A DNA stretch of 62,632 nucleotides, filler included, from Stramenopiles sp. TOSAG23-2 (Eukaryota): assembly GCA_900128395.1 (NCBI GenBank). It is 28 parts of 28 records of this genome, joined end to end, with 100 filler letters (N's around TTAATTAATTAA, not from the genome) between each part and the next. Parts side by side here need not be neighbours in the genome. Positions count along the whole stretch, not along the records: positions 17,987 to 20,132 come from LT651986.1; 27 more parts are not named here. One strand, given 5' to 3'. Positions 1 to 62,632 of this stretch are shown one piece after another. The notes below the pieces were generated by a model. The model was not told the origin of the DNA. It saw nothing but the letters and a program-made list of their open reading frames with translations, and searched no databases. Position 1 is the stretch's first letter. Every line of letters begins with the position of its first letter. Position numbers and translations under genes: made by a program.

Positions 1-2
1 AT

Positions 3-242
3 TGCCAAGCTTGGGTACAAAAAAACTCTGGTTGTGATACAATGATGTGTGGTACGAATAGTCATGGATCTATTTTACAAGCAATACGTAATGGTGGTTG
101 TGGGCATCAATTCTTTTGGTCAAGTTTGAAACCTGCAAGCACTTTCTATCATGGAATAAACGGTGAGCGTAGAAGTGGCACAATATCAAAAGAATATCGA
201 ATGCAAGCTATGAAAAAAGTATTCGGTGAGCAAAATAAGTAA
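3..242 (+). CDS. RBR-type E3 ubiquitin ligase, C-terminal RING2/Rcat fragment (5' truncated)
   Basis: Frame open from base 3: CQAWVQKNSGCDTMMC...GGCGHQFFW, matching the Rcat pattern C..IEKN.GC.HM.C...CG..FCW. Confidence 0.7.
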   Translation, partial: CQAWVQKNSGCDTMMCGTNSHGSILQAIRNGGCGHQFFWSSLKPASTFYHGINGERRSGTISKEYRMQAMKKVFGEQNK

Positions 243-1962
243 AAGATGAAAATATATATATTGCGGAAAATATGAGAAAATAACAGTGTACTGGTGAGAG
301 AGAGAGGAGAGGAGAAGTGATAGTAGATAGATGTTAATGTGTTTTTAAATTTTAAAAACAAAAATATTACACAATAATACTCGTATAAATTATAGTTTGC
401 ATGTACCCATTCTATTTCCATTTTAATTTTCCATTTTCTCGAAAAAGCAAAAGTAAAAAAAAAATACAATATTAATAAAAATAGACTGGAGTATAAAAAT
501 ACATTTACAGTAATTTGAAACACAACGTTGTGTTGAATCTACCGATCAATACAATATGGCAAGTGCACTTCAATTATTTAATTTCCAACAACTAGCTTCC
601 GAAGTGGCCGCACCGTGTAATATTTTATATAATTTGATTTACTACAATTTCCCCACTTATATTTCTCACTTTCACTAAAAAAATTTCGTTTTGAATTGAA
701 ATTTTTATATGCACCTGGTATGTAATGACACAATTCGTCAGCAAGGAAAAATCTGGCTGTATTGTGTCGAAGAGAAAGAGATCTCGAACAATGATATTGA
801 TGAGTTTCTTTGGAATTTAGAACTTTGTTCTTGTGTTCAAATTTTAAGGATTGCGGCCATAACGAAGGGGGGGGGGGGGGGAGGGGCAGGGCCGAATTTA
901 ATTGCCCCCATGTATATTAATTTAGCAGATCGCGTTTATCATGTAACACAACTAGAAAATAGACGTAGCAAGCCTGGAAAACCAACAGCATTAAAACAAC
1001 GAATCATTAAATATGGTGCTCATCATGTTTTGTATTATGGATGGTATTATCCATTACAGATGTTGTATTGGGTTGTTGACTTGCCCTAACAAATGTCGCC
1101 ATTCATTTTGAGATACAATACCATTCAATTTGGATGGAACAGCTTTTGCACTGTAATGAAAGCGTGGGGCAGAAAGTAAACGTCGTTTGCTTGTTAAAAC
1201 CACACCATTTTCTGACGTAGGATACAGTCTTTTTGTGTGTAAAACTCAATTTTACCAAAAATCCAAAAGCGGAAATCCCTATATTACAGAAATATTATTA
1301 ATCTAAAAAAAGGCTGGAAAATAACCACTGTGGTGGCCACCAAAACCAACAAGCCTATGCTATCTACATACTAAAACCCCAGATCGTTGGCAGGACTATA
1401 CCTGAAGAAAAGTACTATTAAGGTTTTTGTATGGTTTGCCTATTTCTTGCTAGGAAAGTGATAACTATAAAATATATTGAGTATCGATATGGAAAATTTA
1501 CACAAAAGAAAAAAGTGCAAAAAAGTAAAATAAAAGAACGATAAATTTATACGAAGCGTAATAAAATTTGTATAATATACAAATTATTTCAATTAGTACG
1601 AGAGATGTGCCATTAGGAAGTCTTTGTGGTTCTATATTTATAACTCTAGAATAACATTAACACTGACATTTCTATCTATAGGGTTGTTGGTATTAATATT
1701 GTAATAAAATGAAATTTTTGTTGCTAGTCCTGTAAAGAAAACTTGTAATAAAATTTTACTCTTCTCCTTTCCTAATACATACCCAAAATTTGCCTGGTGA
1801 TTTTCATTTTCCCTATCAAATGACACATAATTTATACTTGAAAGGGGAATTATATTCGCTTACTAATGATAGTTACAATGCTATTTTGCTACTAATGGAC
1901 GAAGCAGATATAAATAGATAGGGGTATTGTAGTTGGTAGTATATAAATATATATTATATTAA

Positions 1963-2148
1963 TTATTCTGTGTATATCCTCATCCATTCCACTTGTTGAT
2001 ACCCGTTTGATCCATCTCTTTTATATTGTTGTATAGCTTTTAATTGTGATCTCATATTATCACTAAGTTGATTATTATTTAGGTATAACCATTTTAATGT
2101 ATTGTTTGTTTTTAATACATCAATAATACTTTGTATTCCACTATTATC
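1963..2148 (-). CDS. C-terminal fragment of an RI-like leucine-rich-repeat protein (5' truncated)
   Basis: Manual translation: DNSGIQSIIDVLKTNNTLKWLYLNNNQLSDNMRSQLKAIQQYKRDGSNGYQQVEWMRIYTE*. Contains the LxxNxTLxxLxLxxNxL RI-type repeat; paralog at 17987-18163. Confidence 0.8.
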   Translation of the reverse strand, partial: DNSGIQSIIDVLKTNNTLKWLYLNNNQLSDNMRSQLKAIQQYKRDGSNGYQQVEWMRIYTE

Positions 2149-2149
2149 A

Positions 2150-2249
2150 NNNNNNNNNNNNNNNNNNNNNNNNNNNNNNNNNNNNNNNNNNNNTTAATTA
2201 ATTAANNNNNNNNNNNNNNNNNNNNNNNNNNNNNNNNNNNNNNNNNNNN
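2150..2249. other. Artificial contig linker (44 N + TTAATTAATTAA six-frame stop + 44 N); first of 27
   Basis: The same 100-bp linker recurs at 4399, 6648, 8897, 11146, 13394, 15641, 17887, 20133, 22379, 24625, 26871, 29116, 31361, 33605, 35849, 38091, 40332, 42570, 44806, 47040, 49272, 51501, 53729, 55956, 58183 and 60408. The intervening contigs fall in length from 2149 to 2125 bp. Confidence 0.98.
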
Positions 2250-2546
2250 TATATCAATATCTAATAATTTATGTTATAAGCATCAAATTGCGAAAATGGA
2301 CTGAGAAAATTAATGACAGTAGCCAATGGTATGTACCTAGTAAATAAATTCAATGTATCTATATATTCTGTTGCTATTCCTATGTTCCCACAGTGCTATC
2401 CCATGCTATAAGTACTTACATTGCTAAAACAATATGTTCAAAACAATGCTATTCCTATGTATATCCACTTTTGGGAACAACTCTGTACCGTCCACCCAAA
2501 ACATACATAAGATATTATTCGCAAAAAAAAACACATTTAACTTATT

Positions 2547-2865
2547 TCTTTTGTATACTACCAAGCCTACATGCCTATCAATTTTCACTACATAAAAACA
2601 CATAAAAAATAGAGTTTTTTTATTTTATTCAAGCACAAAAATGAATTATCTTTTGTATACTACCAAGCCTACACGCCTATCAATTTTCACTACATAAAAA
2701 ACACATAAAAAATAATAGAGTTTTTTTTTATTTTATTCAAGCATTCAAGCACAAAAATGAATTATCTTTTGTATACTACTAAGCCTACATGCCTATCACT
2801 TTTCACTACATAAAAACACATAAAAAATAGAGTTTTTTATTTTATTCAAGCACAAAAACGAATTA
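2547..2865 (+). repeat. Three tandem ~102-116 bp repeats upstream of PEX14
   Basis: TCTTTTGTATACTACCAAGCCTACATGCCTATCAATTTTCACTACATAAAAACACAT...TTCAAGCACAAAAATGAATTA starts at 2547, 2649 and 2765. Confidence 0.9.
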
Positions 2866-3176
2866 ATAAATAGATATCATAGAAAAGGTGTGATGGGGGT
2901 GTGATGTATATAGACGACAAGTGAAAAACAAAAGTAGATAGAAACAACAAAGGACTTATACGTATAATTATTTTTTCGATCACCTTTTTTTTGTTGTTTT
3001 GTTTTTGTATTATTTGTTTTTTTCACAATATAATAATATTATTATTATTATATTATTAAAATTGTAACAGAATACAAAACATAATTTAGTATATTTATTG
3101 TAGGATAAAAACAACAAGCATTTAACAGTATACCACAAAAAAAGTATCATCATTTTATATACATATATAATCAAAC

Positions 3177-4398
3177 ATGTCGTTACGAGAAGATATGGTA
3201 GAAAATGGTGTTGCATTTTGGAAACATGATCGTGTAAAAGATACACCATTTAATGAACGTATATCATTTTTACGACAAAAAGGATTAACACAAGAGGAAA
3301 TAGATGAAGTCAAACGACGTAGTATTGAAAGTGAACAACCAGGTGCAGATCCAGGAATGTATCGACAACCACCACCACAACAAAATTATAATAATAATAA
3401 TAATAATAATTACAGCAATCAAGGTGGTGGTGGTGGATATAATAACGGTGGTGGTGGTGGGTATAACAACAACAACAACAACAACAATATGCCACCACCA
3501 CAAATGCCATATCCACCAATACAATACGTATCACCACCACCACGTAGTGTTGGTTTTTTCGAAAGAATCTATAACATGCTAGCACCTATTGTAACTATTG
3601 GTGCATTAGGTTATGGTGGTTTATATTTGTATCAACGTATGTATGGTCCACCCCAATCGATGTATCAAAATGGTGGTGGTGGTGCAAATGGTCTATTTTC
3701 CCCCTTTCAACGAAACAATCCAATGGGTACACAACCTGGCACACCTGTTACACCACACGGATCTGTTGTACCCACTACACCTGGACAAACTCCTGGTAAT
3801 GCATTGCAAAATGGTGGTGTAAATACACCAAATAATAATACGAATGGAAACAATAATACAAACAATTCATCCCTTTTAAATGATACGCCATGGACTACAA
3901 GTAAATCAAGTGCACCTGAAATTACTAATTTAAGAGCTGAGATGAAAAGCATGACAGAAAATTTTGAAAGTCAATCAAAACAATTACGCGATGCAATTGC
4001 TACGTTAAATGAGATTGTTCAAACGCAAACAGCACAAAGTGCAAATAATACATCGATGGGTTTATTATTAGCAAACCATGCTGCAAATCAATCCGCACAA
4101 GAACGTGATATTAAAAAAGAATTAAGTCAAATTAAAGTTATCTTAGCAACTGGATTAACACCAAATGGTAAAGCTGGGGAAGGTACGCCAGCGAATAGTG
4201 GCGGTGCAAATGCATTTGCTGATATTTTAAAAGCAGCGGAAGAGGAAGATGCAAAAAAGAAAGAACAAGAGGAAAAAGAACGTAAAGAGAAAGAATTAGA
4301 TGAGAAAAAAGAGGAAGATATGACGGATGAGGAAAAGGAAATGAAGAAAAAACGTGATAAAGAAAAGCGAGAGAAGAAAATAAAAGAAGAAGTCGAGA
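3177..4398 (+). CDS. PEX14: Peroxisomal membrane anchor protein Pex14 (3' truncated)
   Basis: N-terminal Pex14 domain REDMVENGVAFWKHDRVKDTPFNERISFLRQKGLTQEEIDE, followed by a Pro-rich region, a hydrophobic helix (IVTIGALGYGGLYLY) and coiled coils. Confidence 0.88.
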
Positions 4399-5629
4399 NN
4401 NNNNNNNNNNNNNNNNNNNNNNNNNNNNNNNNNNNNNNNNNNTTAATTAATTAANNNNNNNNNNNNNNNNNNNNNNNNNNNNNNNNNNNNNNNNNNNNAC
4501 AGGTGTTGATACTTAATTTTTTCTTTGTATTAATTTATATATGATACCCTTTGAAATAGTATGTTATCAAATGAATCGTATTACAATGAAATCAAGAGAT
4601 GAAAAGGTGGTTATGAAGACAATACAAACAGATTGTACTTTTACTTCCACTTTCTCTTTGAACCCTTTTGTGATGTTGCACACAAATCTTTCTACTAATA
4701 GTACTTATATATATATATATTTGATGAAGAAAAAAAAGCTGTGTGTTGTTGATACTATTTCCATGCTAATTTGCTGTTTGTCGGTTGAATAAGCCAATAT
4801 AATAAGTATGGTACAATGGGCAAGCTGGCAAGGATAAGGTATATGATGTAATATATCCGTATAATATATAGAGCAGGTGTGGCATTTTAAAATGAACAAT
4901 ATCCACCTCCACTGAGTTCACCTCCGCCGTGATATTTACCTTAAATTAGGCACGTTTTTGACAGAATACGAAAACATACTAAATAATTATATTTCATGTA
5001 TTAATTATCAATTAATTACATACAAAGTGAATGAGATGTATACTAATTTTGGTCAATTTTGGTAAAAATGAGAATTGGATAAAATATACTTCATCAGAGC
5101 TGGTCTATCTAATACTTCGTCAGAGGTGGTCTATCTAATGCTATGCAGGTACTAATTGTTTACATTCCCATTTTATGTCGATCCTATTCCCCCATGCCGA
5201 TGTAATCTGTAATGCTATGTCCCTTCTAATTGTTTAAAGACAATTTTATACAATAGTATTCCGATGCTATTCCAAGCCTGTAAAATTTTGTATACTTACA
5301 AGTATATACAATCAAAATTCTAGTTTTAAACATAATACCATGTCCCCACCATTGTGTAGCACGTATACAGCACTACAGATCCACCAAAACCAGTCAATTC
5401 TTCTAAACCCTAATCCTAACTCAGTTAATCGAGAATCGGATTCTATCTTACATAACATCAAAATATTAACACTACACACTATTGATAAATGATAAATTAT
5501 AAATTTAAATATATATATATTTATAACACACACGTACATACTAGATGTAGACACGAAACATAATATTACGTAAATCAAAAGACAATTAAGAGTAACAAAA
5601 AGTATATTCTATATTTATTTTAATACATC

Positions 5630-5965
5630 ATGACGGTAAAAAGAAGAAATCACGGACGTAATCGCCCACCTGGTGCAAGAGGGCATGTTAAATTTGTAAG
5701 ATGTGACTCTACCTCCAAAGCAATCTCAAAAGATAAAGCAGTCAAAAGGTTTATGGTACGTAATATTGTTGATGCATCATCCATGCGTGATATCCTTGAA
5801 GCTAGTGTCATTGAAAATTACCAAATCCCAAAATTATACGTAAAAATGCACTACTGCATTGAAGCAGCTATCCATCAGCGTATTGTACGTGGTCGTTCCG
5901 CAGCTGACAGAAGAATCAGAGCACCACCACAAAGATTCAGAAGAAAGAAGGAAGACAAAAAATAA
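5630..5965 (+). CDS. RPS26: 40S ribosomal protein eS26
   Basis: MTVKRRNHGR...KDKAVKRFMVRNIVD...PKLYVKMHYC..AIH.RIVR.RS; intronless and full length. Confidence 0.97.
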   Translation: MTVKRRNHGRNRPPGARGHVKFVRCDSTSKAISKDKAVKRFMVRNIVDASSMRDILEASVIENYQIPKLYVKMHYCIEAAIHQRIVRGRSAADRRIRAPPQRFRRKKEDKK

Positions 5966-7113
5966 ATAATTGTACTTAAAAGTATTTATTTTAAAAAAAA
6001 AAAGAAATGTGATATAAATGTATATTATGGATATTTTAAATTTTCTATTGAAACAAGATGGTATTATATTAGATATGTTTGATATGAAGCAAGTGTTCAC
6101 AAAGAACAGTATCGAGATGTGGATACATGATGGTTTATATTTGGATACTATATATGTTAATAAATGTTGTGATTATAGTAAACATTGTGATCAAAAATGG
6201 ATATATAAGACCCCAGCTTTTTTCCATCTGGAAAAAAATAATAAAAAAAAGTATTTCTAATATTTAAAATCTTTTATGTTATGTTGAAAATAATATATAT
6301 GTGTATATAAACGTTTACTACATATACACATCTATTATATATAATTATGACTCCCATTCTCTGTTTAATTTTTTACGTACGTAATTTTTTTAATACGAAG
6401 TATTAATTTCTCGTTTTAGCACATCTCTTTTGCTCCTCCTCATTTTATCAAGATGAACTATCTCCTACTATATACGCATATGATACGAATATCATTTAGT
6501 ACAACATGATGTGGATATAAAAACTATAATATACACTGTACAACTTCAATTTTCCACCATATCATTTTGAAAAAAAAAAAAACTCTCAAGTACGCAATAC
6601 TCTACCATTACCATCTCGTATACCACGTTCACCATTTCCAAAATCATNNNNNNNNNNNNNNNNNNNNNNNNNNNNNNNNNNNNNNNNNNNNTTAATTAAT
6701 TAANNNNNNNNNNNNNNNNNNNNNNNNNNNNNNNNNNNNNNNNNNNNGGAAGCAGCTGGTTTGTTTCGCTTGTTAAAAACGCTGGAGTAGGATCTACTAA
6801 AAAATAAATTGACACACACGAAAATGCAAAAATATTTGGAGAGAGAGAGAGAGCGCGCGCGCACGAACGTTTTAATTATATATTCGTACGAATATTGAAA
6901 AAGAAAAAATAGACGCGAGAGAGAAATATTTCAACTTTTGTGGTATATATATACGCGATGTTATGGAGTGTGTATCTAGAGAACTTTTTTAAGTGTGTGT
7001 TACGTATTTAGCAACCTGCATTAATTTAAAATAAAAAAAATTTAAATTTTTTATACCGAAAGCCGGCGTATATTTTGTGTGTTAATTTCAATTCGGATTT
7101 CCCCCCGCACACG

Positions 7114-7367
7114 CACACTATTTTTTACTATTTCCATCTTCTTCTAGTTTCATCCCACTCATTTGATCAGCTAATGCTTTTTTAATTCCATCGCTTTTTC
7201 CTCCACCAGAACGCATTCGGCGTAACATTTCCTCCTTCTCCACACTATTTTTTACTATTTCCATCTTCTTCTAGTTTCATCCCACTCATTTGATCAGCTA
7301 ATGCTTTTTTAATTCCATCGCTTTTTCCTCCACCAGAACGCATTCGGCGTAACATTTCCTCCTTCTC
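7114..7367. repeat. Perfect 127-bp tandem duplication covering the WD40 gene 3' end
   Basis: 7114-7240 is identical to 7241-7367 (CACACTATTTTTTACTATTTCC...CCTCCTTCTC). Confidence 0.92.
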
Positions 7368-8080
7368 TTCTGCTGCCAATTTAAGTCTTTCTTCCTCTAA
7401 ATCAAATTCTTCAACTGGAATTGAAGTATACATAGCACTGAAGCCTCCCCAACCCTTTACTCTTGTTTTTCTATCACCCGTATACAGTATTTGCCCATTA
7501 GCTGACCACAACATCGCAGTAATTGGTGTAGGTATCTTTGGTGGCTTTTCATTTCTATTTCGTTCCTCTACATTCATTGTAGTGAAATCATCAGCAGTCA
7601 TACGGAAAAAATATTTCATGCGTAAAGATGCATGTACAGTTGTTCGATGGAAAATCAATGCACGAACATCCCAAAAATACATATACCCATCATTGGATGA
7701 GGATATTAACATTCCTAATGTATTATATGGATAATCACCCGTTTGAGGGGAACATAATAAACTGTTGGCTCCTTTTCTATGTCCAAAACCTTCACCAATT
7801 ACTTCCCAATCTTTTGACTTCCAAATTTTCAATACATCTTTGCAAATTGACGCTAAATGCCCTCTCCATTCACATAATGCTGTGACTGGGTGATCATGTG
7901 CATGTTTGATACTATGGTTGCAAAGCCAGCTGTGGAGCGTAGCGTATGAATGAGTAATGTAATGTGTTAGAGGATATACCTTTATTTTAAGTTTAGGAGA
8001 AGAGAATTTATTACTTGCCCACTAGTTACGTCCCATATATTAACCGTGCCACATTTATGTCCAGTGCAAGCATAATTCAT
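7245..8080 (-). CDS. WD40-repeat protein (exons 8080-8019 and 7929-7245; true start uncertain)
   Basis: Splicing a GC-AG intron (7930-8018) gives MNYACTGHKCGTVNIWDVTSG|WLCNHSIKHAHDHPVTAL...LKIWK...GH...SSSNDGYMYFWD...LYTGDRKTRVKGW, with GH...WD repeat signatures. Confidence 0.7.
7930..8018 (-). mobile_element. 89-bp GC-AG spliceosomal intron, candidate introner copy
   Basis: G|GCAAGT donor, CTAAC branch site and ...GCTACGCTCCACAG acceptor. Removal restores the reading frame. Similar along its length to the intron at 56993-57072. Confidence 0.65.
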
Positions 8081-8153
8081 TCTTAGGAGAAGAGAATTTA
8101 TTACTTGCCCACTAGTTACGTCCCATATATTAACCGTACCACATTTATGTCCA
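7993..8153. repeat. Direct repeat with 90-bp period covering the WD40 exon and donor site
   Basis: 7993-8063 matches 8083-8153 with one mismatch. Confidence 0.85.
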
Positions 8154-8996
8154 TATACATCTTTTTTATTTTTTTATAACGGGTATTTTATTGAAATTAT
8201 TAGAGATGTGTGTGCATTCATGTGCTCATCACAATCGTGCAATCGTGCAATCTGGCAATCTGGCAATCTGGCAATCATCCGGGCAAATCACATCCCTGGG
8301 ATCCCAGGGATCTCCCAGATCTCAATATTTTCATACTTTTTTTATATTTTTGCAGCGCTTTAGTAGTCTGCGTCGTCAGACTCTAGCGCTTTAGCTTCTT
8401 TTGTCTCTCTATCTCCTCAAAATTATATACGACAGGTATAGTACCCAGAGTACACAGATCTAGTAGTGTTGCCTATCAAACAGGTGTGATTGGAGATTGG
8501 AAGGTGGGCAACCAGCATTCAAACTAAAGCGAGCCCGGCAAGCCACAAATATATGGACTCCCCACAATGCTATGTCCATGCTGTACGATATAATAAAAAA
8601 TGTATACTAATAGCCATAGCCACTTTTTGAATTGCCAGATTGCATCCATCATTTTAATAAATAATTGAATTTGGACACACCACATAATAGACTATAATAC
8701 ATTGCAAACTTGGGCGGGGGAAATTCGAAATAAACATATAAGATTAAAATAGATAGGTACATACTATTTATAATTACAATACATTTATATTACAATTACA
8801 ATACATTTATATTACTAATTGCATTGCATACATACATACATATATATGTATATGGTATATTAATTTTTTTTATCTTTTTTCCTTTTTTTATTATAANNNN
8901 NNNNNNNNNNNNNNNNNNNNNNNNNNNNNNNNNNNNNNNNTTAATTAATTAANNNNNNNNNNNNNNNNNNNNNNNNNNNNNNNNNNNNNNNNNNNN

Positions 8997-9290
8997 ATTC
9001 TTTTGAAGAGTAGGAATTATCATGAGTAAATTAAAAATAAATTATGCGTAAATTAAATTATATATATATATTTGTATTATTTTTATGTTCTATCATATGT
9101 TATTTTTATAATTCACTTTCAAGTTTTCCACCTTTTGAACGTATAAGATCAATGATCTTTTGTTTAATTGGACTTATATTATTCTTGCGATTGAGTATTG
9201 AGCATATTACTTTAACACGAGAAGTGTAAAATTATTATAACTTAGATTTTAACCAATATATAACAAAGATAAATGATACGCTTCGTACTC
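8997..9290. repeat. Dispersed 3'-intergenic repeat motifs plus a remnant 3' end of an ankyrin paralog (~9105-9185)
   Basis: ATTCTTTTGAAGAGTAGGAATTATCA is also at 58157, with reverse-complement relatives at 13494, ~59140 and ~62390. TTATAACTTAGATTTTAACCA is also at ~31197 and 62141. 9119-9177 duplicates the ankyrin gene end at ~9457-9513. Confidence 0.75.
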
Positions 9291-9451
9291 GTACATAAAA
9301 ATAATAAGTAATTAATGTGTACGATGCAGAGATTTGAGATGTGTAGATGTGACTATCTTTATATTTTGTTTTATTATATATATATTTTATTATTTTATTT
9401 TATGTTATATTGTTATATGTTTTATATGTTTATTTTTTTATAATTCACTCT

Positions 9452-11145
9452 TTAACCAAGTTTTCCACCTTTTGAACGTATAAGATCAATGATCTTTTGT
9501 TTAATTGGACTTTTATTATATTCTGCCAAGTTCAGGGGAGTTTCTCCCGCCCCGTACCTGGTCTTGGTCTTCTTATTAATGCTATTAAGAGACATAACAC
9601 TACTACGACTACGACGACGACGACTATTAGTTAATAACAACTTAATCAACTTAGTATCCTTTCTGTTAAACTGTGCTGCCACATGTAATACATTATATCC
9701 ACATTTACTATCTGCAATATTAGGATCAGCTTCACCTTGTTCAATCAAATATTTAACTATTTGGAAATGTTCGTATCTTGCAGCTGCCATTAAAGGTGTA
9801 CGATCATCACCATCACTATTAGGATCAGCTTCACCTTGTTCAATCAAATATTTAACTATTTGGAAATGTTCGTGTCTTGCAGCCATCATTAAAGGTGTCC
9901 ATCCATCACCACCACCAATATCTTTACCTTCTTGATTCACGTATTCTTTCACTGCCATATTATTATTATTATTACCATTACGCCCTTTAATCAATAATTT
10001 CACATCCCCAAAACGTCCTTTTTCACATGCACATACTATTGGTGTACCTTTTGGATATACTTCTTTGTATAAAGTGAGCAATGTTTTAGCATCACTAACT
10101 CTATCGAATTTTGCACTTTGTTCTAATTCTGCACGTAGTTCTTCTTTTGCACGTTGTGTGTGTGTTTTTCCACCTTTTGAACTTATAAGATCAATGATCT
10201 TATGTGGATCATCCATATTATAATTATTCTCTAATTGGTACATCATTTTTGAGACTAACGAAACATATGCCATGTCCAGGGGAGTGTTTCCCCCGGACTC
10301 CTTCTTATTAATACTCTCAAGAGACATATTAGTTAATAAGAATTCAATCAACTCAGTATCCGTTCTGTTACTAGCTGCTACCCAATGTAATGCATTATAT
10401 CCACCACTATTTGCAATATTAGGATCAGCTTCACCTTGTTCAATCAAATATTTAACTATTTGGAAATGTTCTTCTCCTGCAGCTGCTATTAAAGGTGTAC
10501 GTTCATTACCATAACTATTTTTACCTTCTTGATTCACGTATTCTTTCAATGTCATATTATTATTACTACCATTCACATCATTATACCCTGTAATCAATAA
10601 TTTCACATCCTCAAAACGTCCTTTTTCACATGCACATACTATTGGCGTACCGCGTGGAAATTCTTTGTCATATTTATTCCTTAATTCATTACTTGCCAGT
10701 AATTCTTGTTGGTTCTTTATTTGGCTAAATTTATACTTTGATGAACCTAAAGATGTTTTTGTTAATTCAGAAATATCTAAAGTATCGAATACTGCAGTAA
10801 AGCTTTTTGCTGGTGGCTTATTCATGCTTTTTTGGGAATTTAAATTGTTTTGTTTTTTAGACGCAGGTTTCTCCTCTAGTGATGATTTTTTATTCGAATC
10901 TAGTGTAGTCTGCTTCTTCACGAAGAAGCGTCGAGCAAGCTTGAATAGTGTAGTCTTTATAATTGGTTTAGGTTTTTCTTTAATAACATTATTATCATCT
11001 ATTCTGGAGGGTACATTGTCCTTGGTTAAAACCTTACCATCCGTTTCTATATCCCCTGAATATGAATAGTCATCTGTACGATCTCTTATTGGCACAACAA
11101 GTTCACGCCCTTCATCCTGCTTCTTCAAACTTTCATCATCTTTAA
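9452..11145 (-). CDS. Ankyrin-repeat protein with two duplicated ankyrin modules (5' truncated)
   Basis: TPLxxAAxxEHFQIVKYLIEQGEADPN occurs three times and PxGTPIVCACEKGRFxDVKLLI twice. Same family as the genes at 22479-24624. Confidence 0.92.
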
Positions 11146-12170
11146 NNNNNNNNNNNNNNNNNNNNNNNNNNNNNNNNNNNNNNNNNNNNTTAATTAATTA
11201 ANNNNNNNNNNNNNNNNNNNNNNNNNNNNNNNNNNNNNNNNNNNNTTGTTTAGTTGCAACCATTTTATTGTTTTTATCAATAAATAAGTTTATTCCATTT
11301 ATTAATTCATTTTTTTATGTAATAGTAGTGCAATCCTGGCTGGCTGGCAATAATTTTTTTGATGACTAATAATAATAAGAGCACCTTTCAACTTCTTATT
11401 ATTATTTCTATTATTTAGCACCAGGTATAGTAGTCGTCTAGTAGTACCTAGCTAGTGTTTTTATTATAGCTGGCCATCCGCGGATATAGGATATCCGGCT
11501 GACTGGCTGATCCTGCTGTCGTCTGCTAAAAATGTACTGATAGGATCTTAATTAAAAATAAGTCTACAGATTTGGAATGGATGCGGTTTTTGTTATATAT
11601 CTGTTGAATGCTATGGCTATCCTTTCGCTAATCCGCGGTGAAACTTCCCCATCGATCCCTATACTATTGAAATACCATTGATTTTCCCCTACAAAAAAGA
11701 TATTTTTTGATCATATCCAATTTTTATGTTTATATTATCTTATTCTGTGGTATGTAGCTTGTATGCTTACTATCACAATAGCAAGTTAAAAGATCCTAAC
11801 TAGATCCTAGATGTACTACAAGGAAACACATAGGAAAAAATAGAATAAGAATAGAATTCTTTTATACTTTCATTATACAAACTTACACACATTTGCACAA
11901 TATTATAAATAGTACCTACATACCATTGCATACCGTAACGAACAATATGGACATTTATACTTTAAATACATATGAATCATACATATATTTTATAAACATT
12001 ACTACAAACAGGAACAGATTACATACGAAAGATATATTAAATAACATTGATATTAAATTAAGAAAATCTATTATTATAACTAATTTAATATTTGAAGAAA
12101 CTAATTTGAATAAACATTCGAAAGATATTAATCTAAATAACAAAATCATTTAAAAGGAAAAGAACACAAT

Positions 12171-13393
12171 ATGGGATCTGGCGTAAGTACCGAGAATATG
12201 ACTGATGAACAATACAAAGAAGCTGTTGATAAATTATTTGCAGAAGTTGCTTCTATTCGTGAATCAAATCCAGGAAATCGTTGCGTTAAATATTTAACAC
12301 GCGAAATATTTGACTCATATGACAGAGCTGATCAAATGACATTGTACAAGTGTGCTAGAACTGGTATTGAAAACAAAGATTCTGGTCTAGGTTGCTATGC
12401 AATGAAACCAGAAGATTATACCAAGTTCGAAAATTTTTTCGACCCGTTAATTCGTGACTATCATGGTGCAGCAGCTGATGCCGTACATGTAACCGATTGG
12501 GATGCTTCCGCTGTTGGCGAGAATGGTGTATTGGACGTCACAAAACTTGGTTTGGAAGAGCTCTCCATGCGTGTCCGCGTTGGCCGTAACTTGGCTCAAT
12601 TCAACCTTCCAGGCTTAATGGACCAGGCAGAACGTATTAAATTTGAAGTCACCATGCTTCAAGCATTTGCAAAACTTATTGAAGATCCAGAGTTTAAAGG
12701 CACTATCTATTCCATGTCACCAAACCATGGCGAAGGTGTTGAAAATCCAAATTTGATCGACGATGCAAAATACAAAGAGCTTGTAGATGCGCACGTCATG
12801 TTTAAAGATATGGATGCAGATCCATTCTTGAAAAGCGCAGGTATCAGTTCTGACTGGCCATATGGCCGTGGCTGTTGGCAATCGGAAGATAAACAATGTA
12901 TCATTTGGTTCGGTGAGGAAGATCAATTACGTATTATGTGCATGAAAAAAGGCACAAAATTAAATGAAGTTTTTGATCGTTTGAAAAAATTATTGGATAA
13001 GGTTGAATCCATCGATGGCATCGAATTTGCAAAAAGTGATAAATATGGTTATGTTACCTCGTGTCCAAGTAATTTAGGAACTGGTATGCGTGCTTCTGTT
13101 CATGTCAAATTGCCAAACTTAACTTCAGACGGCACTGATGCAAAAGCTAAGGAAGTGTGTAATCCACTTGGATTATCGGTACGTGGTACTGGTGGTGAGC
13201 ATACACCAATTGGCGCTGATGGAACCGTTGATATTTCACCTCGTGCACGTCTTTTCATTAAAGAGCGTGATATTATTCAAGCTCTATTTGACGGTATCAG
13301 TAAACTTATGGTTAAAGAGAAAGAGGCTGCATCTGCAACAACAACAGAGGAAGCACCAAAAGAGGAAGCATCAAAAGAGGAAGCACCAAAAGA
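12171..13393 (+). CDS. Phosphagen (arginine-type) kinase, ATP:guanido phosphotransferase (last codons truncated)
   Basis: SMRVRVGRN, WPYGRG, EEDQLR, CPSNLGTGMRASVH and SVRGTGGEH motifs; N-terminus MGSGVS. Confidence 0.95.
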
Positions 13394-13927
13394 NNNNNNN
13401 NNNNNNNNNNNNNNNNNNNNNNNNNNNNNNNNNNNNNTTAATTAATTAANNNNNNNNNNNNNNNNNNNNNNNNNNNNNNNNNNNNNNNNNNNNCCTACTC
13501 ATAACAATTCCTACTCTCCAAAGAATACAGTGCTCGAGCCAATATTAATAATCTATCTCAACTAAAATCGAAGTGTCAGATGAGATACATCGGTACTGTT
13601 GTAGAGTATATCATATATGATAGTCCGCGAAACGTGCCATTTACTAAATATTTTAAAATCTCGACGATCGCAAAAATAATGTGTGTGTCCGGTGTGTCAG
13701 GAACACTACCACAACTCCCAATTTAACTCTGGAATTACCGACGTATATCTCTCAGGATGTTATCAATTTCTGTAAAAAAATATAAAAAATATTTTTTTAT
13801 AAAAATATATCTTTTTAACCATCATAATATCAAGATATATGCTTAATCTCAGTAAAAACTAATTATCATATTAAAAAATGATATCTCATATAACTTACAA
13901 AAACAAAAATATATCAAGAGCTACACT

Positions 13928-15370
13928 CTATATTTTCGCCATTTGCCATTTCATTGGCAAAGAGATATACCATAACCATAATGCGCCAATTCCTCGAACT
14001 GTATTTAACCCAGTCTTTGCAATCCAAATATAAAACAATGAATGAAAAGTTGGTATGGAGGAAACGAAGAATAAAAGTGGTGCAAATACACACAGACAAG
14101 CAATCAACATTAAATTTCGTACAAAACGAAATGCATGTGCAGCATAAATTAGTCCATCTAAAACAAAAACGCATGCATTGACAATTTGCATTATACATAA
14201 AATGGGCCATATGGACATTAATATTTCAGATGTTCTCTTATCATTAATATGAAACAGACTTAAAATTTCTATACGAAACAGAAACATAATCATGCCTGCT
14301 ATAGCACCAGTTATACTACCAAAAAACATTAAAATATTACGCAAAGTTAAAAGTTGTTTGAATTTGTTGCGTGCAAGCAAATTTGCACCAACCATTGTAC
14401 CAACATCCGCAAATCCGTCACATACATAACTTGTAACCATCCACAACGTAATTGCAATTTGATGTGCTGCTAATGGAGAAGTTCCAAGATTTCCTGCCAT
14501 GACGCTCATTGCATAAACCGATCCCGTCAACAATATTGAACGAATTATTAAATTACCTGAAGCAACGAAATACTCCAAAAAAATCGTATTCCAACACCCT
14601 TCTGTTTTCGATTCCTCCACTTTTTCCTCCAGTAAATTTACAGAGATCATTGTGGCATCATTGTTTTTCAATGTACAACATCGAAACATTTGGATGTTTC
14701 CATTTGCTTCTTTAGGTGGAAACCATAGGACAAACATGAAGGATAAAAACCACCCAATTCCAGAGACAATGACACGACCAATTGTAGCATCTAAAAGATC
14801 CCCTTTCATGAAACGAAGAGCATACACTTGACTTGCAACTTCTAGTATAGACACAAAAATTGCTAGAATTGCCATGATTTGTAAGCGTTGGTATCCACCT
14901 AAAGTACCAATGCATACACGTTGCATCATCATAAAAGGTAAGGAAATCAATCGGAATTTAAATGGCATTTCCGCCACATTTCGTACTGTACTAGATAAAC
15001 CCATAAAATGAAATATATATGGTGTCAAAAAAAATAAAATTAGTGCGCAACATAAGCCTATCAATAATCCAGTTGACATAGCAATACGTAACTTTGAACC
15101 TACTTTCAACCAATTTTTCTCTCCAACTGCCTTACTAACTTGTGCCATCGTTACCATTACTAGAAAATTGAAAATATTCAAAGCAAATGTTAACGTAGCA
15201 GAAATTGCAGCATATGCAGCTAAATTATCTTGTGTCAAAGAGTTTGCAACAATAATTAATTCAATAAACAATGCAATTGGAAACGAGCTTTCATTTATAA
15301 TAGAAAATAATGATAATTTAAACAAACGAAGCATGGAATGGAGATTCCATTCAATAATATTTGTTTCCAT
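13928..15370 (-). CDS. MATE family efflux transporter
   Basis: 480 aa with about 12 hydrophobic helices; FNFLVMVTMAQVSKAVG and LAAHQIA...DGFA motifs typical of DinF/MATE. Confidence 0.88.
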   Translation of the reverse strand: METNIIEWNLHSMLRLFKLSLFSIINESSFPIALFIELIIVANSLTQDNLAAYAAISATLTFALNIFNFLVMVTMAQVSKAVGEKNWLKVGSKLRIAMSTGLLIGLCCALILFFLTPYIFHFMGLSSTVRNVAEMPFKFRLISLPFMMMQRVCIGTLGGYQRLQIMAILAIFVSILEVASQVYALRFMKGDLLDATIGRVIVSGIGWFLSFMFVLWFPPKEANGNIQMFRCCTLKNNDATMISVNLLEEKVEESKTEGCWNTIFLEYFVASGNLIIRSILLTGSVYAMSVMAGNLGTSPLAAHQIAITLWMVTSYVCDGFADVGTMVGANLLARNKFKQLLTLRNILMFFGSITGAIAGMIMFLFRIEILSLFHINDKRTSEILMSIWPILCIMQIVNACVFVLDGLIYAAHAFRFVRNLMLIACLCVFAPLLFFVSSIPTFHSLFYIWIAKTGLNTVRGIGALWLWYISLPMKWQMAKI

Positions 15371-15742
15371 ATTGTAGTATATTATTGTATTCTAATTTTT
15401 TTTCTTTCTTATTCATTATTATTTTGCTCGTACATAGATTAATATTTTACATTTATTCAACAATACATATTTGCTTCCAATTGCACAATTCATCTCCCCT
15501 TCTTCATGTATTCTTTGTCTCATATATATATTTGTGAAATAATTGTATGGATGTAAATTCAACAATACGTCATCGTCATCCTTTTGGTAGATATAGACTT
15601 TTTTTTATAATTATTAAGGATATTGTTTTATTATATATATNNNNNNNNNNNNNNNNNNNNNNNNNNNNNNNNNNNNNNNNNNNNTTAATTAATTAANNNN
15701 NNNNNNNNNNNNNNNNNNNNNNNNNNNNNNNNNNNNNNNNGT

Positions 15743-17886
15743 ACTGTTGATGATTATGAACAACAATTAGCAAGTGAATTTGAATTGATGCGTGATAATG
15801 CATTACGTCAAATACAAAGTTTTGCGGAACAACAAGAATTTGATGTTATAAATAACGAAACCAGACATGATGTTACTAGTTTAATAGCAACATGGTGGAA
15901 ACCATTATTAGCAAAAGTAAAACGTGAAGTTGAAGCAATTATGAATGGTGAAAAAGGACAAGATAGAAGTGCATATGGTGTTTATTTTGCAACATTAAAA
16001 CCAGAAGTTATTACATTATGTGCTTTACAAACATTATTAAATACAGTTATTACAGCTGAAGGTGAAGATTCTAGTACCGGGCATAAACTTGTCACTGTAG
16101 CATTAAGTATGGGAAAAGCAATTGAAAATGAAATTATCCGAGAATCCCTTATACAAAGTGGTAAACGTTGGATTAATGAAACTGTTAGAAAACAACAGGA
16201 AGAAGATTTTTATACTGATCATGGTATTGAATATGATAATGATGGTAATATTATTGGTTCAACAAAAATGATATTTAATAATACTAATAATAATAATAAT
16301 AGTATCGATGGTATTAGTGGTAATAGTAGTAGTAATAGTATTCAGGATGATGATGGTGATGAGAACAATAAATACAATAAGAAGAGAAAGACTACGAATG
16401 TATCAAATGGAAATGATTTGAATGCTCTATTTGATCATATGCAACAAAACGATCGTTTTCGTTCTACACAAATTCCTCGTAGTGAAGAAAAACTTATTGA
16501 AGCATCAAAAAGAATGTTGAAACATCAAGAAGCATGGTCACCACGAACACATGTTAAGGTAGGTTCAGCATTATTAAAATTAATGTTGGAATCGTTGACC
16601 GTTTCAATGAGATTAGATGATGAGAGACTTGATGAATATATTTATTTTGAAAAATATTTATTGGAAAAACCAAATTGGATGAAAAAATATAAACAAGGGG
16701 TAACAAAAAATAATAATAATGGGAATGATATACATGATGATGATGATGATAGAGTTGAAATATCAACAAATTTATTACCGGAGGATGATGAACATAATAA
16801 TAATGATGATGATGAATTAGCTATTGAACATTTAAATATAATTAATCGACTAAATAATGGATATCATATGAGAGGGAAAATGTATCAAGGTAATAAAACA
16901 GGTGTGAAAATATATTCTGATATACCAGAAGAAATTTTTCATGATGAAATACGTCGAGTTCCTGCATTGTATCATACATATTATTGTAAAGACGGGAAAA
17001 GAGTTGGTGTCATTCGCTTACATCCAAAAGTATTTGATGATTTACGATCATTAAATAATATCTTAAATTTGAACCAAGCAAAATATAAACCAATGGTAGT
17101 ACCACCATTGCCATGGAAATCATCTACAAAAGGTGGTTATCTAGCATTACCATCAAAATTAGTACGTGTAAATCAAAATTCAGTGACAGACGTAGAGCTT
17201 GATTCAAGTGATTTAACACTTTTATATGATGGATTAAATGCATTAGCAGCTGTTCCATGGATGATTAATAATAATGTTTTAAGTGAAGTTGAAAAAGTAT
17301 GGTCAAAAGATCTTACACAAGATTTTGCTGGCTTACCAGCAACTAGTGGTACGTTGCCTAGTATACCGTTGCTTACGGGTAATTTTGAGGAAGATAAAGA
17401 TAAAATTATAAATCATCGTCGTTTGATTTACAGTGCGTTGAAAAAATCAAGTGAATCCCATTCCATGCAATGCGATACGAATTTGAAAATCAATACGGCA
17501 TTAGCACATAAATATGATGAAAAAATCTATTTTCCCCAAAATGTTGATTTTAGAGGAAGAGTCTATCCAATTACACCAAATTTTAACCATCTTGGAAATG
17601 ATTTAAGTCGATCGTTGTTGCAATTTGCAAATAAAAAACCATTAGGAGATAGAGGATTTCATTGGTTAAAAGTTCATGCGGCAAATTTATTTGGTTTTGA
17701 TAAAGCATCTTTTGATGATCGTGCGAAATATATTGAAGATCGAATGGAGGATTTAATTGATTGTGCAGAAAATCCATTGAATGGGAAACAATGGTGGCTT
17801 GAAGCTGATTATCCATGGCAAGCATTAGGTGCTGCAAAGGAAATATATGCAGCTATAAGACATGAAGGTGGTATTGAAACGTACAT
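15743..17886 (+). CDS. RPOT: Single-subunit T3/T7-type (mitochondrial) RNA polymerase, internal fragment
   Basis: YKPMVVPPLPW, GGYL, IYFPQNVDFRGRVYP, HLGNDLSRSLLQFA, WLKVHAANLFG and WWLEADYPWQAL motifs. Confidence 0.95.
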
Positions 17887-17986
17887 NNNNNNNNNNNNNN
17901 NNNNNNNNNNNNNNNNNNNNNNNNNNNNNNTTAATTAATTAANNNNNNNNNNNNNNNNNNNNNNNNNNNNNNNNNNNNNNNNNNNN

Positions 17987-18163
17987 GGAATACAAAGTAT
18001 TGGTGATGGATTAAAAACAAACAATACATTAACGACATTGTCCCTATATAATAATCAACTTAGTTCTAATATGAAATCACAATTAAAAGCTATAAGACAA
18101 TATAAAAGAGATGGATCAAACGGGTATCAACAAGTGAAAGGGATGAATATATACACATGGTAA
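17987..18163 (+). CDS. C-terminal fragment of an RI-like LRR protein (paralog of 1963-2148)
   Basis: GIQSIGDGLKTNNTLTTLSLYNNQLSSNMKSQLKAIRQYKRDGSNGYQQVKGMNIYTW*; the 3' UTR is also shared with the paralog. Confidence 0.8.
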   Translation, partial: GIQSIGDGLKTNNTLTTLSLYNNQLSSNMKSQLKAIRQYKRDGSNGYQQVKGMNIYTW

Positions 18164-18463
18164 TAATTAATATATATATATTTATATACTACCAACTACA
18201 ATATCCCTATATATACTTCTTCTTCTAATATATAAAAACAATTCTTCATTTAAAAATAATTATAATATATATTTATAATCATTTGTATATAGATTGAGAT
18301 AGAAGTGATATATTTTTAAACAAACAACATCAATTCCAATATCACGTGATCATCATCAATCTATATATACACAACAATTCTATTTTCAAAAGTATATACC
18401 TATTGATATATCATTTTATTTCTTGTTTTTTTTTTCAGATTTCATCACCCACAACATTATAAC

Positions 18464-19207
18464 ATGCCATATACTAGAAAAAAACCATTGCCGCAAATCT
18501 GTATTAAAATTACAAAAGATATTGAACAAGCATTTATTATTGTACAAGAAAATGCGGAGAGAAAAAATGAATATAATAAATATTTTGAAATGTTAGAACG
18601 TGATGATAAAGAAACCTTGAAATATGCACCTGTTGGTAAAAATAAAATCAAAGCAAATAAAAATTTATTACCATTGAAGTTTGTCTATCCATTGTTTACA
18701 TATGTAGAATTAATCAAAGAGAAACAATTAATTGACCATGAATTATACGATAAAAATTTAAAAGATATTGTCGCTGGAAGTGATATACACATACCAGAAA
18801 AAAATATATATATGCAAAATCCAGACCAAGACAAAAGGAAACAGGCATTATATGATAGGGCAGATCAACGTACATATAATAAAATGATTAAAAATGTGGA
18901 ATACAATATGATCAAACGACAAAAACGCGCAGAAGAAATGAATGGCCCTACATTGAAAAATGCATTACTACCACTTCATATGATGTTAGGACTCGCAGCT
19001 GGATTTATATTAGGATATATTGCAGGTGGTGCGATGAATTATAGTGAATCAAATAAAATGGTTGCTGGTTTAATCAGTATGGTATTGACATTTGCATTGG
19101 AAATATTTATATTTTTATTTAATGCATGTAAATCAGAAGTATATTCAAAAGATATTAAACGAAAAAAACGACGTGTTGTTGTCAATCAAAGTAAAAAAAA
19201 AGATTAG
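18464..19207 (+). CDS. Probable V-ATPase assembly factor, Vma12/TMEM199 family
   Basis: RADQRTYNKMIKNV precedes two C-terminal TM helices ending GLISMVLTFALEIFIF, the Vma12 layout. Confidence 0.65.
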   Translation: MPYTRKKPLPQICIKITKDIEQAFIIVQENAERKNEYNKYFEMLERDDKETLKYAPVGKNKIKANKNLLPLKFVYPLFTYVELIKEKQLIDHELYDKNLKDIVAGSDIHIPEKNIYMQNPDQDKRKQALYDRADQRTYNKMIKNVEYNMIKRQKRAEEMNGPTLKNALLPLHMMLGLAAGFILGYIAGGAMNYSESNKMVAGLISMVLTFALEIFIFLFNACKSEVYSKDIKRKKRRVVVNQSKKKD

Positions 19208-19517
19208 ATAGAGAAGAGGTAAAAAATATTTTTCCCAAAAATATTTATATTACCCAGTATAATTTAGTTTTACACTGCACATCTCATATATAATTATATT
19301 TGGTATATAATATATTATATATACGTATAAAAAAAATACACTAAATTTTGTATTTGAATAATAATTTTAAATATTATTTATTTTTTTACAAAAACGATTT
19401 TTACGGTTCGTACATAAGATGTATTTATCTCTCCTTACACACACCACTCTCTCTTTTCTTGTAACACAAAATTCTCCAATCACGTACATATATAATATGG
19501 TTGTAATGTTACCAAAC

Positions 19518-20129
19518 TCAATCATCATCTTCATGACCATTATGATCATTATTATCCTCCTCTTTATTTAACATTTCAATACCACCTAATATTAATTTCA
19601 TATGACCTTTCTTAACACCCATATCTTTTAAATCATCTTTTTCAATCATTGTAATTGCTTTAATTGAATCAAATCCTTCATTAGTAAATGTTTCTGCATA
19701 TTGATCTAATTTTGAATCTGGGCAAAGGTTTATTAACCATTTCTCAACGGAGAGATCAATATCGACTGGATTTGATTTTTCTTTGTATTTTTCAAAATCT
19801 TCTTCGGAATCTACCATCAATGCAATCAATTCCTCTTGTGTTAAATTTGACCCCGTTGCTTTGACTTGTTTGACTAAGATACCATTATGTGGTGCTGGGA
19901 TATCAAAAGTAAACAAATCTGTTTCAATTTCACATAATGATTCTTCCTCTTGTACTTCATCTCCTACTGTTTTGTACCATTCTACTAATTTATACGTATG
20001 TGCATCCGTTTCTGCTAAATATATTTCATGTATATCAATCTCATCTTTTTCTTTTATTTCTTCGTTTTCTTCTGGTTTTTCCGTTGTTACATCTTCCCCC
20101 TCTTTTACCGGAGAAGTAGTTGAATATTT
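19518..20129 (-). CDS. Lipoyl/biotinyl-attachment-fold domain fused to a SAM domain (5' truncated)
   Basis: KLVEWYKTVGDEVQEEESLCEIETDLFTFDIPAPHNGILVKQ (lipoyl fold), then VEKWL...LDQYAETFTNEGFDSIKAITMIEKDDLKDMGVKKGHMKLIL (SAM). Confidence 0.85.
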   Translation of the reverse strand, partial: KYSTTSPVKEGEDVTTEKPEENEEIKEKDEIDIHEIYLAETDAHTYKLVEWYKTVGDEVQEEESLCEIETDLFTFDIPAPHNGILVKQVKATGSNLTQEELIALMVDSEEDFEKYKEKSNPVDIDLSVEKWLINLCPDSKLDQYAETFTNEGFDSIKAITMIEKDDLKDMGVKKGHMKLILGGIEMLNKEEDNNDHNGHEDDD

Positions 20130-20416
20130 CTANNNNNNNNNNNNNNNNNNNNNNNNNNNNNNNNNNNNNNNNNNNNTTAATTAATTAANNNNNNNNNNNN
20201 NNNNNNNNNNNNNNNNNNNNNNNNNNNNNNNNTCTTTGACTGTTCCAGGAATCACCTATGTAATTGATACTATGTTCACTCGATTTAACCATCACATAGA
20301 TATTATATATATATTGATATAAATTATGTATCCCTCGTATCGTACGACGTATGATATTAAAGATTTTAGTAAAATATTTTGTATTTCTCTCTTTATACGT
20401 GTTATATATTAAATAT

Positions 20417-21835
20417 TTATCCTATGCTATTCGATGCTGTCATTGGCATCGCAAACTTGTTAAATACCACAGGGCAAACATAACATATAATTATTGCATT
20501 TGCAGTATATGACCAAAATTTAACAAATGCTGCGGCAAATATATTCCATCCTGTAATAGTATTTTCAACTTTAAATACATCATCTTTATCTCCATTTTTA
20601 ACTTTCACTTTAATTTTTGTCGGTTTTGGATGTGGATCAAGACCAAGTAATTTTTTCACGAACAATACTAACAATTGTTTTAATACTTCACGTACCGATA
20701 ATATAACAATATATCCAAGCACTGATTTTACAAAAATTTTAATAAAATTAGCAATGCCTTCATTTTCATATCCAACACTATATTCAATTAAACCACCTAA
20801 ATTAAAAATATAATCTTTATCATTTTTCAAATTGTCTGCATTTTCAAAATGCCATCTTTGACCAATTAAACATCCAGCAAATAAACCAGCAAGTAAAGCA
20901 TTTTGTGAAAAAGTTGGTTTTAATGGCCGTGTTTGTGGATTTAATAATAAAACAATTATCATAAAGAATATGATTTGAAAGGCTAAATACTCTGTGTTTT
21001 TAAACCAAGAATCCAATACATCACATGTCATGTAGTAAAAAATGCTTGATAATACCCCTAATAATGTGCCGCCACGCAAATCAGTTGGTGAATGTACACC
21101 GACATATAAACGTGAAAACGTTACACTAAGATACCATATTATACCTCCAATAACTGCAAGTGAAAATGGAAATTCAACACCTACTGAACTATTTGGACGA
21201 TAGTAATAATATAATATTGTAAACAATGGATTTGACATCGAATTCATTGCATGTGTTGATGGAAACCCATAATCTCGTGCAGCAGTAGAATCAATGCTAC
21301 TCATCATATCTGGTATCCATACTTTATCACGTGATGGTCTAGGCAATTTAAATACATCTTTTAACATATTTCCAACTATTAAACTTCCACATACTAACAA
21401 AGTTAAATAACGACCTAGCTCATAATTTATATTCCATATAATATTAGGCAGAGCAATTAAATAGAACTCTTCCTCTGCTAACAATGTTGAAACGATGAAA
21501 TAAAAATCTTGCACTGGTTTTTGTCCAACTTTCATGTATTTTTGAAACCGCAATACAAAATTTGTTCCACTTTTTACAAGTGCTTTTTTTCGTTTTCTAA
21601 ATGCATTGATTGTAAAAAATCCATACAACCAAATCATAGGTGTTGCTAATATATATACAGAAAACCATTTTCTTAATTTATGTAAAATACTATCCCCAGC
21701 TGGTGTGATTGATATTTCTTCAACAGAATCATATGCTAGATCAAACGATACTGAACGTGTTTTTCCTTTTTTTTCTGGTGGACAACGTGACCGTAGTATA
21801 GGTGATAAAACCTCTTCATTTCTACCACCTTGCAT
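20417..21835 (-). CDS. PAP2-family sphingosine-1-phosphate/long-chain-base phosphate phosphatase
   Basis: C1 KDVFKLPRP, C2 YGFPSTH and C3 SRLYVGVHS motifs; multiple TM helices. Confidence 0.9.
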   Translation of the reverse strand: MQGGRNEEVLSPILRSRCPPEKKGKTRSVSFDLAYDSVEEISITPAGDSILHKLRKWFSVYILATPMIWLYGFFTINAFRKRKKALVKSGTNFVLRFQKYMKVGQKPVQDFYFIVSTLLAEEEFYLIALPNIIWNINYELGRYLTLLVCGSLIVGNMLKDVFKLPRPSRDKVWIPDMMSSIDSTAARDYGFPSTHAMNSMSNPLFTILYYYYRPNSSVGVEFPFSLAVIGGIIWYLSVTFSRLYVGVHSPTDLRGGTLLGVLSSIFYYMTCDVLDSWFKNTEYLAFQIIFFMIIVLLLNPQTRPLKPTFSQNALLAGLFAGCLIGQRWHFENADNLKNDKDYIFNLGGLIEYSVGYENEGIANFIKIFVKSVLGYIVILSVREVLKQLLVLFVKKLLGLDPHPKPTKIKVKVKNGDKDDVFKVENTITGWNIFAAAFVKFWSYTANAIIICYVCPVVFNKFAMPMTASNSIG

Positions 21836-22478
21836 AGTAATAATGGATAATAATAATTTGTTTTTTGTAGTTATTGTTGTTGATCAATATGAAAAATTTT
21901 ATATATGTGTATATATGTGTGTGTAGTAGTAGTAGTAGTAGTAAATAAGTTATAGTCGAAGTTAGTAACTTTTTGTATTTGATTTATGTAATATATTTAT
22001 TGGTATATATTGTTTTTCTAGAACACTTTTAATATAGCTACATATTTCTTCTACATATATATAGATCTATATTCTGGTAATAATATTTTAATACATCAGA
22101 ATCCCAGAAGAATCCTCCGTCCACAACAACACGACAGAATCTGGAAAGACTTCCTCAAATGGAATTTTCATACGGATTTAGGATTGTGTCGTTTGATAGG
22201 TAAGAAATCGATGTAATTGAGTGTTTTGTTGATATTCTACATGTATAAACTTTCCCTTCCATCCTTAATCTCTTCTTCCCAGAGTGGGCATTCCAGCATT
22301 CCAGCATTCCTGGCCTTTGGGCTGGCCCAGTTAATTTTTTTCACAGGACGATACTTTAGCATTGGAATAGCATAGAGGNNNNNNNNNNNNNNNNNNNNNN
22401 NNNNNNNNNNNNNNNNNNNNNNTTAATTAATTAANNNNNNNNNNNNNNNNNNNNNNNNNNNNNNNNNNNNNNNNNNNN

Positions 22479-22685
22479 ATTCAATTGTTATTAACTCATA
22501 TGTCTCTTGATAGCATTAATAAGAAGGACGGGTACGGATACACTCCCCTGGACTGGGCATATTTTAATGATAGTCCAATTCGCCAAGAGATCATTGCGCT
22601 TATACGTTCAAAAGGTGGAAAAGCAAATTTACATGATGAAAATGGTAGACATGTAGGAGATGGTAATGGTGATTTAAATCATTAA
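22479..22685 (+). CDS. Ankyrin array copy 1, 3' end
   Basis: IQLLLTHMSLDSINKKDGYGYTPLDWAYFNDSPIRQEIIALIRSKGG...GNGDLNH*; near-identical to copy 2. Confidence 0.85.
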   Translation: MQLLLTHMSLDSINKKDGYGYTPLDWAYFNDSPIRQEIIALIRSKGGKANLHDENGRHVGDGNGDLNH

Positions 22686-23101
22686 CAACACAATCAGAGG
22701 AAGACGTCCAGAATGAAAGAATTGTTTGCATAGAGAAGATGTCGTCCATCTAATCAACCAGTTCAATTCATTGTTGTCAATCGGAGATGGAGCAAACGGG
22801 GAGTGTGAGAGGTGTGTGGGAGTGGTGAATATAATATATATATGACGCATTTGAAACCTAAAACAGAAATTAAAACGAGAATTATTTACTTTAACCAAAG
22901 CCTTTCGCCTTTCCAAATGTTTTCCCTCTTCTATATATTACGTTTCTCTGCCTCGTCATCTCTTGTCGTTCCTTTCGCTTTTCCTCTCCGGCCAGTCGAG
23001 GGTTTTATCAATTGAATTTGAACTAAGAAATATATATGAAATAGAATAATGTTGAACTATATAGATAACACACAAGATATATATATATATATATATACAA
23101 G

Positions 23102-23997
23102 ATGGCGTCAAGAAATACAAAACAACGGAAAGAGGAGAAGGACGATGATGATGATGAAATTAAAAACATATACGATGTATGTGGTATACCAGGTTTGTTT
23201 AAAAATATTTTAAAATTTTTAAATGTTAAACCTATATTAAAAATGAGTGAGTCTTGTTTAGTGAAAAATTTAGGACATGCAAGTTTTAATGAGTGTGTAA
23301 CTGAAGCGATAAGTAAACCAAAACAGTTGTTTGAGCTATATCAAAGGTACGGAAACGAGTTTGAAGGAAATACTGCATTGGTATGTGCATGTGAACACGG
23401 GCGTATGAATGATGTGTTATTATTTGTAAATTTACATCGTTTTCATAAATATATTGAAATGAACGGTGTGAAAGAAGGTAATATGACGTTGAACGAGATG
23501 GTGAATGAAGTCGGTAGGAGTAGTCGTGGTAGTGATTGGACACCTTTAAGTGCAGCTGCATGGAACGAACATTTCCACATAGTTCAATATTTGATTGAGC
23601 AAGGTGAAGCTGATCCTAACATTGCAGATATTGGTGGATGGAATGCATTACATTATGCAGCACAGTTGAATAGAACGACTACTGAGTTGATTCAATTGTT
23701 ATTAACTCGTATGACTCTTGAGAGCATTAATAAGAAGGACGGGGACGGAGAGACTCCCCTGGACAGGGCATATCTTCTTAATGATAGTCCAATTCGCCAA
23801 GAGATCATTGCACTTATACGTTCAAAAGGTGGANNNNNNNNNNNNNNNNNNNNNNNNNNNNNNNNNNNNNNNNNNNNNNNNNNNNNNNNNNNNNNNNNNN
23901 NNNNNNNNNNNNNNNNNNNNNNNNNNNNNNNNNNNNNNNNNNNNNNNNNNNNNNNNNNNNNNNNNNNNNNNNNGGTAATGGTGATTTAAATCATTAA
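23102..23997 (+). CDS. F-box-like/ankyrin-repeat protein, array copy 2 (internal N gap)
   Basis: N-terminal IPGLFKNILKFLNVKPILKMSESC (F-box-like, moderate support) and about 4 ankyrin repeats. After the gap it ends GNGDLNH*, as copy 1 does. Confidence 0.85.
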
Positions 23998-24427
23998 CAA
24001 TACAATCAGAGGAAGACGTCCAGAATGAAAGAGTTGTTTGCATAGAGAGAGATGTCGTCTATCTAATCATCCGTGTCAACAATCAAATATAAATTCAAAA
24101 TACAAATAGATGTGAGGAAATGAGATGAAGCAAACGGGGAGCAAGGTGTGGTGAGTTGTGAAAGTATATATGATACGGCGCATGCGTGGTGTTACCAAAA
24201 TGTTGAAAACACTAAAAGATAAATTAAAACAAAACACAAATAATATGTTTACTTTTCTTTACACATTCAACAAAAGCTTTTTTTCTAATTAATGCCTTTT
24301 CGTGTCTCTCTTCCATGTTGTATTTCTAGTCGTTCCTTTGAATTTGAACTAAGAAATATATATGAAATAGAATAATGTTGAACTGTATAGATAACACACA
24401 AGATATATATATATATATATATACAAG

Positions 24428-47139: not shown

Positions 47140-49271
47140 TCATCTACTTTTGACATGATGAACAATAATTCTTTTTTTTCATCCAAAACCATTTTTAAAT
47201 TACGAAGACAACTATCATCTTCTAATACACCTCCTGTCAAAATTATTACAACATATTCAGCTTCTGAAACAACAGATGTAATTGTTTGTTGGCGAGACAA
47301 TAATGATTTTTCTATATCTTGACCAATATGTTTTCCAGATTTTATATTGTCAACTGAGTTTTCAGCATAAATGACCATAAATGAATGTTTTTTAAAAGTA
47401 GGATGAATTGGTCTAGGTACTTGAATCTTAGCACGACGTAACAATTCATATAGCATACTTTTATATTCAAATCCACGACGACGATGTGGTATCATTTTCT
47501 CAGTATTATACATGTCAATTATTAATTGACGTATGTGATTTGCAGTATTTGGACTGCTTTTTAACTTGGAAAATTTAGTAAATCCCATATCTTTGGTCTC
47601 AAGATCCGTATATGTATATTGTAACGTTGAAACCATTTTCCCTTTTGCATTATATCCCATCGAACTTTTCCATCCACGTTCTTCTGCATTTTTATGATTT
47701 GACTTGCGCGAACACATGTTTTTCTGCCAACGTTTTAAATCCCATTGCCAAAACATTGGATTTTCTTCCACAATCACAATAATTGGTTTCTTATACAACA
47801 ATGCAGTAGCAAATTCCAACAAACAATACCATCGTGACATATAACTATTTGTTAATATAACTAAAAATACATCTGAATCAATTACACCTTGTATCATACT
47901 ATTTGCATCAATATTTTTTTGTGACATATCACGCCATACATGTACCCCTAATCTAGCCAATGCATTGTATAACAAGCCAGCTTCACCTGATGATTCTGCT
48001 TGGGAATGTGATATGAACATATGGTATTCCATTTTCTGTTCGTCAGGTTTATTATTATTTGGATTTAAAAAACGATGACATAATATAGTTTTTATGGATG
48101 GTCTCGCAGATGGATCCCCTTTCAAACAATGTCGAATTAAGTTGCGTGCATCATTCGTCATGTGTGGGTTGTTTGAATTGTATGGAAAATTAATTACCGT
48201 TAAATGTGAATCGGGTATAGTATGCCATGCGCATAGTATAGTTTTATCAACTTCATTGACAATATTATCATTATTGATATCTTGTTTAAACAAATTCTGA
48301 CCTGAACAAAGTTCATATAGTAAAACACCTAAGGACCACACATCGAATGATTCTTTGATGAAAGGCGGCTCCTCATTAACTCGAAAGATATATCTTGCAA
48401 TTTCTGGAGGAATATATCCAGAACTATATTTGAATCGATGGCCATTTTTTCTGTAATCCCTCCCTTCCTTGTCTTCTTCAATATTGTTGTAAGCAGCGTC
48501 AAGATCACATAGGGTTATGTCTGTATTACCTAAAACTGTTTCTCCGTTTCCGCCTTCATTTTTTTTATTATTGTGAACAACAAGCAAGTTTCTCCATTTT
48601 AAATCGGTATGAATTATTTTACACTTATGAAGCTGCTCGACTCGTTTAACTATCCTTTTGAAATACGTAGGAACTTTCTCCTGGTTGCCAGCTACCCGTA
48701 GTGAGTTGAGCTTCTGAAATAAAGACATATTTGCATGTTGTAAAATTAAAACAAAACGCTTGGAGCCATGTTCTTCTTTTAAATCGCGTTTTAGTAAGTN
48801 NNNNNNNNNNNNNNNNNNNNNNNNNNNNNNNNNNNNNNNNNNNNNNNNNNNNNNNNNNNNNNNNNNNNNNNNNNNNNNNNNNNNNNNNNNNNNNNNNTAA
48901 ATCGCGTTTTAGTAAGTCTCTTCTTTTCCATCCTTTTATTTTGTTGAAATCTTCTTTTGTTAAGTTTTCTCCTTTCCATTTTATCTTCTTCTCTAATTCA
49001 TCAAATTCTTCACACCAGTTTTCTTTTACCCATTTTTCTTCTGCGTGCCATCCAAGTAATTTGATGGTTGAGTCACAGATATCTTTGTGTAGTCGACATA
49101 TTATCTCACGTATAAATTCTACTGAATTTTCCATTAACTTAACAACAACTTTTTCATTACCATCCATTGCATCCATTGCGCTATAAATATTGCTAGTCTT
49201 AGACTGGTGCATAGAATCTAATTGCATCAATTCGTATCTATTGAACATATACTTTCGCAAAGTTGTTTTTG
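47140..49271 (-). CDS. Protein kinase-TIR-TIR fusion (both ends truncated; internal N gap is spurious)
   Basis: Kinase motifs VVVKLM, HTDLKWRN, DLDAA, SSGYIPPE and DVWSLG. TIR motifs MFISHSQ...VWRD...SDVFLVILT...RWYCLLEF, then a second TIR-like unit. The flanks of gap 48800-48897 overlap by 20 bp, giving one frame. Confidence 0.85.
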
Positions 49272-49371
49272 NNNNNNNNNNNNNNNNNNNNNNNNNNNNN
49301 NNNNNNNNNNNNNNNTTAATTAATTAANNNNNNNNNNNNNNNNNNNNNNNNNNNNNNNNNNNNNNNNNNNN

Positions 49372-50420
49372 TTTTACTCTGACAGTTGATACCAATAAAC
49401 GACAATTAATTTCATTATTAAGTAAATAAAAAATTATGCACAATTAGTAGATTTATCACGTTCCTATGGTGGAACAAGTGGTTTTCATACAAGTGCTGTT
49501 TTCGTTAAATATATTTTATGAAATGGTGTTAATAAATATATACATGTATGTACACATAGATTGACACAGACAGTATGTTGCATATGAGTAGTAAAAAAGA
49601 ATACGTCGATAAGCAATTTGCATGGTGGATACAAGTGTATAAAGTCGGTTTCGTAGCACATTTTGAATGCCTTCTTGATGAAGATTACGATGATGACAAT
49701 GGTGTAAAGAATTCTGAATCTTCCATTGAAGATGCTATATTCGAAGATGCATATGTTGCATTACGTTTGTTAGATGGTGTTGTATTTAAAATATCAAAAA
49801 TACCATTGATATTAAATAAAGATGGTGATGATGACGAGGAACAAGAAGATGATGATAACATGGAAGAATAGTATACGGGACAACCTAGCATTTGTATTAG
49901 AATAACACCATTGCCATTATTAATTAATAATGATAACAATAATAATAACAACGGCGGCATTGGTACAATATTAATTGAAATTTATTTTGGAAAACAATTT
50001 AAATATGAAACATTACTACAAATTTTATTAGTGGACAATTGATTAGTACCAGGACGGTAATCATTGCACAACAATTACATGTTACACCCGTAACTAGTGA
50101 TGCAAAAAAATCTGCAAATGATGAAGGATTATATACAATAATATATTACCATTCAGTACGTAAACGACTAATGGGACCACATATACAAACAAATGAAGAA
50201 ATTGATGAGTTAATTTAAACATTAGAAAGTTGTCGTAAAATATTAATCGCTTTGAAAGATGTTTCTGATATATATACATGGTTATTAGTATCGGAAGGTA
50301 TAACACGTTTATTGGAAGGTGCACGTATAACATGATGTAAAGATGGTAAAGATTTATCGATAATCGGTGCATCGTTGGAAATGTCTGTTATAATGGGTAA
50401 TAATCATCATGTGAACACGG
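49372..50420 (+). pseudogene. Inositol polyphosphate 4-phosphatase (INPP4)-like pseudogene
   Basis: VGFVAHFECLL...FEDAYVALRLLDGVVFKI and RLLEGARIT*CKDGKDLS..ASLE resemble INPP4 motifs; several in-frame stops and frameshifts. Confidence 0.6.
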
Positions 50421-51264
50421 TAGAAAGTTGAGCGAATGTTTTTTTTATATCTCTATAATTTTATTTTTTGTGATGGTATATAATATATATTTACAATATA
50501 TAATAATACTTAATACACTCCAGCTGCTGCTGGCCCAGCACTAAAAAAAGTCTAGTGTATAGTGGACTAAACTGTCGTTCACAGTATTACTGTGGTATAG
50601 CAGCTAGGTAATAAATAATAATAATATTTTTTTACATAATTCCTTAAATTATCCTGTTCTCTCGCTTTTGGTCCCTAGTTCCAATAGTATTACAACATCA
50701 TAACACTCTCTGGTCCCTAGTTCGATTGAGTTATTATATGTCTTAAGGATACCTAAGGTAGATGACAACATGCACGGTAAATCCCAAATTTCTAAATATT
50801 CTTCTGCTGCTCTGGAAAATATATGTTTTACACTTGAATAATTTAAATTATATCGACGCTCTTTCGTGTGTAGTTTTTTTTTTTTAGCTTTTTTAAGTAG
50901 GCAGCCAGACAGCATTAAGTCTATCAATATAAATAAAACTTCAATAATTATATACGCTCTGTCGTGTAAATAATAACTATATATTTCTACTCCAAAAGGT
51001 CTAGTGGATAGTGCACTACACAGTATTGGTTATACAATATAGTCTAACTATTACCAGTATTATATTATGAAAATTCACACCACCAGAAAATGTGCTATTA
51101 TTACAGAGCTTTTCATAATGAATGGTTCTCGTTCACTCCGATAAAAATATTATCTATTTAACTATTTAACTAAACTTACAAACAAATTAAAATAACAACA
51201 TTTTTTTATCCATTACCACATAACCATAACCACTATAACCATATAATAATATAAACTTTTCCTT

Positions 51265-51309
51265 TATGCCGTTCAACCTGACTATAAATTTATAGTCAGG
51301 TTGAATGGC

Positions 51310-51312
<3 letters not shown>
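51265..51312. repeat. 48-bp near-perfect palindrome with no loop
   Basis: TATGCC-G-TTCAACCTGACTATAAA|TTTATAGTCAGGTTGAA-T-GGCATA. Confidence 0.9.
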
Positions 51313-51341
<29 letters not shown>

Positions 51342-51601
51342 TATCCTTACTTACTGAAGATAATCATAAAACAATAACAACGACAACAACAACGATGACA
51401 ACAACAACAACAACAACAACAATCAGAGCATCTGAAGGAACACCATTTGAAGATTTACCTGGTATATTACAAATATGTATTGGTACTGCTACGAAACCAG
51501 NNNNNNNNNNNNNNNNNNNNNNNNNNNNNNNNNNNNNNNNNNNNTTAATTAATTAANNNNNNNNNNNNNNNNNNNNNNNNNNNNNNNNNNNNNNNNNNNN
51601 C

Positions 51602-53728
51602 TACTTTGGCCATTACATTGCACCACGAATCACAATGAAAGTTATTTGTACTGATGATACAAGAAATACCACTACGGTTAAATTTAGTAAAAATCCTACC
51701 TATAAGAATGATGTTAAATACAATGTCACGGTAAAAGGTGCAGAGACTAAAGTTTTAACCAACAACGTGCTTGCGTATAAAATTGAATCTCCATCATGGC
51801 TCTATGCTAACCGAAACACCAAATTTTTCACCCCATCAAAGCTAACATTTGGGTTTCAGCACGAAGAAACGTTAGTTCCTGGGTATACGTTAAAACTAGG
51901 CAACGGTATATTTAAGGCGGAGACCAGCGTCAACTTTAAATGCTTAGCATGGACCACACCTGCAGTCGAATATGAAGGTTTGCAACAAACAGACGTAGAA
52001 TGTACGTGTTCTAACTCACGAGTCTCAAGCATGCAATCGAAAATCAATCGTGAAAAAGTGTGTGCATCAGCCCCAGTAACCCGAGTAATTGGCGCGACGA
52101 TCACCGATTTACAAAAGCTCATTGTATTGCCAAAGGAGATCGATGTTAATGTTGCTGCAAATCAGCTCGTGACTGGGCCTGGCATCGCATATGATACAAA
52201 AGTTATTTCCATTTCCAGTGACAGGAAGCAAATCACAATCAGTAAAATGGCACGTTTAACTTTCAATGGCAATGTGGATATATCGTTTTGGAAACCTGTT
52301 GTAGAGGTAGGCGATAAAGATTATAATACGTTTTGTGCTGGAAATGGCAATACCGTGGATGGTGAATGCCTTTGCTGCCCTCTGCGAGGTAGGTTTCCAC
52401 GCGCATGTGAAGTTGCTGGAAATAATATCGGGGCAGAAGACATATGTACGAATGATTATTACACAATACCGAAAGCCAACATACTAAATGATGGCACGAA
52501 TAACATTAAAATTGCAAATCACAATTTGTTAGATGGGGACAAAGTAGTTTACAGTCGAGGTTTACTAAAGTCAGGATTGGTTAATAAAGTTTCAGAGTTG
52601 ACCGAAACAAAAACATACACTGTCGTTCGAGTCGACAACGACAATATCCGACTAACACTAGTATCATTAGACTCTACTAATAATAATGCTGTCGTGACGA
52701 CTGCTGTTACTTTACCAACAGATACTAAAAAAAATGGCAACGACGAACAAACATTGACGGCGGTAGCAAAATTGTCTGCCCTCATCAGTTGTAGGAAAAT
52801 AGAAGTTAACACTGCAGGTAACCCCGATAAAATCATATATGTAGACGGTTTAAAACGCGTACCACATGCATGTATGTGCGGAGACACAGAAATCGACACT
52901 GGAAGCACGTGTCTACATGAACGGTTCTCCTCAAAAGAGCTACCGGTCTGTCCTGGCCAGCAAGGCGAGACGAATGACGTTTTTTGTGCATGTTGTAATG
53001 CCGCAGGTACATGCGAACGTGCAGAAGTCGGTGAAACTTGCCACAACGGAAAGGCAGAATTCCCAGCTTCCTGCGCGGCAAGGGATGGAGGAAGTGCTGT
53101 GGTGAAAATGTGCGATTGTGGAAATCAAAAAAATATTGCACCCGGCCAAATATGCAACGACGAGAACGCCAAGGATGAATACACTTTTCCTATTTGCGAA
53201 TTAGATAATGGATATAGCCCCAATATATATAATGGATATATCGAAAAGTGCTCCTGCTGCAGTACAGACTTGAATGATTGTAAAATAACGTCAGCCACGG
53301 ATACATGTCTCACGACACAAACGACTGCTACGGTAGCACCGTTAGCCGCTTGCGCCATCAGCGACGGCGCTGCCGTTACGCGTGTAGTATGCGTGTGCGG
53401 GTCAACCTATCTACTTCCTGGTGAAGTTTGTTACGAGTCGATGAAATTGGACAAATGCACGGGTTCCGGCCTCGCAGTTTCCTCTACATGCGCTTGTTGT
53501 AATGAAAACGGCGACGTTTGCACGCCCGCTTCAACGGGGGACACCTGCACGAGTCAAGGAGCCGTAGCACGGATTGATACATGTGTAGGTGGTAACACGT
53601 TAGAACCCACGGAAGTCACTTGCAACTGTGGCGATATTCAGGCGCAGCCAAATCAGGTCTGCGCTCACCATATAGAGGCAAATCTGAAATTATCAATATG
53701 CAGCGATGATGGAAACGTTGTTGATCAG
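51602..53728 (+). CDS. Large Cys-rich extracellular/surface protein (both ends truncated)
   Basis: Open frame with repeated C-x-C/CC units of about 35 aa; visibly higher GC than most contigs. Confidence 0.75.
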
Positions 53729-54949
53729 NNNNNNNNNNNNNNNNNNNNNNNNNNNNNNNNNNNNNNNNNNNNTTAATTAATTAANNNNNNNNNNNNNNNN
53801 NNNNNNNNNNNNNNNNNNNNNNNNNNNNATGATGTACGGTTTCGATTCGTTGTAGAATTGTATATACCTTTCTCCTTAGATGGCCTCAAACTATAGTTGA
53901 GTTTGTCAGTTTGTGAAAAACTTTGTACTTTCTATTATATTTTACTATATTGCATGATACTTGGAATAGAATAATTTAAAATAACAGTTTATTAACACAC
54001 AACAAAACTGATCTGTGATTTACATTTTCTTTTTCTTATATATATATCAATATACCGAAGTATAATTTACGAACTTCGTTTGTTGCTTTTGTTGAATAAA
54101 TGTGATCCAATACGCGTACATATACTATTATAATCTTTGATGTGCTAAACGTCTTAACGATTACTACTACAAGAGTATGATGTATGGTATATTTACATAC
54201 TATAATACATTAATTAAAATATATATTTGATGTATAAATATTTGAATGAATTGATGAAATGATATGCGTCTATGTAGCCGCCAGCTATAGGTTATCTTTC
54301 TACATAGATAATATATAAATATCATATAGCTTTTTGATATCATAGACGACTAAATGACTACGTCGATGAAATAAAATTGTATTTCATATTTTATTGTAAT
54401 GTGATGCTCATGATTATAAGTGCAAATAGCATAAATGCATTGAAGCTTGCCACCGATGATGAGGATACTGCAGTAATCGTTTCGATAGTATATTTTTGAT
54501 ATATTTTAATACTACCACTTCCAATAGCTACACATGTGTCCTTTTTGTAAGAAAGGCCAGTTTGTTTTGTGCCAGCGCCGGGGGGAGAACGGCGGCGGTA
54601 TAGACGAGAGGGAGCACGACAAAAATTTTTTTTTGTGCAATTTAAATTCGATTCCTGGAAAATGCTAAAAAAGTAATTTAAATTATGCATTTATTACGAA
54701 CTCGTAGAAAATTGGTAGGCTACACATTTACACATATCAATAGTATATTTAGAGATATGCACACTCATCTTCAAGTTGGTTTTAAGTTTGGACTTTGTTG
54801 TTCTTGTTTTTCAACAAAAAAAAAAAAAAAAGATAAAAAACATAAAATTTACACAGATGCGCGCATTTAAAAATTAAAATGTATGTGCTAAAGTTTGTGG
54901 GCTTCAATGTACTGCTGCGCTAATTAATAAAGTACATATTATTTTTTAT

Positions 54950-55261
54950 CTACGACAAGCGCGCAAGTGCTTCGATAGAGTTTGTGTCTCCTTGTTCTGC
55001 TGCTTTTGTATACCATTCAACTGCTTTTTTGAGATCCTTTGTAACGCCTTTACCATCTTCATACATTGTACCAAGATTACATTGACCACGTGCATGTCCT
55101 TGTTCTGCTGCTTTTTTATACCATTCAACCGCTTTTTTGTCATCCTTTGTAACGCCATCACCATTTTCATACATATAACCAAGACTAGATTGACTACATG
55201 CATGTCCTTGTTCTGCTGATTTTGTATACCATTCAACTGCTTTTTTGTAATCCTTTTGTAG
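54950..55261 (-). CDS. Sel1-repeat protein C-terminus (upstream structure unresolved)
   Basis: KDxKKAVEWYxKxAEQG occurs three times, with LGxMYExGxGV; 108-bp DNA repeats. Confidence 0.8.
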   Translation of the reverse strand, partial: LQKDYKKAVEWYTKSAEQGHACSQSSLGYMYENGDGVTKDDKKAVEWYKKAAEQGHARGQCNLGTMYEDGKGVTKDLKKAVEWYTKAAEQGDTNSIEALARLS

Positions 55262-56393
55262 GGTTGAGTATGGTGTTCAAGTATGAATGTACATAGATAA
55301 TGTATTACAATTAGTATGGAACACGCCGTCAAGATTTTCGTGAGTCAAATCTGACACGTCTATAAGAACGGGAACCTGTAAGAGAGGATCCTTTGTGGCG
55401 ACAAAGGAAGCGAGAATTGCTGCATCGCCCGCGAGCTCGCGCGCGCCTTTTTCGCAAAGAAAATTGCCCAGGTGGGTTTGCAAGTCGTCGTACACTTCCA
55501 AGCCTTCTTCCTCAGCAATATTAAACATGGACCTTTACGTCAACCTTTAGGTTTTGCAACACTTTTCGTACCACTTAAAATACAATATTTTATTAAGTTG
55601 TTATGTTGCTTGCAGTATGAATATTTCGTAACGCTGTTCGTAACACTTAAAATACAATATTAGCCCAATAACTTTATGAAACGATGCAAAAAAATGCTAC
55701 TTTGAATCGCTTGTGTGTTCTTATCGCAATGGAATATCTAAAATGCCGCTGTTGTTTTGTTGAAACCAGCAGCAAGAATCCTTCGTATGTATATCCTACA
55801 CCTCTGCGTCGGTTTTTTTCACGAAAATTTTTTTTCACCTCTCTGATATTTTTCAACAGTTGGCAAAAAAACAATAGCAAATGGAAATGATTCAACAGAT
55901 GTTGCAACGATGATAAATAAATGTGCAGGTATCTAATAAATGTGTTTTGTGGTTTNNNNNNNNNNNNNNNNNNNNNNNNNNNNNNNNNNNNNNNNNNNNT
56001 TAATTAATTAANNNNNNNNNNNNNNNNNNNNNNNNNNNNNNNNNNNNNNNNNNNNCTTAGACGCCTCTCTATAAATGTGCAAATGGAATATAAAGCAAAT
56101 ACTACCTACAGTAGAGCAAATGTGCAAATCACCACCCTTTTTTGCAACCTTTGTGCCTTTGGCTTTCGAATTCGATCATCATTTACATTATAAAAATTAT
56201 ATATTATATCCGTCCTTACACGTTGATACAAGTTGTATTGACCTGTTTTTAGTGGAAATAAAAAGGAATCATTAACTAATAAAGTCAATTTATCTAATTT
56301 ACATAAATTATACATCATACTAATATATATATATACCAAATTGCATGGTATATATGTACCTATTTATAAGTACAATAAGAGGTTGAATCAGAG

Positions 56394-58126
56394 ATGTCAG
56401 CCAAAATTGGTATTCAATCAATTTTACAAGATGATGATTGCTGTTCAAAAATATTTACATTTTTACCAAAAGAAGATATTATACGTTTTGGATGGTTTGT
56501 TTCAAAAGATTGTGCACTAAATATTAGTGGTGAAACTTGGCGTACTACCACATGCAAATACAAATGGAAAAATGCAAATGGTTACAACATTATGGAACGG
56601 TTTGAATCTGAATTTCAAAACGACTTAGAGGAAATTAATAGTCATCAATGTATGTACCGTGACCTTTACCACCATGTTGTCAAGTTAGAACGTTCTAGCT
56701 TGATTTTTGACCTAGGAAGTGAGACAGTGAAGTGCGGATATAGTTGTGAAAGCTATCCATTCATTTGTGAGCCAACATCTAAATTTTTCAATACAAACAA
56801 TTGTAAAAAAGAATTTAATACATCTGCATCTACTGCGGTATATGCTGAGGTTATTCGAAATATATTAAAGTATTTAAATGTCGATATGCAAATAGCAAAG
56901 ATATTTTTTATTATTCGCCCGTTTGATTTGGGATATGTTAACGTGTTTGTTGAGCCACAACAAATTATCAGAAAAATTGGAACTGCATGCTTGTAAGTAT
57001 AATTCTATTTCCTTGAACTTACAGTAGATATCCTCTCTAACACATCCCTCATTAATATGCTACGCTCCACAGTGAGATTTTAAATATACAAGAAATATGT
57101 TTTGAGTATGAAAGCGTATGTGCATTAAATTTTTATGGCAAACAAAATGGTATTGTACTTAGCTGCGGAAACAATATGTCTTATGTTTGCAATGTTCATA
57201 ATGGATTAATGATAAAACCACGTTTACCGAAGACAATGATCTCAAAGATTGGTGGAAAACATTTAACAATTTTAATGAAGAATATGATCAATAAAGATAA
57301 TAAAACAATGATTGATGGGAATTATAAATGTTCAGCTAATGATGCAAGAGTATTGAAAGAAGAATATACTTATACACGCGCTGCTGTCTCAAAATGGTGC
57401 CCATCCACATCTGATGTAGACGGTTTTTTATTGGATTCAGAAAATTATACTTTAGAAAATGATAGTGTGACTATTAAATTGCGAGAGGAACGTTTTTTGA
57501 TACCAGAAGCACTGTTTGACCCATCTTTATTTTCTAAGTATCATGTTTTGGAAAATGATAGATACGAACGTGAGTTTTTCTCTGTTCAAGAACTTTGCAG
57601 GCGAACAACAAATGCAATTGAGACAGATGATCGAAAGTTAGATATCCATAGTTCATTAGTATGTATAGGGGGAGGTCTTGACTTTCCATGTTTTGAATTG
57701 AGATTGCATCGTGAATTGCGACGAATGAAATTAAGAGTAATGAAAGTTCATACTGGGGACAATATGAAAGTGGCAGATAAAAAAAGCAGTCGTCGTGCTA
57801 GTAATATTATTAGCAGTTCATATTCATATGGATTATATAATACAGATACAATTAAAAGTAACAGCAACAAGAGAATTTATACTAGTTGGAGAGGAGCATG
57901 TTATTTTTGTCATGGAAGGATCAGTGAAAAGGTAAACACTGACACTTCTATTAGTGAATTAGAAAAGAAGAATACTGCATACAAACGAAAACATGGATTT
58001 TCGCGTTGGGTTGATAAAAATGCATGGAATAAATTTGGATCATCAGCTTTTTATAAAGATATTACACCAACTAATATTTATAATGAAATAAATCGCCGTA
58101 ATAATGGATTACTGAAAAAGAAGTGA
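56394..58126 (+). CDS. F-box-like/actin-related protein (exons 56394-56992 and 57073-58126; about 550 aa)
   Basis: IFDLGSETVKCG; the spliced junction gives FEILNIQEICFEYESVCALNFYGKQNGIVLSCG; ERFLIPEALFDP, IGGG..FP and SWRGA are actin-fold motifs; N-terminal KIFTFL...FVSK is F-box-like. Confidence 0.85.
56993..57072 (+). mobile_element. 80-bp GT-AG intron, candidate introner copy
   Basis: GTAAGT...CTAAC...GCTACGCTCCACAG; removal fuses the two ORFs into a continuous actin fold; similar to the intron at 7930-8018. Confidence 0.7.
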
Positions 58127-58282
58127 AAGAGGGAAGAATAATAGATATAAACAAAAATTCTTTTGAAGAGTAGGAATTATCANNNNNNNNNNNNNNNNNN
58201 NNNNNNNNNNNNNNNNNNNNNNNNNNTTAATTAATTAANNNNNNNNNNNNNNNNNNNNNNNNNNNNNNNNNNNNNNNNNNNN

Positions 58283-59086
58283 TAGCGTATCGACTGCGAA
58301 TGGAACTATTGATGCATTAGAGTGAGAACCGTTAGCACGTGCACTTTCATGGCTTCTTTTGTACTTTTGTAATTTTAATTTTGAAGCTTGGAAAATGTGG
58401 TTGTTAACGACCATCGTATTCATCAATAGATTTTGGCAGCAGTCAAGAGGATCATTCTCGACGGTTAATTTTCGTAGTTTTGGTATCTTATTTTGGTTTT
58501 TGTTTGTAATTGTTGTATCGACATAAAATAGAACTTCATCCGGCGTCTCTGCAGAGGAAATCGAAATGTCTGTGCGGTTCGTTTCAGTTGAATATGGGTG
58601 AGCTTCAATCGCGACTGCTTTGATATTGTCACCATTCAAAGCTTTAACTAAGGCATTCTGGAGCGTATCATGAAGTGCATATTTCCCACCCTTGGTGCAA
58701 TTATTGAGGCATCTGCCACCTCGTGCATTTTGGCGGGCATTCGCGTGAGCTGCACCAGCATGAGTTGCACCAGGACAAAACCCGAGATGGGAACGCTCTT
58801 TACAATGTATGCGAAGTTCACGATATTCCTTCAAGAAACGCTGAAATTTCATGTCCATGGCATGCCAAAAAGTTCTCGAATTGTGGAGTTCCCAGTTTGG
58901 TCGATTTGACAGATGGAACAAAGACCATCCTGTTTTGGCGCCAGATAATGAAGTATACATCAGACTTCGTCTCTCCTTGGACATGGGTTTGTACGAACTT
59001 AAAAGTTGAATTGGTTCATCAGATATGCAATCCCGTGGGGAAGCAAACGTGGAAATATCCGGATATCGATCATCAAGGTAAATATT
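58283..59086 (-). mobile_element. 5'-truncated non-LTR retrotransposon fragment: restriction-like endonuclease (RLE, CRE-like) region
   Basis: Ordered RLE motifs (A)LHD, IEAH, RTDI, YVDTT, KLQKY and IVPFAVDTL after a Cys/His-containing region; no RT domain in view. Confidence 0.7.
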
Positions 59087-59408
59087 ATATATACGCTTCG
59101 TAAAATGTAAAAGTACGCGTATTTTAATTTTTTATTCCTACCCATGACAATTCCTACTCTCAAAAGAATACAGTATATATCCATTCAAACAGCGGTTATT
59201 AAGATGTGCGCCTAAAATAACCTTATGCATTAAAATGTGCATTTGGCGAGGATTACAATGAATTATACCCTGGTACAATTTATTCCCCATTTAATTTTTA
59301 TCAACAGAAGGTTGATAACATCTATTTACCTCTTCGCTAATTTCTGTTACAGGAATTATTGACACATTTTGTGAGATAGATATATTAATGATATATATAA
59401 AAATGGAA

Positions 59409-60407
59409 TTAAGACCCACAATCTACTCGATTTAATAACCTGCGGCGGCGTTTTACAGGGCAATAACCTCGAGCCTTACACTTGCCTGGCGTCTTAATAA
59501 ACCACCAACACAATTCTCCAGCAGGTTTATCAATTACAATAATATGTGGATTTTTCATACGACGCGACATGTAATAGTTTTGATACGATTCGCCTGTAAG
59601 GTACGGGTTATCCAAACTATGTTTGTTTTCTCCCTGCATAAACCTATCCTTCTCCACGGCGGGACACACAATCATTTTATCAATAGTAACACTTTTGACG
59701 GGGGACTTTCCAGCGCTGTTACAATTGCATTTTTCATCCTTACAATCTGCAATCAAAAGTACTCTATCTCTATTATCCATAGGAGTTGTATCTAGCAAAT
59801 TTTTTATCCTTTCTAAACCCTTGCCACCACGACACAAGCCGTTTAAATAATGCTCTAACTTTTCTGCATCATATTCAATATAATCCCCTTCATTATTCCC
59901 TTCATCATTCCCTTTTCTATCTTCTCCTCCTATTACTAATTTACTACTACCATCACATTCTATCTTACCACATGGATGTTTAAGACATCCTTTTTTATAT
60001 CCATATTCCCATCTTTCATTATTCTTCACCTTTTTACAACCTGGTGCTACACGTGGGCAAAATTTAGGTGTTCTACATTTACTATTACTATTAGGAACAT
60101 CTTCTTCTTCTTCTTTTTCTGTATCTGGTACACATATGTATACATATCCACATCTATCTAACATAGCACTTGGTGGTAATGCATTTTCTTTATTTAATAA
60201 ACCTCTTCTAGGGCGATCCATTTGTACAAATGGACGAAATTGTACTTCATTATTCCAATACACATTTGGATCTTTTACTCTTTTTTCACCACGTTTGCAT
60301 GTATCCACAGATTCTGGACATTTCTGAGGTCCAGCAGGTCCGTCGATTTCCTCAGGCATTTCCCCACATTTCTCTATACCACATATATGTTTACGACAGC
60401 AATTTTC
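59409..60407 (-). CDS. Cys-rich protein C-terminus, probably secreted (5' truncated)
   Basis: Open frame with repeated Cys clusters, ending RRRRLLNRVDCGS*. Confidence 0.6.
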   Translation of the reverse strand, partial: ENCCRKHICGIEKCGEMPEEIDGPAGPQKCPESVDTCKRGEKRVKDPNVYWNNEVQFRPFVQMDRPRRGLLNKENALPPSAMLDRCGYVYICVPDTEKEEEEDVPNSNSKCRTPKFCPRVAPGCKKVKNNERWEYGYKKGCLKHPCGKIECDGSSKLVIGGEDRKGNDEGNNEGDYIEYDAEKLEHYLNGLCRGGKGLERIKNLLDTTPMDNRDRVLLIADCKDEKCNCNSAGKSPVKSVTIDKMIVCPAVEKDRFMQGENKHSLDNPYLTGESYQNYYMSRRMKNPHIIVIDKPAGELCWWFIKTPGKCKARGYCPVKRRRRLLNRVDCGS

Positions 60408-60508
60408 NNNNNNNNNNNNNNNNNNNNNNNNNNNNNNNNNNNNNNNNNNNNTTAATTAATTAANNNNNNNNNNNNNNNNNNNNNNNNNNNNNNNNNNNNN
60501 NNNNNNNC

Positions 60509-61900
60509 TCACTTCCGAAAGAAATTACATCACCATTATGTCTTTTACTTGCAATTGACTGTGCACACTCAGCGTGGGGAGTAATTCAACCAAATACTCC
60601 ATCCAGACGGCATAAACAATTAGTAATAGATACTATCGTTGATTTTGTATGTGTTGCATTGCCCCTTTGTTTGATGCGATTCGCATATCAAGTACCAATA
60701 ACCATTTCTGAGATGATTAGTGTTACTCTGATGCCAACCTTTTTCATGTTGGCAAAATTGGATGATATATTTGAAGAAATAGTACGACGTCGAACCTTCA
60801 ATTCAGTTTTAAAAGAACAGACACGAAAATCATTTCTTCAAAAAAGGAGAAGGGAAAGTTTATTTCAACAGATTACATATCTTGAAATAGCAGAAAAACA
60901 AGAAAACAATGTACCCCGTATTATTAAAATTGCTGTTAGCATTTGCAAAGGTTTATTTGCACTTTTCTTTTTCATTGTTGGCATGATACATCTAATATCA
61001 TATCCTACAAAATGCGATGAAACAACTTGGGTTAAAGGCTGTGTAAATAAAGTTCCATTTTGTCAAAGTTTACTTACGCCGACGTGCAATTGTATGTCTC
61101 TACGGATTGAAAATGATTATACGCTAAATATGTTACCAAATAGTGTAGTAGACGAAATGACTGGGTTGAGAACAGTGTATATACGTAATTGCAATTTGAC
61201 GAAATTACCTTCGGGAATGGAACAGTTAACAGAAATGGTAAAATTTGAAGTTCGGTTTACTCTTTTGGATTCGTTTGATGTGAATATATTAAAGTGGAAC
61301 AAATTAAATAAATTGCATTTAATGCATAATAATATTACAGTTTATAATGAAGTTGCAATATGGCATCATCCTGGTCTTGAGGCTCTTAATTTAGGTCATA
61401 ATGATATAAAAATGCCTGCAAATGGTATTGATTTGCCTTCGTTAGATTATCTTTACCTTAGCGACAATAATCTTGATTTTACAACTCCAATCGGAGTAGA
61501 TAATATACCACACCTTACTTTTTTATATTTAAATGGCAATCGTTTGGTAACTTTTCCAGCAGAGTCGTTAAAAGATAATCTTGTGAAATTAGGCATTAGC
61601 CGTTGCTCGTTGAAGTCTCTGCCTTCGTATTTATCCAAGTTTAAAGCGTTGCGTTATTTAGATGCCAGGGATAATAATATCACTCATGTAGAAAATGATT
61701 TCAAATTATTGATGGAGAAAAACTCGATGGAAACATATTTTTCTGGAAATCATGTTTGTAACGGAGATAAATCGTTAGATTGTGAACCACTTTGTTCAAA
61801 AACTTGTTGGAGTAAACGAGTTTCAAATGATGGGATTTGTGATTATTCTTGTAACTCTGAAGCTTGTAAATTTGATGGCGGAGATTGTACCAATTCGTAA
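60509..61900 (+). CDS. Multipass TM + LRR + C-terminal LNR (Notch/Lin-12) repeat receptor-like protein (5' truncated)
   Basis: TM helices, a Cys cap, about 8 LxxLxLxxN repeats, then CEPLCSKTCWSKRVSNDGICDYSCNSEACKFDGGDC (LNR). Confidence 0.85.
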   Translation, partial: SLPKEITSPLCLLLAIDCAHSAWGVIQPNTPSRRHKQLVIDTIVDFVCVALPLCLMRFAYQVPITISEMISVTLMPTFFMLAKLDDIFEEIVRRRTFNSVLKEQTRKSFLQKRRRESLFQQITYLEIAEKQENNVPRIIKIAVSICKGLFALFFFIVGMIHLISYPTKCDETTWVKGCVNKVPFCQSLLTPTCNCMSLRIENDYTLNMLPNSVVDEMTGLRTVYIRNCNLTKLPSGMEQLTEMVKFEVRFTLLDSFDVNILKWNKLNKLHLMHNNITVYNEVAIWHHPGLEALNLGHNDIKMPANGIDLPSLDYLYLSDNNLDFTTPIGVDNIPHLTFLYLNGNRLVTFPAESLKDNLVKLGISRCSLKSLPSYLSKFKALRYLDARDNNITHVENDFKLLMEKNSMETYFSGNHVCNGDKSLDCEPLCSKTCWSKRVSNDGICDYSCNSEACKFDGGDCTNS

Positions 61901-62140
61901 AAAATATTAATTATCAGCACGTATGGTGAGAGCAATTGGCAGCTTGAGACTTGATGGCTAGAGAGAGTAATGAAGATATGAAAATATTACGACACGTAAA
62001 TGCATTTAAATAATGTGCATATAAGAAATATGAACCTCTCGTATCTTGAGAAAAAATGTATATATACCAAAGTATATTAATATATATATAAAAAATTCTC
62101 TTATTTTTATATTATATATGTGCCGCATATATTATATATA

Positions 62141-62415
62141 TTATAACTTAGATTTTAACCATATTATTATATAACCTAGATTTTAACCAATACATTACAT
62201 AACCCAGACAATCTGTAGAGGAACCTTTGAGGTAATAAAATAACACGCACACTTTTAAATAAAAATTTAAAAATAAAATAAAAAATGAATAATATGCATA
62301 CTGTACTCTGCATATTTGCATACTCGTATGATACAATATGGTACAATATATGTATCTGCGTATTTTAATTTTTTATTCCTACCCGCTACCCATTGACAAT
62401 TCTTACTCTCAAAAG
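62141..62415. repeat. Copy of the dispersed 3'-intergenic repeat family
   Basis: TAGATTTTAACCA occurs twice (62149, 62177); CGTATTTTAATTTTTTATTCCTACCC...GACAATTCTTACTCTCAAAAG matches 59118-59167. Confidence 0.8.
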
Positions 62416-62632
62416 CAACGCACCGACACTATCCAGCTATGTGAGTAAGAGTACATCACGAGTAATCAAAAGGTTACGAATTACATGTTACACCGATAAT
62501 ACGATATACACGCGAGAGTAAACTTTTTATTTTTTACACCACCACACATGGCAACACATGCACATGTTGCAACACACTTCTTTTTTAAATAAAATCCAAT
62601 GGATCGGCACGTTGTGGTGTTATTGGTTTGTT

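What the first reader, a model, noticed from the sequence alone, without database searches (positions are those of the whole stretch)
17987..18163. RI-type LRR paralogs differing almost only at non-synonymous sites
Over 58 codons aligned to 1963-2139 (minus strand) I count 13 non-synonymous codon differences and 1 synonymous. They cluster at the exposed x positions of the beta-strands (LKWLYLNNN vs LTTLSLYNN; VEWMRIYTE vs VKGMNIYTW), while the framework and 3' UTR are conserved. Both contigs break inside the LRR array, as expected for a large family. This is the signature of diversifying selection seen in NLR/VLR-type receptors.
Basis: partly seen in the sequence, partly recalled or inferred. 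Interest (0 to 1): 0.72.

Follow-up and report, generated by a model that had tools for sequence, protein, structure and literature searches.

The report
Hypervariable LRR receptor-like gene family
The two fragments are the tail ends of two members of a very large gene family in an uncultured marine protist, whose leucine-rich repeats keep an almost invariant scaffold while a few binding-surface residues vary freely, as in immune receptor repertoires.

Summary
The two ends differ at 14 of 58 codons, 13 of them non-synonymous and 1 synonymous. A conserved block of about 52 nt follows the stop codon.

The pair alone does not show selection: Nei-Gojobori pN/pS is 0.121/0.111, Fisher P = 0.68. The family does.
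- The C-terminal cap retrieved 112 protein clusters and 62 DNA loci, 34 of them from one deposited assembly.
- In 36 caps and 68 internal 26-codon repeats, framework codons are nearly invariant even at synonymous sites. Five positions per repeat (LxxLxLxx) and about seven cap positions carry 3-16 residue types.
- Counting changes on a tree gives 11 of 12 x sites an excess of replacements at P < 1e-3, and 0 of 44 framework sites.
- In three TIR-NTPase-LRR paralogs, dS is 0.44-0.51 in the N-terminal part but 0.03-0.08 in the LRR framework. The arrays therefore evolve in concert.
- N-terminal partners include TIR, caspase, kinase, helicase-like NTPase, ankyrin and XK-related domains.

Best reading: a cytoplasmic non-self-sensor repertoire that combines concerted evolution with diversifying selection. 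It is the LRR counterpart of the fungal "high internal conservation" NLR repeats. I rate it a new variant of a known kind.

The parts
17987..18160 (+). 3' end of LRR gene copy A (contig 9): the last 29-residue repeat plus the C-terminal cap, 58 codons. The contig starts inside the array.
   Evidence: Translation. Matches 112 family proteins at 59-93% identity. Cap alignment.
18161..18163 (+). Stop codon TAA of copy A, followed by a second TAA.
18164..18215 (+). Family-specific conserved block after the stop (putative 3' UTR). It contains a 17-nt motif at 18187-18203.
   Evidence: Conserved between the two copies. The motif is present, with <=3 mismatches, after 42 of 59 caps. In the window, exact copies occur only at the two LRR ends. 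No Rfam match and no significant fold, z = 0.12.
1966..2149 (-). 3' end of LRR gene copy B (contig 1): the last repeat plus the cap, 61 codons. The contig ends inside the array.
   Evidence: Translation. tblastn gives 79% identity to copy A.
1963..1965 (-). Stop codon TAA of copy B.
1911..1962 (-). The same conserved post-stop block in copy B, with the 17-nt motif at 1925-1941.
   Evidence: A further ~75 nt (to about 1840) is shared with loci L010 and L015 only.

Best explanation
The two fragments are the C-terminal ends of two paralogs of a lineage-specific family with a very high copy number. The family encodes RNI-like LRR proteins in an uncultured, AT-rich marine protist, probably a stramenopile.

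Each protein carries 3 to about 11 nearly identical 26-residue repeats, a 29-residue last repeat and a conserved cap. A family-specific motif follows the stop codon.

The arrays evolve in concert. Unequal crossing-over or gene conversion within and between loci keeps the scaffold uniform, down to synonymous sites and the post-stop block. At the same time, five concave-face positions per repeat (x in LxxLxLxx) and about seven cap positions are driven apart by positive diversifying selection.

The arrays are combined with different N-terminal signalling or death domains: TIR, caspase-like, kinase, helicase-like P-loop NTPase, ankyrin and XK-related. The most likely function is therefore a repertoire of cytoplasmic ligand sensors for non-self recognition, such as antiviral or antibacterial immunity or allorecognition.

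Shown here: family size, the site pattern, omega > 1 at the x sites, concerted evolution, and the domain combinations. Inferred: ligand binding by the x residues, a cytoplasmic location, and an immune role.
For: Family size
- 112 of 119 candidates passed E <= 1e-3.
- 62 loci were confirmed among 195 pattern matches. By hand count of the table, 34 of them share one assembly prefix.
- Summed k-mer depth in metagenome run X2 is 39,118 in the framework bin, about 5,800 in a cap bin and 3,081 in the motif bin, against 18-19 in the unique flank. The tool warns that this is not a copy number.

Site pattern
- In 36 caps, framework codons are near-invariant at synonymous sites (for example TTA 36/36, CTA 36/36, GGA 35/35). 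The x sites carry 3-16 residue types.
- The 68 internal units show the same pattern.
- In those units, the x codons keep their third base: G 62/68, A 55/68, C 57/68, T 66/68, T 67/68. Positions 1-2 vary.

Rates
- Caps: framework pS 0.043, x-codon pN 0.449.
- Units: framework pS 0.101, x-codon pN 0.479.
- Tree counting: 11 of 12 x sites at P < 1e-3, with omega 3.8-11.5 against the global synonymous rate. None of 44 framework codons reaches that level.

Concerted evolution
- In L001, L024 and L029, dS is 0.44-0.51 over 836-846 TIR+NTPase codons and 0.027-0.080 in the LRR framework of the same pairs.
- Units from one locus are no more alike than units from different loci: framework p-distance 0.057 against 0.064.
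- Repeat number differs among these paralogs.

Other support
- The x residues are enriched in Y (3.6x), N, W and H, and depleted in A, P, L, V and I.
- In the AlphaFold2 model the LRR part has block pLDDT of about 78-96, and the strands fall on x-L-x.
- Domain partners.
- RNA-library contigs hold framework sequence: run X15 (metatranscriptome) and run X16 (oligo-dT).
Against: - The window pair alone shows no dN/dS excess.
- Measured against the slower N-terminal clock (dS about 0.47), x-site dN of 0.56-1.04 gives omega of only about 1.2-2.2. The size of the excess therefore depends on accepting the local, homogenised synonymous rate.
- The counting test used a tree inferred from the same short, probably recombining alignment.
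- Retrieval was by protein words or patterns from the conserved cap, so divergent relatives are under-sampled.
- Short-read contigs through such repeats may be chimeric. Flank-defined "orthologs" turned out to be mosaic.
- In-frame stops sit at variable positions, with none at invariant framework codons in the 85 units found by nucleotide search. This could hint at raised mutation input rather than selection alone.
- The concerted-evolution contrast rests on one trio of related genes, so its three pairs are not independent.
- No functional data exist.
Confidence: 0.7

Rival explanations
1. Relaxed constraint, not positive selection. The x residues are simply unconstrained surface positions drifting at about the neutral rate. 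The scaffold, including its synonymous sites, is held uniform by gene conversion or by a nucleotide-level constraint, which makes dN/dS look high.
For: Against the N-terminal dS of 0.44-0.51, x-site dN of 0.56-1.04 is only about 1.2-2.2 times neutral. The window pair has pN/pS of about 1.
Against: - Conversion tracts that keep the TTG and CTA codons between the x codons uniform (68/68 and 62/67), and the x-codon third bases too, would also erase x differences unless diversity is favoured.
- The x-residue composition is far from drift in a 31% GC genome: Y is 3.6x enriched, while L, V, I, A and P are 0.1-0.3x.
- Even on the slow clock, omega is >= 1 at every x class.
Confidence: 0.1
2. Programmed diversification. 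The invariant scaffold and the post-stop motif are homology substrates for a dedicated process that generates the x-codon diversity. That process could be germline or somatic, and either cassette-copying (as in lamprey VLR or antigenic variation) or site-directed mutagenesis.
For: - Hundreds to thousands of near-identical units, judged from depth ratios.
- 63 of 64 x-blocks are distinct.
- In-frame stops lie at variable positions in otherwise long ORFs: TAA at x2 in L001, L003, L016 and L025, and TGA in L024. None occurs at invariant framework codons in 85 units.
- Contigs sharing 96-99% identical downstream flanks carry unrelated x codons, with 11-15 of 24 x position 1-2 nucleotides different.
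Against: - There is no base-specific (DGR-like) signature. Framework A, C, G and T are all invariant.
- A mutator blind to codon phase would also change the x-codon third bases, and these are largely kept.
- There is no linkage among x positions (|z| < 2), so a few shuffled cassettes cannot be the source.
- The flanks are mosaic, so the "ortholog" comparison is unsafe.
- No read-level data were available.
Confidence: 0.07
3. A variable recognition family with a role other than immunity. Examples are prey or mate recognition, or substrate adaptors for signalling enzymes. In this reading the diversity reflects functional specialisation of many paralogs.
For: Some partners are not classic immune domains: ankyrin, XK-related, SidE-type phosphodiesterase and phosphoglucomutase. 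No functional data exist.
Against: TIR, caspase-like, kinase and NTPase partners, together with continuous turnover at the binding face, are the hallmarks of non-self sensors. Stable specialisation would not keep the scaffolds homogenised across paralogs.
Confidence: 0.1
4. Artefact. The pattern arises from collapsed or chimeric short-read assemblies of a repeat, or from mixing several strains.
For: Contigs break inside arrays. Logan contigs over the repeat are only 49-319 nt long. One assembly holds two contigs with a 97% identical flank but different caps.
Against: The same scaffold and variable pattern is seen in at least 9 contig-name prefixes and in protein sets from several sources. x-blocks of 21 nt lie within a single k-mer or read. 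Long uninterrupted ORFs of up to 1,513 codons run through arrays.
Confidence: 0.03

Closest known systems
Fungal NLR repeats with high internal conservation: the Podospora NWD / HET-D / HET-E WD40 family, and ANK and TPR NLRs (PMC1805685, abstract read; PMC4986451, passages read)
   Same: Near-identical repeats exchanged within and between loci (concerted evolution). Variable repeat number. A handful of surface positions per repeat under positive diversifying selection. Combinatorial N-terminal effector domains.
   Different: [quoted passage not shown]
- The NTPase, where present, hits helicase-type Pfam models rather than NACHT or NB-ARC. Many members show no NTPase at all.
- The copy number appears far higher.
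- A conserved cap and a post-stop motif travel with the array.
- The host is a marine protist.
Ectocarpus LRR-ROCO and NB-ARC-TPR candidate receptors (PMC3341825, passages read)
   Same: A (probable) stramenopile host. Repetitive LRR modules. Positive selection on concave-face residues. Shuffling of modules among loci.
   Different: Ectocarpus has one 72-nt exon per 24-residue LRR, shuffled as exons. Here, 26-residue units lie in continuous ORFs. No ROC-COR GTPase was seen in the 23 distinct members scanned against Pfam.
Plant TIR-NB-LRR and animal NLR receptors
   Same: The domain order TIR - P-loop NTPase - LRR in L001, L024 and L029. Hypervariable solvent-exposed LRR residues. The LRR profile matches NOD2, NLRP1 and NLRP3 LRRs.
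   Different: No NACHT or NB-ARC hit. The repeats are far more uniform than in known NLRs. Many family members pair the LRR with caspase, kinase or ankyrin domains and have no NTPase.
Lamprey and hagfish variable lymphocyte receptors (recalled; also mentioned in PMC3341825)
   Same: An invariant LRR scaffold with hypervariable concave residues, and very many cassette-like units in the genome.
   Different: There is no evidence here of somatic assembly. There are no cysteine-rich LRRNT or LRRCT caps. The members are fused to intracellular signalling domains.
Ribonuclease inhibitor / RNI-like LRR class
   Same: Best solved-structure sequence matches: E = 3e-20 to 4e-20. Helices on the convex side in the model.
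   Different: The internal repeat is 26 residues with an N-N-I-T-D turn. By recall (Kobe and Kajava classification, not tested here) this resembles the 26-residue cysteine-containing class more than the 28/29-residue RI class.

Membership tests
RNI-like (ribonuclease-inhibitor type) LRR | Sequence or profile similarity to RI-type repeats | tested here: met
   The profile of alignment A2 hits ribonuclease inhibitor at E = 3.1e-20 and NOD2 at 9e-19. Pfam LRR_6 hits.
RNI-like (ribonuclease-inhibitor type) LRR | Repeat length of 28-29 residues (feature recalled) | tested here: not met
   Internal units are 26 residues. Only the last repeat before the cap is 29 residues.
NLR (STAND NTPase + LRR) | Central NACHT or NB-ARC NTPase | tested here: not met
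   The L029 NTPase hits ResIII (1e-12), DEAD, and only weakly AAA_16. There is no NACHT or NB-ARC hit. No PDB sequence match. Most members show no NTPase.
NLR (STAND NTPase + LRR) | C-terminal LRR sensor with an N-terminal effector domain | tested here: met
   TIR-NTPase-LRR in L029. TIR-LRR in L004. Caspase-LRR in L028.
Repeat domains with high internal conservation under concerted evolution (fungal NLR type) | Repeats >85% identical within a gene and between genes | tested here: met
   Framework nucleotide p-distance is 0.057 within loci and 0.064 between loci. Framework codons are near-invariant.
Repeat domains with high internal conservation under concerted evolution (fungal NLR type) | The repeat region is younger or more homogeneous than the rest of the gene, with repeat-number polymorphism | tested here: met
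   dS is 0.027-0.080 in the LRR framework against 0.44-0.51 in the TIR+NTPase region of the same pairs. Repeat number differs among L001, L024 and L029. This rests on one gene trio only.
Repeat domains with high internal conservation under concerted evolution (fungal NLR type) | Positive diversifying selection at a few surface positions | tested here: met
   11 of 12 x sites at P < 1e-3 by the counting method. Strands fall on x-L-x in the model. No recombination-aware model was run.
Ectocarpus-type exon-shuffled LRR-ROCO | One exon per LRR, and a ROC-COR GTPase | tested here: not met
   Arrays lie in continuous ORFs. No Roc or COR Pfam hit in the 23 distinct members scanned.
Variable lymphocyte receptor | Somatic assembly of an incomplete germline gene from flanking cassettes | not testable with these tools
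   Only Logan contigs of 49-319 nt cover the repeat. No raw reads or matched DNA and cDNA were available.
Diversity-generating retroelement target | Variation confined to template adenines | tested here: not met
   Numerous framework adenines, including synonymous ones (TTA, ACA, CTA, GTA, GGA), are invariant. No reverse transcriptase was looked for.

The most novel reading that the evidence does not exclude
The invariant scaffold and the family-specific post-stop motif are not just by-products of concerted evolution. They would be the working parts of a diversity generator. Hundreds to thousands of LRR units, some in genes carrying a stop at a variable position, would serve as donors in frequent gene-conversion-type exchange, possibly programmed or even somatic. 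That would give a free-living unicellular eukaryote an anticipatory receptor repertoire, analogous to lamprey VLRs or to antigenic-variation systems.
Probability: 0.06. Interest if true: 0.95.

Novelty: new variant of a known kind. Interest (0 to 1): 0.66.

Why it matters
Concerted evolution combined with diversifying selection on repeat sensors is documented for fungal WD40, ANK and TPR NLRs and, in another form, for brown-algal LRR exons. An LRR version was not found in my literature searches. By an LRR version I mean one with designer-like uniform repeats, a travelling cap and post-stop motif, and TIR, caspase, kinase or NTPase partners in an abundant uncultured marine protist. These were keyword searches of open-access text only.

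If the reading holds, three things follow.
- Tiny ocean protists would carry large, fast-turning-over innate sensor repertoires.
- There would be a third independent case of the same evolutionary solution, this time built on LRRs.
- There would be a natural library of LRR binders on one fixed scaffold.

It would also make testable whether TIR or caspase death signalling coupled to variable sensors operates in unicellular marine eukaryotes facing viruses.

Tried and rejected
- Own-genome search: no genome is held for this window.
- DGR-like adenine mutagenesis: rejected, because framework adenines are invariant.
- Diversity from shuffling a few cassettes: rejected. 63 of 64 x-blocks are distinct and no x-x linkage exceeds |z| = 2. 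The linkage and repeated blocks seen came from counting the same genes twice, once as proteins and once as loci.
- Post-stop motif as a structured RNA or a known RNA family: the only Rfam hit is a chance-level one elsewhere, and the fold z-score is 0.12.
- Post-stop motif as a general terminator: within the 62.6-kb window, exact copies occur only at the two LRR ends.
- Giant-virus or phage origin: 0 confirmed relatives among 50 pattern matches in viral contigs.
- Ortholog test by shared downstream flank: inconclusive. The flanks are mosaic (W01, L010 and L015 share only about 75 nt further), and one assembly holds two contigs with the same flank.
- Read-level test for repeat shuffling: all four runs are kept as Logan contigs. 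These are too short over the repeat to bridge the x codons to the unique flank, so nothing can be said.
- PADLOC: only a weak PDC-S66 hit upstream of the TIR in L029, and a weak caspase hit.
- ESM Atlas: only generic LRR clusters from rotifers, Mucoromycota and ciliates.
- PDB sequence search of the L029 NTPase region: no match.
- Representative-library search: 512 hits at E <= 1e-3 and 65 at <= 1e-10, but clustering at 50% identity collapses the family. It shows only that cap-bearing relatives are few and close, and that the rest are generic LRRs.
- Organism identity: the best named dyskerin hits are mostly stramenopiles at 78-82% identity. This is weak evidence, and I did not pursue it further.

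Full report
**What the window is.**
The 62,632-base window is a chain of 28 short contigs of 2,125-2,149 bp, with GC of 27-43.5%. They are joined by N...TTAATTAATTAA...N spacers. Pfam hits on its long ORFs include mitochondrial-type RNA polymerase, Pex14, dyskerin, SLBP, arginine kinase, BTB, Sel1 and actin, which show a eukaryote. No whole genome is held for it. The closest named dyskerin relatives are mostly stramenopiles at 78-82% identity. Unnamed marine-metagenome proteins reach 92-99%. I therefore treat the host as an uncultured marine protist, probably a stramenopile, on weak evidence.

**The observation.**
Contig 9 starts at 17987 inside an LRR, and contig 1 ends at 2149 inside an LRR. 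The two reading frames differ at 14 of 58 codons, 13 non-synonymous and 1 synonymous, with 23 of 177 nt different. About 52 nt after the stop are conserved, and similarity then stops.

As a test of selection, the pair is not significant.
- Synonymous sites are only 18.9% of sites, so P(<=1 synonymous of 14) = 0.23.
- Nei-Gojobori gives pS 0.111 and pN 0.121, Fisher P = 0.68.

What is non-random is where the differences fall. Of the 12 replacements in the first 56 codons, 9 lie on the 12 positions that are hypervariable family-wide (P = 5e-6).

**Family size.**
- Only two copies lie in the window.
- The 61-residue end retrieved 112 protein clusters among 119 candidates, at 59-93% identity. They come from ENA, JGI, GOS, MERC, EukProt and NCBI.
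- A scan of metagenome contigs gave 62 confirmed loci from 195 pattern matches. By hand count of that table, 34 share one assembly prefix, 8 a second and 7 a third. The rest come from six other prefixes.
- Laying Logan contigs of a seawater metagenome (run X2) on 17987-19400 gave these summed k-mer depths: 39,118 for the scaffold bin, about 5,800 for a cap bin, 3,081 for the post-stop-motif bin, and 18-19 for the unique downstream gene. The tool warns that this is not a copy number. I read it only as an indication of hundreds of genes and thousands of units across the organisms present.
- RNA-library contigs also hold scaffold sequence: run X15 (metatranscriptome) and run X16 (oligo-dT). This is a weak sign of expression.
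- None was found in viral contigs.

**Anatomy.**
- Internal repeats are 26 residues, the last repeat is 29, and a cap follows.
- A single-sequence AlphaFold2 model of one 346-residue member is confident over the LRR part (10-residue block pLDDT about 78-96). It places each short strand on x-L-x of LxxLxLxx and adds a final strand from the cap.
- By Foldseek, the nearest solved folds are a designed LRR, internalin B, a Roco LRR, and NOD2 and NLRP.
- By sequence profile, the nearest are ribonuclease inhibitor (3e-20), NOD2 and NLRP1.
- After the stop, a 17-nt motif within an AT-rich block is present after 42 of 59 caps. In the window, exact copies occur only at the two LRR ends. It matches no Rfam family and has no significant fold.

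**N-terminal partners.**
Pfam on 27 proteins and ORFs (23 distinct genes; four proteins are the same genes as ORFs) found these:
- TIR plus a helicase-like P-loop NTPase (L029, 1,513 residues)
- TIR alone (L004)
- caspase (L028 = P0050)
- protein kinase (P0020)
- DEAD/ResIII NTPase (P0102)
- ankyrin (L039, P0021, P0079, P0098)
- XK-related (L005 = P0030)
- SidE-type phosphodiesterase (L034)
- phosphoglucomutase domain I (P0106, on a 1,092-nt contig, so possibly a gene-call fusion)
- several with LRR only.

No NACHT or NB-ARC domain was found.

**Site pattern.**
I found 58 caps in all. Of these, 16 lacked enough upstream sequence, and 6 were dropped for stops, indels or low identity (L031, L038, L040, L042, L045, L046). 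That left 36 caps aligned codon by codon.
- Scaffold codons are almost invariant, including at synonymous sites: TTA 36/36, CTA 36/36, TTG 34/35, GGA 35/35, GTG 35/35. Different Leu codons are fixed at different positions, so this is not codon bias.
- Twelve positions carry 3-16 residue types.
- The 68 internal units show the same pattern (68 of 153 regex matches).
- There the five x codons read NNG, NNA, NNC, NNT and NAT. The third base is kept in 62, 55, 57, 66 and 67 of 68 units.
- A process blind to codon phase would not spare third bases. Base-specific (DGR-like) mutagenesis is excluded because scaffold A, C, G and T are all invariant.
- The x residues are enriched in Y (3.6x), N, W and H, and depleted in A, P, L, V and I.
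- Of 64 stop-free units, 63 have distinct x-blocks, and no pair of x positions is linked (|z| < 2). An earlier signal of linkage was an artefact of duplicated entries.

**Rates.**
- Mean pairwise values for caps: scaffold pS 0.043 and pN 0.052, x-codon pN 0.449.
- Mean pairwise values for units: scaffold pS 0.101 and pN 0.054, x-codon pN 0.479.
- Counting changes by parsimony on a FastTree tree of the 36 caps, 11 of 12 x sites exceed the global synonymous rate at P < 1e-3, with omega 3.8-11.5. The twelfth reaches P = 1.7e-3. None of 44 scaffold codons reaches P < 1e-3.
- Caveats: the tree comes from the same short alignment, recombination is likely, and no likelihood model was available.

**Concerted evolution.**
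Three TIR-NTPase-LRR genes (L001, L024, L029) align along their whole length.
- In the TIR+NTPase part (836-846 codons), dS is 0.44-0.51.
- In the LRR scaffold of the same pairs, dS is 0.027-0.080.
- x-codon dN is 0.56-1.04.

The arrays are therefore 5-13 times "younger" than the genes that carry them, and they differ in repeat number. Units from one locus are no more alike than units from different loci. This is the pattern of repeats exchanged within and between loci. It also means that the naive dN/dS is inflated. On the slow clock, omega at the x sites is only about 1.2-2.2. However, exchange that homogenises the codons lying between x codons would also erase x differences unless diversity is favoured. 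The three pairs come from one gene trio and are not independent.

**Unresolved.**
- Contigs with 96-99% identical downstream flanks carry unrelated x codons: 11-15 of 24 x position 1-2 nucleotides differ, against 1-4 of 132 scaffold nucleotides. This would mean very fast turnover or array replacement. But the flanks are mosaic, and two such contigs come from one assembly. Orthology is therefore unsafe, and chimeric assembly is possible.
- In-frame stops lie at variable positions in otherwise long ORFs: TAA at x2 in L001, L003, L016 and L025, TGA at a variable Gly position in L024, and a stop at x1 in L031. L046 also has two adjacent stops, at x4 and x5, in a unit whose upstream frame is already broken. 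None occurs at invariant scaffold codons in the 85 units found by nucleotide search. The numbers are small.

**Comparison with known systems.**
- The closest mechanism is the fungal high-internal-conservation NLR repeat. In it, WD40, ANK and TPR repeats are exchanged within and between loci, and a few surface positions are under positive selection (PMC1805685, abstract; PMC4986451, passages). The latter paper states that no LRR motifs occur in fungal NLRs.
- The Ectocarpus LRR-ROCO genes share the LRR type and concave-face selection, but they shuffle one exon per 24-residue repeat (PMC3341825, passages).
- My keyword searches found no description of this family. Only open-access text was searched.

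**Verdict.**
This is a new variant of a known kind. Interest is 0.66.

Noticed in passing
window 9455-11143 (-), contig 5: This ORF begins with the same post-NTPase linker as the TIR-NTPase-LRR genes L001, L024 and L029. It continues into ankyrin repeats instead of LRRs, and those repeats include near-identical internal copies. This looks like sensor-domain swapping within the same gene superfamily.
   Followed up: partly
L001 4503-4505; L003, L016 and L025 (x2 codons); L024 4866-4868; L031 (x1 of the last repeat): Single in-frame stop codons sit at hypervariable positions of otherwise long intact ORFs: TAA at x2 in four loci, and TGA at a variable Gly position in one. None was seen at invariant scaffold codons in the 85 units found by nucleotide search.
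   Followed up: partly
window 1840-1910 (-); L010; L015: Beyond the family-wide post-stop block, copy B shares about 75 nt more with two metagenome loci, and the three then diverge at different points. The flanks are mosaic. The segment contains a short repeated word, and similar words occur on contig 2 near 2380-2450.
   Followed up: no
L011 3135-5180: One ORF contains two cap-like sequences. An internal, diverged cap is followed by further repeats and a second, canonical cap.
   Followed up: no
L026 and L043: These are divergent family members (66-74% identity) whose reading frame continues past the cap without a stop, giving C-terminal extensions.
   Followed up: no
window 51601-53728 (contig 24) and 31461-33604 (contig 15): GC is 43.5% and 38.7%, against about 27-36% for most contigs. 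Both carry 700-residue ORFs with no Pfam hit. The window may mix sources or hold compositionally odd genes.
   Followed up: no
window 60509-61897 (+), 54953-55276 (-), 34389-35816 (-): Other repeat and adaptor families are present in the window: an LRR_8 protein with a Notch/LNR domain, Sel1 repeats and a BTB protein.
   Followed up: no
P0106 (232 aa, on a 1,092-nt contig): A phosphoglucomutase domain I is followed directly by the last LRR and the cap. This is either a real fusion or a gene-call or assembly join.
   Followed up: no

Follow-up and report, generated by a model that had tools for sequence, protein, structure and literature searches.

The origin of new spliceosomal introns is a long-standing question, and introners are, to our knowledge, the sole known process that makes such introns at genomic scale. 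The present locus raises this question for two short introns in unrelated genes, intron A in an actin-related gene and intron B in a gene for a WD40 protein: do they belong to one introner family, what does the unit of this family consist of, and by which route has it spread? The initial annotation of this DNA had described the pair as a candidate introner family. This proposal is supported here by the finding of many copies, by their location in unrelated genes and by the splicing of intron A in RNA. It is near certain, in our view, that both introns are members of a family of complete spliceosomal introns present in multiple copies, that is, of an introner family in the broad sense. Taken as a whole, the data are very probably best explained by an introner family having the anatomy and the spread set out below, with an RNA route favored.

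Introns A and B and their genes

The window, by which we mean the whole stretch of DNA analyzed (62,632 nucleotides, filler included), is made up of 28 contigs of ~2.15 kb each, arranged by length and joined by N44-TTAATTAATTAA-N44 spacers. Intron A lies on the contig at 56056-58182 and intron B on the contig at 6748-8896. Given the spacers between contigs, the two introns sit on separate contigs, as the initial annotation had assumed. The sequences of both introns, as quoted in the initial annotation, were re-read and are exact.

The features of the intron A gene are as follows.

56394..56992, + strand: exon upstream of intron A, an ORF for the N-terminal part of a divergent actin-related protein
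56993..57072, + strand: intron A, family member of 80 nt, GT..AG, phase 2, in the actin-related gene
56993..56998, + strand: 5' splice site GTAAGT of intron A, from the sequence and the RNA junction
57027..57072, + strand: 3' 45 nt of intron A, matched at 90-95% by many other metagenome contigs
57035..57041, + strand: putative branch-site motif CTCTAAC of intron A, ~32 nt from the 3' end
57073..58126, + strand: exon downstream of intron A, actin fold (Pfam Actin, E = 1.5e-12)

Without intron A, 204 open codons upstream are joined to >300 downstream. Exon 2 matches Arp2 and actin chains (E = 2e-9) from near actin residue 127, and the junction falls within the actin fold. Exon 1 has weak PDB matches only, of which the best is to an unrelated chain (E = 0.045), and actin-like 6A is matched at E ~1. 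We mapped Logan contigs of the RNA runs X15 and X16, both from one study, and of the DNA runs X1 and X2 to the contig of intron A. One contig each in X15 and X16 joins position 56992 to position 57073, so that exactly 80 bases with GT..AG ends are skipped; the shorter side of the junction measures 221 and 95 letters in these contigs. Intron A is thus removed by splicing at the predicted borders, and the possibility that transcripts are not spliced here, which the initial annotation had allowed for, is refuted for this intron. The DNA contigs of X1 and X2 carry intron A. The joined, intron-less form was found in none of the DNA contigs of these two runs, although contigs cannot show absence. 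Nor do the depths added up across intron A in this mapping represent its copy number. The intron A locus recurs in three of the metagenome loci described below (L006, L034, L038), and the contig of intron A was matched in 20 of 24 listed marine/seawater runs from 14 studies (6 recorded as RNA).

The features of the intron B gene, in order along the window, are as follows.

7245..7929, - strand: exon downstream of intron B, C-terminal part of a WD40 protein
7930..8018, - strand: intron B, family member of 89 nt, GC..AG with the donor GCAAGT, phase 2, in the WD40 gene
7966..7972, - strand: putative branch-site motif CTCTAAC of intron B, from the sequence and the alignment with intron A
8083..8153, - strand: 71-nt second copy, comprising an exon end and the first 26-27 nt of intron B (nhmmer match 8108-8082)

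In the window, removal of intron B leaves 51 open codons on the upstream and 228 on the downstream side; the corresponding numbers are 202 and 228 in L033, a metagenome contig that carries the same locus. WD40 Pfam matches flank intron B on both sides, and its removal makes a WD40 repeat continuous with the remainder of the protein. Compared with L033, the window contig shows a rearrangement in which 71 and 127 nt are duplicated; L033 has no duplicate of the 71-nt segment, and ~940-960 nt present in L033 are missing from the window contig. The 71-nt copy beside intron B is therefore probably a rearrangement of the window contig and lies outside the element, and we rejected this tandem repeat as an insertion footprint. 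Three protein records match at the site of intron B; these are ORFs called on unspliced DNA or beginning downstream of the site. Gene calls in prokaryote style begin inside intron B.

An alignment with MAFFT confirmed the reported likeness of the two introns, which are colinear, share 63 identical columns of 89 and are identical in their final 14 bases. The CTCTAAC motif is invariant between them. Both introns restore a reading frame, as had been claimed, with open codons on either side after removal. Allowing ≤3 mismatches, a 16-base block from the 3' end occurs within the window only at introns A and B; in 100 dinucleotide shuffles the mean number of matches was 0.03, and 0/100 shuffles reached 2. 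Likewise, a 17-base block from the branch region is found in the window only at these two introns (shuffle mean 0.19, 3/100 reaching 2). The scan of the window also agrees with the earlier observation that the other intron candidates (37159-.., and the acceptor near 35800) are devoid of the 3' block. A profile of the family (nhmmer) matches intron A at E = 5.7e-19 and intron B at E = 6.5e-16.

Size, anatomy and host genes of the family

From the introns we derived a two-block pattern with 24 fixed bases and a gap of 8-30. This pattern matched 38 marine metagenome contigs and had no match either in viral contigs or in prokaryote genome contigs totaling 596 Gb; it is thus not a chance occurrence at that scale. 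A profile built from the copies gave 50 nhmmer matches in 248,244 bases, comprising the 38 loci and the window, and added diverged copies that the two-block pattern had missed. Same-locus contigs from different assemblies, which are 97-99% identical, were merged for the site count. When collapsed in this manner, the matches represent 38 distinct insertion sites, 36 of them complete and 2 truncated where a sequence stops. Copies are consequently present at many non-homologous sites, as both the unrelated flanks and the Pfam families at the 38 sites show. The prediction of many copies, made from two, is borne out, and the possibility that only two exist is refuted. Given that 30 of the 38 sites come from the two-block pattern, conservation at its 24 positions reflects selection by the search.

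DNA contigs that are only 90-95% alike to the contig of intron A account for 23 of 28 contigs in X1 and 20 of 27 in X2. The listed pieces at 90-95% span only 57027-57073, that is, the 3' 45 bases of intron A, with unlike sequence beyond. The sequence that follows on the exon side varies among the contigs, and the 5' continuation resembles a diverged version of the first half of intron A. The background density of the family is ~40-42 kb per copy, which would amount to between several hundred and about a thousand copies if the genome measures 30-50 Mb, a size assumed here. By a crude count, 2 members of the family are found among some 5 introns of the window and, when the copy by which a locus had been selected is left out, 8 among some 12 introns of the loci. 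It appears to supply roughly half or more of the recognizable introns, a share that is rough since our intron finder requires strong signals and long ORFs and so misses introns.

The likeness between family members runs from the GTAAGT donor to the CACAG acceptor, and the flanks are unrelated genes. Copies have GTAAGT or a single-base variant of it as the donor, as in the GCAAGT of intron B, and at the 3' border CACAG, or a close variant of it, abuts the exon in all copies. The family consensus has a length of 79 nt (28 A, 24 C, 21 T, 6 G), and copies measure 71-98 nt, their length varying chiefly through short duplications close to the 5' end and within a CACAT-like stretch. To judge from its yeast-like motif, CTCTAAC is the likely branch point, and the presumed branch A lies 32 nt from the end of the consensus. 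With all three splice signals inside the unit, it can be removed cleanly in whatever exon context. The unit is the intron itself: an A/C/T-rich, G-poor and unstructured body between the donor and a block closed by CACAG.

Identity to the consensus averages 86% (range 69-98%) over the 55 columns outside the pattern-fixed blocks, and the natural copy closest to the consensus is L018:1624-1702 (-). The relations among copies are star-like, with one visible sub-family that shares a variant before the branch site. The closest copies at different sites are 95% identical, so that nothing in this sample indicates very recent activity. Copies form a graded series, down to those barely detected by the profile, as would be expected if old copies decay into ordinary-looking introns.

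Introns outside the family were identified in three of the loci and in the window.

L003 269-354: non-family intron; restores a long frame, shares only generic signals
L007 3474-3575: non-family intron; restores a long frame, shares only generic signals
L030 2755-2868: non-family intron, possibly degenerate
Window, 37159-.., acceptor near 35800, and 52484-52656: non-family introns

What these introns have in common with the family is only GTAAGT, a branch motif of the CTAAC type and AG. Their presence in the same genome argues that the likeness within the family is not a general splice consensus. The family consensus has 79 nt, compared with 86-114 nt in neighboring non-family introns.

The copies behave as clean introns in the genes that host them. 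At 32 of the 36 complete sites, no other donor restores the reading frame as well as that of the family. After removal, at least 50 open codons are present on both sides at 29 sites; at the remaining 7 the shorter side has 25-49 codons, or the site is located at a contig end. To follow domain continuity, the two exon sides were translated separately and scanned against Pfam. Profile coordinates abut across the junction for FAD_binding_3 in L018 (157|160, with one split codon), Sulfatase in L017 (94|96), ADP_ribosyl_GH in L025 (103|105) and FA_desaturase in L014, and they are near-contiguous for ArgJ, RPE65 and ABC_tran. These abutting coordinates indicate that insertion neither added nor removed residues. 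From frame restoration at 36 sites together with domain continuity, we infer that the copies beyond intron A are spliced as well. According to Pfam, the host genes encode FAD_binding_3, ArgJ, Sulfatase, FMO-like, Ank, ADP_ribosyl_GH, FA_desaturase, RPE65, ABC_tran, WD40, Actin and others, and given this range of unrelated families, the copies cannot stem from gene duplication.

Insertion sites and route of spread

No clear TSD or TIR had been seen at introns A and B, and none was found in the larger sample. Over the 36 sites there is no consistent TSD. The flanking direct repeat is shorter than 2 nt at 29 of them; repeats of at least 2 nt occur at 7/36 sites (shuffle mean 4.4) and repeats of at least 3 nt at 4/36 (shuffle mean 1.3, P = 0.04). 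A comparison of exon ends with intron ends at the same sites gave no repetition in any register. The exon consensus AG|G is absent, position -1 being G at 13, T at 13, A at 7 and C at 2 sites. Folds of 4 copies showed neither TIR nor hairpin, that is, no end-to-end pairing, and were no better than shuffles (MFE 0 to -6.1 kcal/mol, z -0.9 to +1.2). Rfam had no match for two family loci, and neither a longer element nor a partner gene was found in the 248 kb.

Each of the 36 complete copies lies within a reading frame and in the sense orientation, with no intergenic or antisense copy among them; ~19% of the loci lie outside ORFs of at least 100 aa. Introns A and B are both phase 2, as noted earlier. 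A family-wide phase bias is not significant, with 18, 11 and 7 sites in phases 2, 0 and 1, respectively (chi-square P = 0.076). Extra copies are clustered: 6 lie within 1 kb of another copy (52.6 kb), compared with 4 in the 170 kb elsewhere, window included (binomial P = 0.015). Copies within the same gene are not mutual closest relatives in 6 of 7 pairs, the exception being the pair in L030, and local duplication was therefore rejected as the source of same-gene copies. The clustering, combined with the unlikeness of same-gene copies, speaks more for susceptible genes than for local copying. Of the 8 duplicate locus pairs, on contigs that are 97-99% identical, each carries the intron in both of its members, and no pair of a filled and an empty site was found.

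We regard RNA-mediated reinsertion as the most likely route of spread and hold this view tentatively. An excised intron would be reverse-spliced into a transcript or into DNA, and could then be reverse-transcribed and fixed by recombination or repair, a course termed "intron transposition" or "spliceosomal retrohoming". This route is favored because the borders of the unit are splice sites, the junctions are clean, there is no TSD, TIR or tail, and the copies are exclusively genic and in the sense orientation. It is an argument from missing marks of a DNA transposon. Several considerations speak against it. Reverse splicing might prefer AG|G-like sites, of which none are seen, and selection alone could clear antisense copies and possibly, in a compact genome, intergenic ones. 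The same selection is part of the main competing explanation, namely a non-autonomous DNA transposon that carries both splice sites and the branch site, has an undetectable or variable TSD and is cleared from elsewhere in the genome. We consider this a genuine possibility, if not a probable one, and only slightly less likely than the RNA route. Surveys hold that most introners propagate as DNA, and families devoid of marks exist (PMC9860276, PMC12130899), also outside fungi (PMC9860276). The slight excess of flanking repeats of at least 3 nt over shuffles fits this explanation, and local hopping could produce the clustering of extra copies within 1 kb. A DNA transposon is harder to reconcile with the majority of sites, where not even 2 nt are repeated, with the want of TIR, hairpin, longer element and partner gene in the material searched, with the complete copies being neither intergenic nor antisense, and with same-gene copies that are mostly not closest relatives.

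Two further explanations dispense with a spreading unit. The likeness could result from functional constraint, all introns of an intron-poor genome having converged on one extended consensus. Introns of Giardia and Trichomonas have an extended 3' motif. The genome studied here is indeed intron-poor, and GTAAGT, CTAAC and AG are common to family and non-family introns. Beyond these generic signals, however, nothing is shared by the introns at L003 269-354, L007 3474-3575 and, in the window, 37159-.. and 52484-52656, and the conservation of 86% extends over 55 non-signal columns. Sub-families and shared indels, moreover, mark descent. We therefore consider constraint very improbable, and the suggestion of a lineage-wide splice consensus, named in the initial annotation as a possible refutation, is itself refuted by the unrelated introns of the same genome. 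Alternatively, the repeats could be artefacts, such as chimeras of assembly or amplification, adapter-like sequence, or duplicated genes. The rearranged contig of intron B demonstrates that the assembly contains artefacts. Yet contigs assembled independently, and runs from 14 studies, have the same introns at the same sites, intron A is spliced from RNA at exact borders, and the flanking genes belong to unrelated Pfam families, so that an artefactual origin is negligible in our view.

Host genome and comparison with known introners

The host genome is AT-rich and intron-poor. The window has a GC content of ~31%, and its long ORFs match, in Pfam, Pex14, ATP:guanido phosphotransferase, mitochondrial-type RNA polymerase, dyskerin and SLBP; further long ORFs encode BTB, ankyrin and LRR proteins, the latter with an LNR domain, a kinase with a TIR domain and the actin-related protein. 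These are ordinary eukaryotic nuclear proteins. No tRNA genes and no Rfam matches were found in the window. The closest named proteins to the dyskerin are from stramenopiles at ~80% identity, and metagenome and EukProt proteins match it at 97-99%. A search of a protein atlas returned generic dyskerin clusters only. In a dyskerin tree of 21 rows, the window sequence groups with environmental sequences, outside any named group. For a second, less conserved protein of the window, 5 relatives were found, with identities of 98, 65, 64 and 41%. The host is an uncultured marine eukaryote, possibly a heterotrophic stramenopile. Its GC content and intron density resemble the values published for MAST-4A (33.9% GC and 0.56 introns per gene; PMC5269757), a resemblance to be taken as a lead only. 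The contigs that carry the copies are all metagenomic, and a single genome of origin for all of them is suggested by their GC content of 28-37% and their gene style.

Among known systems, the introners of Micromonas pusilla are described as MITE-like, with a 3-nt TSD and TIR, bringing one splice site and obtaining the other from the duplication (PMC11282704). The present family is similar in its marine picoeukaryote host and in its many short, near-identical introns that leave the mRNA of unrelated genes intact. In contrast to the Micromonas introners as described there, its unit holds both splice sites and the branch site, and neither TSD nor TIR was found; it was thus not classified as a MITE-like DNA introner of the Micromonas type. 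For ILEs of the fungal Dothideomycetes, spliceosomal retrohoming or reverse splicing was favored (PMC3609843). With these elements, as characterized in that source, the family shares the complete intron as its unit, the lack of transposon marks, the bias toward genes and the degeneration of copies into ordinary-looking introns (PMC3609843). The family is unlike them in being unstructured, in having a non-fungal host and in not exceeding the non-family introns in length, and an assignment to fungal ILEs by length and stable structure was rejected. The introner of Aureococcus carries both splice sites and adds 12 bp (4 codons), including an 8-bp TSD, according to PMC9860276. The host is in each case a marine protist and both splice sites are carried by the element, whereas the present family adds no residues, Pfam coordinates abutting at 4 sites. 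A non-LTR retroposon or SINE-like introner was also rejected, the copies showing no poly-A or simple-repeat tail and no TSD.

The closest parallels are found among families of aquatic protists that lack such marks. In the surveys, ~72% of introner families could not be assigned to a mechanism, and family median lengths range from 30 to 654 nt (PMC9860276, PMC12130899). In "Parmales sp. scaly parma", one family makes up >91% of the recognizable gains, by a mechanism given as unknown (Gozashti et al., PMC9860276/PMC12130899). The present family resembles these in its unicellular host, in a length within the 30-654 nt range and in its large share of introns, a comparison made by description. The 2022 survey of Gozashti et al. 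screened 520 Tara Oceans genomes, and the family may already be listed among its results (PMC9860276). Our search of the literature on introners of MAST-4, of stramenopiles and of uncultured or metagenomic hosts found no paper that describes it. Families of such size without marks fall within the range reported by the surveys of 2022 and 2025, and the present one is an unusually small introner that carries none of the usual transposon marks.

The family comes near to the simplest possible introner, a pure intron of 79 nt with no marks and no structure that accounts for a large share of the introns of its host. The fuller proposition that a minimal, self-sufficient intron of this length multiplied via RNA in a non-fungal marine protist, and became the source of about half of the host introns, is doubtful when all its parts are taken together. 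An abundant, uncultured ocean host that is covered by many public metagenomes and metatranscriptomes provides a convenient case for distinguishing RNA- from DNA-mediated gain and for dating gains among natural populations. If the RNA route is true, filled and empty sites, lariats and reinsertions can be searched for in existing data, and this long-debated route becomes testable. The profile of the family can also serve in annotation: in contigs where gene callers of the prokaryote style report broken or truncated genes, it marks the genuine introns.

Several family introns in one gene and variation at their donors

Several genes carry two or three introns of the family, a few hundred bases apart, and the clustering is significant (P = 0.015). 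The copies that share a gene are mostly not one another's nearest relatives. The clusters lie on the following marine metagenome contigs:

L008 2416-2502 and 2670-2740: clustered family introns
L015 528-619 and 997-1081: clustered family introns
L030 2-52, 1647-1720 and 2060-2141: clustered family introns
L014 768-850 and 1003-1084: clustered family introns

In some family copies the first 10-15 bases of the element occur twice in a short tandem, which gives each of these introns two consecutive candidate donors:

L003 2854-2939: family copy with duplicated start
L019 1370-1464: family copy with duplicated start
L015 528-619: family copy with duplicated start

Donors also differ between strains at one and the same site, GTAAGT versus GTACGT, in the contig pairs L016/L024 and L019/L037, each pair being one locus taken from different assemblies; the population therefore carries segregating variants of the splice site. 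On L001 (1012 bases), the exon-intron junction near the start of the contig (98-173) recurs at its end (987-1012), which reflects either a terminal assembly repeat or some 890 bases duplicated in tandem.

The WD40 locus, public gene calls and unspliced copies

The window contig that contains intron B, in the WD40 gene, is rearranged relative to L033, a metagenome contig that covers this locus. Window 6748-8896 (minus strand) lacks approximately 940-960 nt of L033 and carries two direct duplications relative to it, of 71 nt and 127 nt, the longer of which breaks the reading frame. This arrangement is probably a chimera that arose in amplification or assembly, and otherwise a structural variant. 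Within the L033 stretch that the window contig lacks is a second, more diverged family intron of the gene:

L033 2308-2394, minus strand: second family intron of the WD40 gene, about 440 nt upstream of intron B

The public protein records for this gene, P0133 and P0134, are prokaryote-style ORF calls; the start of one is inside intron B, and that of the second lies downstream of the intron (window 7930-7945, minus strand). In public collections, family introns therefore truncate the gene calls made for this organism.

On a contig of RNA run X15, the 3' portion of one family intron runs on into the exon of metagenome contig L026 (loose ends at window 57072), so that the RNA libraries also contain unspliced copies, representing either pre-mRNA or DNA carry-over.

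Window structure, candidate introns outside the family and other genes

The window (1-62632) consists of 28 contigs of about 2.15 kb each, joined by spacers of the form N44-TTAATTAATTAA-N44 (2150-2249, 4399-4498, and so on), and holds additional N runs at 23834-23973, 46468-46470 and 48800-48897. Any ORF spanning a spacer is an artefact. Three candidate introns, which combine a generic GTAAGT or GTTAGT donor with AG and a branch motif of CTAAC type, fall outside the family:

37159-36968, minus strand: non-family candidate intron
near 35800, minus strand: non-family candidate intron
52484-52656, minus strand: non-family candidate intron

The window also encodes proteins that are notable in a protist:

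47088-48728, minus strand: protein kinase fused to a TIR domain
60659-61900, plus strand: LRR protein with a Notch LNR domain
12171-13393, plus strand: arginine-kinase-type phosphotransferase

An ankyrin-repeat coding stretch begins with an identical 20 bases at 23279 and 24605 (plus strand), approximately 1.3 kb apart on one contig, which suggests tandem ankyrin-repeat genes or a contig-end repeat.
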